Assembly: GCA_035221665.1 (NCBI GenBank) | Contig: CM069142.1 | Coordinates: 34,596,001-34,660,000 of the forward strand | Length of the DNA stretch: 64,000 bases | DNA from: Okamejei kenojei | Lineage: Eukaryota | Direction: 5' to 3' | Shown: one piece after another, positions 1 to 64,000 of the stretch | Position numbering within the stretch: the stretch's first letter is position 1 | Layout: each line of letters starts with the position of its first letter | Position numbers and translations under genes: made by a program | The notes under the pieces: model-generated | The model's database searches: none | Seen by the model: the letters and a program-made list of their open reading frames with translations, nothing else | Told to the model about the DNA's origin: nothing

Positions 1-330
1 GCCTTTCTCTAGGATGGAGATGTCCAACACTAGAGGGCGTAGCTTTGAGGTGTGAGGGGCAAAGTTGAAAGGTGATGTGCGGGCAAGTTTTTTTTACACA
101 GGGCGTGGGGGGTGCCTGGAACACACTGCCGCGGGTGGTGATGGAGGCTGATATGAAAGTGGTATTTTAGAGACTATTAGATAGGCACACAGGTATGCGG
201 GGAATGGATGGATATGGATCACAGAGTAGATTCGTTCAATCAGGAAAATGGGACTAGCTTAGATGGGGCATTTTGGTCGGCATGGGCCAGACTGGCTGAA
301 GGGCTTGTTTCCATGCTGTATGGCTCTATG
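1..330 (+). mobile_element. CR1/HER1-type LINE 3' fragment
   Basis: Typical CR1 3' end: agagggc..tttgaggtgtgagggg, tttacacag..ggtgcctggaac, terminal gaagggcttgtttccatgctgtat. Boundaries approximate. Confidence 0.75.
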
Positions 331-558
331 CATTTGGTGTTCATACCAGCATGTTGAAGGCTACCCAAGCGGAAGATGAGGTTCGGTTCTTTCAGCAGAG
401 AGACTGTGTGAAGTAATCGTTATTAATAGAAAACTGCTCAAAGACTTTCCATAATTTAATGGAAGAATCTTTTGAAGTAGGCCTCCAATCACACGAAGAC
501 TGCCTTATCTCAAGATCTAATGGATAAGCCAATGGAAAAAATAGTTTTTATATAAAAT

Positions 559-630
559 TCCGGATGCCCCAAGCACTTTACAGTCGATGAAGAACTTTTG
601 GAAGTATAGTCACTGTTGTAATTTAGGAAA
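559..630 (-). mobile_element. Ancient DeuSINE (AmnSINE1/SacSINE1-like) 3' relic
   Basis: Reverse complement reads tttcctaaattacaacagtgactatacttccaaaagttcttcatcgactgtaaagtgcttgggg, close to the DeuSINE 3' region as I recall it. Confidence 0.6.
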
Positions 631-819
631 TTAGCTTTATTTGACCTTTTTAACCTCAATGTTTAATTCAATGCATTGATAATATGTAGCAACATTTTAT
701 GATTGGATCACACATTGGCTTTGAGATGTCCCAAGTGTTTCATAGAACAGTGGAGCAGAGGAACAGGCCCTTCGGCCCGCAATGTCGGTGCTGAACACGA
801 TGCCAAGTTAATCTTCTGA

Positions 820-1470
820 GGCTGTTCCCTCTGATCCTAGACTCTCCCACTATTCGAAACATCCGCTACACATCCACATCCACTCTATCCAGGCCTTTCA
901 TTATCCGGTACGTTTCAATGAGTTCCCTCCTCATCCTTCTAAATTCCAGTGAGTACAGGCCCAGAGCGATCAAATGCTCATCATGTTAACCCAATCTTGG
1001 GATCATTCTTGTAAACAACCTCTGGACCCTATCAGCCAACACATCCTTCCACAGACACGGGGCCCAAAACTGCTCACTGCACCTACAGCATCTACAAGCC
1101 ATTATCATATCTGCCTCTACCACCACCTTGGAATCACATTCCAGACACACACCACCCTCTGTAAAAACAAAAAAAGACATGTGCTGCACATTCCTTTAAA
1201 CTTTGCCTGATCAACCTTAAAGCAATGGCCTCTAGTCTATGATATGTCCATCCTGTGGAAAATCCTGTCTATCCTATCTGTGCTTCTCATAATTTTGCCT
1301 ATCTATCTATGCCTCCCAATTTATAAACTTCTATCCTGTCTCCCATAAACCTCTGATGCTCTGGAGAAAACAATCCGAGTCTCTGCTCATACCCCCTAAT
1401 GCAGGCATCATTGTAAATCTTTTCTGCGCCATTTGCAAACCCTCCACTTCCTTTCCGTCAAGAGGTCACC
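820..1470 (-). mobile_element. CR1 LINE 3' fragments (two adjacent)
   Basis: Minus-strand CR1 ORF2 C-terminal peptide (QFWAPCLWKDVLADRVQRLFTRMIPRL) and 3'UTR motifs. Confidence 0.7.
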
Positions 1471-1494
1471 AGAACTGTTTCATTGGCTCATGAG

Positions 1495-2045
1495 TCAAGA
1501 GTGTTTAATTATCATATGTATCGAAAACGGAAAAGACTGATATTCTGACTTGCAGAAGCATAACAAATCTATAAACACATTACACAATGAACAAAAAAGT
1601 TAAATCAATTTTTGTTTAAAGCGATATTAGTGTAAAAAAGCCCAAAGTCTCTTGTGCGAACAAGACAATTCATGGTGTGTCACCCATCCTTTTTCTCCAG
1701 ACCTGCTGTCTCACCTGCTGAGATACTCCAGCACGTTGTGCCTATCATGGCTTGTACTTTAGTTGGTGTTTGTATTGTTCAAGAGCCTGATGGTTTTTGG
1801 GAGGAGGCTGTTCGTGAACCTGAAGGTCATGGTTTTCAGGCTCCGGTACCTTCTTCCCAAGTGAAAGATAGGAATGCGATGAAAGTGTTGCCAGTGTGGT
1901 GTGTGTCTTTGATGATGCTGGCTGCCTTTTTGAGGCTGCGCCTCCTGTCGATCCCTTTGATGGTGGGGAGGTTGGTCCTCGTGATGGACTGTGCAGTGTT
2001 CACCACTCTCTGTAATCTCCCTCATTCCTGTGCGTTCGAGCTGTG
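1495..2045 (-). mobile_element. Rex1/Babar LINE 3' fragment
   Basis: Minus-strand C-terminal peptide GRRYRSLKTMTFRFTNSLLPKTIRLLN and the (cttga)n-type tail. Confidence 0.7.
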
Positions 2046-2139
2046 CTTGCTGGAATGGAAGGTGCTCCCAACTAAATACTGTTTGCCAGTAACTTCCTGT
2101 TCAATTAAATGTCTTCAAAAGGATGTCACAAGTGCGAAA

Positions 2140-2615
2140 GGGCACGGAGAAGATTTACGAGGATGTTGCCACGACTCGAGGGCTTGAGCTATGGGGAGAG
2201 GTTGAGCAGACTTTACCCCTAGGAGTGCAGGAAAAGACAGATGATCTTATAGAGGTGTACAAAATCACGAGAGGAATAGATAGGGTAGACGCACATTCTC
2301 CTGCCCAGAGTAAGGGAATCAAGAACCAAAGGACATGGGGTTAAGGTGAGAGGGGAAAGATTTAATAGGAACCTGAGGGGTACCTTTTTCACATAAAGGG
2401 GGATGGGTGCATGGAACGAGCTGCTGGAGGGGATAGTTGAGGCAGATGCTTTTGCAACGTTTAAGAAACCTTTAGACAGGTACATTGATAGGACAGGTTT
2501 ATAGGGATATGGACCAAATGCAGGCAGGTGGGACTAGTGTAGATGGGGCATGTTGGCCGGTGTGGGCAGGTTAGTCCGAAGAGCCTGTTTCTTTGCAGTA
2601 TGACTCAATTACTCT
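2140..2615 (+). mobile_element. CR1 LINE 3' fragment
   Basis: agatttacgaggatgttgcc, the DLIEVYKITRGIDRVD peptide and the CR1 3'UTR. Confidence 0.75.
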
Positions 2616-2932
2616 AAGACAATAATCCTCTTTTATCTTATGTGGAAAATACCATAGAGATACTCTGTTCGCCCCATCTTATCTTCATAGGTTGTGTTTA
2701 TTTTTAATTATTAAAGGAATGTAATGGAATCTCTTAGGCTGCTGACTTAATGTGCATTAGGTAATGCAAAAACTGTGTTGCAATTAATGCGCAGTTGACT
2801 ATACACAGAGATCCATCATGATGTTAATTTTAAGTTTATGTAACACAACTGGCGAATATTCTCCCATGGGTACACAAAAGGCTGGAGAAACTCAGCGGGT
2901 GCAGCAGCATCTAAGGAGCGAAGGAGATAGGC

Positions 2933-2960
2933 GACGTTTCGGGTCGAGACCCTTCTTCAG
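2933..2960 (-). ncRNA. Minimal type-I hammerhead ribozyme motif in a Penelope pseudo-LTR fragment (2867-2961)
   Basis: Minus strand CUGAAGA-A-GGGUCUCGACCC-GAAAC-GUC: conserved core, perfect helix II and GUC cleavage triplet. Confidence 0.65.
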
Positions 2961-3211
2961 ATGGACTGAATGGCCTAATTCTGCTCCTAGAACGTATGAA
3001 CTCGTCAGCCATGCCAAATATAGCATTAAGATGGAAAGAGTGAAGAGAAGACTTACGAGGATGTTGGCAGGACTTGAGGGAAAGGTTGCGTAGGCTAGGA
3101 CTTTATTCCTTGGAGGGCAGAAGGCTGAGGAGTATAAAACCATGATGGGATTTGTTTGGGCAAATGTATAGAGTCTTCTTACCCAGGGTGGGGGAATCAA
3201 AAACCAGAGGA

Positions 3212-3445
3212 CACACAGTGACGCAGTTTGTAGAGCTGCTGCCTCAGAGGGCCAGAAACTGGTTCAATCCTAATCTCGGGTGTTGTCTGTGTGGAATTTG
3301 CTCATTGTCCCTGTGATTGTGTGGGTTTCCTTATGGTGCCTGAAGACACAAAGACATGCAGGTTGGTATGTTAATTGGCCGTCTGTACATTGCCTTCTAG
3401 AGTGTAGGGAGTGGATGAGAAAATCGGATAACATAGAACTAGTGT
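3212..3445 (+). mobile_element. HE1-like V-SINE (truncated by a Penelope pLTR piece)
   Basis: tRNA-derived head (cagtgacgcag..tagagctgctgcctca..ggttcaatcct), central gtgggtttcc..gttaattggc domain. Confidence 0.75.
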
Positions 3446-4667
3446 GGGTACACAAAATGCTGGAGAAACTCAGCGGGGGCAGCAGCATCTATGGAGCGAG
3501 GGAGATAGGCAACGTCTCGGGCCGAAACCCTTCTTCAGACTGATCAGTGGCAGGGGCAGATTTTAATATAAATCTGAGGGGCAACGTTTTTACACAGAGG
3601 GTTGTGGGTATGTGGAACGAGCAGCCAGAGGAGGTAGTTGAGCCAGGTACTATAACAACATTTAAAAGACTCAAGATACATGGATAGTAATGGTTTAGAG
3701 GGATATGGGCCCAATCAGGACTAGCTTACATTGTGTTCTTGGTTGGGATGGATGGATTGGGCAGAAGGGCTTGTTTCCGAGCTTTATGACTCTATATTCT
3801 TGCTTTATGCTCATAAATCTTAAACCTATTCCCAACCATAATCCACTCACCAGGCAGCAACTATCACTATAGTGAACCTATGAGGGAGTGGCAAGGCTGA
3901 GAGGGAGATCCTAGTAGCATCGTGCACAAGAACAGGCCCTGCAGCCCACAATGCCTGTGCCGAGCATGATGCCAAGTTAAACTAATCTTCTTTGTGACTA
4001 ATCCAAATCCCTGCATATCCATGAGCCTATCTAAAAGTCTCTTAAACATCTCTATCGTATCTGCCTCCACCACCACCCCTGGCATCATGTTCCAAACACC
4101 CACCACCCTCTGTATAAAAATAAACTTGCCCCATACATCTCCTTTGAACTTTACCTCTCTGACCTTAAAGCTATGCCCGCTAGTCTTTGATATTTCTACC
4201 CAGAGGAAGAAGGTTCTGATTGTCCACACTACGTCTCGCATCATTTTATATACTGTATCTCTATCTAACCTCATGGGCAAAGTGTTAAAAATTATTTGAA
4301 GGAATTGTATTGCTTCATTTTTTGTTTTAAATAACATTTTTGCATCTTTTTCACTGAAAGAGCAAATGATCTTGTGTGATATTTTCAAATAAAGAATTTT
4401 TGCTTTGGCTGGTGAAATAAATCTGTGGGATTCGGATTGGCTTACTGTGGTTTGGGGACAGCTTTATCTGAATCTGAATGATTCCAATAATGCGCTCTTG
4501 TAAATTGTGGACACAAATGATTGCAATGAAGACAGTTGTTGTCTTCCCATCTGGTGAAAACAAGACAAGAGACTGCCCCTTGAGAATTAGTGGCTATTTT
4601 GGTACAGGTATGCTATTATCACGTGTACCGAGATACAGTGAAAAGCTTTTGTTTGCGTGCAAGGGTT

Positions 4668-5080
4668 GCACAATGACACAGCTGGTAGAGCTGCCGCCTC
4701 ACAGCGCCAATGACCCGGGTTCCATCTTGACCTCGGACGCTGCCGGTGTGGAGTTTGCACGTTGAGCCTGTGACCGTGTCAGTTTCCTCCGGGTGCTCCG
4801 GTTTCCTCCCACATCCCAAAGACGTGCGGGTTTTTAGGTTAATTGGCCGTCTATAAATTGCTGCTAGCTTTGTGTCTTTTTTTATAAACCAGCATCTGCA
4901 GTTCCTTGCTTCTACTTTTCATTGTACCTTGGCACATGTGGCAATAATAAACCTAAACCTAACATATCGGGTGTGGAGAGTAGACGGGAAAGTGGGATAA
5001 CATAGAACTAGTGTAACCAAGTGATTGACGGTCAGCATGGAATCGGTGGGGGCCGAAGGGCCTGTTTCCATGCTGTGTCG
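4668..5080 (+). mobile_element. HE1-like V-SINE, interrupted
   Basis: A/B-box head, V-domain and CR1-derived tail gaagggcctgtttccatgctgt. Interrupted around 4870-4960 by pLTR and Rex1 tail pieces. Confidence 0.75.
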
Positions 5081-5667
5081 TTCACTCATTAATTTATTCA
5101 TTTTGATTTAATGATTTAAAAAATATATATATTCTATGTTATCTATGTTTACAGCTCTGTTAAGCTGCAGCAAGTAAGAATTTGATTGTTCTGTTGTCGG
5201 TACATATGGCGATTAAACACTCTTGACTTGACTTCAAATCAAATTAAACTATGCATGAGTACAAACAAGCTACGTACAAGTACAACAGGGAAAGCAGAGA
5301 AAAAAATACCACAATGCAGAATATAGTCGTAGCGTGCGTTACTGTTATGGAGGAAAAGTCCAAGGTCCGCAATGGGATAAGTTGGTATTGATTTATTATC
5401 GTCACATGTGCTGAGATACACTGAAAAGCTTTGTTTGCATGCTGACCGATTAAATCTACATGGGTACAATCAAACCATACACAGAGAACGCAAGGAGTAA
5501 AGTACCAAAATATAGAGCAAAACACAAAATGTCGGAGGAACATTGGCCGAGGTCATAAGTCATAGGAGCAGAATTAGGTAATTCAGCCCATCGAGTTTGA
5601 ATCTACTCCACAGATCAGGCAGCATCTGTGGAGGGAATGGGGTGGCAACATTTTAGGGCTAGCTTGC

Positions 5668-5945
5668 TTTAGTTTTGAGATAAAGCACGGAAACAGGCTC
5701 GCCGGCCCACAGAGGCTGCGCCGACCAGCGATCCCCGCACACTAACACTATCCTACACACACTAAGGACAATTTACAATTATACCAAGCCTACTAGCCTA
5801 CAAACATGTACGTTTTTAGAGTGTGGGAGGATACTGGAAAAAACCCACGCAGTTCACAGGGAGAATGTACAAACTTGGTACAGACAGCACCCGTGGTCGG
5901 GATCTAACCCGTCTTTGGCGCTTCTGCTTCGCCACTGTGTTGCCC
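5668..5945 (-). mobile_element. HE1-like V-SINE
   Basis: Reverse-complement match to the same SINE consensus seen throughout the window. Confidence 0.75.
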
Positions 5946-7780
5946 TTCAGAATAAGTTCCATGCAGAGTATAGTTTTGCAGGTTGGAAGATTTGCAGAAC
6001 AACTCATCTGCCCCTCGCCTCATCATCCACCCCCCCCCCCCCCCCCCCCCCCCCCACCATTTAGTACGAACATGGCTAATCGAATTGCAACCTCATTTCC
6101 ACATTCCCATCTACCCTTGTAACCTCACTTTATCTCAAATCTATCACTGCCAAAGACACTGAGGTAGAACGGTGTGGATGGGAAAGGGTTGCAGGGATAC
6201 GTTTAGTTTTGTTTATTGTCACATGAGGAATATGGACTAAGTGCATCATGCTCGGCCAGTTCAATTGTAATCGTGTATTGTCTTTCCACTGACTGGTTTG
6301 CACGCAAGAAAAGCTTTTCACTGTACCTTGGTACACGTAACAATAAACTAAACTAAACGTTGTGGCTGAAGGGAAACTTTAAAGGGATATGGGTTGAATG
6401 TGGGCAAATGGGATTCGCTAAGATGGGGCATCCTGGTCAGCGAGGGCGAGTTGGACCAAAGGGCCTGTTTCTGTGCTGTATCTGCAAACAAAGCTAAGCT
6501 AAAATAATAGAAATAAGGAACTAGAGCGCTAGAGCAACTCTGTGAGTCAGGCAGCATCCCTGGAGAAAATGAGGGGTGACGTTTCTTCTTCAGACTACTT
6601 TTGTGCTCAGAAAATCTTTGGTCTCGCCAGTGTTCGATATAACTGAAGCATTGCCTTCATACTTTTGTATTCACCTCCTCAAGCCATAAACATAACATGT
6701 TAAAGAAGGAACTGCAGATGCTGGAGAATCGAGGGTACACAAAAGGCTGGAGAAACTCAGCGGGTGCAGCAGCATCTAAGGAGCGAAGGAGATAGGTGAC
6801 ATTTCGGGTCGAGACCCTTCTTCAGACTGGTCAGGGATCGGGGAAACGAGAGATATAGACGGTGATGTGGAGAGATAAAGAACAATGAATGAAAGATATG
6901 CAAAAAAGTATCGATGATAAAGGGAACAGGCCATTGTAAGTGTGAAAATGAGAAGCTAGTGCAACTTGGGTGGGGGAGAGAGAGAGAGGGAATGCCAGGG
7001 GCTCGAGGGCTGAGGGAGAGGTGGGAAGGGGAGGAGACAGCAGGGGTTAACAGAATTGAGAAAATTCAATGTTCAAGCCCAGAGGATGCAGACTCCCCAA
7101 GCGGAATATGAGGTGCTGTTCCTCCAACTTGCGGTGTTGCTCACTCTGGCCGTGGAGGAGGCCCAGGACCGAGAGGTCGGATACGGAATGGGAGGGGGAG
7201 TTGAAGTGCTGAGCCACCAGGAGGTCGGGTTGGTTATTGCGGACCGAGCGGAGGTGTTCGGCGAAACGATCGCCAAGCCTCTGCTTGGTCTCATCGATAT
7301 AGATCAGCTGGCATCTGGAGCAGCGGATGCAGTAGATGAGGTTGGAGGAGGTGCAGGTGAACCTCTGTCGGATCTGGAAGGACTGCTTGGGTCCCTGAAA
7401 GGAGTGGAGGGGGGAGGTGAAGGGACAAGTGTAGCATCTCTTGCGGTTACAAGGGAAGGGGTGGAGCGGGAGGGAGGGGAAGAATTGACAAGGGAGATGC
7501 GGAGGGAGCGGTCTTTGCGGAATAGGGGATGGAGTCCTTACAGGAAGCAGGTTTGGAGGAAGAGTAGTCCAGGTAGCTGTGGGAGTCAGTTGGTTTGTAG
7601 TGGATGTCAGTCAGGAGTGTATCACCTGCAATAGAGATGGTGAGGTCAAGGAATGGTAGGGAAATGTCGGAAATGGTCCAAGTGTCTTTGAGTGCCGGAT
7701 GGAAGTTGGTGGTGAAATGGCTGAAGTCAGTCAGTTGTGTGTGGGTGCAGGAGGTGACACCAAAGCAGTCGTCGATGTAA

Positions 7781-8150
7781 CATAGAAACATAGAAAACTA
7801 GGTGCAAGTAGGCCATTCAGCCCTTGCCTGCACCGCCATTCAATATGATCATGGCTGATCATCCAACTCAGTATCCGGCCTTCTCTCCATACCCTCTGAT
7901 CCCCTTAGCCACAAGGGCCACATCCAACTCACTCTTAAATATAGCCAATGAACTGGGTGGCAGAGAGTTCCAGACTCACCACTCTCTGTGTGAAAAAAGT
8001 CTTTCTCATCTCGGTCCTAAAGGATTTCCCCCTTATCCTTAAGCTGTGACCCCTTGTCCTGGACTTCCCCAACATCGGGAACAATCTTCCTGCATCTAGT
8101 GTCCAACCCCTTAAGAATTTTGTAAGTTTCTGTAAGTTTCTATAAGATCC
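7781..8150 (-). mobile_element. CR1 LINE 3' fragment nested in the Penelope RT
   Basis: (catagaaa)n tail and the LFPMLGKSRTRGHSLRIRG peptide; it splits the Penelope sequence DLYLC|YIDD. Confidence 0.85.
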
Positions 8151-8455
8151 ACAGAGGTAGAGGTCGGGGATGGGGCCCTGGTTTGCCGAGAACAAGGATT
8201 GTTCGACGTACCCGACAAAGAGGCAAGCGTAGCTGGGGCCCATGCGTGTGCCCATAGCTATGCCTTGTGTTTGGAGGAAATGGGAGGAGTCAAAAGAGAA
8301 GTTATTGAGGGTAAGCTTCTCATTTTCACACCACAAACAGCTTACAATGGCCTGTTTTCTTTATCATCGTTACTTTTTTGCATATCTTTCATTCATTGTT
8401 CTTTATCTCTCCACATCACCGTCTATATCTCTCGTTTCCCCGATCCCTAACCAGT

Positions 8456-8483
8456 CTGAAGAAGGGTCTCGACCCGAAACGTC
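8456..8483 (+). ncRNA. Minimal type-I hammerhead ribozyme motif (Penelope pLTR)
   Basis: ctgaagaagggtctcgacccgaaacgtc: intact CUGAnGA and GAAA core, helix II, GUC triplet. Confidence 0.65.
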
Positions 8484-8887
8484 GCCTATCTCCTTCGCTC
8501 CTTAGATGCTGCTGCACCCGCTGTGTTTCTCCAGCTTTGTGCACCCATAAACATAACATGTTGTCTTTCCTAATTAGTGCTGTAATGGCTTTTCTAATTA
8601 CCAGCAAACGAGCCTTTTGCAAATCGTGTACTTTGAAACACAGATCTCGCAAATCTCTGCCGTTTCTCATCATTTAGCTCATTATGATTCTTACCCAGAT
8701 AAGGGAAATCAAGAAGCGGAGGTCACATGTTTAAGGTGAGAGGGGCAAAATATATAAGGAACCATGAGAGGCATCCTCTTCACTCAGAGGATGGCAGGTA
8801 TATGGAACGAACTGCGAGAGGAGGTACTTGGGGCAGGTACTATAATCTATATCTATATCTATCTATATCTTTATCTATCTAACTATC

Positions 8888-9094
8888 NNNNNNNNNNNNN
8901 NNNNNNNNNNNNNNNNNNNNNNNNNNNNNNNNNNNNNNNNNNNNNNNNNNNNNNNNNNNNNNNNNNNNNNNNNNNNNNNNNNNNNNNNNNNNNNNNNNNN
9001 NNNNNNNNNNNNNNNNNNNNNNNNNNNNNNNNNNNNNNNNNNNNNNNNNNNNNNNNNNNNNNNNNNNNNNNNNNNNNNNNNNNNNNNNNNNNNN
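8888..9094. other. Assembly gap (N run)
   Basis: Run of n characters. Confidence 0.99.
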
Positions 9095-9250
9095 TTTGAT
9101 TTCATGGTTCGCCAAAACGACACTTTCAAACCCCGAGATATTTTCCATTTTGCCACACATTATACTTTTACATTCACCCATTCACTCCTCATTACAATTA
9201 GCCATTTTTATGTACACTTTTTAAAATACAATCCTTCACACCCCCCACCA

Positions 9251-9293
<43 letters not shown>

Positions 9294-10006
9294 ACACCCA
9301 CGCACACGCCCACACACACATGCACTCACTCATTTTGTGGCCTCCTGCTGGCCAGACACCATAACGGCAGCTGCTGCAGCCCGCTCTCTTCCAAAAACAC
9401 TGCCAATTTTCACGACTGAAGCACGTTCGGGGACCAGACCCAACGGGTCTGCACTTGGTCCAGTGTACTTTTAAAACTCATGTGTGTTTGTGTGTACTTT
9501 TAAAACTCATGTGTGTATTGTGTGCCAGCCACCATAACGGCTGCTGACGCCCGGCTCTCCTCGAAAAACGCTGAAATTTTTCCCAAGAAAACGCCAACAT
9601 TTTTCTCAACTGCTCCACTAACCCCCCCCTATCCCACCCCTGACCCGGCTCTGTCATGCTGGCTCAAGCCATTGGCTCTTCCCTCGCTGCTTTTCGCCGA
9701 AAGCTGCGGGGGAACAACCGATCTTTGGCTTGAGCCACCGTGACAGAGCCGGCGCGGCTGCCGCCCGGCTTACCTCCACTTCTCCCCCCCCCCCCCCCCC
9801 CCCACCCCCGGCGAAAAGCAGCGGTGGAACTGCCAATCTTTGGCTTCAGCCATCCTGACAAAGCTGGCGCCTCAACGGCCTCTCGGGCCACAGGCGCATT
9901 AAGGGCGTACGCAGCGTCTCGATGGTGTACGCAACGTCTCAAAGGTGTACGCAGCATCTCGACGGGTACGCCTGGCCCGCAGCCTCACTCAGCCATCACG
10001 CCCGCC

Positions 10007-10203
10007 NNNNNNNNNNNNNNNNNNNNNNNNNNNNNNNNNNNNNNNNNNNNNNNNNNNNNNNNNNNNNNNNNNNNNNNNNNNNNNNNNNNNNNNNNNNNNN
10101 NNNNNNNNNNNNNNNNNNNNNNNNNNNNNNNNNNNNNNNNNNNNNNNNNNNNNNNNNNNNNNNNNNNNNNNNNNNNNNNNNNNNNNNNNNNNNNNNNNNN
10201 NNN
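10007..10203. other. Assembly gap (N run)
   Basis: Run of n characters. Confidence 0.99.
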
Positions 10204-10563
10204 CCCCCCCCCCCCCCACTCTCCCCTCTCCCCTCCCTCTCCCCCCCCCCTCAACTGCACGTTTGGGGACCAGACCCAACGAGTCTGCACTTGGTCTAGT
10301 ATACTTTTAAAACTCTGTGTGTGGGTGTGGGTGGGTGCGTGTGTGTCATTTTGCCTTTGAAACGTATTTCCTCGAAAACCAGATGCAAAAACGTGGAGAT
10401 TTTTACAATTTTGGTAGGGATTTAACTTATGATTTCATAAATCCACCTCTCTAAATTCTGTCGATTAATACCCCAGATTTTGAATAAAGATGTTCACAAA
10501 ACTAACTTTTTCAAAAATAATTGCCGCTTGCCAGCTGCTGACGTCACCATGCCCACCTGCCTC

Positions 10564-10606
<43 letters not shown>

Positions 10607-11492
10607 CAGCTATGGATTAATGCAGCTGCTGTAACACACAATTTTCCACTAGGTACGTTCACCCACCCATCCCCCCCTGTTCTTCAAAAGGCGCAGAAAG
10701 ATCAAGAAAGTTCTGCAGAACAAAGACAGCTCATCTCCGCTACAGGATCTTTGTTCTGCAGATCTCGGGGTCAGCGGCGCCTCACGCGCTGAAACTTCTC
10801 ACTGCCGGCGCAGCTCGTGAAGCCCCGCCCGCCTGCACGCTCATTCCAGCTGTGGGTTTCCAGAGAGTCAGAAGCCGCTTCTCATATTATACATCGTTTG
10901 CCAGAGCTTTGCTCTCTCATTTATCCTCTCCCTGTCCCTTTGTAGTTTAATCAGCAGTCAAGTGTGTTTAATTGTCATATGTACCAAAAATGGAACAATT
11001 ACATTTTTACATCCCACAGCGCTGGCTCGAAGGGCCGAATGGCCTACTCCTGTACCTATTTTCTATGTTTTTATGTTTAACTGGCCTGTGAACATTATAA
11101 CGCACAGACAATATCTACAGCACAGAAACAGGCTCTTCAGCTCACAATGTCTGTCCCGAACATGAAGCCAAGACTATCATGTATCTGCCTGCACATAACC
11201 CATAACCCTCCATTCCTTGCATATCCATGTGCCTCTCTCAAACCCTCGTAAACGCCACAATCCAATTTACCTCCACTGCCACCCGCGGCAGCGAGTTCCA
11301 GGCACTCACTGCGTTCTGTGTAAAAGAAAAATGTCCCTGCACATCTGCTGTCAACTTTGTCCCTCACATGAAAGCAATGTCCTCTAATAAATATGGTTTG
11401 CAAGATAAAACTCGGGTTTACATGTGACTAACAATCTAAATCTAACATTGATATTATTTGACGGATCAGTTCTACTAAATTATAACAGATTT

Positions 11493-11762
11493 AGGGCAGC
11501 ACAGCGGCTAGAGCCTCTGCCTCACAGCGCCAGAGATCCAGGTTCGATCCTGACCTTGGCTGCTGGGTGGAGTTTGTACGTTCTCTCCGTGACCACATGG
11601 GTGTCCTCCAGGTGCTCCCGTTTCCTCCCACATCCCAAAGATGTGTGGATTTGTGGGTTAATTGGTCGTCTGTAAATTGCCCCACGTGTGTAGGGAGTGA
11701 ATGAGATAATGGGATAGACACAGAGCTGGTGGATTCAGTGGGCATGTATCTCTAAAACTAAA
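11493..11762 (+). mobile_element. HE1-like V-SINE
   Basis: Head gcacagcggctagagc..ggttcgatcc, V-domain, tail tatctctaaaactaaa. Confidence 0.8.
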
Positions 11763-12729
11763 AAACACATTTTACAAATATTTGAGCTTGAAAAATGTTT
11801 ACAGTGTAACATCAAAAATATTTTTTGCTTGTTACAGTGTTAAAAGCCCAGAGTGCAAACCACCACTTGTATAAATTCCAGGGGGCAGCTTCACGTTGAT
11901 GTAATACAGAGGTTCATTAGAGCAAGATGGCTCATTTGCATATTTTATTTTTAAGCAGACCATCTGTTCGAAGTTGGCATGAATTAAGTCAAAGCACTGG
12001 CATTTCCGAATGTAACACTGTGAACCCAGTCAAAACTCGAAGCTGATTAGCCAAGCCAATGGGGATAAGGACTATCGCTGCTCAAAACCTGAGCTGGGAG
12101 CCGAAAGCCAAATAAAAAAAAAAAAATCCTGCTGCCATCTTCCCTCAGCGGTACGCAGATCTGGGGAGCTTGGGTGTCGTGAATATTTGTGGGGTGGTGA
12201 ATTCAATAAGAGATGCTGCCTGACCTACTGAGTTACTCCAGCACTTTGTGTTTATCTTTGGTATAAATCACCATCTGCAGTCCTTTGTCTCTACATATGG
12301 GTTGGTGTAATGTAAAGGTGAAAACAGGCTTGCCAGAAAAAATGGAGTTGTCTTCTAACTTCTTATGTGAACAGGTACATGAATAGGACAGGTTTAGATG
12401 GATATGGGCCAAACGCACACAAGTGGGGACTAGTGTAGGTCGACCAATGATATGGGACAAAATCGGGCAAATGGGAGTAACTTTGATGGAGCATGTTGGT
12501 CAGCATGTGCAAGTTGGGACAAAGGGCCTGTTTCCATGCTGTACGACTCGATAAACGGTACACTCTACATTAAACCTCATATTACACGACGTTCCACATT
12601 TGTAACCTTGCATAAATTAGCCGGCGTTGAAGATCTGCCAATTGCCTGCAGGCTGTGAGAAAATCATGAAAAGGATACTTCTTTGAATAACATTCAATGG
12701 CAAGCTCACTGCTCATTTGTACAGATATC

Positions 12730-13135
12730 CCTGGAAGAACAGGAAAGCCCAGACCATCACACAAGCCAACCTCCCTCCATTGACACCATCTACACCTCAC
12801 GCTGCCTCGGCAAGGCCAGCAGCATAATCAAGGACGAGTCACAACCCAGTCACTCCCTCTTCTCTGAAAGAGAATGCTTCTTCTTCTTCTGTGAAAACAC
12901 ACACCTTTGCATTCAGGGACAGTTTCTTCCCAGCTGTTATCAGGCAACTGAATGATCCTATCAACAATTTAGAGAGTGGTCCTGAGGTGATACTGCTATC
13001 CACCTCACTGGAGACCCTCAGGCTATCTTTGATCTGATTTTACTAGATTCTATCGCACTAAACATTATTCGTGTTATCCCCTTTATCATGTATCTGTACA
13101 CTATGGATGGCTCGATTGTAATCATGTATCTCTGT
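12730..13135 (+). mobile_element. Rex1/Babar LINE 3' fragment
   Basis: PPSIDTIYTSRCLGKASSIIKDESQPSHSLFS peptide, typical of the Rex1 C-terminus, plus 3'UTR. Confidence 0.75.
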
Positions 13136-13559
13136 ATCGTCACCTCACAATAAACCAAACTACAAAAGTCAAAAGCGCTGAGCAATATCACAGAGCTGAT
13201 TGTCACTTGTGTTGCTGACAGGCGGAGTAGTGACTGTGCTCTTTGTCCGTCTGTTCCCCGACCCACAAGCATTGCATCTACAGCGTCACCGCTGTATATA
13301 ATGGGCACGTGCCAGGCACACCTGCTCTCCCTCGAGGGTGAGAAGTCCCATTCTCCAAGCAAGTAATTCCAGTCCGTCACATTTCCAGATCAAATCCTGA
13401 ATGCTTCCAGCACGTTAAAGGCCCATTCTTTTTTTATGCCCAATTGCTGCTAAACAGAAGTCTCCACTTCTGTTTCTGAAGAAGGGCCCCGACCTGAAAC
13501 ATCACCTACCCGGCGATAGCGTTGCTGCCTCGTAACCAAAGATACTAGACTCACAACAC

Positions 13560-13840
13560 CACAGACCCGGGTTCGACCACAGACTGCGTGTGCTGTCAGC
13601 ACGGAGTTTGTACCTGCTCCCTGTGACCGCGTGGGTTTTCTCCGGGTGCTCCGGTTTCCTCCCACATCTCAAAGACACGTGGGTTTGCAGGTTAATTGAC
13701 TTCTGTAAATTGCCCCTAGTATTTAGGGAGTGAATGCGAAAACAGGATAACATAGAACTAGTGTGAGCGGGCGATCGATGGTCAGCGCAGACACGGTGAG
13801 CCAAAGGGCCTGTTTCCAGGCTGTATCTCTAAAGCTAATC
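13560..13840 (+). mobile_element. HE1-like V-SINE
   Basis: gacccgggttcga B-box, V-domain, gggcctgtttcc..tgtatctctaaa tail. Confidence 0.8.
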
Positions 13841-14766
13841 CTAAAATTATCCATGTTCTCCAGGAATGCTGCCTGACCCACTGAGTTACTCCAGCACTTT
13901 GTGTCTTTTTTGGTGTAAACCAGCTTCTGGGGTTCTTTGTGACTCCACCGGTTTGTATCCATCTACATATTCCACCAATATTACTCCCTCCGTCTTTACA
14001 ATTCACTCCGTCTTCTCTCCTTATCTAATGCCTTTTTGTCTCCTTTTCACCTCCAGCCTTTGTCACTCGCTCCACCCATCTGCCAATCAACCCCCCGCTC
14101 CCCCGTAACCATTTATCACTTGCCAGGGTTTGTCCAGCCCCCGCTGTCATTACTCTTCCAGCTTTGTTTTCCAATCCCCCTCATCCACCCTACAATCAAC
14201 CTGAAGAAGGGTCCTGACCCAAACCGTCACCTATCCATGTTATCCAGAGGTGCTGCCTGGCCCGATGAGTCAAAGGCTTTGGTGGACCGAGCGAAAAGGT
14301 CACCCAGTCTGCGTTTGGTCTTGCCAATGTACAGGAAGCCATATCGGGACCACCGCTCGGTCCGCCACGTGGCACTCAGTCCACCAAGGCCTGCTGGATC
14401 TCCCGGTTGCCAACTCTTTCAACTCCCCTTCGCATTCCCACACTGAACTTTCTGTCCCGAGCCTCCTCCATTGCCTCGGACTGAAAGGTCGGTGAGGGAG
14501 TGGGAAGAGGAGTTAGTCAGCAGCCGGGAGATCCAACAGGCCTTGGCAAACCACGGCTCGTGACACTATTGAATGTAAAGACACTGAGAACGTGTGAAGG
14601 GTTCTTGCACAGTTTTTGTCTTGGATATATTTTTTATTCTGCACAAAGTACATTTTTGGAAAATATACCAGTCAGACGGAAGACAACTAGGCTGCCGATA
14701 TAGAGATACAAACAACTACAGAAGCTGGTTTGCACAATAGGACACTGTGCTGGAGTAACTCAGCAG

Positions 14767-14799
14767 CAAAGATCCTATAGCGGAACTGCAGGATCTTTG
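14767..14799. mobile_element. 33-bp MITE with 14-bp TIRs and an 8-bp TSD
   Basis: caaagatcctatag...ctgcaggatctttg flanked by ctcagcag at 14759-14766 and 14800-14807, inside a Penelope pLTR copy. Confidence 0.7.
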
Positions 14800-15034
14800 C
14801 TCAGCAGGTCAGGCAGCATCTGTGGAGAAAATGGATGGGTGATGTTCCAGGTCGAGACCCTTCTTAGACTGATCTAAAAATACTCTGCCTTCACCATTAT
14901 GCCCACATATACCATCAAACTGGAACTAGGTTGCAATTTCAACCCAGTTTTTACATTCGACAGTATATAATCTCTTTTTCAATTTTTTTTTTCCCTTTTA
15001 CTGTTTTTATGGATCTTAAACTTTCCAAAGAAAG

Positions 15035-15305
15035 GGAGCAGCATGGTGGCACAGCGGTTGTGTTGCTGCCTTACAGCGCCAGAGACCCTGGGTTCAATCC
15101 TGACTACGGGTGCTGTCTATACGGAGTTTGTATGTTCTCTCTGTGTTTTCCTCCCATACTCCAAAGCTGTGCAAGTTTGTAGGTTAATTGGTTTCTGCAA
15201 ATTGTAATTGTCCCTAGTGTGTCGGATAGTGCTGGTGTACGGGGTGACCAATGGATGGTGTGGATTGGTGGGCCCGTTTCTACACTGTATCTTTAAAGTC
15301 TAAAG
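15035..15305 (+). mobile_element. HE1-like V-SINE
   Basis: Head gcatggtggcacagcgg..gggttcaatcc and V-domain. Confidence 0.8.
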
Positions 15306-15728
15306 TATAAAGAAAGAAACAGATAAACAGCAGGGAATCTGAGTTGGAAACAGAAAATACAGCAAAGTAGGAGATCTGGGGGAGAGGAGTGAAGATGATT
15401 TGCTAATGTATTGAGACCGAGATCCTTTCAATGTCAGGCTGAGAGTAATCAAGCAAGCTGTTACATTACGCAAAGCAGACGAGGAAGAGAGAGAGCCAAC
15501 AGATGCTGCACAATATGTGGGTGGAAGCAAGCATAAACTGATTAATCGGGAGTTGATTAAAAAGATTGTTTTGTGCTAGCGGATGCGTAGAACAGTACAG
15601 CACAGGAACAGGCCCTTTGACCCACAATGTCCATGCTGAACATGATGCCAAATAAAATAGTGAGATTAAATGAGAACTTACCAGTTCGAAGTTTGATCTG
15701 TATTTTATGAGGAGTTACGATGAGGGAT

Positions 15729-15765
15729 TACGTGAAGACCCCGTCCAGCACGCATGCGCGACATT
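15729..15765. repeat. DIRS inverted terminal repeat (3' copy)
   Basis: tacgtgaagaccccgtccagcacgcatgcgcgacatt is the exact reverse complement of 20225-20261. Confidence 0.92.
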
Positions 15766-15969
15766 CTTCAAAGCAGCGGTGTGGATACACAGAAAAAACA
15801 CAACAATTGAAATAAATATAGTAAAGAAAAAATAAGAACTTAATTACCAGTTGATCTGTATACTAGAGGGTGGGAGCGGAGGGCACGTAATCCCTCATCA
15901 ATAACCTGTTTGTGAACAAAAAGGTTTTTTTAATGACAACAAAAAACAGAGAGCTCCCCCGGGCTTAAA

Positions 15970-16956
15970 TTAAATATTATCTGCAGACTCTAAAATTCTG
16001 TCTACAAATGTAGCAGGTTCCGCCAGCGGCTTATTATAAAACCTTTGGAAAGTTCTTTCTGGGGACCATCCTGCTCTGGCCAGAATATGGTCCATAGGCA
16101 CGTCCATTCGCCTAGCTGCCGACGTAGATGCAGCCCTGGTGGAGTGAGATTTGTAAACATTAGTATTGACTCCCGTGGACTTAAGCACCTGCTTGAGCCA
16201 CCTTGAAATGGTTTGGCTTGTCACGTGACCATGAGGCTTCTTGTGGCTTATCCATAAGGCATTTTCTCTCCCTCTTAAGTTGTATGTTGTGTCTATGTAA
16301 TTTGCGAGATGGGTCTTGGCACACAGCCGTGGGTCAGATGAATATGCCCGGAACTCCATGACTGGAGGCGTGGTATCTGGTCTAGTTTGTTTGACCAGTC
16401 CCTGAATATGGAATGCGAAACAGTCCAATGGCTCTGTCATGCTGTTCAGCCTCAGAAGGTGGAGGGACTGTACCCTTTGTGCTGACACTAGTGCCATGAG
16501 CATGACTGATTTCAGAGTAAGTTGTTCCAGCGTGAGTGACCTGGGTGGTGGCCATCCTCTAAGGTACGTCAGCACAATGCTGACATCCCAGATCTGAGAG
16601 TACCTTGCTCTGGGGGAATTAGTGTTAAAAATGCCCCTCATGATTTTGACCACTAGTGGATGGGACCCCAAAGCCTGTTGTCCTGCTGCTGGAACCAAAT
16701 AAGCTGACAGCGCACTCCTGGCTGTATTGATGGCGCTGTAGCTGAGTCCTTCCCGATGTAATCCAACCAGGAACTCCACAACACTTGTGGCTGTAGCTGT
16801 TGGGTAGGTAGTTCCTGTTTTGGAGCAATACCGTTCCCATTTCCTTATGTTGGTCAGGTATTGTCTCCTGGTGGACTCCCGGTGGGGTGCGGTCATCATG
16901 TTGATGGCGTCCTCAGACAGTCCCAGGCCCAGTAGAGGTCTTTTTAGAATCTGCAA
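15970..16956 (-). CDS. DIRS tyrosine recombinase (uninterrupted ORF, 328 aa)
   Basis: N-terminal SAM-like region (GLSYSAINTARSALS); catalytic R (AQRVQ), HSTR, W and Y (FQRFYNK). Confidence 0.9.
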   Translation of the reverse strand: MQILKRPLLGLGLSEDAINMMTAPHRESTRRQYLTNIRKWERYCSKTGTTYPTATATSVVEFLVGLHREGLSYSAINTARSALSAYLVPAAGQQALGSHPLVVKIMRGIFNTNSPRARYSQIWDVSIVLTYLRGWPPPRSLTLEQLTLKSVMLMALVSAQRVQSLHLLRLNSMTEPLDCFAFHIQGLVKQTRPDTTPPVMEFRAYSSDPRLCAKTHLANYIDTTYNLRGRENALWISHKKPHGHVTSQTISRWLKQVLKSTGVNTNVYKSHSTRAASTSAARRMDVPMDHILARAGWSPERTFQRFYNKPLAEPATFVDRILESADNI

Positions 16957-18977
16957 GCCAAGAGATTGACTCTGTCATGGCACGGGTGACTAATGCCTGA
17001 CACTGGGTGGATTAATAATTCTGGACTGCTGGGGAATTCCAACGGTGTTTTGACAGCCATGTCGAGGGCCACTGGGAACCATGGCTGTGTAGGCCAGTTG
17101 GGTATTATCAAGATTCCTGAATCGGAATCCAATTGAATCTTGCGTAATACCCGACTGATGAGGCAGAAGGGAGCATAAAATAACATTTTCCCCCAATGCA
17201 GCGTGAATGCATCAACTGCTGCTGCCTCAGGGTCTGGTTCCCAAGCGACATACGTTGGTACCTGGTGATTCAGCCTGGATGCAAATAGATCGATATCTGA
17301 TGTGCCATATTGCTTTGTAATTTCAGCAAATACTTTGGGATTTAACATCCATTCGATGTTATCGTTAAATTTGCGTGACCTGGTGTCTGCCACTGTATTT
17401 TGCTTACCTGGTAGGTAAGTTGCTGATAACCAAATATGTCTTTCGACACACCATTGCCAGATTAGGTTGACCAAATTGTCACACGATATCGACTTTACAC
17501 CACCCATGTGGTTGAAATAAGCCACCACCGTGGTATTATCTAATTGCAACCGAACATGTGCATGATGCGTATTAGATGAATATGCTTTTAAACCATAAAA
17601 TGCACCCAACATTTTTAAGTAGTTGATACCCCGTGTCTGTAGGCAAGATGATTCAGAATTAGTCCATCTGCCCCCTGTGCTGGATTGCATGTTAGTTGCT
17701 CCCCAGCCCAAAGCACTGGCATCCGTTTGAATGGTTAATACTGGGTTGGTGATTATTATGGGACTGGAACTGAGCCTAACGTTCCTTGTCCACCATTGTA
17801 ACTCTGGAATGGATTCAGCAGTTAAATTCATAACTTGGTCAAAGTGACCTGAGTTTTGCTTTAGTGCGTGCACTTTTGCTCTTTGCAAATTTTGATAGTG
17901 CAAAGGCCCAAATTGTACAGCTGGAAAAGCTGCTACCATTTTACCAATAACTCTGGCTACCTGCCGTATGGTTGACTGATGTTTATCCATTAGTTCACTG
18001 CAAGATAGTGCCAATTCTGATGCTTTCCCCTTTGGCAGAGTTACAATCATGCGAACAGTATCAATCTTAAATCCAGGATAGTCCATGGTAGTAGACAGTG
18101 TAAAATTGGATTTATCTGGATGTATGACAAACCCCAAAGTTTCAAACAAACGTTTGGTGGCTGCTACTGCCAAAATAGCTGTCTCCAAGGTTTTCCCTAC
18201 TATTAAAATGTCGTCTAAGTACGCCATGACTATATGCTTTTGTTTCCTCAATAATGCCAAAGCGGGTTTTAAGATTTTAGTGAACAACCTTGGAGCGGAG
18301 GTTAGTCCATTTGGTAAGGCTTTAAATTGCCATAGCTATTTCATCCAGATAAACTTTAAATATTTACGATGTTCATTGTGTACGGGTACTGAGTAGTAGG
18401 CATCTTTTAAATCAATGCTTGCTAGAAAGTAACCCCTAGAAATCAATAGTCTGGCTGTTTCAAAAGTTTCCATCTTGAAATGTATATACTTAACAGACTT
18501 GTTTAAAGTAGTTAAGTCAATGATGATGCGACATCCACCATCTTTTTTAGTTTTAGTGAAAATATTAGACACAAATTCCAAAGGTTTATGTTTTGTTCTT
18601 TCAATGACACCTTTTGCTAGTAGCCTCATCAGTTCAGCTTGACCCTCTTGTTTCTCTTTGACTGAGAGAGTGAATACCCTTTGGGGTATATGCTGAACTG
18701 GTGGAATGTTTTCATGAACAAAGTCAATTTTATAACCATGAATGCTGCTGAGTATATACTTGTCATTAGTGATGTATTCCCATGCATCCAAAAGCAAGTG
18801 CAATCTTCCCCCTGTTAGTATAGAGCCCCTACTGCTCATATGCTGAGAGGAACCAGACCCACCTACCTCCATGGTTACTGGTGCTTCTTCTGCCTCTTCG
18901 CTGGATGATGAGGTCTCTGCTGGGCTGTAGCGGGCTGCTGTTGATGTTGCTGTTGTTGGGGGTGGCGCATTTTCCAT
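16944..18977 (-). pseudogene. DIRS pol: reverse transcriptase - RNase H - adenine methyltransferase-like domain, with one in-frame stop
   Basis: RIIIDL, IDLKDAY, ALPNGLTSAP and YLDD (RT); TDAS..DN..AD (RNase H); DLFASRLN..FYAPF (MT). A TAG at 18336-18338 separates two ORFs in the same frame. Confidence 0.9.
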
Positions 18978-20090
18978 GGGGTCCGCTCTGGGCCCTGGCC
19001 TAAAAAAGGCTTATGGGGAATGGTTGCGGACCCCGAGCTTTCACCAGTCGCATATGGTGATCGACGACTGGTGGACGCCATGGGGTACTGCCGCCTGGGT
19101 TTGTTAGGTCTGCTCGGTCCCAAACCTGCCATCACGAAACCAAAGGTCTTGGATTCTTCCTCTACGTCTTTCACCTTTTTCGGAAAGTGCTTTCCAAAGA
19201 GCAGAATTGGAGGTTCTGACCCCGGTGTTTTGCAAAGTCCCGCAAATTTAGGGTTGAGGGCAGGCTTGATGATTTCTTTCCGTAAATTGTTTATCTCATA
19301 TTTAGTGGTGCACAGCAGAGCTAATGTGTCTTGCTGATTTGTGGAGATGTCCGCACCATCAATGGACCGAGCATATGATGTTATTCCTGCAGTCAGGAGT
19401 TTAAGGATTTTCTGGAGCTTCAACTCCAGGTTCCTGATGTTCTGCCCCAAATGTCCCCAAATTTGGCTGTTTACAGCTGGTACATTCAATGATGTACAAT
19501 TTTCTGGGGCTGTATATAGTTGAAGAGCCTCATTGACCACCTGTTCTTGTAGGGGTTTTGAGGACAGGTGGTCAATGCTGGCTGCAAGTTTCGGCTCTAA
19601 TGGCCGACCCGCTCGTGGAATGGCCACGTAGCGGTTGACCACACCCAGCAGCTCTTCCTGATCCTGTACACCCTGCGTACTCCGGACATCTTCAGCCAGC
19701 AACCCCTCTTCTTGACCAGCCCAGACCTGGTCGCCAATGCTGCCTTCAATAGAAGGTGAAGCAATGGCCAGTGCCGTAATGGGCACTGCGGGAGTGCCTG
19801 AGCTCCCTTGGTGAGTCTGCTGCTGCTCTCTCAGCAGATCTCACTGGAGCAATTGTTCCATTCAGCTTAGGCGGCTGCCTGTGCCGCTCTCGAGCGGTGA
19901 GGCATCTTCATCCGAATCGTCGGATACTACCGCCCGGTTCTGGCTGCAGGTACCTCCAGCCCGCTGCTCAGGCAGCACGAGCGGTGCTGGGCTCGGCTCG
20001 GTAGTTATTCCCGCTGCCTCTTGCCCCCCCTCCAAAGAACGTTCCTCAATGGAAGACGAATGGGGGCGAGCTGCAGATTTCTTCCCTCAT
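18875..20090 (-). pseudogene. DIRS gag-like ORF1
   Basis: ORF 18875-19786 (PENCTSLNVPAVNSQIW..NNLRKEIIKP). The frame extends upstream to ~20085 through TGA stops that look like CpG decay of CGA. Confidence 0.8.
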
Positions 20091-20224
20091 TCTCCTGGAA
20101 CATAAAGCAGACCACAGAGAAAATACACACGGCCACGGTAAAACTTACCTGTCGGCCGGACTTTTCAATTTGTAGCGGGAGCGCCTTGAACTCCTGTTCG
20201 TCGCGGGTGCACTGCATGGACGCT

Positions 20225-20261
20225 AATGTCGCGCATGCGTGCTGGACGGGGTCTTCACGTA
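20225..20261. repeat. DIRS inverted terminal repeat (5' copy)
   Basis: Reverse complement of 15729-15765. Confidence 0.92.
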
Positions 20262-20443
20262 GTCACTCACGTGACTCCGAAATAAAATTAATCTCCCCTA
20301 TCTGAAGGGTCCCAACCCGAAACATTACCTATCCATGTTCTTCAGTCTGAAGAAGGGTTCAAACACAAAACATCACCCATCTTTTTCTCCAGAGATGATG
20401 CCTGACCCGCTGAGTTACTACAGCACTTTGTGTCTTTTTTTAT

Positions 20444-20730
20444 GTGGTGAGGCTGGTGGAGCCGCTGCCTCACAGAACCAGAGACCCAGGTTCGATCGTG
20501 ATCTCGGGTGCTGTCTGTGTGTGGAGTTTGCATGTTCTCCCTGTGACTGTGTGGGTTTGCTCCGGGTGCTACGGTTTCCTCCCACATCACGAAGATGCGC
20601 TGGTTAATTGACCTTCTGTAAATTGTCCCCCAGTGTGCAGGGAGTGGATGAGGAAGTGGGATAACTTAGTACTAATGTGAATGGCGTGGATTTGGTGGGT
20701 TGTAGGCCATGTTTATTTCGAAACTAAACC
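20444..20730 (+). mobile_element. HE1-like V-SINE
   Basis: B-box ggttcgatc, V-domain, aaactaaac tail. Confidence 0.75.
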
Positions 20731-20731
20731 A

Positions 20732-21320
20732 CCCTATTTCCCGGCAATGAAGACACTATTTTTTACCCTAAAATAAGGCGCGAAAATGTACCTGTGTCTT
20801 GGAGGCCGAAGGTTAGATTGTTGGCCAAGAAAGATAGACCTGGCTATCCCTCAGTACAGCTGCTGTAAAAGGTCAGCGCCGCTGGGGGGGGGGAAAGAGC
20901 TCCTTCCACAGCGTGTGGGGAGTCTAGCCCGGGTCAGCACGGCTGGGCCACCAGGGGTAAAGTTGCGGGGAGGGCAGGATAGTTGAGAAAGAGGGGGTCA
21001 GGGATCATGCCAGCAACCTACTCAGTAGCTCGGGTGGCCGTGAGCGGCCTCCAGGACCGTCAGCGGAACCGCCCGCCACTTCAGCGCCTTTTGCCGGCCG
21101 TCAGCCAGCCAAGGTGTCCTTCGACACAGCTGTCTCGCTCTCTCGCGCTCTGATGGAGACTCCCCGGTCCTCGTTGCCTCCTTGAAGGTGTTTCTCATCT
21201 TCCTTTCTACTGACCAAACCAAACCATTGATCCTGTCCCACCAGCCTTATATCAAAATGTAGCAACTCAAAATGGGGTGTGTCTTTGACGCAGGTGCATC
21301 TTCATTGCTGGGAAATATGG
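20732..21320. mobile_element. Tc1/mariner (Tc2/pogo-like) MITE
   Basis: TIRs ccctatttcccggcaatgaagac and catcttcattgctgggaaatatgg, with TA on the right flank. Confidence 0.7.
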
Positions 21321-21691
21321 TATATTAGATAGACACAATGTGTAGAAAGGAACTACAGATGCTGGTTTATACGGTGTAGATAGGCACAAAGTGCTGGAAT
21401 TACTCAGTGGGTCAGGCACCGTCTCTGTCGAAAAATATAGGTGATGTTTTGTGTTTGAACCCTTCTTCAGACTGAAAGTAGAGGGGAGGGAAAATGCCAG
21501 AACAAATCCTTAATTGGCCTCTGTAAATCACCCCTATGGTGTAGGAGTGGATGAGAAAGTGAGATGACATAGAACTAGTGTTAACAGGTGATCGCTGGTC
21601 AGCTTGGAGGCGATGGGCTGAAGAGCCTGTTTCCATGCTGTATCTCCAAACGAAACTAAACTGGTGTCTTTATCTAACTTCATATTTACAG

Positions 21692-22069
21692 GTTTGTGCA
21701 GTGCTCAAAGGAAGGTGCAGATGCAGGAAGGACCCCTGATCAGATCGGAAGGATACCACACAACTATTTGGTGCAACGTATCCGGGTATTCCGGAACTAC
21801 GGAGCAGAACTTCGAGTGGTCGATCTACCTGCCTTCTGCCCCGACCCGACAAATCCAGATCATCAGCACCAACGATCCTGACTATCCCTACGCGATGTAT
21901 GGGAACAGGGTGCAGAATAAGGAGGTGTACGTGGAGAGGATTGACCGTGACTCTGCCCAGCTGCACATTACCAACCTCAAGCTGGGAGATGCCGGGGAAT
22001 ATGAATGCCACACACCCAACACCGAATCCACCTACTGGGGATCGTACAATGCCAAGGGGAATCTGACAG
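21692..22069 (+). CDS. IGSF3: Internal coding exon: first V-type Ig domain of an EWI-family protein (IGSF3-like; CD101 is the alternative)
   Basis: tttacag acceptor and G|gtaggt donor; 378 bp, phase 1 at both ends. Peptide AQRKVQMQEGPLIRSEGYHTTIWCNVSGY..EQNFEWSIYLPSAP..DAGEYECHTPNT..GSYNAK closely resembles human IGSF3 domain 1 as recalled. Confidence 0.88.
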
Positions 22070-22364
22070 GTAGGTGACTCTTGACTTCACATTGCTAGCT
22101 TTTGTTAATGCCACACAAACCTGTCTGGATTGGTGCAGCAGGTGGAGCTGCTGCCTCTAAGCTCCAGGCCACACGACTGTAGATAGACAAAAAGTGCTGG
22201 TGTAACTCAGCGGGTCAGACAGCATCTCTGGAGAACATGGATTGGTGATGTTTTGGATCGGGACCTATTCCTTTTCTCCAGGGATGCTGTCTGACCCGCT
22301 GAGTTACTCCAGCACTTTGCGTCTATCTTCATGTAAACCAGCATCTGCAGTTCTTTCCTCCATG

Positions 22365-24165
22365 GACTTTAGCCTTTAGAGATAAAGTGTGGAAACAGGC
22401 CTGTCTATGCTGACCAGCGATCACCCCGTACACTAGCACTACCCTACACACAGGGGGCAATTTACAATTTTGCAGATGCAAATTAACCTACAAACCTGTA
22501 CATCTTTGGAGTGTGGGAGGAAACCGGGGCACCCAGAGAACACCCATGTGGTGACAGGGAGAACGTGCAAACTCTGTACTGACAGCACCCGCAGTGAAGT
22601 CACTGACGCTGTAAGGCAGCAACTCTACCTCAGCTGTGAGTCACAGCCAAAGTCCCTGCATCCTTTCAGACAATAGACAATAGTTGCAGGAGTAGGCCAT
22701 TCGGCCCTTCGAGCCAGCACCGCCATTCAATGTGATCATGGCTGATCATTATTTGTTGTTGGATAGATACAGCGCGGAAACGGGTCCTTCAGCCCACCGA
22801 GTCCAGGCCGACCATCGCTCACCCCATCACACTGGATCAATGTTATCCCAGTTGCTCCTCCACTCCCCGCACGCTAGGGGTAATTTACAGAGGGCTAATT
22901 AACCTACCAACCCGCACTTCTTTGGGATGTGTGAAGGGTACCGGAGCACCCGGAGGTAATCCTCGCGGTCACAGAGAGAATTTGCAAAGCACACAGATAG
23001 GTAGACAGGATCGACCCCGGGTATAGTTGAGTTTAGAGATACAGCACGGAACAGGCGCTTCAGCCCAACAGGTCTGTGCCGACCAGTGTTCCCTGTACCC
23101 TAGCACTATCCAACACACTATGGACAATTTACAATTTTTACCGGCTAATTAACCTACAAACTTGCAAGTTTTGGAGTGTGGGAGGAAACCAGAGCACCTG
23201 GAGAAAACCCACGCAGTCATGGGGAGAATGTACAAACTCCGTGCAGACGGCCCTCGTAGTGAGGATCGGACCCGGATCTCTGTCGTTTTGAGGCAGCAGC
23301 TCTACCCGCTGCGTCATGGGCCGTCCAGTGTAGCTGGTTATGTCTATGTTATTGGCTGTATCTGTTGTTAAACTGCAATGAAATATATATGATGGAGTTG
23401 GGGCTTTACAATGAATCTCAGACATGATACAGAATTCAGGCAGTCGGTGGCGATGGTACTGTGCATGGTTGGAGTCTGTAAGATGTGTTTGATGTTGTGT
23501 CAGTATTACCACAAAGCCATCTCTAATGTGAAAAGCATGTGAAGATTAAAAACAAAATCCTGTTTCATTTTCCTGACTGCAAATAGTGATGGACAGATGT
23601 ACATTAGTACTTTGTTCTTGAGCAGAGTCGATGTTTGTACACTCGCAGCTACATGTTTACAGTGGGACAAATAATGTAAGACTCTTCCAGATGGGATGGA
23701 TTGCCGTTTCCATTCTAGGGTACAAGCTTCATGTTTTGAGAGAATTCTCTCCAGCTTATCCTTTGGAGTCTTTAAATATCAGTCCAAGAAGGTACAGTCA
23801 TAGAGCTGTACAGTACAGGACCATGCCCTTCGGCCCATAATGTCCATGCCGAGCATGATGCCAAGTTCAATATCTTATGTAGAGATACAGCGCGGAAACC
23901 GATCCCCTCGGCCCACTGGAACCGTGTTGACCAGCGATCCCCGCACACTGACATTATCCCACACACACTTGGGACAATTTACAATTTTACCGGAGCTAAT
24001 GAATCTACAAACCTGTATGTCTTTGGAGTGTGGGAGGAAACCAGGGCACCTGGAGAAAACTCACATGGTCATGGGGAGAACGTAAAACTCCTGTCCAGAC
24101 AGCAGCCACAGTCGGGATCGAACCCGGGTCTCTTGCGCTGTAAGGTAGCACCTCTACCGCTGTGT
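22365..24165 (-). mobile_element. Cluster of HE1-like V-SINEs (about 22365-22630, 22762-23020, 23025-23315, 23880-24165)
   Basis: Four reverse-orientation copies of the SINE consensus (gagatacagcgcggaaac..aattaacctac..gggaggaaacc..ggatcgaacccgg). Confidence 0.8.
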
Positions 24166-25852
24166 TGTATCCCTGAAATATAAAGTAAAGTCTAAAGATT
24201 ACATGTCCTACGTTATTCTTTTTCCACTGGTCATAGAGTCAAAGATGTGTACCATCGGTCCATCTTGTCCATGCCGATCAAGTTGGCATTTAGCCCCATA
24301 TCCCAATAAACCTCGTTGTAACTATATCTCTGTCCAATTGTCTTTTAAAAGTCGTAATTATGTCCGCTTCTATAGCTTCCTCTGGCAGCTCATTCTGACA
24401 GACTACCCTCTGAATGAAAAAGTTGCCCCATATGCTCCCACCTAAATATTTTTCCATTTTGTTGAATTGGAACTTTCACCTTAAGCCTCTACCCTCTAGT
24501 TTTAGAATCTTCTGCCATGGGGGAAAGAGGCAGTGAGCATTCACTTAATCCATGCCCCTCATGATCTTGTACACCCCAATAAGTTCACTCCTCCGCCTCC
24601 TCTGCTCTAAAGAAAAATATCCCAACCTGTCTAACCTTTCTCTATAATTCAATCACAATCCAGATTTGGTTTAATTTAGATCAGATACAGCATGGAAACA
24701 GGCCCTTCGACCCACCAAGTCTATGGCAACCATCGATCACCCGTTCACACCAACTAGTTCCACGTTATCCCATCATTTTCTCATTAATCCCTACACATTA
24801 GGGGCAATTTACAGGGGTCAATTAAACTACACATTGCACATGAACCTGGTGGTCATGGTTTTCTGACTTTCTGCACCCTTTTCCCAATGATGGGAGAGAA
24901 AAGAGAGCACGGCCAGGGTGGTCAAGGTCTTTGATGATGCTTGCCTGTCGATCCCTTTGATGGTAGGGAAGTCAGTACCCATGATAGACCGGGCAGTTGA
25001 CCACTCTCCATAATCTGCTTCATTCCTGAGGGTTCAAGTTGCCGAACCAGGCCGTGATGCAGTCTGTGTAGGAAGAGACTGCAGATGCTGGTTTACACTG
25101 AAGATAGACAAAAAGCTGGAGTAACTCAGCCGATCAGGCAGCATCTCTGGAGAAAAGAAATAGGTGACGTTTTAAATCAAGACTGTTCTTCTGAATGAGA
25201 CTCGGGGGGGGGGGAGAGAGAGGGAATCCAGAGATATGAAAAGGTACATGGAACAAATTAATGAAAGATAATGCAAAAAGACAGATCAAGGCCAGCAATG
25301 ATGATCAAGGAAAGGTGGAACCCTCAATGGTCCATTGTTGGCAGTGGGGAAGGCGAGAATGAGTATTACAGTGTCGGTGCAGTCTATTGTAAATCCTCCT
25401 GGCAATCTGTTTCTGACCAATATTTATGAGGCAGCCTACCAACTGGGTCTCCTCGCACAAGGTGTAGATGCAGATTGCCTTCAGTCGACGTGCAGCATTT
25501 ATGCGTGTGGCACGCCAGGCTTATCCAAATCCACCCACAAATTCATTCTCAATTCAGAATTTTAGCTTTCCACTAATACCTCTGGCTTCTATTGTACAGA
25601 GAAGCCTCTTATTTAATACCTCAGCAAAAGCCTTCTGAAAGCTGCATTTGGATATGGGATAACTGCACAAAATGCAAAAGTCGGTCGCTACATTTATGTT
25701 GGTACTGTATTCATAAATTGAATTTCCATTTCTGCATTTTGCTACTATTGTTAGTTTATATGCCCCCCTATGCTTGTCATTTATTTGATAATCTTTCATG
25801 CTATTTGTAACAATGTATATGATATTGCCATGATATAGCAACTTTCAATATT

Positions 25853-26137
25853 TTGTTTAGAGATACAGCGCAGAAACAGGCCCTTCAGCCCACCGAGTCT
25901 GTGCCAACCAGTGATCTCCGCACATTAACACGACCCTACGCACACTAGGGGCAATGTACTTATAACAAGCCAATTTTACCTACAAATCTGTACATCTTTG
26001 GAGTGTGGGAGGAAACCGAAGATCTCGGAGAAAACCCACGGGGAGAACGTACGCTCCGTACACACAGCAGCATCCGTAGTCGGGATCGAACCCGGGTCTC
26101 CGGCGCTGCAAGGCAGCAACTCCACCGCTGCGCCACC
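25853..26137 (-). mobile_element. HE1-like V-SINE (near full length)
   Basis: Full head-to-tail match on the minus strand. Confidence 0.85.
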
Positions 26138-26249
26138 CTACTTATCAGTTTTAAAGCTTTTTATAAAGAAAACAGTGAGAATATTTCCCAACCAAGATGT
26201 TTTTATCTGATATACATCCTTGTTATCTTTAAACTCATCATGTCATGGC

Positions 26250-26970
26250 AATAGACAATAGGTGCAGGAGTAGGCCATTCGGCCCTTCGAGCCAGCACCG
26301 CCATTCAATGTGATCATGGCTGATCATCCCCAATCAGTACCCCGTTCCTGCCTTCTCCCCATATCCCCTGACTCCGCTATTTTTAAGAGCCCTATCTAGC
26401 TCTCTCTTGAAAGCATCCAGAGAACCTGCCTCCACCGCCCTCTGAGGCAGAGAATTCCACAGACTCGCCACTCTCTGTGAGAAAAAGTGTTTCCTCGTCT
26501 CCGTTTTAAAAGGCTTACTCCTTATTCTTAATCTGTGGCCCCGGGTTCTGGACTCCCCCAACATCTGGAACATGTTTCCTCCCTCTAGCGCAGGGGTTCT
26601 CAACCAGGGGGGAATTCCCCCCGGGGGGGAATTTCAGGTTTTCAGGGGGGGAATTGGGACCACAGATTAGCAAACTCAAACTGTTAGAAATAAAGGATTT
26701 TCAGTATTATTTGCATATTATTTGGAATGAACTTTTTGAGGCAGACAATCTTGGAAAGGGGGGGATGACATTCTGACATATGGTGAAAGGGGTGCATGGG
26801 GCAAACAAGGTTGAGAACCACTGCTCTCGCGTGTCCAAACACTTAACAATCTTATATGTTTCAATGAGATCCCCTCTAATCCTTCTAAAATCCAGAGTGT
26901 ACAAGCCCAGCTGCTCCATTCTCTCAGCATATGACAGTCCCGCCATCCCGGGAACTAACCTTGTAAACCT
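26250..26970 (-). mobile_element. CR1 LINE 3' fragment interrupted by a hAT MITE
   Basis: RFTRLVPGMAGLSYAERM..RGDLIETYKI and SRTRGHRLRI peptides. Confidence 0.85.
26591..26823. mobile_element. hAT-Charlie-like MITE
   Basis: TIRs caggggttctcaacc and ggttgagaaccactg; 8-bp TSD ctctagcg / ctctcgcg. Confidence 0.85.
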
Positions 26971-27699
26971 AGAGCCATACAGTGAGGAATCAGGCCCTTC
27001 GGCCCAACTTGCCCACACTGACCAACATGTCCCATCTACACTGGTGCCACCTGCCTGCATTTGGTCCATATACCTCTAATCCTGTCCTATCCATGTACCT
27101 GTCTAAATGTTTAGTTTAGAGACACAGCGGGGAACCGGCCCTTCGGCCCACCGGGTCCGTGCCGACCTGCCATCCACACACATTAACACCATCCTACACA
27201 CACCAGGGACTATTTACTTTTATACCAAGCCAATTAACCTACAAACCTGCACGCCTTTGGAGTGTGGGAGGAAGCCGACGATCTCGGAGAAAACCCACGC
27301 AGGCCATGGGAAGAAAGTACAAACTCCGTACAGACAGCACCAGCAGCCGGGTGCTTCCGACTTTCGGGTGCAATGTTTCTTAAACGTTGCGATAATACCT
27401 GCCTCAACTATATTCTGCACTCTGTGTTTTCCCCTTTGCTCTACCTATTATACTAAGTTTGACTTTGTTGTGTTTTGTTCTATTATCTGATCTGATTGGA
27501 TAGCATCCAAATCAAAGCTTTTCACTGTACCTTGGTACACATGACAATAATAAACAAGAACCTAAACAAATTTGTACGAAGGAACAGCAGATATTCTTTT
27601 TTCATACGTATAGTCTCTTCGCTGATTGGATAGCACGCAGCAATAAAAGCTTTTCACTGTACCTCGCTACACATGACAATAATAAACTAACTAAAGTAT

Positions 27700-28154
27700 A
27701 GTTTTAAAATGTTATAAGTTGCCTCCACTCTATATTTAAGCAGTCAGAATTAATTGGCATTTCGCACTGGGGGGGGGGGGGAGGGAAAAGCGGGTAATCG
27801 CGGGCCTGAGAGTCGCAGCGCCCCCACACACAGTGCGCTGGGGACGGGCCTGGTATTCACGCTGCCTTTGTGCTGCTCGCTCTCCCTGCTCCTGCAACAT
27901 GAAGCTCCCGCCATGTTGGGTAACTGGCGGAAGTGGGGGGAGGGGTGGGGGATGCAACGGGAGCCTTGGTCCGCTATAACCAAAATCCGTTATATAGGTT
28001 ATATCCATTTGTGGGTTTACAGAATCTGAAGAAGGGACTCGACCTGAAACGTCACCTATTCCTTTTCTCCTGAGATGCTGCCAGACCTACTGAGTTACTC
28101 CAGCGTTTTGTGTCTATCAGTTATAGAGCGGTCCGTTATTGCAAGGATTTACTG
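27700..28154. mobile_element. Tigger/pogo-like MITE fragment with a nested Penelope pLTR piece (~28022-28117)
   Basis: Right end ..ccgttattgcaaggatttactg|ta with repeated ccgttata motifs. Left TIR not found. Confidence 0.45.
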
Positions 28155-28584
28155 TATTGGATGAACCACTTTGGTGATGTACACCCAGAGAGAGATTGAA
28201 GAGCATTAATGGGTTTTTTATTAGCTGACATCCGCATAAGGCAGGACTGACTATTTCCTGTAAATTGCCCTCCGTCTGAGACAGCTGTCTGGTCCCACTG
28301 TCTATACAATTCCGTATGCTGGAGTAATGTCTTCTTTTGATGAATCGATTGTCATAATGACAGTAAGTTGCTGCTCCAACAATAACTTTTTTTTTCCCCA
28401 GACAGACTTGCAAAGATAACACTACAATGAATGCTGTTACACAAAATTCTTTCTCATTCTGGTAAACATTGCTGGAGGCTGGGTAAATTCCACACAATAC
28501 TACGTCACAAGTGTTAGTTTTAGATTGTGCTCTTTGCGTAAGGACTATCGGCATCTGTTACCAGAGTAGATGGGTGTACAACAG

Positions 28585-28920
28585 CGACACAATGGAGCAG
28601 CAGGTAAAGCCACTGCCTCATGGCACCAGAGACCCGGGTTTGATCCTGTCGGTGTGTGTGGAGTTTGCATGTTCTCCCAGTGACCACATAGATTTACTCC
28701 TGATGCTCCACTTTCCTCCCACCTCCCCAAAACGTGCAGGTTTGTAGGTTAATTGGCGTCTGCAAAATTGTCCCCAGTGTGTAGGGAGTTGGATGAGAAA
28801 GTGGGGTAAAATAGAACTGCAAGTAAAAATGCAATTGCTTTGTTTCGGTGCATATTGACTCTTGAACAGGTGATCGCTGGCCAGTGTGGGGTCCGTTTAC
28901 TTGCTGCATCTCCAAACTAA
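28585..28920 (+). mobile_element. HE1-like V-SINE
   Basis: Head, V-domain and tail present. Confidence 0.75.
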
Positions 28921-29144
28921 ATATCACTCTCTGAATCGGAAGTATTGAAGGAAAGTCCAAAAACTGAAGAAAAGTCCACTCCCTTTGTTTTAAGGTGAGG
29001 AGGGCAAGATTTAATAGGAAACTGAGGGGAACTTTGATTAGTACAGGTGGCAGGAATTATGGGGAGAAGGCAGGAGAATGGGGTTGACAGGGAAGGATCG
29101 ATCAGCCATGATTGAATGGTGAAATAGATTTGATGGGCTGAATG

Positions 29145-30252
29145 TGTGTTGACATGGATAGAAAATTAGTTGGCAGACCGGAAGCAAAGAGTAGGAATGA
29201 ACGGGTCATTTTCAGAATGGCAGGCAGTGGCGAGTGGAGCGCCGCAAGGCTCGGTGTTGGGGCCGCAATTGTTTACCATATATATAAATGATTTGGAGAG
29301 GGAATTAGGAGCAACACTAGCAAGTGTGCGGATGACACAAAGCTGGGTGGCAGTGTGAACTGTGAAGAGGATGTTAGGAGGTTGCAGGGGGACCTGGACA
29401 GGTTGAGTGAGTGGGCAGATGTGTGGCAGATGCAGTATGATATAGATAAATGTGAGGTTATCCACTTTGGTGGCAAAAACAAGGGGCAGATTATTATCTC
29501 AATGGGTTAGGTTAGGTAAGGGGGAGGTACAGCGAGACCTAGGTGTCCTTGTACACCGGTCACTGAAAGTTGGCGTGCAGGTACAGCAGGCAGTGAGGAA
29601 AGCTAATGGAATGTTGGCCTTCATAACAAGAGGATTTCAGTATAGGAGTAAAGAGGTTCTTCTGCAGATGTATAGGGCTCTGGTGAGACCACTTCTGGAG
29701 TATTGTGTATAGTTTTGGTCTCCTAATTTGAGGAAGGACATCCTTGTGATTGAGGCAGTGCAGCTTAGGTTCACAAGATTGATCCCTGGGATGGCGGGAC
29801 TGTCATATGAGGAAAGATTGAAAAGACTAGGCTTGTATTCACTGGAGTTTAGAAGGATAAGGGGGATCTTATGGAAACATAAAATTATAAAAGGACTGGA
29901 CAAGCTAAATGCAGGAAAAATGTTCCCAATGTTGGGTGAGTCCAGAACCAGGGGCCACAGTCTTAGAATAAAGGGGAGGTCATTTAAGACTCTGAGAAAA
30001 AAACTTTTTTACCCAGAGAGTTGTGAATTTATGGAATTCCCTGCCACAGAGGGCAGTGGAGGCCAAATCACTGGATGGATTTAAGAGAAAGTTGGATACA
30101 ACTCTAGGGGCTAGTGGAGTCAAGGGATATGGGGAGAAGGCAGGCGCGTGTTATTGATAGCGGACGATCAGCCATGATCATATTGAATGGCGGTGCTGGC
30201 TCGAAGGGCCAAATGGCCTCCTCCAGCACCTATTTTCTATGTCTATGTCTAT
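29145..30252 (+). mobile_element. CR1 LINE, RT domain to 3' tail (frameshifted)
   Basis: RKQRVGMNGSFSEWQAVASGAPQGSVLGPQLFTIYINDL; RDLGVLV; YRALVRPLLEYCV; (ctatgt)n tail. Confidence 0.9.
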
Positions 30253-30526
30253 GAATGGCCTAATTCTGCTCCTAGAACCTCTGAACTTTTTCATTGGTGG
30301 TGGGTATATGGATCGAACTGCCGGAGGAGGTAGCTGATGCAGGTACATTAATAGCATTAGAAAGACATTTGGACTGATACATGTAGAGGATAGGTTTAGA
30401 AGGATATCGGCCAAACCTGGGTAGTTGGGACCAGTGTAGACAGGGTATGTTGGTCAGTGTGGGCAGGATGGGCTGAGGGGCCTGTTTCCATGCTGTATGA
30501 CTCAGTAAACAGTGAGCAACATTTTA

Positions 30527-32810
30527 AGTAAGTAAGTTTATTGGCCAAGTATTCACATACAAGGAATTTGCATTGGTGCTCGGCCCACAAGTAACAACAT
30601 GACATACAGTGACAGTTACGAATGACTCAAAACACTAAACATTAATAATAATAAGACTAATGATAAAACACCATTGATCAAGCCTGTGAACCAACAAAAT
30701 ACCAGATCAAAGGAAGGCTACAGATTTTTGGCTGTTGAGTAGAGCAACTACTCGTGGACAAAAACTGTTTTTATGTCTCGCAGCTTTGACAGTCCGGAGT
30801 CGCCTTCCAGAGGGAAGTGATTCAAAGAGTTTGTGGCCAGGGTGAGAGGGGTCAGAGATGATCTTGCCCGCTCGCTTCCTGGCCCTTGCAGTGTACAGTT
30901 CATCAATGGAGGGAAGGTTGCAGCCAATAATCCTCTCTGCTGATCGGACGAATCGCTGCAGCCTTCAGGTGTCGTGCTTGGCGGCTGAGCCAAACCAGAC
31001 CATGATGGAGAAGGTGAGAACAGACTCTACGATGGCCGTGTAGAATTGGACCATCATTGCCTGTGGCAGATTGTTCTTCCTCAACTGCCGCAGGAAGTAC
31101 ATCATCTGTTGTGCCTTTTTGACTGTGGAGTCGATGGTAGCCCCCCACTTAAGCGGAGGTGTTCGGCGAAACGATCGCCAAGCCTCCGCTTGGTCTCACC
31201 GATATAGACCAGCTGGAATCTGGAGCAGCGTTCACCTCCGCTCGGTCCGCAATAACCAACCCGACCTCCCGGTGGCTCAGCACTTCAACTCCCCCTCCCA
31301 TTCCGTAGCCGACCTCTCGGTCCTGGGCCTCCTCCACGGCCAGAGTGAGCAACACCGCATGTTGGAGGAACAGCACCTCATATTCCACTTGGGGAGTCTG
31401 CATCCTCTGGGCTTGAACATTGAATTTTCTCAATTCTGTTAACCCTTGCTGTCTCCTCCCCTTCCCACCTCTCCCTCGGGCCCTGCATTCCCTCTATCTC
31501 TATCTCCCTCCCCCACCCAAGTCGCACTAGCTTCTCATTTTCACACTACAAACAGCTTACAATGGCCTGTTTCCTTTATCATCGATACTTTTTTGCATAT
31601 CTTTCATTCATTGTTCTTTATCTCTCCACATCACCGTCTATATTTCTTGTTTCCCTGATCCCTAACCAGTCTGAAGAAGGGTCTCGATCCAAAACGTCGC
31701 CTATCTCCTTCGCTCCTTAGATGTTGCTGCACCCGCTGAGTTTCTCCAGCCTTTTGTGTACCTTGGAGTGTAGTAGCTCTGGCACAATGGTGTTGAATGC
31801 AGAGCTAAAATCAACAAACAGGATCCTCGCATAGGTCCCCTGGTGGTCTCGGTGCTGTAGGATGAAGTGCAGGCCCAGGTTGACTGCACCATTCACAGAT
31901 CTATTGGCCCGATATGCAAACTGCAGAGGGTCCAGCAGGGAGTTTGTGATATTTTTCAGCTGCGCCAGCATGACTACAGAGGTCTGTGCGACAGGCCTGT
32001 AGTCATTAAGACAAGTAATCCTTGCCTTTTTGGGTACAGGGACAATAGTGCAGACTTTGAAGCAGGCAGGGACAGTACATGTTTGCAGGGACTGGTTAAA
32101 AATGTCTGTATAGACCGGTGCCAGCTGTTTGGCACAGAACTTAAGTGTAGAGGGGGAAACATTGTCAGGTCCTGGAGATTTCCGGCTCTTTTGTCCTCTG
32201 AAAAGCCTCTCCACCTCCTCTATTTTTATTGTTGTTATTGGATAAGTGATGTTGTGCAGCACAGAGGGTGTGGATGATTGGGTGTGAAATGTTGATTGGA
32301 GAGGGGGTGGGTGTAGAAAGGTCCAGTCTTTGCAGACTGAGGTCAGGCTGTGAGTGGGTGTGAAGTGTCGGTTGGGGTGGGAAACGGTCCAGTCTTTTCA
32401 TACTGGAGTCTTGCCTTAAGTAGGTGAAGTGGTGAATGGGAAGGAGAGGGTGCAGGGTCCATTCTTTGTAGACTGGGGTCTGGCTGTGTTGGTTGGGGAA
32501 GGGGGGGAAGGGGGTTAAGGGGTACCAGGGTTACGTTTCTGAATTTCAAACCTGCAGTAAAACTCATTCAGGTCGTTGGTCAGCTGACGATTGTCCAAAG
32601 AGCGGGGGGCTTTCCTCTTGTAGCTGGTAATTTCTTGCAAGCCCTTCCAAACTGAACAAGAGTCGCTAGCTGAGAGCTTGCTCCTCAACTTCTCAGAGTA
32701 CCTTTCCTTGGCAGCTCTGATTCCTCTTCTCAGCTTGTAGAGGCCTGCATCCCTGCTCCTGTAGGCCTCCTCTTTAGACCGTCGCTGTCTGAGTTCTGCA
32801 GTGAACCAGA
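30527..32810 (-). mobile_element. Rex1/Babar LINE (RT region, internally deleted, interrupted by a Penelope piece)
   Basis: KSPGPDNVSPSTLKFCAKQLAPVYTDIFNQSL..DYRPVA..DPLQFAYR..LFVDFSSAFNTI; 3'UTR and gtaa tail near 30527. Confidence 0.88.
31149..31762 (+). mobile_element. Penelope-like 3' fragment (GIY-YIG C-terminus plus pLTR) with a short 5' inversion
   Basis: HLRSVRNNQPDLPVAQHFNSPSHS..EEQHLIFHLGSLHPLGLNIEF followed by the same pLTR as 8315-8544. About 31151-31229 is inverted. Confidence 0.85.
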
Positions 32811-33129
32811 CAATGTTTACAACTCAACACCAACAGGACAAACTCTGATTGCGATGCGGCCTGTTGGCATTGACTGTCAAGTGTCATGCTCGGCATTGGA
32901 AAGCAGCCAACAGCTTAATCACTGTGTAGGAAGGAACTGCAGATGCTGGTTTACATTGAAGATGGACACAAAATGCTGGAGTAACTCAGCGGGTCAGGCA
33001 GCATCTCTGGAGAAAAGGAATAGGTGATTTTGGGTCGAGACCCTTCCTCAGACTGAGAGTCGGGGAGAGGGGAAGCTAGAAATATGAAGAGGTACAACCG
33101 TTTTGGCTCATGAACCTTCCTCTGAGACC

Positions 33130-33932
33130 ACTGTAGGCCGAAGGTCTTGTTTCTGCTATTTTTGTTATTTTTAGTGCGTCTAAATGTTTCTCGGTATGTC
33201 TGATGTGGGGTATTGGGGGGGGGGGGGGGGGGAAATATAGGGGGAAACTGTAGTCACTTACCTTGACGGAGATGCGACCTTATCCTTGTTGCATCTCCAC
33301 CACCCCCCCTCACGGCCTAACACCTGGTTTGGTGCGGCCTCTCCAGACCAGAGACCGGCCCAGAACTTCGGCAGCAGGCGCGGCGTGAACTTACCATCGC
33401 GGAGCCTGTGATCCTTTGCCAAGGGCCGCCAGTGTTGGAGCTCCGACCGCGGGGGCCTGCTGACTGCAGCAGTCTTCGGAGCTTCTAGCCGCGGCTGCGG
33501 GCGCGGATTTACCATCGCAGAGCCTGGGATCCCTTGCCGGGGATCGCCAGACGAAGTGCTCCGACCGCTGGCCCGTGGCCTTTAACATCATGAAGCTGCG
33601 GTCTCCGGTAAGAAGCGGAACTCCAAGCCGCGGAGTGTGTTCTGATCCGTCCCGACGTCGGAGTTCCGATCGTCCCGACAAGAGGGCTTGTACATCGGGC
33701 CGTCCGTAATGGCGACTGCGGAGGGTCAAGACCCGACCACGGGTGAACAAAGGGGGAAAATTGACTGAATTTATCGCCTTCCATCACAGTGAGGAATGTT
33801 GATTCCACGGCGATGGATGTTTATGTTAAACTCTATCGTGTATTGTGTTCTTTTTACTTGTATGGCTGTGTGGTAACTCAAATATCACAGTACCTTAATT
33901 TGTGCATGTGACAATAAATGTGAACTTGAACT
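33130..33932 (+). mobile_element. GC-rich non-autonomous retroposon with a Rex1-type 3' tail (copy 1)
   Basis: Poly-G, gtcacttacc..ggagatg, repeated catcgcggagc..gatcctttgcc units, tail cacagtacc..catgtgacaataaa. Homologous to 38402-39222 and 39225-39947. Confidence 0.65.
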
Positions 33933-34217
33933 CTGTCTCTAAACTAAACTAACTGCTGTGAATTTGGTGTTTGAACCGATTTGGGTGGAAATTTCACAAA
34001 TTTCCAAGTTAAATCATGTTCTTCAAAGTGAAAGTTGGGTCGTTGCAGAAATGTCATCCTACTGACTGAAACTCGATCCCAGGCTCAGTTTAATTCAAAC
34101 CCATCTGTCCTTAAAGGCAGAAAGAGCCGAGATATTTCAGTCAGCGTTATTCTAATCCCAGCTGTGATGCACAATGCTGCAAGACATTGCTGATGAAGCA
34201 GATGTACCTTAACCATT

Positions 34218-34359
34218 GGGGGTACACAAAAAGCTGGAGAAACTCAGCGGGTGCAGCAGCATCTAAGGAGCGAAGGAGATAGGCGACGTTTCGGGTCGAG
34301 ACCCTTCTTCGTACCCTCGATTCTCCAGCATCTGCAGTTCCTTCTTTTAAAAAAAAATA
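34218..34359. mobile_element. Mini Penelope-derived insertion (inverted pLTR pieces) with a 14-bp TSD
   Basis: gtaccttaaccatt at 34204-34217 and 34360-34373. Confidence 0.8.
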
Positions 34360-35299
34360 GTACCTTAACCATTAACCTGTTTCGTTCACAGATACTGATT
34401 GAGTATTGTTTGACTTGCATGATTTTCTGCTTCTGTTTCAAGCTTACAATTTTTATTTTTGTTTAATGAAGAAAATGGAGAATAGATAGGGTGAATGCAG
34501 AGTCTATTACCCAGAGCAGGGGAAACGAGAACCAGAGGGCATAGGTTTAAGGTGAGAGGGGAAAGATTTTATAGGAACCCCAGGGGCAACTTTTTCCACA
34601 CAGAGTTGGGTTTATGGAATGAGCTGCCAGAGGAGGTGTTTGTGGCAGGTTCTATAACAACATTGAAAAGCTATTTGGATATGTACATGGGTAGGATGGG
34701 TCTAGAAGGATATCGGGCCAAAGGTAGGCAAGTGGAACTAGCGTAGATGGTCATCTTTGTCGGCATGGACCCATAAAACTCTACCTTTTCTCTTCAATTG
34801 CTGGTGAGTTTTTTAAATCGACATATGATAAAGTGACAACCAGGAACTGCAAATGCTGGTTTATACCAAAAAAAACACAATGCTGCAGTAACTTGGTGGG
34901 TCAGTCAGCATCTTTGGAGAACATGGACAGGTGATGTTTTGCATCGGGATCATTCTTCAGACTAACTGCAGGCGGGCAGGAAACAAAGCTAGAAAACATA
35001 AAGTTTAAAAAAAGTTAAAAGAAAAGTAAAAATGTCAAATGAGAAAGTAAAGTAGGTGCTAGTCCTTCTCTGGGCATAGGAGTCTTGGTTTTCCAATTAA
35101 AATGTGAAATTGGAACGGAGGCTCACACAAGGCGTTTGTAGGTTAATCGGCCACTGTAAAAATGGTCCCGAGTGTGTAGGATAGAACTAGTGTGAATGGG
35201 TGGCCGTTGGACGGGAGTAGACTCGGTGGCCAAAGGGGCTGTTTCCACATTGCATCTCTAAACTAAACTAAGAACTAAACAACAAGGTGGTGACCCTCA

Positions 35300-36050
35300 T
35301 AAGTTCAAGGAACAGAACTACGCCATTGACTCATCAAATCTACTCCGCCATTCAATCATGGCTGATCTATCTTTCCCTCTCAACCCCATTCTCCTGTCTT
35401 CTCCTCATAACCTCTGACACCCGTACTAATCAAGAAATTTATCAATCTCCACCTTAAAAATATGCATTGACTTGGCCTCCACAGCCATCTGAGGCAATAA
35501 ATTCCACAGATTCACCACCCTCTTGCTCCTTGTCTCCTTTCTAAAGGTACGTCCTTTCATTGTGAGACCATGGCCTATGGTCCTTGACTCTCCCACTAGT
35601 GGAAACACCCACTCCACGTCCACTCTATCCAGGCCCTCCACCATTCGGTAAGTTTCAATGAGGCCCCCCTCATCCTTTGTCCAGCGAGTACAGGCCCAGT
35701 GCCTTCAAATGCTTCTCATACATTAATCCAATCATTCCTGGGATCATTCAGGTAAACCCCTTCTTGTCCCTCTCCATCGCCAGCACATCCTTCCTCAGAT
35801 ACTGGACCCAAAACTGCTCACAATACTCCAAATGTGGTCTGACCAGTGCCTTTTAAAGCTTCAGCATTACATTCCCGTTTTTTTTTAGTATTTTAGCCCT
35901 CTTAAAATAAATGCAAATTGCATTTGCCTTCCATTCTTCAACTTGCAAGTTAACTTATTGGGAATCCTGCACTAGCACTCCTAGGTCCCTGTGCACCTCG
36001 GATTCCTGAATTATCTCCCCATTTAGAAAATAGTCTATGCCTTTATTCCT
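35300..36050 (-). mobile_element. CR1 LINE 3' fragment
   Basis: GLDRVDVEWVFPLVGESRTIGHGL peptide and upstream ORF2 remnants. Confidence 0.8.
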
Positions 36051-36774
36051 TGGGGATGGGGCAAGGGGTGAGGAATGTACAGGTAGAAAAAATAAAATAA
36101 AGAATTGAGACCATTGAAGTGAAAATATTTATGGATATTTATTACCATCTCCTTTACACTGAGGCAGATGCATCACACGTTTCACTGGTTTATGAAAATG
36201 CGATTTATCTCCATTCTAAATTGATTTGAAAATCCATTGAAACCTGGAACCGGCAGTAATGTAATGTATGTAACAGAATGATGCTTTTGTACAGCAATTA
36301 TTTGAAAGCCCAGATTTTCTAAGCTCATTATAAATTGTGTCTAGTTCAAATTTAAACCAGCATCTGCAGTTCTTTCCTACACAAAGAAATAAACAATCAG
36401 TTCTGTATTGTTTTATAGAATAATTAGAAATCCTTTTAAATGTATTTGTCATACATTAATAGGTAAATAAATAAGTGCCATTGTCAGCGTATGTAGAGAT
36501 TAACTGTAATTTATTCAATGCCGTCCCCTTAATTGGCACCGTTTGCCATTGGTGATTTGTGTGCACTGTGCCAACTGGTATAACGCATCATGCAAAAATG
36601 GAAACGGTATCCAGGGTTGGAACTGTCCCCAGCCAGTGAAGAGTCATGTTTAGTTTAGCGCATCGATACAGCATGGAAACAGGCCCTTTGGCCCATTGAG
36701 CCACGCCGACCATTGATCACCCGTTCACACCACTTCCGTTATCCCACGTTCTCACCCACTCCCTATACACTTAA

Positions 36775-36980
36775 ACCCCTGTCCCACGGTACGAGTTCAT
36801 TCCAAGAGCTCTCCCGAGTGTGCCCTGATTCGAACTCGGAGATTTACGGTAATTGCCACTCGTCGGTTCTCGGGGCTCTCGTGGACATTTTTCATCATGT
36901 TGAAAAATCTTCACGAGTCTTCCCGTGCTTACCTGTCGTTAGCGAGTCTTCCCAAGTACCTGCCGTTAACGAGTCTTCCC
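36775..36980. mobile_element. PIF/Harbinger-like MITE fragment
   Basis: Begins ttaa-acccctgtcccacgg, related to the ggggctgtcccac end at ~47639. Other end missing. Confidence 0.4.
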
Positions 36981-36984
36981 GGCC

Positions 36985-37835
36985 CTGGGGAATTATCAGC
37001 CTTCAGTCCTATCAGTCTACCCAATACTATTTCTCACCGAATGCAAATTTCTTTCAGTTCCTCTGTCTCCCTGGATCCTCTGTCCTCCAGTACATCTGGG
37101 AGATTGTTTGTGTCTTCCTCAGTGAAGACAGAACCAAAGTACCTGTTCAACTCTTCTGCCATTTCCTTGTTCCCCATAATAATTTCACCTGTTTCTGCCT
37201 TCAAGGGACCCACATTTACTAATCTTTTACTCTTAAGATAAAAAAGCTTTTACTATCCTTCTTTATATTCTTGGCCAGCTTACCCTCGTACATCATGCTT
37301 TCACCCAGTATTGCCCTTTTTGTTACATTCTGTTGTCCTTTGAAAGTTTCCCAATCCTCTGGCTTCCCGCTACTCTTTGCTATGTTATACACTTTTTCTT
37401 TTAGTTTTATTCCATACCTAACTTCCCTTGTCAGCCACAGTTGCCTCTTGCTCCCCCTGGAATCTTTCTTCCGCTTTGGAATGAAATGATCCTGCATCTT
37501 CTGGATTATACCCAGAAATTTCTTCCATTGCTGTTCTACCGTCATTCCTGCTAGGATCTTTTTCTGGTTGACCATAGCCAGCTCCTCTCTCATGCCTTCA
37601 TCGTCCCCTTTGTTCAACTGCAACACTGACACTTCTGATTTAACCTTCTCCCTCAAATTGCAGATTAAAATTTATCATATTATGGCCACAACCACCTAGC
37701 GGTTCCTTTACCTTGTTCCCTTATTAAATCTGGTTCATTAGACAACACTAAATCCAGAATTGCCTTCTCTCTGGTAGGCTCCAGTGCAAGCTGCTCTCAG
37801 AGTCAATCTAGGAGGCACTCCACAAACTCCCTTCT
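36985..37835 (-). mobile_element. CR1 LINE ORF2 internal fragment (endonuclease-RT linker)
   Basis: LQLNKGD..GMREELA..QDHFIPKRKK..WLTREV..KLAKNIKKDSKSFF..EMAEELNRYFGSVFTEED. Confidence 0.85.
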
Positions 37836-38401
37836 TGGGCAGCTTACAACCCGACATACGAATGTTGCATCTCCATTTTTCTTTTACTCGCCCCGATATG
37901 TGGCATTTACGAAGGTTTTTTGAGAGGCACGTGAATATGTAGGGGATGCAGGCATATGGATCAGGTGCAGGAAGAGGAGTGTAGGAAGAAACTGCAGATG
38001 CTGGTTTAAACCAAAGATAGATAGACACAAAAAGCTGGAGTAATCCAGTGGGTCAGACAGCATCTCTGGAGAAAAGGAATAGGTGACGTATCCGGCCGAG
38101 ACCCTCCTTCAGACTGAGAGTCAGGGGAAAGGGAAACGAGGGGATTGGTTTATCTTGGCTTCATGTTGGGCAAGGATATTGTGGGCTGAAGGGCCTGTTC
38201 CTGTGCTGTACTGTTCTAGGGACTATCTATCTAGCTATCTGTGGCATTCACTCCAACTTGGGGTCGAGTGGTGCCATCTGCTTCATGATGTCCTGGTGCT
38301 GTGTTAGCCATTCGTCATGATGCAGTTTTCATAAGTAAGCTAGGCGGATGAGAGGTCCTCTCCTAGCAAGAAAGAAAGAACACAATACTATATGTTGGCC
38401 A

Positions 38402-39222
38402 CTAGGGGGCGCCACATTGATGGCAGCCTCTGCCTACAGTCTGTCTGTTTTTCCATCTTTTTTTATTTTTAGTCAGTTTTAAAAGGAGATTTCGTTAGTT
38501 TTTCTACGTGGGGGAGGGGGGTAGGGTAAGGGGGAAACCATTTCCCAGTCACTTCCTGGCGAGGACGCGACAATTCTCCGAGTTGCGTCCTCGCCCCCCC
38601 TTCTCGCGGCCTACCACCTGGATTGGAGCAGCATTTTCTGCCGGGAAGGCGCAGCGCTGGATACATCGCGAAGGGGGCGATTGCTTCCCTGGATCGCCGT
38701 TGAGGCTCCGGAGTGTTGAACCTGCTGCTTCGATATCGGAGCTGTGGCTCGTAGAGCTTCCATCGCGGGCGGCGCTGACTTAAACATCGCGGAGTCCTGG
38801 GGACCTTTGCCGAGGGCCGCCAGCGTTGAATCTCCGCCCAGCGTGGCCTGTGGATTTCGGGAGCCGTGGACTCTGGCAGGAGGTGGCCGTTTTCGGATGT
38901 CCAAGCCGCGGAGGATGTCCACCAGTCCCGACATCGGACTTCCATCACCCCGGCGGGCGGGCCTGAACATCGGGCTGCCCGTAGATGCATCAGCGGGGGG
39001 TTCGGGAGCCCCCCGACCACGGGAGGACAACGGAGGAGGATGACTGAATTTTGGAGCCTTCCCTCACATTGTTGATCCCACTATGTGAGGATCCCACTAT
39101 GTGGGGATGTCTGTGTTAAAGACTATCGTGTTCTGTGCTCTTTATTATTCGTATGGCTGTATGGCGACCACACATTTCACTGTACCAATTGGTACATGTG
39201 ATAAATAAATGTATCTTGTATC
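38402..39222 (+). mobile_element. GC-rich non-autonomous retroposon with a Rex1-type tail (copy 2)
   Basis: Starts gggggcgccac..gcagcctc; ends tttcactgtaccaattggtacatgtgataaataaa(tgtatct)n. Confidence 0.65.
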
Positions 39223-39224
39223 TT

Positions 39225-39795
39225 AAATACATAACAGAATTCATAACATAAACATCCACCACAGCGGAACCAGCACCTCCTGCTGTGGTGGAAGGCACAA
39301 AGTTTCAGTCAATCCTCCTCCTCCGTTCACCCGTGGTCGGGGCCTTGAACCCTCCGCAGATACCACTACGGATGGCCTGCTGTACAGGCCCTCTCGTCGG
39401 GGTGATCGGAACTCCGACGTCGGGACGGATCGGAACACTCCGCGGCGTGGAATTCCCAAATCGGCCGCTTCCTACTGGAGACCGCGGCTTCACGATGCGC
39501 AGACCACAAGTCCCGGGGCCGGAGCACTTCTTCTGCCGATCCTTGGCAAAGGATCGCAGGCAGCTCCGCGATGTTACAAGCCCGCGCAGCGCCCGCGGCA
39601 AGAAGCTCCACAGACGAGCTCCACGATGGTAAAGTCAGCAGGCCCCCTGCGGTCGGAGCTCCAATACTGGCGACACCCGGCAAAGGATCGCAGCTCTGGG
39701 TTCTGGGCCGGTCTCCGGTCGGAAAGGCTGCACCAATCCAGTCGTTAGGCCGCGAGAGAGCTAAAAGTCACATCTCCATCGAGGTAAGTGACTCC

Positions 39796-39832
<37 letters not shown>

Positions 39833-39947
39833 AGCACCCCACACAAGACACACTGGGAGACATATATTCAGACATGCTGAAAACAACATCTAGTCCAAAG
39901 AAACACACGAGCTGCTGGCGAGGCTGCTGCGCGTGGCGCCATCTTGG
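39225..39947 (-). mobile_element. GC-rich non-autonomous retroposon (copy 3), tail-to-tail with copy 2
   Basis: Minus strand starts caagatggcgcc; body is collinear with 33130-33840. Confidence 0.65.
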
Positions 39948-40216
39948 GAAATTTGGACTGCTGGACCGGAAACGCCCAGACACCAGTACAATAATCTGCG
40001 TGCCTATGTGTAAGGTACAACTATTTCTGGCTTGTGCATAAGTCTGTCTATCTGGCAACATCAGATATTTTTAGATATGTTTATAACTCTTGATTTTCAT
40101 GCTGTGAGTGTCTGGGTTACTTATACATTCACATGTGAATGATTCAGATAGTCAGAGGATGTGATGACATCAGTGTTGTAAGCATTACATGCTTGTGGAT
40201 CTTGGTGTTGGAGTAA

Positions 40217-40512
40217 AGGCACAGTGGCGCAGCAGGTAGAGCCACTCCCTCACAAAGCCAGAGACCCGGGTTCGATCCTGACCTCAGGTGCTGTCTGTGT
40301 GTGGAGTTTGCACCTTCTCCCTGTGACCGCGTGGGTTTCCTCTGGGTTCTCCGGTTTCCTCCTACATCCCAAAGACGTGCAGGTTTGTAGGTCAATTGGC
40401 TTCTGTAAATTGCCCCCTAGTGTGTAGGATCGAACTAGTGTACTGGTGATCGATGGTCAGCACAGACTCAGTGGGCGGAAGGGCCTGTGTGCATGTTGTA
40501 TCTCTAAACTAA
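40217..40512 (+). mobile_element. HE1-like V-SINE (full length)
   Basis: ggcacagtggcgcagcaggtagag..gggttcgatcc..tatctctaaactaa. Confidence 0.88.
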
Positions 40513-41170
40513 TACGCATTCTCTGGAATTCTCTGCCACAGAAGGTAGTTGAGGCCAGTTCATTGGCTATATTTAAAGATGTGGCCCTTGTGGATAAGGG
40601 GATCAGGGGGTATGGAGAGAAGGCAGGTGCGGGATACTGAGTTGGATGATCAGCCATGATCATATTGAATGGCGGTGCAGGCTCGAAGGGCCGAATGGCC
40701 TGCTCCTGCACCTATTTTCTATGTTTCTATGCAATTGTCTTTATTATATCCACTACTGTGACAATGTATGAAAATAATGTTATAGATTTTGCCGTTTAGG
40801 AATTTGGATCATATCCCAAGGGAGTATTTTGAGTTGCGCACTGATCTATTGACACAGTAGTAAAATATATTGGGTCCAACATCATTTACATTGGCTATTT
40901 GATGGCACAGTGTAATGCTCAAGGAGATGTGTAGAACAACTCGTGCACTGTTGACACAAGCAACTGCTGTTGCTGGTTCACAACAACAGGCGCAAAGCGC
41001 TGGAGTAACTTAGCGGGTTAGGCAACGTCACAGGGGAACATGGAATAGGTGACGTTTCGGGTTGGAATCCATTGTTGGGGCCTGGAAGGTTATGAATGGT
41101 GCTGTCTTTAGGGTTTTGGTCTTTGCTACGAGAATTAAAAATAAGCAGTTTGTATATTGTGGTAGAACTG

Positions 41171-41370
41171 TGTAGGAAGGAACTGCAGACGCTAGTTTAA
41201 ACTGAAGATAGACATAAAATGCTGGAGTAACTCAGCAGAATGGGCAGCATCTCTGGAGAGAAGGAATGGGTGATGCTTCGGGTAGAGTAGGCTCTCGACC
41301 CGAAAAGTCACCCATTCCTTCTCTCCAGAGATGCTGCCTGTCCCGCTGAGTTACTCCAGCATTTTGTGTG
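41171..41370. mobile_element. Mini Penelope-derived palindromic insertion with a 13-bp TSD
   Basis: tgtggtagaactg at 41158-41170 and 41371-41383; two pLTR halves in inverted orientation. Confidence 0.8.
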
Positions 41371-41660
41371 TGTGGTAGAACTGCTGCCTCTCAGCACTGG
41401 AAACCCAGGTTCGATCCTGACCTCAGGTGCTAACTGTGTGGAGTTTGCATGTTCTCCCCGTGACCTTGTGGGTTTCCTCCGGGTGCTCCAGTTCCCTCCC
41501 TTATCCCAAAGACGCGTGAGTTTGTAGATTAATTGGCCTCTGTAAATTGTCCTTAGCATGTAGGGAGTGGATGAGAAAGTAGGATAGCAGAATTAGTGTG
41601 TATGGGTGATCGATCGTTAGCGTGGGCTGAAGTGCTTGTTTCCATGCTGTATCTTTTGAC
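41371..41660 (+). mobile_element. HE1-like V-SINE
   Basis: Head, V-domain and tail present. Confidence 0.8.
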
Positions 41661-43059
41661 CAATCTAACATTCCCCCAACAGTTGTCACTTGTGGCTTGT
41701 GAAAGATTTGGGGGGTATTTAACTACGTTAAAGACACTATAAATGCAAATTGCTATTATGACATATTAATTTAGCCAATCATCATCATCTTTGCTCAATT
41801 GTATAATGGTAAATAATTAGGATATGTAATATTTTGGGGGATAAATTTGCATAACGTGCCATTTATGTATAATTACATATCAGATTACTTAACGTCTGAA
41901 TGTGTAGATTTTATAATATTTACACTTCATTACAACTTGATCCTGCAAAAATATAAAACTGATCAAAGTAAACCCCTCCTGTGGCTACTTCTGTTAAAAT
42001 AAAGATAATTTAGTGATAACTGATCCACTCAGATTCTGACCATTACGCTGATATTAGGAATTCCTTTATTGCAATACCATAGAACATAGAACAGTACAAC
42101 ACATGAACAGGCCCTTCGGCCCGCAATGCCTGTACTCAACATGATGTCTCGTTAAACTAATCTCTGCCTTCCATATCCATGTGTTCCATATCTCTCCATT
42201 CCCTGCATATCCATGTGCCTATCCAAAAGTCTCCTAAACACCACTATTGTATCTGCCTCCACCACCACCCCTGGAAGCACATTCCACGCACCCACCACTC
42301 TCTGTATATATAAAAAAAGTAATTGCTAAACACATCTCCTTTAAACTTTGCCCCTCTTATCTTAAAGCTCTGCCCTCTCGTCTTTCAAATTTCTACCCTG
42401 GTAAAAAAGCTTTGACTATCTGCCTTTATCTCTGCCTCTCATCATTTTATACGCTTCTATCAGGTATTGCCTCAACCTCCCACACTCCAGAGAAAGCAAT
42501 CCAACCTCTCCTTGTAGCTAACCCAGGCAGCATTCAGGTTAGACTTTACTTCAGACTTTAGAGATACACCGGGTCCGCACCGACTAGCGGTCGCCCCGTG
42601 CACTAGCCCTACACAGTAGGGACAATTTACAGAAGCCTTTTAGCCTGCAGACCTGCACGTCTTTGGAGTGTGGGAGGAAACCGGAGTATCCGGAGAAAAC
42701 CCACACAGTCAAGGAGAACGTACAAACTCTGCACAGACAACATCCGTAATCTGGATTGAACCTGCGTCTCCGGTGCTGTAAGGCAACAACTCGATCACTG
42801 TACTATTGTACCCCCCGTTTTGTTATTCTCTTCTGCACCCTCTCCTACACACTCGGGGCAATTTACAGAAGCCAATTAACTTACAAACCAGCACCCCTTT
42901 AGGATGTGGGAGGAACCCCACAATGTCACAGGGAGAACAGGCAAACTCTACACACAGACCTCGCCCGAGGTCAGGATCGAACCTGGGTCTCTGGCGCTGT
43001 AAGGCAGCAACTCTACTGCTGCGCCATTGTGCCGCACAACAGCTACGTAAACATAGTAG

Positions 43060-43266
43060 ATGGGCACCAAATGCTGGAGTTACTCAGCGAGAGAGTCAGC
43101 ATCTCTGGAGAGAAGGAATGCGTGACATTCCGGGCGGAGTCTGAAGAAGGCTCTCGGCCCGAAACATCACCCATTGCTTCTCACCAGAGATGCTGCCTGT
43201 CCCGCTGTTACTCCAGCATTCTGTGCCTTCGGTGTAAACAGGCAACTGCAGTTCCTTCCGACACAT
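43060..43266. mobile_element. Mini Penelope-derived palindromic insertion with a 13-bp TSD
   Basis: gtaaacatagtag at 43047-43059 and 43267-43279; hammerhead-like motif at 43141-43168. Confidence 0.8.
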
Positions 43267-45699
43267 GTAAACATAGTAGTACTCTGTGAACGCAAGCAAC
43301 AAAAAAGAGGTTCAGTATATAAAAAAACAAGCAATAATAGTGCAAAGCCAAAAACAATACTCCCAAGTTTATATAGTTCTGAGCCTATTTGGAGATTGTA
43401 GTGTTTAATAGCCTGATTGTAGAAAAGAAGCTGTTCTTGAAGATAGACACAAAATACTGGAGTAACGCAGTGGGTCAGGCAGCATCTTTGGAGAAAACGG
43501 ATAGGATAACTATTCTTTCAAAGGGCCCCAGCCTATCCACATTCTCCAGCGATGCTGCCTGACCCACTGAGTTACTCCAGTACTTTGTATCTATCTTTGG
43601 TATAATCCAACATCTGCAGTTCCTTTTTATTACAAGCTGTCCCTGAATCTGGACGTTTCAGTTTTCAGGCTCCTCTACCTGCTTCCCGATGGCAGGGGTG
43701 AAATGAGAGTGTGGCCCCTGCAACCCTCTTGTTGAGGCAGCACCTCCTGTAGATCTCCTCGATTGTGATTTCTGGTCTCCTTTATATGAACAATATTGAC
43801 AGTGTGGGGATCAAATAGTCAAGCTGCTGCTCTTGCTCAGAGCACTGGATGATCTACACTTTCTCACGATCGGGTTAGGAATGATAAATAACACACATGG
43901 CTTTTGCCGTGGTAATCGGAATTAGTCAAATGCTGGTTGCATGAAATCCAGTCAGCTGGTTGCTATGGTGAGCAACAACTGGCAGCAGCTGGGAAGATGG
44001 GTCAAGAGAGCTTATCGTTGTCATATATACACCAGCCGGATATGAAGCAGAGCACTGACATCCTTACTTGCTGCAGCTTCACAAGCACATTACATGTAAC
44101 AACAGCAACGATAAATGTGTTTTAAATGATCAGTTTTTCAAAGTAAACTAGATCATGAAAGTGCAAAGATCAAAGTACATAGAGTAACCATTGTAGTGCA
44201 AAGTTATTTGTGTTTGGTGTTGAGTTTGGATTGTGTAGGGTGGTTCAAGGACCTATGGTTGATGCTGTTCTTGAACCTGATGGTCATGGTTCTCGGGCTC
44301 CTGTACCACCTTCCTGATGGTAGCAGCGAGCAGAGAGGCTGGCCATGGTGGAGTGAATCCTTGCTATCAGCTGCAATCTTGAGGCAGCATTTGCTGCAGA
44401 TCCCGTCATAAGTTCATAAGTTATAGTAGCTGAATTAGGCCATTCGGCCCATCCAGTCTACAACCCAAGGTAGGAAGGGTAAATTTCCCTTGCAATCACG
44501 GTTGATCTATCATTTCCTCTCAACCCCATTATCCTGCCTTTTCCTCATAACTCCCACATTCTAGTCCTTGACAAAAATTGCTAGCATTGCATTTGCCTTC
44601 CTTACTACCGATTCGACTTGCAAATTAACTTATTGGGAGTCCTGCACCTGCATTTCCAAGTCCCTTTGCACCTCCGATTTCTGAATTCTCTCCCCATTTG
44701 GAAAATAGTATTTGATGGTACCCGTGGTGGACTGGGCAATGGTAGGCACTTTCTGCAACCTCCTTTGTTGCTGAACTTGGTGATGCAACCAGTCAGTATG
44801 CTCCCTGCCGTACCCTTTCAGAAGTTTGAAAGACATGCCAAATCTCCTCAAAGCTCTGAGGAAGTAGAGGCATTGGTGAGCTTTCCTCATGGTCGCATCA
44901 GTGTGCTTGGCCCAGGACAGATCATTGTAGATGCGTCTCTATCAGATCTCTATAGGATCACTCCTCAGCCTCCTGCGCCCTAAGGAATCAAGTCCTAGCC
45001 TGCTCAACCTCTCCCTCTAGCTTTGACCTTCAGGTCCTGGAAACATCCTGGTAAAATCTTCTCTGCACCCATTCCACCTATAACATGGTGACCAAAACTG
45101 AACACAATACTAAATATACAATTGTACAACTGTAACATGACTTTCCAACTTCAATACTTGAGTCCTGACAACACCCTCGTAAACTAGTGATTCATGATTC
45201 CATAACTCTTGCTGCAGTGTGGTGTACTAACCCTCTCTTTTTCGGTGAGAATATTGAGCGTGCAGTGTGAAATTTACCCTTCCAACCTTGGGTTGTCGCC
45301 TTGTTGATTGTGCCAGTAATTCCTGACTTACTGTGACCTTTTCCCTCTTGGCACTTAGACATCGACTGCAAAAGAACAGGACCTAGTGGCAGCTAAAGGT
45401 TAATGTAATATTAAAGCTGTCATTTTGCAGGTTTAATAAAAGTCCACCACTTGTGCAGAAATAACTCATCCCCAAATTGAAATTTTGCAATCAAAAATAC
45501 ACCTGCCAACTCCCCAGCCACTTGGTTCGTGTAGGAAATATTGTGGCAATAAGCAGATAATGAAGATCCATTGGACAACACTTCTTCAGAAGCATTTGTT
45601 TCCCCTCTGCAATGCAATGACTCTTCTCTCTTAGTTGGTGGCAACAGAAATAGCTTCACTGTTCACTCATTCTGTTGAAGGTGGGTGTATTTCGAAGCG

Positions 45700-46130
45700 T
45701 GCAGTTAAGCTGGAAAGGGCGCAGAGAAGATTTACAATGATGTTGCCAGGACTTGAGGGCCTGAGCTACAAAGAAAGTTTGGGCAGGCAAGGACTCTATT
45801 CCTTGGAGAGCAAGAGGCTGAGCAGTGAACTTTAGTGGTGTACAAAATCACGAGGGGAATCGATAGGGTGAATGCACAATCTTTTCCCCAGGGTAGAGGA
45901 ATCAAGAACCAGAGGACATAGGTTTAAGGTGAGCGGGGAAAGATTTAAAAGGACGCTGAGGGTGAATCTTTCCACCCAGAGAGTGATGGATATATGGAAC
46001 GAGATGCCAGAGGAGGTAGTTGAGGCAGGTACTATAACAATATTTAAAAGATACTTGGATAGGAACATGGATAGAACAGGTTTAGAGGGATTTGGGCCAA
46101 ATGCCAGCAAATGAGACGTGCTTAGATGCT
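45700..46130 (+). mobile_element. CR1 LINE 3' fragment
   Basis: KLERAQRRFTMMLPGLEGLSYKE..SRTRGHRFKV peptides. Confidence 0.85.
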
Positions 46131-47636
46131 CTATTAATGGGATTCTAAAGCTTATCATCAATAATGATCAATGCTTTTCACTAACCTTTATCAACAAAAA
46201 TAATAACTCAATTCCTAGAAAAAGAAACTTACATCATGGATTAAGATCATTAAAATCATACATCATATAAAATCCGAATTGATTCATTAAAAATCTAAGA
46301 TTTCAAGTTCAATGTGATTTATTTTAATTGCAATCACTAAAATCATCTGTATTTTTTGTCGTTTCTGCACTTTTTTTTGCACTGTTTTCTAAGGAACATT
46401 TTACCAGATGGTGCACATGAATATTAGTGAGCATTTGTTTAGCTACACTGTTGGTACAGTAAGTATTATCTAACTTTAGGTCCTTGCCTGAAGAAATGTT
46501 TTGCCTAAAGAAAATTTGAAATCAAAGGTGGTTACAGTTCGAATTGTGGTCCTGGTGTTCAAAGCATTTATTCAGAGGTCAAATCACAAAGTGTTGGAGG
46601 AACGAAGTGGGTCAGGCAGCATCTGTGGAGGCAATGGACCGGTGACGTTACGGGTCAGGACCATTCTGAATCCTGATTAGCAACGTTGCCTGTTCATTCC
46701 CTCCACAGTTCAGAAATCATAGGAGCAGAATTAGGCCATTTGGCCCATCGCGTCTGCGCCATTCAATCACGGCTGATCCATCTTTCCCTCTCAACCCCAT
46801 TCCCTCTAACCTTTGCCGCCCTTTACTAATCAAGAACCAGTCAATCTCTGCTTTAAAAATACCCAATGACTTGGCCCCCATGGCCGTCTGTGGCAAAGAT
46901 TTCCACAGATTCACACACTCTGGCGAAAGAAATTCCTCCTCATCTCCTTTCTAAAACTTCCTCCAGCACTTTGAGTTTTGCTCAAGATTTCTAGCATCTG
47001 CAGTCCTTCGTATCTCCATTTATTTTGCAGAAATGCCTTCTTGAAAACACGACACATTGAACTGCAAAATCCATTCGCAAGCGGTGTTAATACTGTGAAG
47101 GTATCATAGCAACATCTCATCTCAAAAGTGTGGTGGCCAATTTTACCACCGCTCTGTGCATTCACTGCATAATTGTGCGGAGCCAAAGCACAATTTATTC
47201 AGAGTGCCTGGCCGCTTCATTGCAGTTTATAAATACCAATAAAAGTTGGCAAAGTTTCCAACAATTTCTACTTTTATTTCTGAGTTCCAGCAACTTCAAT
47301 TTGTTCGAGAAACAAGGAACTGCAGATGGTGGATTACAAAAAAATACCCACAAAGTGCTGGAAGAACATTACAGGTTAGGCAGCATCTCTGGAGAACATG
47401 GCGAGGTGACGGTTTGGGTCAGGGACCTTCTTCAGACTGAAGGAGAAAGGGTCTGAAGCCGGACCCAAAACATTGACTATCTGTATTCTCCAGAGATGTT
47501 GCCTGTCCTATTGAGTTACTCCCCAACTTGGTGTCTTTAACTTCAGTTTGTCAGTTTGCTTAACAGAGAACAGCACAGCACAGAAACTGGCCCTACGGCC
47601 TACTATGTTTGTGCCAAGAACATGATGCCAAGACTA

Positions 47637-47970
47637 AAGGGGCTGTCCCACTGCGGCAATGTAATCTGTGAGTTTAGATGAGTTTGTCCTCGACCCAAAC
47701 TCGCAGCATGGTCGGCACGAGCCCTAGGAGGTCCTATGTGGTCACTGGATCTCTCCTTCATGCTCGAGGGAAGTTCCCGAATACTCGTGGCCTCAGCTAG
47801 GTCGCGGAAAATTTTTCAGTTCAATTTGTTCGGCATGCTTCTTTTTGATGCGTAGTGCAGTGGAGTGGGGTCGCTATTTAGTTACAGGCAGTCGAGGGCA
47901 GCCGTAGGCAATCTCCTTCGCTGACCGGTAGGTAAAATGCCCGTTAAACTTTATTATAATTTCTTAAAAG
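47637..47970. mobile_element. PIF/Harbinger-like MITE fragment leading into the CT-rich tract
   Basis: taaa-ggggctgtcccactg terminus. Opposite TIR not seen. Confidence 0.4.
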
Positions 47971-47971
47971 T

Positions 47972-49850
47972 GTCTCCACTCCTTCCCCCCCCCCTTCTCT
48001 CCCCCCTTCTCTCCCCCCCTTCTCTCCCCCCCTTCTCTCCCCCCCTTCTCTCCCCCCCTTCTCTCCCCCCCTTCTCTCCCCCCTTCTCTCCCCCTCTCTC
48101 CCCCCCCTCTCCCCCCCCTCCCCCCTTCTCTCCCCCCTTCTCTCCCCCCCTCCCCCCCTTCTCTCCCCCCCTTCTTCTTCTCCCCCCCTTCTCTCCCCCC
48201 CTTCTCTCCCCCCCTCTCTCTCTCTCCCCCCCTTCTCTCCCCCCCTTCTCTTCTCCCCCCCCTTCCCTCCCCCCCTTCTCCCCCCCTTCTCTCCCCCCCT
48301 TCTCTCCCCCCCTTCTCTCCCCCCCTTCCTCCCCCCCTTCTCTCCCCCTCTCTCTCTCCCCCCCCTTCTCTCCCCCCCTTCTCTCCCCCTCCCCTCTCCC
48401 CCCCTTCTCCCCCCCTTCTCTCCCCCCCTTCTCTCCCCTCCCTTCTCCCCCCCCCTCCTCCCCCCCCTTCTCTCCCCCCCCCTTCTCTCCCCCTCCCTTC
48501 TCCCCCCCTTCTTCCTCCCTTCTCTCCCCCCCCTTCTCTCCCCCCTCCTTCTCTCCCCCCCTTCTCTCCCCCCCTTCTCTCCCCCCCTCTCCCCCCCCTT
48601 CCCCCCCCCCCCTTCTCCCCCCCCTTCTCCCCCCCCCTTCTCTCCCTCCCCTTCTCCCCCCCCTTCTCCCCCCCCTTCTCTCCCCCCCTTCTCCCCCCCC
48701 CTTCTCTCCCCCCCCCTTCTCTCCCCCCCCCTTCTCCCCCCCCCTTCTCCCCCCCCCTTCTCCCCCTCCTTCTCCCCCCCCCTCTCTTCTCCCCCCCCCT
48801 TCTTCCCTCTCCCCCTTCTCCCTCCCCCCCTTCTCTCCCCCCCTCTCATCCCCCCCTTCACTCCCCCCCTCACCCCCCCCTTCTCCTCCCCCCCCCCTTC
48901 TCCCCCCCCTTCTCCCCCCCCTTCTCTCCCTCCCCCTTCCTCCCCTCTCCCCCCTTTCTCTCACCCCCCTTCTCTCCCCCCCTTCTCTCCCCCCCCCTTC
49001 TCCTCTCCCCCCCCCTTCTCTCCCCCCCTTCTCTAATCTTCCCCCCCCTTCTCTCCCCCCCTTCTCTCCACCCCCCCATCTCTTCCCCCCTTCTCACGCC
49101 CCCCCTCGCTCCCCCCCTGTCTCTCCCCCCCTTCTTCTTCCCTCTCATCCCCTTCTCCCCCCCCCCTTCTCCGCCCCCCCCTCATCCCCCCCCTCTCTCC
49201 CCCCCTCTCTCCTCCCCCCCCCTCTGGCCCCCCCCTTCTCCCCCCCCTTCCTCTCCCACCCTTCCTCTCTCCCCCCCCCATTCTCCCCCCCTTCTCTCCC
49301 CCCCCTTCTCTCCCCCCCCTTCTCTCCCCCCGTCTCCCTCCCCCCTTCTCCCCCCCTTCTCTCCCCCCCCCTTATCTCTCCCCTCCCTTCCTCCCCCCCC
49401 TTCTCTCCCCCCCCTTCTCCTCCCCCCCTACTCTCCCCCCCCCTTCTCCCCCCCCCTTCTCCCCCCGCTTTCTCTCCCACCCCCCTTCCTCCTCCCCCGC
49501 TCCACCCCCCTTTCTCGTCCCCCCTTCTCTCCCCCCCTTCCTCTCCCCCCTTCTCTCCCCCCCCTCCTCCCCCCCCTTCTCTCCCCCCCCCTTCCTCTCC
49601 CCCCCCCCCTTCTCCTCTCTCCCCCCTTCTCCCCCCCCCCTTCTGCCCCCCCCCCCTTCTCCCCCCCCCTTCTCCCCCTCCCCTTCTCCCCCCCCCTTTC
49701 TCCCCCCCCTTCTCATTCTCCCTCTCCCCCCCTTCTTCTCCCGCCCCTGCTCTCCCCCCCCTTCTCTCGCCCCCCCTTCTCTCCCCCCCCCTTCTCTCCC
49801 TCCCCCTTTCTCTAACCCCCTTCTAACATTCCCCCCCTTCTACCCCATCT
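47972..49850 (+). repeat. ~1.9-kb polypyrimidine low-complexity tandem repeat (C5-7TTCTCT-like units)
   Basis: Almost exclusively C/T on + and G/A on -. Confidence 0.97.
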
Positions 49851-49859
49851 AAACTTTGC

Positions 49860-50160
49860 ATCGCTTATTTCCTTCTAGTCTTTGACATTTCCACCATGGG
49901 GCCCGATGGATCTGACTGTCTACCGTATCTATTCCACTCATCATATTCTATCAGGTCTCCTCTCAGCCTTTGAAACTCAGGAGAAAACAATCCAAGTTTG
50001 TTCATCCTCTCCCTGTAGGTGATACCCTCTAATCCAGGCAGCATTCTGGTAAATCTCTTCTGCACCCTCTCCAAAGCCTGTACATCCTTCCACTAATCGG
50101 GTGACCAGAACTGCACGCAATACTCCAAATCCAGCCTAACCCAAAGTCCAATAAAGCTGC
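49860..50160 (-). mobile_element. CR1 LINE fragment
   Basis: ERVQKRFTRMLPGLEGITYRERMNKLGLFS..RLRGDLIE. Confidence 0.85.
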
Positions 50161-50542
50161 AAGTTTAGAAAGGTCTAAAAAGGTTTGGGTTTTGTTAATT
50201 ATTGTCTCTCCCTCCGACGCTCCGGAGAAAACAATCTAACTTTGTCTGAAGAAGGGTCTCGATCCAAAACAACACCCATTCCTTCTCTCCAGAGCTGCTG
50301 TCCCGCTGAGTTAAGACCCTGTATTTGAATTGGTTTAAAGGAGTAGTTTTTGATGTGCAGTTGCAGGTGAAAGTCAAGGATATGAATCACTGTTCCATAA
50401 TCTAACTAGTGGAGTACAGGCAACTGCACTGAACTAATTGCAATTGCCTATGAAATTGGACTATGAAAGTCCTTTTCTTTGGACTCTCTGTTGCACAGTT
50501 GAACTTTCCGAAAAGTAATGGGAATATCGTGGCGGAGTGATC

Positions 50543-50836
50543 GGGGTGGCGGACTGGTAGAGTTGCTGCCTTGCAAAGCCAGAGACTCAAGTTCGATTCT
50601 GACTACGAGTGCTGTCTGAACAGAGTTTGTACATTCTCCCTGTGACCGAGTGGGTTTTCTCCTGGTGCCCCGGTTTCCTCCCACATCCCAAAGACATGCA
50701 GGTTAATTGGCTTCTGTAAATCGTGTATTGTCCCTACTGTGTAGGATAGTGCTGGTATAAGGGATGATCTCTGGTCAGAGCAGAGAAGATGGACCGAAAG
50801 GCCTGTTTCCAAGCTGTGTCTCTAAACTAAACTAAA
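50543..50836 (+). mobile_element. HE1-like V-SINE
   Basis: Head, V-domain and ctaaactaaactaaa tail. Confidence 0.8.
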
Positions 50837-51564
50837 AATTATGGTGATAGCACAAAATACTGGAATAACTCAGTGGGTCAAGGTCTCTGGAGAAAAGGAA
50901 TTGGTGACGTTTTGGGGAGAGACCTTTCTTCAGACTGAGTCAGGGGAGAGGGAAACTAGAGGTGTGAATAGACAGAACAAACAACCATAAAAATGGTGGT
51001 GGGCAGAATGTGTGGGACTTGTATGTTTCACTTCCACTTCATCTCCGAATGTTTCTGTCTCTGAAGCTCCAGTCACGTCCTCCAGTGTTGACCTTGAGAT
51101 GATCGGCATGAAGGACGTGGGTGTGTGATGTGGGTTGAATTACACATTGTTTGTCAGCTCTCTCCTTTGCAATGGGGCCTTATCTCAACCAGTGACAAAG
51201 GTCTGAAGTCACATCTGTGCATGATGCACCTCCAGTAAATGATTTAGACTTTTAGATTTGAGAGATTAGGAAAGTGGACATTTGGCCCACTGAATCCACG
51301 CCGACCAACGATCCCCATACCCGAGCACCGTCATATACACTGGAGACAATTTACAATTTAACCGAAACCAATTAACCCTCAAACCTGCACGCATTTGAAA
51401 TGAGAGAGGAAACCAGTGCACGCAAAGAAAACCCACACCTGTCACACGGAGAACGTACAATCTCCGTACAGACAGCACGGATAATCACGATCGAACATGG
51501 GTTCCTGACGATGAGAGGCAGCAACTCTACTGCTGTGCCTGTGTGCTGTGCTATCTGTGTTAGC

Positions 51565-52450
51565 TTTAAGCTTATTATTGCCATGTGTACCGAGGTGCAG
51601 TGAAAAGCTTTGTTTTGCATGCTATCCAATCTAATCAGATACACAGGTCCACCACCGATTTTCCGGCAACTTGGGATCCGGCAACGCCTTTAATCCGGAC
51701 AAAATTGTTGGAGAGCACTTGAAATTCTCCCCAGAAGTCCCCTCGAAGATGTGGCACATTGGCCAGGTGAGGCGGTCGACCTCATCAGGACATCCGTGTC
51801 CGATCGGCTGGTTGAGTTTGCCTCCTGCGGTCGGGGTTCTGGAACTCCAGCCCGGCTGGAGCCTGCAGATCCAGCCCCATTGCTGATTTCCGCGGTCAAC
51901 TGAGGCAGACCATTCCCGTACCGTTAGACTCCTCTCGGTGGCTGTGATCTCTGTTGGTGCGGAAAAATTGATAATCCGGCAAGGCTAGGAACCAAGGGTG
52001 CCATAAAATGAATCCAAACTCAAGTACAATAGGTAGAGCAGAGGGGAAGATAGAGTGCAGAATATAGTTCTCAGCATTGAAGCGCATCAGTTCCAAAGAC
52101 AAAATCCAATGTTCGCGATATGGTAGAGGTGAACCGGATAGTACCCTAGCTTATGGAAGGACTGTTCAGATGCCTGATAACAGAAGGGCAGCAGCTGTTC
52201 CTGAGTCTGGTGGTGCGCGCTTTCAAGCTCGATGGGAGCGGGGAGAAGAAGATATGACCAGTGTGGGTCAAGTCTTGGATTCTGTTGGCTGCTTTTCTGA
52301 GGGAATGTGAAATGTAGATGGACTCAGTGGTGGGGAGCCTGGTCTGTATGATGGACTGGACTAAAATCTCTGCAATTTCTTGCAGTCTTGGACAGTACTG
52401 TTCCCAAACCAAGCCGACATACGATCCGACTAAATGCTTTCTACAGTGCA
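51565..52450 (-). mobile_element. Rex1/Babar LINE 3' end interrupted by a pogo-like MITE remnant (~51644-52003)
   Basis: C-terminal peptide QTRLPTTESIY..KAANRIQDLTHTGH..RTTRLRNS..IRHLN; tail aagcttttcactgcacctcggtacacatggcaataa. Confidence 0.75.
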
Positions 52451-54982
52451 TCACTGCTCCAAAGACAAATTTCACTCCAGGCACTATTAAGTTGTTCTAA
52501 TTTGTTGTGGTCCAATGCATTGAATTGAGATCTACATCATGTATATTATGCAGAGCTTGGACAGGTTTACAGCACTTTGATCTGCAGTGGCACTTCCAAC
52601 AGCTCCTTGTTTTCTTTATTGTTTCTACTTATGTTTGCCTCAGCAACCAGAAGATTATTGGTTTACAGCCCAATCTTTAAATCAATTCTCAGTAAGTGTT
52701 GCATTATTAGAGATGCAGAACTCCCTTTATCTAATCCATGGGATAACATAGAACCACTGTGAACAGGCTATCGATGGTCAGCATGGACTCGATGGGCTGA
52801 AGGGTCTGTTTCTTTGCTGTATTTTATGATCAATCACTCAGTCATCTGGGACGAGCACTTAACAGGAACAAGCCGGCTATTTTACACCATTACACTCTGG
52901 ACAAGGATAGCCGACACTAATGTTTAAAACGAAAGACACAAAGTGCTGGAGTAACTCAGCGGGTCAAGGAGCATCTCTGGAGAACATGGATAGGTGACGT
53001 TTCGGGTCGGGATCCGTCCTCAGACTCTTTAAAAGGTTTGAGTGAGGGAGTGTTTAAATGGCAGCTGATTGCTGGCAAGATGTGTGAGAGTGAGTGTGTG
53101 TGGGAGAGTGTGTGTGAGAGAGAGCGCATGCGGTTCCCGATCCAAAACGTCACCTAGCTAGAGGAAGGAATGAGGGGAGGGGAGAAATAGGTGCGAGTCT
53201 AGGTGGGGCCCAAGGGAGGTGGGGGATGTTGTGAAGAAAGGGTGGGGAATGAATATCAATTAACGTTATTTATCTCATTTACTTGTGACACCTTATTCTG
53301 AGCAAGTTGTCACATTAATATGTGGTCTGAACTTCAGGTTAAGAGAACATCAGAATAAAATGATTAGAGTCATGGACGTGTACCATGTCCATGGTTGACA
53401 TACTGGGCTGTTCCCATTTGCCTGCATTTGGTCCATAGCCCTCTAAACCCTTCCTATCTCTATATCATTCCAAATGTCTTTTAAACGTAATTGTATCTGC
53501 TTATCATAAGAGCAGAATTGGACCATTCGAGCCATCAGGTCTGTTCCACCATTAGATCGTGGCAGATCTATCTTTACCTCACAACCCCATTCTCCTGCTT
53601 TCTCCCTGTAACCTTACTAAACAAGAAATCAATCTCTGCTTTAAAAACATCCAATGAATTGGCCTCTACTGTCATCTGTGTCAATGAATTCCACAATTTC
53701 ACAATCCTTTAACTAGAGAAATTCCTCCTACTCTCCATTCTAAAGATATGTCCTTTTATTCTGAGGCTATGCCCTCTAGTCCTAGACTCTTCCATTACTG
53801 AAAATATTCTTTCCACATCCACTATCAGGGCTCGAAATTAATGGTTGCCCGGGTGCCAATGGCAACCTACAGTCCCGCCGGGCAACCTGAAAGCCATGCC
53901 ATTTTGCCCGGCTTGGCAAGCACCCGGGACACCTATCATTTAATTCTGAGCGGGCCCCCTCTCTATCTCTCTCTCTCTCTGTCACTCTCCGTCTCGGCCC
54001 GCCATTCGTGTCCGGGTCTCGGCTCTCGGCTCTCGGGTCTCGGGTCTCCGCCACATACATGCGCACTGCCACGGCAACCGGTCGGCGTCGGCCACTTTTT
54101 CCCTCCCATTGCAATGTGGGAGATCTGGCCGCCATTGCTGTCCGGTCGCCACCTCACCGCAACAGCTGAAAACCAACGCAGAATTACTCCCTGGAGCTGG
54201 AGTAACTCCCTGGAGTAACTCTTGCTTCTTGGTTTCTTGGTCCTCCAAAAATATTCCAAATGGAATTTAAACTGGTGGACCCACCAACAAACTCCAAACT
54301 CTGAAAAATAACTGCCTAGTGCATTTTATCTGTTTATTTATTGTGTATATATATGGTCTATGATATATAGACACACTGAACTTTTATCTCCCTCTCTGTA
54401 TTATGTTTACATATTCTGTTGTGCTGCAGCAAGCAAGAATTTCATTGTCCTATCTGGGGCACATGACAATAAAACTCTCTTGACTCTTGACTTGGACTTA
54501 AGCAAAAAAGGGCTCTTGGGGAAAAAAGAGCTACCTCAAATTTAGTTGTGTCTGGTTGGGTTACTATGGTAGGGTGAAGACTATTCCATGCTTCAATTGT
54601 GCGAGGGAACTCCATGGAGCAGCCAGCATCTCTGGATAGAAGAAATTGGGTGACGTTTCGGGTAGAGACCCTTCTTTAGATTTCCTCTGGTTTTAGTTTA
54701 ATTTAAAGATACAGCGTAGAAACAGGCCCTTCGGCCCACCGAGTCCACGCCGACCACTGATCACTCGTACACTAGTTCTATCCCACACATCAGCGACGTA
54801 AGTCAAGAGTGTTTTATTCTCTCACGCCCCAGTTAGGACAATGAAATTCTTACTTGCAGCAGCACAACAGAATATGTAAACATAGTACTCTGTAAACAAT
54901 GTTATAAACGAGAAAACAAAACCTCCATATAGACAGTACCCATATTCAGGATCAATTACAGGTCTCTGGCAATCTTAGGCAG

Positions 54983-55208
54983 TGTTGTGAGGTAAATGAA
55001 ACCTTCACTACTTGTAATTTACTTAACTTTATTTAAGCTTTAAGCAACTTATTTCTTTAATACATTACTCAGAAACGTCTGGCAAACATGGCTGATTCCG
55101 CAGGCCTTTCCCGCCCGAAATACTTTGCACATGTGCACACCCTACGCATGTCCTACGCATGCGCACACTCTAGAAGAGCCCCGCACATGCGCACATGCGC
55201 CCACTTCA
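54983..55208 (-). repeat. 3' LTR
   Basis: Direct repeat of 58366-58591 (8 mismatches by eye); PPT at 55209-55220. Confidence 0.95.
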
Positions 55209-55449
55209 TTCTCCCCTCCTATTTATAAGTTGAGACGGTCAGGAGTTGAATTACATCTTGATGACCGAACTGAGCTTCAGGAGGTAATGGCGTTTCAATC
55301 AATAGCGGTAGATATATTGCTTGGTCATCAACTTCACTCATTTTGTTATTTAGATTTACATTTTAGAATTTCTTATAGAAGTTTCCATTAGGGATGCTGG
55401 AAGTGTTGGAGAAGTTCTCGATTAGTGTTATCAAGAAGTGACGGAGCTG

Positions 55450-58323
55450 ATGAGTTGACGGACATGGTTGACAGTTGACTGGCGTCCACTGATACTTGAT
55501 AGTTGCATACGATGGGTTGACATCAGTCAGTTCAACGTCAAACAAAAGGCTCGTTCTTAATGACATAACACGGTCCCAGGCTAATCAACCATGGCAGAGA
55601 AGTACCACAAGAAGAACGCCGTTAAAGAATCATGTGGGAGTAGTATTGGTAGCAGTTGACAGTAGAGATTTGAATGGAGTGTAATGCATCTGGTGAACAC
55701 ATTCCCAATGCTGATTGGTATGTCATTTGAGCCAGCATCAAATGATTCCGTTATACCTCTCAACCTGACCATTTCAATAGGGTGATAGTTTTATTGTTGA
55801 TTCCCCTCTTTGAAAGGTAGTATCTTTAAATCTTTCGACATGAATGAGGTGCGTAACTTGAAATAACAGTTGATCTTAAACATTTGATAACCATAGCAGC
55901 TGAATATTTGGACAAGGAAAAGCAAATTCGTTTCGAGAGGATGGTAAAGGCCCCTTTGAAGTTATAAACGTCCATAGGTTGAGTAGCTTTGATCAATTGA
56001 ACCTTGGTTTTAATTCAGCACAGATTCTACATGACGCACACGTCATCTTCACAGCAGAGAAAGGTAAGTTTTTGGAACGAACATAGTATAACAAATTGAC
56101 TCCCGGATGCCCATTGTAAGATCATTGCAGAAGAATAGAGGCAAATGCTCGGGTTAATGTATCTGGAGCAACATTATCCTCACCAGGGCGGTAAACTCAA
56201 TGAATAACTATATGCAGATAATTCAATCCTCCATGCATGAATTTTACTGTTCTTAATCTTCGTTCGTTTCCGATTATCCAGCAAACATTAAAACTACTGA
56301 ACGCTGATCTGTTATCAAAGTGAAGTGCTGGCGAGCAAGGAAATGAACTCAATTTTCCTAAGGACCTTCCGTAGAGAGTTTAATGTAACTGGAACAGGTA
56401 TCTCTTGGAGTGGACTGGATCAGGCTTGATTATATCATTTCCAAACCAATAACCAAGAATATTAATTGATGACACTGATGTTATTGACTAAGCCTCATTT
56501 AATGTTAGATTTTTAGAATGTACAACATCTAAAAAACCGTTGTACATTTTCATCATGTTCAGCTTGGTCTTTTTCCTGCAATAGTTATATTATCAAGATA
56601 AGGGAAAGTATCTTTAAGGTTTTCCTGTTCAACAAGTTTGTCCATCTCTCTCTGAAAAAACAGCCACGCCATTAGTTACACCAAAAGGAACTCTGCAGTA
56701 GTGATATATTTCCCATTTGCTTCAAACGCAGTGTATTTCTTCTCTGATTCCTTCAAAGGAATTTGGTCGTAAGCACTTTTTAAGTCAAAAGTAGAGAATA
56801 TCTTATACTTAGCTAATGTATTGATAATCTCTTCTATTCGAGGTTGTGGATATGCATCAAGGTCCGTGAACTGGTTTATAGTTTGAGAGTAATCAATGCA
56901 GAGTCTTTTTCTATGTCTCTCCAATGGGTCCTTAACATGACAACTTGTGCCCTCCAAGGGGAAGAGCTGGGTTCTATGATACCTTCTCGTAAAAGATTAG
57001 TTACTTCTGTGTTGATAAAGTTTCCTATCATCTTTGCTAAAGTGTCTTGATTTTGTAGCAATTGGCTGCACTTGGAGGATAAATTAGTGAATAATGAAGG
57101 ACATTCAACAGATGCAGCAGAAACACCACACAATACTGGTGGCTTTGACAATACAAGGTCAGGCATAGATCCTTCATACATTATTTGAAGTGATCTGTGC
57201 AGTTTCTGGAAATCCTGACCTAGAATTATATCGCTACACAAATTTTTCAAAATACCTAGACATACAGATTTATAGCTAGTTTTGTTCAGAATAAAGTCTA
57301 CAATACAAGATCCTATAATTTGAGTGTTGAGAGTTGTCAGAGCCATCGAGATTTCCTTATTTGAAGGAATTATGGTTAGATTTAGACGAGACACACGTTC
57401 ACTTATAAAACTTTCTGAACTGCCAGAATCAAGTAATACATTAAGTGTATGGCCATTAATGGATACCATTGTAGCTGCATGAGACAAGCTCTGAGGAAAT
57501 GCAGCTGTAATTGTACATAAAGAAGGCGTATACATGGCAGCAGTCACACTTTTAGTAGTTGCTTTGGACTTGCATAATAATGTCCCTTCTTGCCACAACT
57601 ATTACAAGTTGCCTCTCGAGCAGGGCATATATCTCTCTTATGAATATTACCCCCGCAAACGTAACAGTTCCTTTTTGAATAATTATATGTTGCAGCAAGG
57701 GCACCTTTATCAGTAGAGATTGTTTCGGTTTTCTCCATATTTGTACTTGGGTGAAATTCGCTTGTAGTAGTTGCAGCAGAATACACATTAGATGAGCCAT
57801 AAGCATCTGAATTTTTCTGAGCCAAGTCCAAAGAGTAAGCTTGATTGTAAGCTGACTGTAAATCCAAGGTTTTGTGTTCTAATAGTCTCTCGTATTAAAG
57901 GCGATGCCAAACCATTGATAAAAGAGTCTCGAATAACTTCCTGTCGATATTGATCAACCGTAACTGCTTTGAAGGCACAGTCTTCACTAAGTCTTTGAAG
58001 TTCTTGTAAAAATTCATCAAGTGACTCACCAGGTTTTTGTTTCCGAGTAGCAAGGAGGTGTCGAGCGAATATCACGTCGGGGTGTCTTAACGAAGAGTCT
58101 GCTTAGTACATCAATAACAGAATCATAAGTTGTACATTCCTCTATGTACTCGTATACATCAGAAGAGACAAAAGCTTATTAATGTCTTAAGCCTGTCTGG
58201 TGCATCGTTGCCACACTCCTCAAAGAAGTTATTTAGTATACGAAGCCAGTGCTTCCAATTCTTTGCAGCAGCAGGTGAGTTGGCATCCAGATCCAAGCGT
58301 TGGGGTTTCAATAGTTTCTCCAT
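55450..58323 (-). pseudogene. Gypsy gag-pol pseudogene
   Basis: ATG at 58323 (MEKLLKPQRLDLD..WKHW); tandem Cys/His knuckles CYVCGGNIHKRDIC and CNSCGKKGH; protease LLDSGS; RT RLCIDYS, FDLKSAY, FPYLDN; integrase remnants. Many frameshifts. Left boundary approximate. Confidence 0.88.
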
Positions 58324-58365
58324 CCCAAGTCGGACTGTTTGACTTGTAAGATAAGTTGCTTAAAT

Positions 58366-58591
58366 TGTTGTGAGGTAAATGAAACTTTCACTACTTGTAA
58401 TTTACTTAACTTTATTTAAGCTTTAAGCAACTTATTTCTTTAATACATTACTCAGAAACGTCTGGCAAACATGGCTGATTCCGCAGGCCTTTCCCGCCCG
58501 AAATACTTTGCACATGCGCACACCCTGGGAATGTCCTACGCATGCGCACACTCTAGAAGAACCTCGCACATGCGCACATGCGCCCAGTTCA
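58366..58591 (-). repeat. 5' LTR
   Basis: tgttgtgagg...cccagttca, adjacent to the gag start side. Confidence 0.95.
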
Positions 58592-58971
58592 GGCAGCAAC
58601 TGCACTGCCAATGTACTGCCCCATAGTCTTGAACTGAATTAAAACATACAGTAGCTGTAAAGGGGGACATAGCATAAAGGGGGACATAGAGATTTAAGAC
58701 TGAAAATGAATAGTTTTATTTTAGTAACCAAATTTATCAATGTATAATTTTTTGTGTGTTGGAAAATAAAATATAGTGGTACTGCTGGTGGACTTCCTGC
58801 CTCACACGCCAGAGAGCTGTGTTCAATCCTGTTTTTGGGCACTTTGGGATGTGGGTTTCCTCCCACATCCCAAAGATGCATTGGCTTTGTAGGTTAACTT
58901 GTCTCTGTAAAATTGCCCCTAATGTGTAGGGAGTGGGTGAGGAAAGTGGAGATAACAGAACTGGTGTGATT

Positions 58972-59420
58972 GGGTAGACAAAAATGCTGGAGAAACTCAG
59001 CAGGTGAGGCAGCATCTATGGAGTGAAGGAAATAGGCGACGTTTCGGGCCGAGAACCTTCTTCAGATGGGAGAGGTGGGGCGGGAAAAATAAAGGAAGAG
59101 GTGGAGACAGTAGGCTGTGGGACTGCTGGGAATGGGAGGGGAAGGAGGGAGAAAGCAAGGACTACCTGAAATTGGAGGTCAATGTTCATACCGCTGGGGT
59201 GTAAACTACCCAAGCAAAATCTGAGGTGCTGCTCCTCTAAATTGCGGTGGGCCTCACTCTGGCCATGGAGGAGGCCCAGGACAGAAAGGCCGGATTCGGA
59301 ATGGGAGGGGGAGTTGAAGTGCTGAGCCACTGGGAGATCAGGTTGCTTATTACAAACTGAGTGGAGGTATTGTGCGAAGCGATCGCCAAGCCTGCGCTTG
59401 GTCGCACCGAGGTTGATCAT
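58972..59420 (-). mobile_element. Penelope-like 3' fragment (GIY-YIG plus pLTR with a hammerhead-like motif at 59038-59065)
   Basis: GATKRRLGDRFAQYLHSVCNKQPDLPVAQHFNSPSHS..EEQHLRFCLGSLHPSGMNID. Confidence 0.85.
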
Positions 59421-61316
59421 ACGCTGAATAATCCAACCAGATTTTGTTTGGAAGTGGAAAGGGATAATAGAAATTGTGTTCATTGCAACGTGTGAAAAAA
59501 GAGATGAGATACTGTATTATAAATTTGCTGCATGTCATTGTGGTATATATCATGTCTTGATTGGTGAATATGTTTAGTTTGCGACTTTATTTGAAGCAGA
59601 AATAATCTGTGAATGCTTCATTGAGCATAATTCCGACTGGTAACTACGCACTTCGTCCGAGCACATTATCGCACGCGTCATGCAAGCCGTCTTAAATGAC
59701 CACTGTCATTTGGCAACCTAAAAAGCTGCCGAAGTTGCCCGGCTGGCAAAAGGGAAAAAAAGTTCCCTGACTATCATTAGTTCCATGCCTTTCATTATTT
59801 GGTAGGTTGTATGCTCTTCTGAAGCTCTGGTAGCTCAATCCAGATACAGAGTTCCCTTTGAATGAAAGAGTTGCTCCTAGAGTTGCCTCTCTTAAAGCTC
59901 TCCCTTTAAGCCTGTGTCCTCCAGTTTTAGAATCCTCCATCCTGGGGAAAAAGACTGTGAGCATCTTCCCTTTAAATAGAGTTATTCAGCACAGAAATAC
60001 AGCCCTTCGGCCCAACTTGTCCATGCCAACCAAAACGCCTCATATTCACTAGTGTCACCTAAGTCCCAGCCTATGCAACCTCTATAACTCAAGGCCGCAA
60101 GCCCAGGTAACATCCAGGTGAATCTTCTCTGTGCCTATTTCAAGATGAGGAAGGAACAGAGAATATGAATACAAGGACACAAAGTGCTGGAGTAACTCAG
60201 CGGGGTCAGGCAGCATCTCGGGGGGACATCTCGAGTCGGAACCCTTCTCCAGACCATCAACAATGATTTGTTCAGAGTGAGAATTTGCTAGCGATAGCTG
60301 AGAAGCTACGTTTTTTCAAACAGAACTGGGATGTAAATGTGAATGTTAACTGTGTTAAGGCAGGAAGCTCGGCAGCTAATTGTTCAGTTGACTGCAGGCT
60401 AAATATTAATTAATGACTGTTTTAGAAGCAATAGGCACAAAATTAGATTTAGAACTGCAGACATTTGATTACATGGTGTACAGAGAATAGGTTGTTCACT
60501 ATTTTGATTAACATATCATCAGAAACCATGTGTTGGATTAGATGGAATAGATGGGTAAAGTGAACTGAAAGTAAACGTGGATTATTTTCCCGCTTGGTAA
60601 AATAAGGACAATTTCAATTATTTTTATTACCCTCCAGGCATGAATGCTTCAGAGATTGCAGATTGATCCATCAATCACATTTCTGCCTGAGTATTGTCAT
60701 GGTGTTTTCTGTGATCAAGTACCTTACCTTAATAGTCACACAGCACAGAAATACAATCCTTCGGCCCAACTTGTCCATGCCATCTACATTAGTGCCATCT
60801 TCCTGCGTTTGGCCATATCCCTTGTTCCTGTCCAAAATGTCTTATACATGCTGTTACTGTATCTGCCTCAGCTACTTCCTCTGGCAGCTCGTTCCATGTT
60901 GCCCTTCAGGTTCATATTAAATCTTTCCCCGATCACCTTAAACCGAATGTCCCCTGGTTCTTGATTCTCCTACTCTGGAAGAAATTCTCAGTATTGGCTG
61001 TGCCGATTAATTTATTCCCTAACCTTTGATTGTTTCTCATTGCTCTTTTTGCACGACCATTGACAATAGGGACATTTCAGATCAGGGCTCTTCTTCAGAC
61101 TGGTTTAATTTTTTTTTAAATTAACTTTTTTTCCTGGTGGCAATTTTATCTTTATTAGTTTATTTAATATTGTAACATTGCATTGCCATAAGAATAAGGA
61201 AACAAAATTAGGAACATTTTTACAAGCTTCGATTCTACAATCAGGAGATTAATAGACACAGCGAACAGAAATTCCACACTCAAAAAATATTCCCATCAAC
61301 ATTTAGCACGTTTAGA

Positions 61317-61640
61317 ATGGCACAGTGACGTAGCTGTTAGAGCTGCTACCTCACAGTACCAAAGACCCGGGTTCGATCCTGGCCTCGGGTGCCTTCTGTG
61401 TGTGGAATTTGCACGTTCTCCCTGTGACCGTGTGGGTTTCCACCAGGTGCTCTGGTTTCCTCCCACATCTCAAAGTCATGTAAGGTTAATTGGCCCTCTG
61501 TAAATTGGCCCTAGTGTGTAGGGAGTGGATGAGAAAGTGGGATAACATAGAACTAGTGTGAATAGGTGATCGATGGTCGACGTTGACTCCGTGGGCTGAA
61601 GGCCCTGTTACCATGCTGTATCTTTCAATCTAATTCAATT
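61317..61640 (+). mobile_element. HE1-like V-SINE (full length)
   Basis: Head, B-box, V-domain and tail. Confidence 0.85.
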
Positions 61641-62424
61641 CAGTTTTGAAAACGATCCTTTGCACCAGTTGCTTATTCTTTGACGGATACAAAGTGCTGG
61701 CGTAATTCAGCGGGTCAGGCAGCATCACTGGAGTACATAGATGGGTGATGTTTCAGGTTACAAGAAGGATCTCGACCTGAAATATCGCCTATCCATGTTC
61801 TCCAGAGACGCTGCCTGATTCACGGAGTACTCCAGCACTTTGTGACCTGGTGTGCAAAGCAGCATCTGCAGTTCTTTGTTTTTATTGCTGATTCTTTGAG
61901 CTTTATTGAACCTAAAAGATTTGAATTGTTAGCTTGGGTCTAATTTGGGTATTATGTGAACAGCTGGAATTAATCCTCTGCTTTCTGTGACACAATGAAC
62001 TGTATCCATTTCCAGCAAAGTTTGATGTCTTGCAATCACATCAGCTTTACAAACTGGGATCCTGTCAACTATCAAACAATTCAACCAGTAAATAAATGTC
62101 TCCCTTGAAGGCTGTGTGTGCGTATTCAATGAGTAGCTATCTGCACTGCACATGCCAGCTAGCCTTGTGTTCCGAGCTAACAACACTGTGCTGGAGTAAC
62201 TCAGCGGATCAGGCAGCATCTCTGGAGACCATGGACAGATGATGATTCAGGTCGGGATCCTTCTTCATGCCAAGCTTGTGTTTTTGTGCTGTCCTTTGGG
62301 GCAGGAGTAAGGGTCAAGAGAAAAGAGTGTGTAATTGTCATATGTACCAACAATGATACCATGACATTTGTACTTGCAGCAGCCTAACAGGCCCGTAAAC
62401 ACATTGCACATAGATAAGTTAGTT

Positions 62425-62730
62425 TGGTTTAGAGATCCAGCAGGGAAACAGGCCCTTCGGCCCATCGAGTCCATGCCGACCATCGATCACCCGTTCACAC
62501 TATTTCTACGTTATTCAGCTTTCTCATCCTCTGCACACTAGGGACAATTTAAAGAGGCCAATTTACTGACAAACCCACACATCTTGGGGATGGGGAGAAA
62601 ACCGGAGTACCTGGAGGAAACCCATGCGGTCTCAGGAAAATGTGCAAACTCCACATAGACAGCACCCAAGGTCAGTATCGAACCTGGGGGGCTGGCACTG
62701 TGAAGCAGCAACTCCACCAGCTGTAACCAT
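62425..62730 (-). mobile_element. HE1-like V-SINE
   Basis: Reverse-complement consensus match. Confidence 0.8.
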
Positions 62731-63175
62731 CGTGTCGCCATATTTTCCCACATTTGGCCCATATCCTTTTAAATCTCTCCTATCCATGAATCTGTTCAGT
62801 GTCTTTTAATTACAGTAGCTGCCTCAACTACCTCCTCCGGCAGCTCGTTCTGTATACCCACCACTCTCTCAGTGGAAACGTTGTCCCTCAGGTTCCTATT
62901 AAATATTTCCCCTCTCCCACCTCTGGTACATGAGCTTTCTTTCCTTTGTGATTCTGAAGAGACTAATTAAAACTTTGCTTTACCAGATTGTTGCTACCAT
63001 TTACTGATACCTTTATCACATTAATGTCACAGGTTTTCCAGAGTTAGCATCTCCAATATAATAACCCATCATCCAAAACATAATTTCTAGTTGCTGAGTT
63101 ATCCAGCAATCTGTGTCCTTTTTTTTGTAAACCAGCATCTATTGTTCCTTGTTTCCACATTTTACTCTCAGTGGG

Positions 63176-63442
63176 AGGCACATGGTTCAGTGGTAGAATC
63201 GCTGCCTCACAGCACCAGACCGGGTTTGTACATCCTCCCTGTGACCGCGTGGGTTTTCTCCGAGTGCTCTGGTCTCTTCCCACATCCCAGAGACGTGCAG
63301 GTTTGTAGATTAATTTGTAGGTTAATTGTCTTCTGTAAATTGTCCCTAGTGTGCAGGATAGAACTAATGTATGGGGTGATCGCTGGTTGGCACAGACTCA
63401 GTGGGCTGAAGGGCCTGTTTCCGCGCTGCATCTCTAAACTAA
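63176..63442 (+). mobile_element. HE1-like V-SINE
   Basis: Head (partly deleted), V-domain, gaagggcctgtttccgcgctg tail. Confidence 0.8.
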
Positions 63443-64000
63443 CAAAAATGAATAAGTGAGGTTTCTTTGCATAACTGGGTCAAAGATGGTCTACGACAAG
63501 CTCAACTTTGACCAGTTGATTTCTTGACACGTGCGAACAATTATGAATTATTCTTCCAGAATATTTCATAAGCCTGTAATAGCAGCAGCGATCTTTGATG
63601 TTCAATCTAATTTGACTATCGGTAGGCAATGAAATAAAGGGTGCAGTTAGATATTTGGACATTCGAGATGAGCTTCAAAGTGCTGGTGTGCATCACCAGA
63701 TGAGAGAGAATGTTAAATGTGGGATGTTGTGACAGGAATCGCTCCGTCTTTGGAGAAATATATCTCCTTTGATCCTTCAATGATACCAAACCTCAACACA
63801 GCACAGTAGGTGATGAATTTTCCCTGAGGCTGACAGCAGAGGTGGTCTGCTGGCTCTGGCTCATGTCCTCTCACTGCCCGGCTCAGTTTATTGGGCAATT
63901 GCCCAGAGTAGGGGATTCGAGAACCAGAGGGCATAGGTTTAAGGTGAGGGAGGGAAGATTTTATAGGTATCTGAGGGGAAGCTTTTTCACACAAAAGGTG

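Follow-up and report, generated by a model that had tools for sequence, protein, structure and literature searches.

The genome of Okamejei kenojei contains a Ty3/gypsy retrotransposon lineage that probably primes reverse transcription with the first 11 to 14 bases of its own RNA and without a tRNA, judging from sequence comparison and analogy with Tf1. At the sequence level, the primer-binding site (PBS) pairs with a segment of the element's own long terminal repeat (LTR), always starting one base past the LTR end; primer and PBS covary across families, and no site for a tRNA end is present. A first-pass annotation had proposed the element as a candidate self-priming retrotransposon, and the covariation, together with the lack of a matching tRNA 3' end among the 12 anticodon types sampled and of a chromodomain, supports that interpretation.

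Structure and state of the window element

The window, the whole stretch of 64,000 nt that was analyzed, carries the element on its reverse strand (Table 1). The element is assigned to Ty3/gypsy by its TG...CA LTRs, target site duplication (TSD), polypurine tract, and PR-RT-RH-IN order, all of which are present. Compared to another genomic copy, it lacks 568 nt in 52 gaps, the largest of 320 nt near 56357, and the window copy is therefore defective. The open frames of another genomic copy encode RT-RH-IN and no chromodomain, and the nearest solved structure to this region is Ty3. The double Cys/His-knuckle gag and the 5-bp TSD (CTGCC on both sides) described in the first-pass annotation are indeed there. 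The element lies inside a high-copy repeat (58596-58680 region and 54950-54982), and contigs pass from its left flank into right-flank-like sequence, which is consistent with a clean insertion.

Elsewhere in the window, positions 47925-49850 hold a C/T-rich low-complexity array of approximately 1.9 kb with a period near 13 nt. Many dispersed short, SINE-like repeats from several families, 60 to 85% identical and in both orientations, occupy 45000-64000.

Table 1 Features of the window element (positions in the window)
Feature	Position	Strand	Remarks
Whole Ty3/gypsy LTR retrotransposon copy	54983..58591	-	3,609 nt, defective
5' LTR, TG...CA	58366..58591	-	226 nt
3' LTR	54983..55208	-	226 nt; differs from the 5' LTR at 8 positions
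TSD copy, upstream, 5 bp, CTGCC	58592..58596	-	
TSD copy, downstream, 5 bp, CTGCC	54978..54982	-	
gag-PR-RT-RH-IN frame remnant	55223..58323	-	Frameshifts, stops, and deletions; without chromodomain
gag double Cys/His knuckle	57570..57666	-	Mag-type spacing; second knuckle damaged in the window copy
RT catalytic motif, YLDN in place of YxDD	56589..56600	-	
Polypurine tract	55209..55220	-	
Predicted self-primer, 11-nt core	58422..58432	-	Predicted first RNA bases, initiator-like start; start inferred
Three extra PBS-pairing bases	58433..58435	-	Variable in sister subfamilies
One-base spacer (A) between LTR end and PBS	58365	-	
PBS core, 11 nt	58354..58364	-	Complementary to 58432-58422
PBS pairing extension, 3 nt	58351..58353	-	
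14-mer copy in 3' LTR	55039..55052	-	
Predicted 6-bp hairpin	58404..58421	-	From the first base past the primer; AATAAA (58416-58411) mostly in the loop

LTR-PBS complementarity in the window and in family copies

On the reverse strand, the 14 nt at 58364-58351 form a perfect reverse complement of 58435-58422, and this pair is the sole perfect inverted repeat of at least 9 nt within 58250-58640. The pairing begins one base (A, 58365) past the terminal CA of the LTR (58366), and no TGG was found at offsets 0 to 5 past the 5' LTR. When LTRs were Markov shuffled, 6 of 100,000 matched the post-LTR sequence over 14 nt and 151 of 100,000 over at least 11 nt. The first-pass annotation was correct on the missing TGG, the perfect 14-nt complementarity, and an AATAAA (58416-58411) downstream of the LTR 14-mer. 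It had also taken the 14-mer as the unit; the pairing is real, but the conserved unit is shorter. In contigs of other organisms, similarity to the window stops directly past 58354 while the LTR arm is identical, and the frequent LTR variants in other organisms' contigs fall at 58433, with none listed within the 11-nt core. From these alignments, the conserved unit is 11 nt (58432-58422/58364-58354), the outer 3 bp varying between subfamilies.

Exact junctions of LTR end and PBS occur 261 times in this genome (2.76 Gb). Within the family, the best 30 genomic copies were sampled, the window among them. The 14-mer is perfect in 24 of these; three carry one change in the LTR arm and three one change in the PBS arm. 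None of the single changes (6 of 30 copies) is compensated, and three further PBS variants from a pattern search have unaltered LTR partners, again without compensation. Covariation is absent within the family, which is too young and uniform, and the uncompensated changes look like decay after insertion, uninformative either way on structure. Older copies vary at the base preceding the 11-mer. A search of the same genome with a distant homologue returned only matches of 51 to 59% identity, apparently from the same family.

Relatives in other animals

RT-RH homologues were detected in 1,351 proteins at an E value of 1e-60 or better. Among the best 120 of these, the named sources include soft coral, sea anemone, mussel, shrimps, a copepod, a nematode, a stingray, and a catshark. 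Full-length homologues mostly measure 1,150 to 1,230 aa. In the 122 proteins examined, the RT motif was found in 112 and reads YxDN in 103 of them, with YxDD in some branches. The gag double Cys/His knuckle is present in 80 of the 122, and many of the others have no gag. In Ty1, the same RT change keeps polymerisation, blocks transposition, and is partially rescued through RNase H changes (PMC2148107). The present lineage would be a natural, transposing YxDN one.

A metagenome scan provided 80 loci, 33 of which have a gag match; 6 of these have less than 150 nt upstream, and 27 were scorable. In each of these, an unbiased scan that ignored LTR ends covered 270 nt that spanned the gag start and the sequence 5' of it. 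A perfect inverted repeat of 11 to 18 nt was found in 24 of the 27 and a 10-nt repeat of the same geometry in 2, which makes L121 the sole scorable locus without an upstream inverted repeat. Control windows inside gag contained no repeat of at least 11 nt at any of the 27 loci (reach, 6 to 10 nt), and 11 Gypsy elements with TGG-type sites from this genome likewise had none (reach, 6 to 9 nt). Four short-upstream loci were compared with their own 3' ends, giving a 12-nt match in L055 and nothing informative in the other three.

Several relatives have 5-bp TSDs and LTR pairs that are 98 to 100% identical, indicating that the lineage transposes carrying this PBS. At a further locus (L105:3286-3468 and 7518-7700), an L050-family LTR pair is oriented in reverse to the matched frame, which suggests nested or adjacent insertions. 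A viral-contig scan gave no match, and an atlas search with gag recovered generic gag clusters only.

Covariation of primer and PBS across families

Covariation was assessed in 20 elements, the window element and 19 of the 27 scorable loci. L121 and the near-duplicates L047, L051, L053, L063, L079, L094, and L119 were left out; L047 and L051 have one mismatch apiece. Pol identity to the window's family is 44 to 72% (16 of the 19 relatives compared).

Across the 20 elements, the 11-nt pairing with a segment of the own LTR, located 21 to 70 nt upstream, comprises 217 Watson-Crick pairs out of 220, one G-U pair, and two mismatches, among 17 distinct 11-mers. The 11-mer reads AGTTGCTTAAA in the window element, AGTCGTTTAAA in L045, AGCTGTTAAAA in L050, AGTCGAATAAA in L067, and TGTTTGTTAAA in L095, and in each case its own complement is present. 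Permuting the primers among elements never attained 217 in 100,000 trials (maximum, 192). Both sides have changed at 7 of the 11 core positions, in elements that are related and hence not independent. Between the near-identical L046 and L079 there are five differences in 280 nt, two of which make up one compensatory pair, with the LTR change found in both LTRs; copying of the primer into the PBS would have this effect. The first-pass annotation had called for a covariation check on family copies. Covariation is evident across families, and within the family no change is compensated.

In 17 of the 20 elements, pairing continues past the 11 nt by 1 to 7 nt (mean, 2.75 nt more), so that primer length is not set by sequence alone. 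The longer pairing could be a trace of slightly upstream starts.

Predicted RNA folding and proposed priming mechanism

RNA folding predicts the LTR/PBS duplex with a probability of 0.79 to 0.98 in 18 of the 20 elements; in L057 and L083, other folds are preferred and the duplex is missing (probability, 0.02 or less). A stem of at least 4 bp starts from base 12 (+12) in 16 of the 20 elements, where about 6 are expected, and the summed +12 stem length is 87 versus a shuffle maximum of 78 (n = 20). Taken alone, the window +12 hairpin has a P value of 0.09. In terms of the three-duplex pretzel, the central duplex and the +12 hairpin are predicted, and the sequence 3' of the PBS has no consistent pairing with the LTR. 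The 11-mer begins with AG(T/C) in 17 of the 20 elements, a start that resembles the TCAKTY initiator described for LTRs (PMC3601003).

In Tf1, the PBS is bound by the first 11 bases, which RNase H separates from base 12 (PMC7175516), the primer is copied into cDNA (PMC11042837), and priming requires a three-duplex structure (PMC10085805). By analogy, we infer the start site, the cut, the extension, and the rewriting of the PBS in the window lineage. Transcription would start at or just before 58432, and the RNA 5' end would fold back onto the PBS. RNase H would then cut past the 11-nt core, next to the hairpin that begins at the following base, and RT would extend the freed 3' end across a very short R-U5 (31 to 80 nt including the primer). 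Plus-strand synthesis would copy the primer and thereby rewrite the PBS, keeping the two sequences matched. Given a core of 11 nt, the start site is predicted at 58432-58435 and not only at 58435, the position named in the first-pass annotation. The mechanism predicts that capped RNA ends map to 58432-58435 and that cleavage falls before 58421.

Alternative explanations

Candidate tRNA primers were sought in an incomplete set of 33 sequences that covers 12 anticodon types and comes from this genome only. Priming by a mature tRNA 3' end was rejected for these 12 types, with a best pairing of 6 of 11. A host tRNA 5' fragment ending near nt 24, from the D-loop of tRNA-Thr(AGT) or similar, might prime instead, in which case the LTR match would be a by-product or have a second role. 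Copia lineages are known to use half-tRNA primers (PMC6317226), and the window 11-mer is identical at 10 of 11 positions to nt 14 to 24 (D-loop) of host tRNA-Thr(AGT) (L138:1501-1574). Only 21 of 5,000 shuffled 11-mers match the tRNA set as well; the L071 11-mer matches this tRNA at 11 of 11 positions, and with G-U permitted, 7 of the 20 PBSs pair with it fully. However, an AGT start and a TAAA end alone give random 11-mers an equal match in 313 of 5,000 cases (6%). Over the 20 PBSs, tRNA-Thr forms 178 Watson-Crick pairs, 22 G-U pairs, and 20 mismatches, in contrast to 217, 1, and 2 for the own LTR, which fits better in 19 elements and equally only in L071. Moreover, since a primer is copied into the PBS, a tRNA primer should draw the PBS toward the tRNA, whereas the PBS tracks the LTR. 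Priming by such a fragment is thus very unlikely. The first-pass annotation had named a matching tRNA as evidence against self-priming; the sampled 3' ends offer none, and the D-loop match touches on that point in part. The likeness to tRNA-Thr may be a coincidence of initiator and poly(A)-like motifs, or it may reflect where the motif came from; that the LTR acquired the motif from a primer that was a tRNA D-loop fragment is improbable. The two bases directly beyond the tRNA-Thr(AGT)-like stretch also agree.

The duplex could alternatively hide the 5' poly(A) signal against premature cleavage while something else primes, much as a hairpin masks the 5' poly(A) signal of HIV-1. This would suit the AATAAA or ATTAAA found within the LTR 11-mer (positions 6 to 11) in 9 of the 20 elements and the A in its last three positions in at least 19. 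Nevertheless, the window AATAAA lies outside the duplex at RNA position 17 to 22, and 8 of the 20 elements have neither hexamer between primer and PBS. Masking also calls for no fixed register beside the LTR end, should be compatible with G-U pairs (1 of 220 seen), and would leave the element without any primer site, so we consider it unlikely. Self-priming might also involve a longer transcript, initiated far upstream in the LTR and given its 3' end by internal cleavage past the paired stretch; this reading varies the preferred one and partly shares its probability. The pairing past the core in 17 elements and the lack of an evident TATA-like box approximately 30 nt upstream of 58432 speak for it; yet the core never drops below 10 to 11 bp, its initiator-like start recurs in 17 elements, and copying of a long primer would have left longer matches in the PBS. 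On balance, a long transcript appears highly improbable, and priming by the first bases of the RNA is the reading retained here.

Phylogenetic placement

Unnamed Gypsy elements of the same genome served as reference rows for the trees. They form three groups: a chromovirus group of SH3_Tf2-1 and chromodomain-bearing elements; DUF7041-bearing elements with a TGG site, which we take to be CsRN1-like; and double-knuckle elements with mostly TGG sites, presumably Mag-like, a label that derives from gag pattern and PBS types. The 56-row tree was a quick version. On RT and on RT-RH-IN, the window lineage is one long branch (100/100) outside all three groups. The chromoviruses are likewise a separate 100/100 branch, and the pol of the window lineage is not nested among them. 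In an unrooted 652-column tree, the lineage and Mag stand opposite the chromovirus and CsRN1-like groups (95/95), at a point where long branches meet. A sister relation of lineage and chromoviruses is not rejected (p-AU of 0.46 on RT and 0.056 on RT-RH-IN), and RT-only trees do not separate the sister hypotheses. Seven Mag-like rows group without the window lineage (100/98), whose pol is not nested in Mag. The constraint uniting the clade with magC gave a p-AU of 0.002, a value that is confounded because the constraint also forces L222 into the group. No chromodomain or SH3_Tf2-1 was found in 21 polyproteins scanned, whereas a chromodomain was found in two of three control pieces from the same genome.

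The first-pass annotation had seen the element as Mag-like rather than chromoviral. This agrees with its gag, with where it stands in the unrooted tree, and with the absence of a chromodomain, but it falls outside the sampled Mag group. Likewise, the proposed separate lineage is borne out as a branch of its own, but not as a separate origin of self-priming, given the p-AU of 0.056 for the chromovirus sister relation.

Cigr-1 of Ciona intestinalis presumably has LTRs of approximately 245 bp, one frame of approximately 1,210 codons, a SURL-like gag, and a separate RT branch. The window lineage may well be the Cigr-1 clade, based on size, LTR length, and gag; MolGy or other named marine clades are possible identities. 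The Cigr-1 clade also occurs in molluscs (PMC6238403). A motif search for the clade name in the searchable supplements of PMC6238403, PMC8556966, and PMC12471100 gave no match. The Saci2/lennie clade was rejected, as the TSD is 5 bp in the window and its relatives versus 4 bp in that clade (PMC12471100).

Implications and comparison with known systems

To our knowledge, self-priming has been shown only for Tf1, and among animal elements it is attributed to sushi chromoviruses. We tentatively suggest, at slightly less than even chance, that the window lineage represents a second, independently evolved Ty3/gypsy self-priming system across cnidarians, molluscs, crustaceans, a nematode, and cartilaginous fishes. 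In that system, 11 bases would combine the roles of transcription initiator, primer, and, in many elements, poly(A) signal; a hairpin would mark the cut, R-U5 would be as short as 31 nt, and the RT would be of the YxDN type. Self-priming is described for Tf1/sushi, Tcn1, and plant TAR Copia elements (PMC6317226) and hinted at for Skipper (PMC5006619). No report of an animal non-chromovirus Gypsy clade with self-priming was found in the open-access literature (subscription journals, Repbase, and GyDB being outside this scope), and a term search of the Troyka paper found no mention of primers.

If the reading is correct, a large animal lineage outside sushi would self-prime, implying repeated invention or an older origin of self-priming than assumed, a question already in print (PMC3601003). 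Such elements would be independent of host tRNA and would offer no site for the 3' tRNA fragments that silence LTR elements. PBS finders keyed to tRNA ends miss or mislabel them.

The closest parallel is with Tf1, Tf2, and Tj1 and the Tf1/sushi group, which share with the lineage the Ty3/gypsy domain order, the lack of a tRNA site, and a PBS complementary to the own LTR with an 11-nt core (PMC7175516, PMC4600332, PMC10085805). Unlike Tf1/sushi, the window lineage has no chromodomain, a double-knuckle gag, a mostly YxDN RT, and a local +12 hairpin rather than a clear three-duplex pretzel. Pol of the chromodomain-bearing elements in the same genome is approximately 30% identical to that of the lineage. 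Their LTRs measure approximately 460 nt versus 150 to 230 nt, and their LTR partner lies approximately 230 nt from the PBS, versus 20 to 70 nt upstream of it in the lineage. As a positive control they worked only in part: among 19 loci with an LTR pair, three showed a perfect LTR-PBS match of 10 nt and the rest 4 to 8 nt. One sushi-like chromodomain family (L173-L192) has LTRs of approximately 460 nt and a non-TGG site in which as many as 10 nt can pair with the mid-LTR; this known self-priming type coexists with the window lineage in one genome.

The Mag lineage (A, B, and C clades; SURL, Jule) has the same double-knuckle spacing, short LTRs, and a compact single frame. The Mag-like elements of this genome, unlike the window lineage, have mostly TGG-type sites and no LTR complement, and their pol identity to it is approximately 28 to 30%. 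On the Mag-like branch, L220:2055-2212 has a post-LTR sequence without TGG and without an LTR complement (5 nt), and it may be decayed or deleted. For the TAR lineage of plant Ty1/copia elements (Houba, Osr-1), self-priming is predicted from LTR-PBS complementarity (PMC6317226). TAR belongs to a different superfamily and a different kingdom than the window lineage, and because this prediction lies outside the chromoviruses, more than one origin of self-priming is already assumed.
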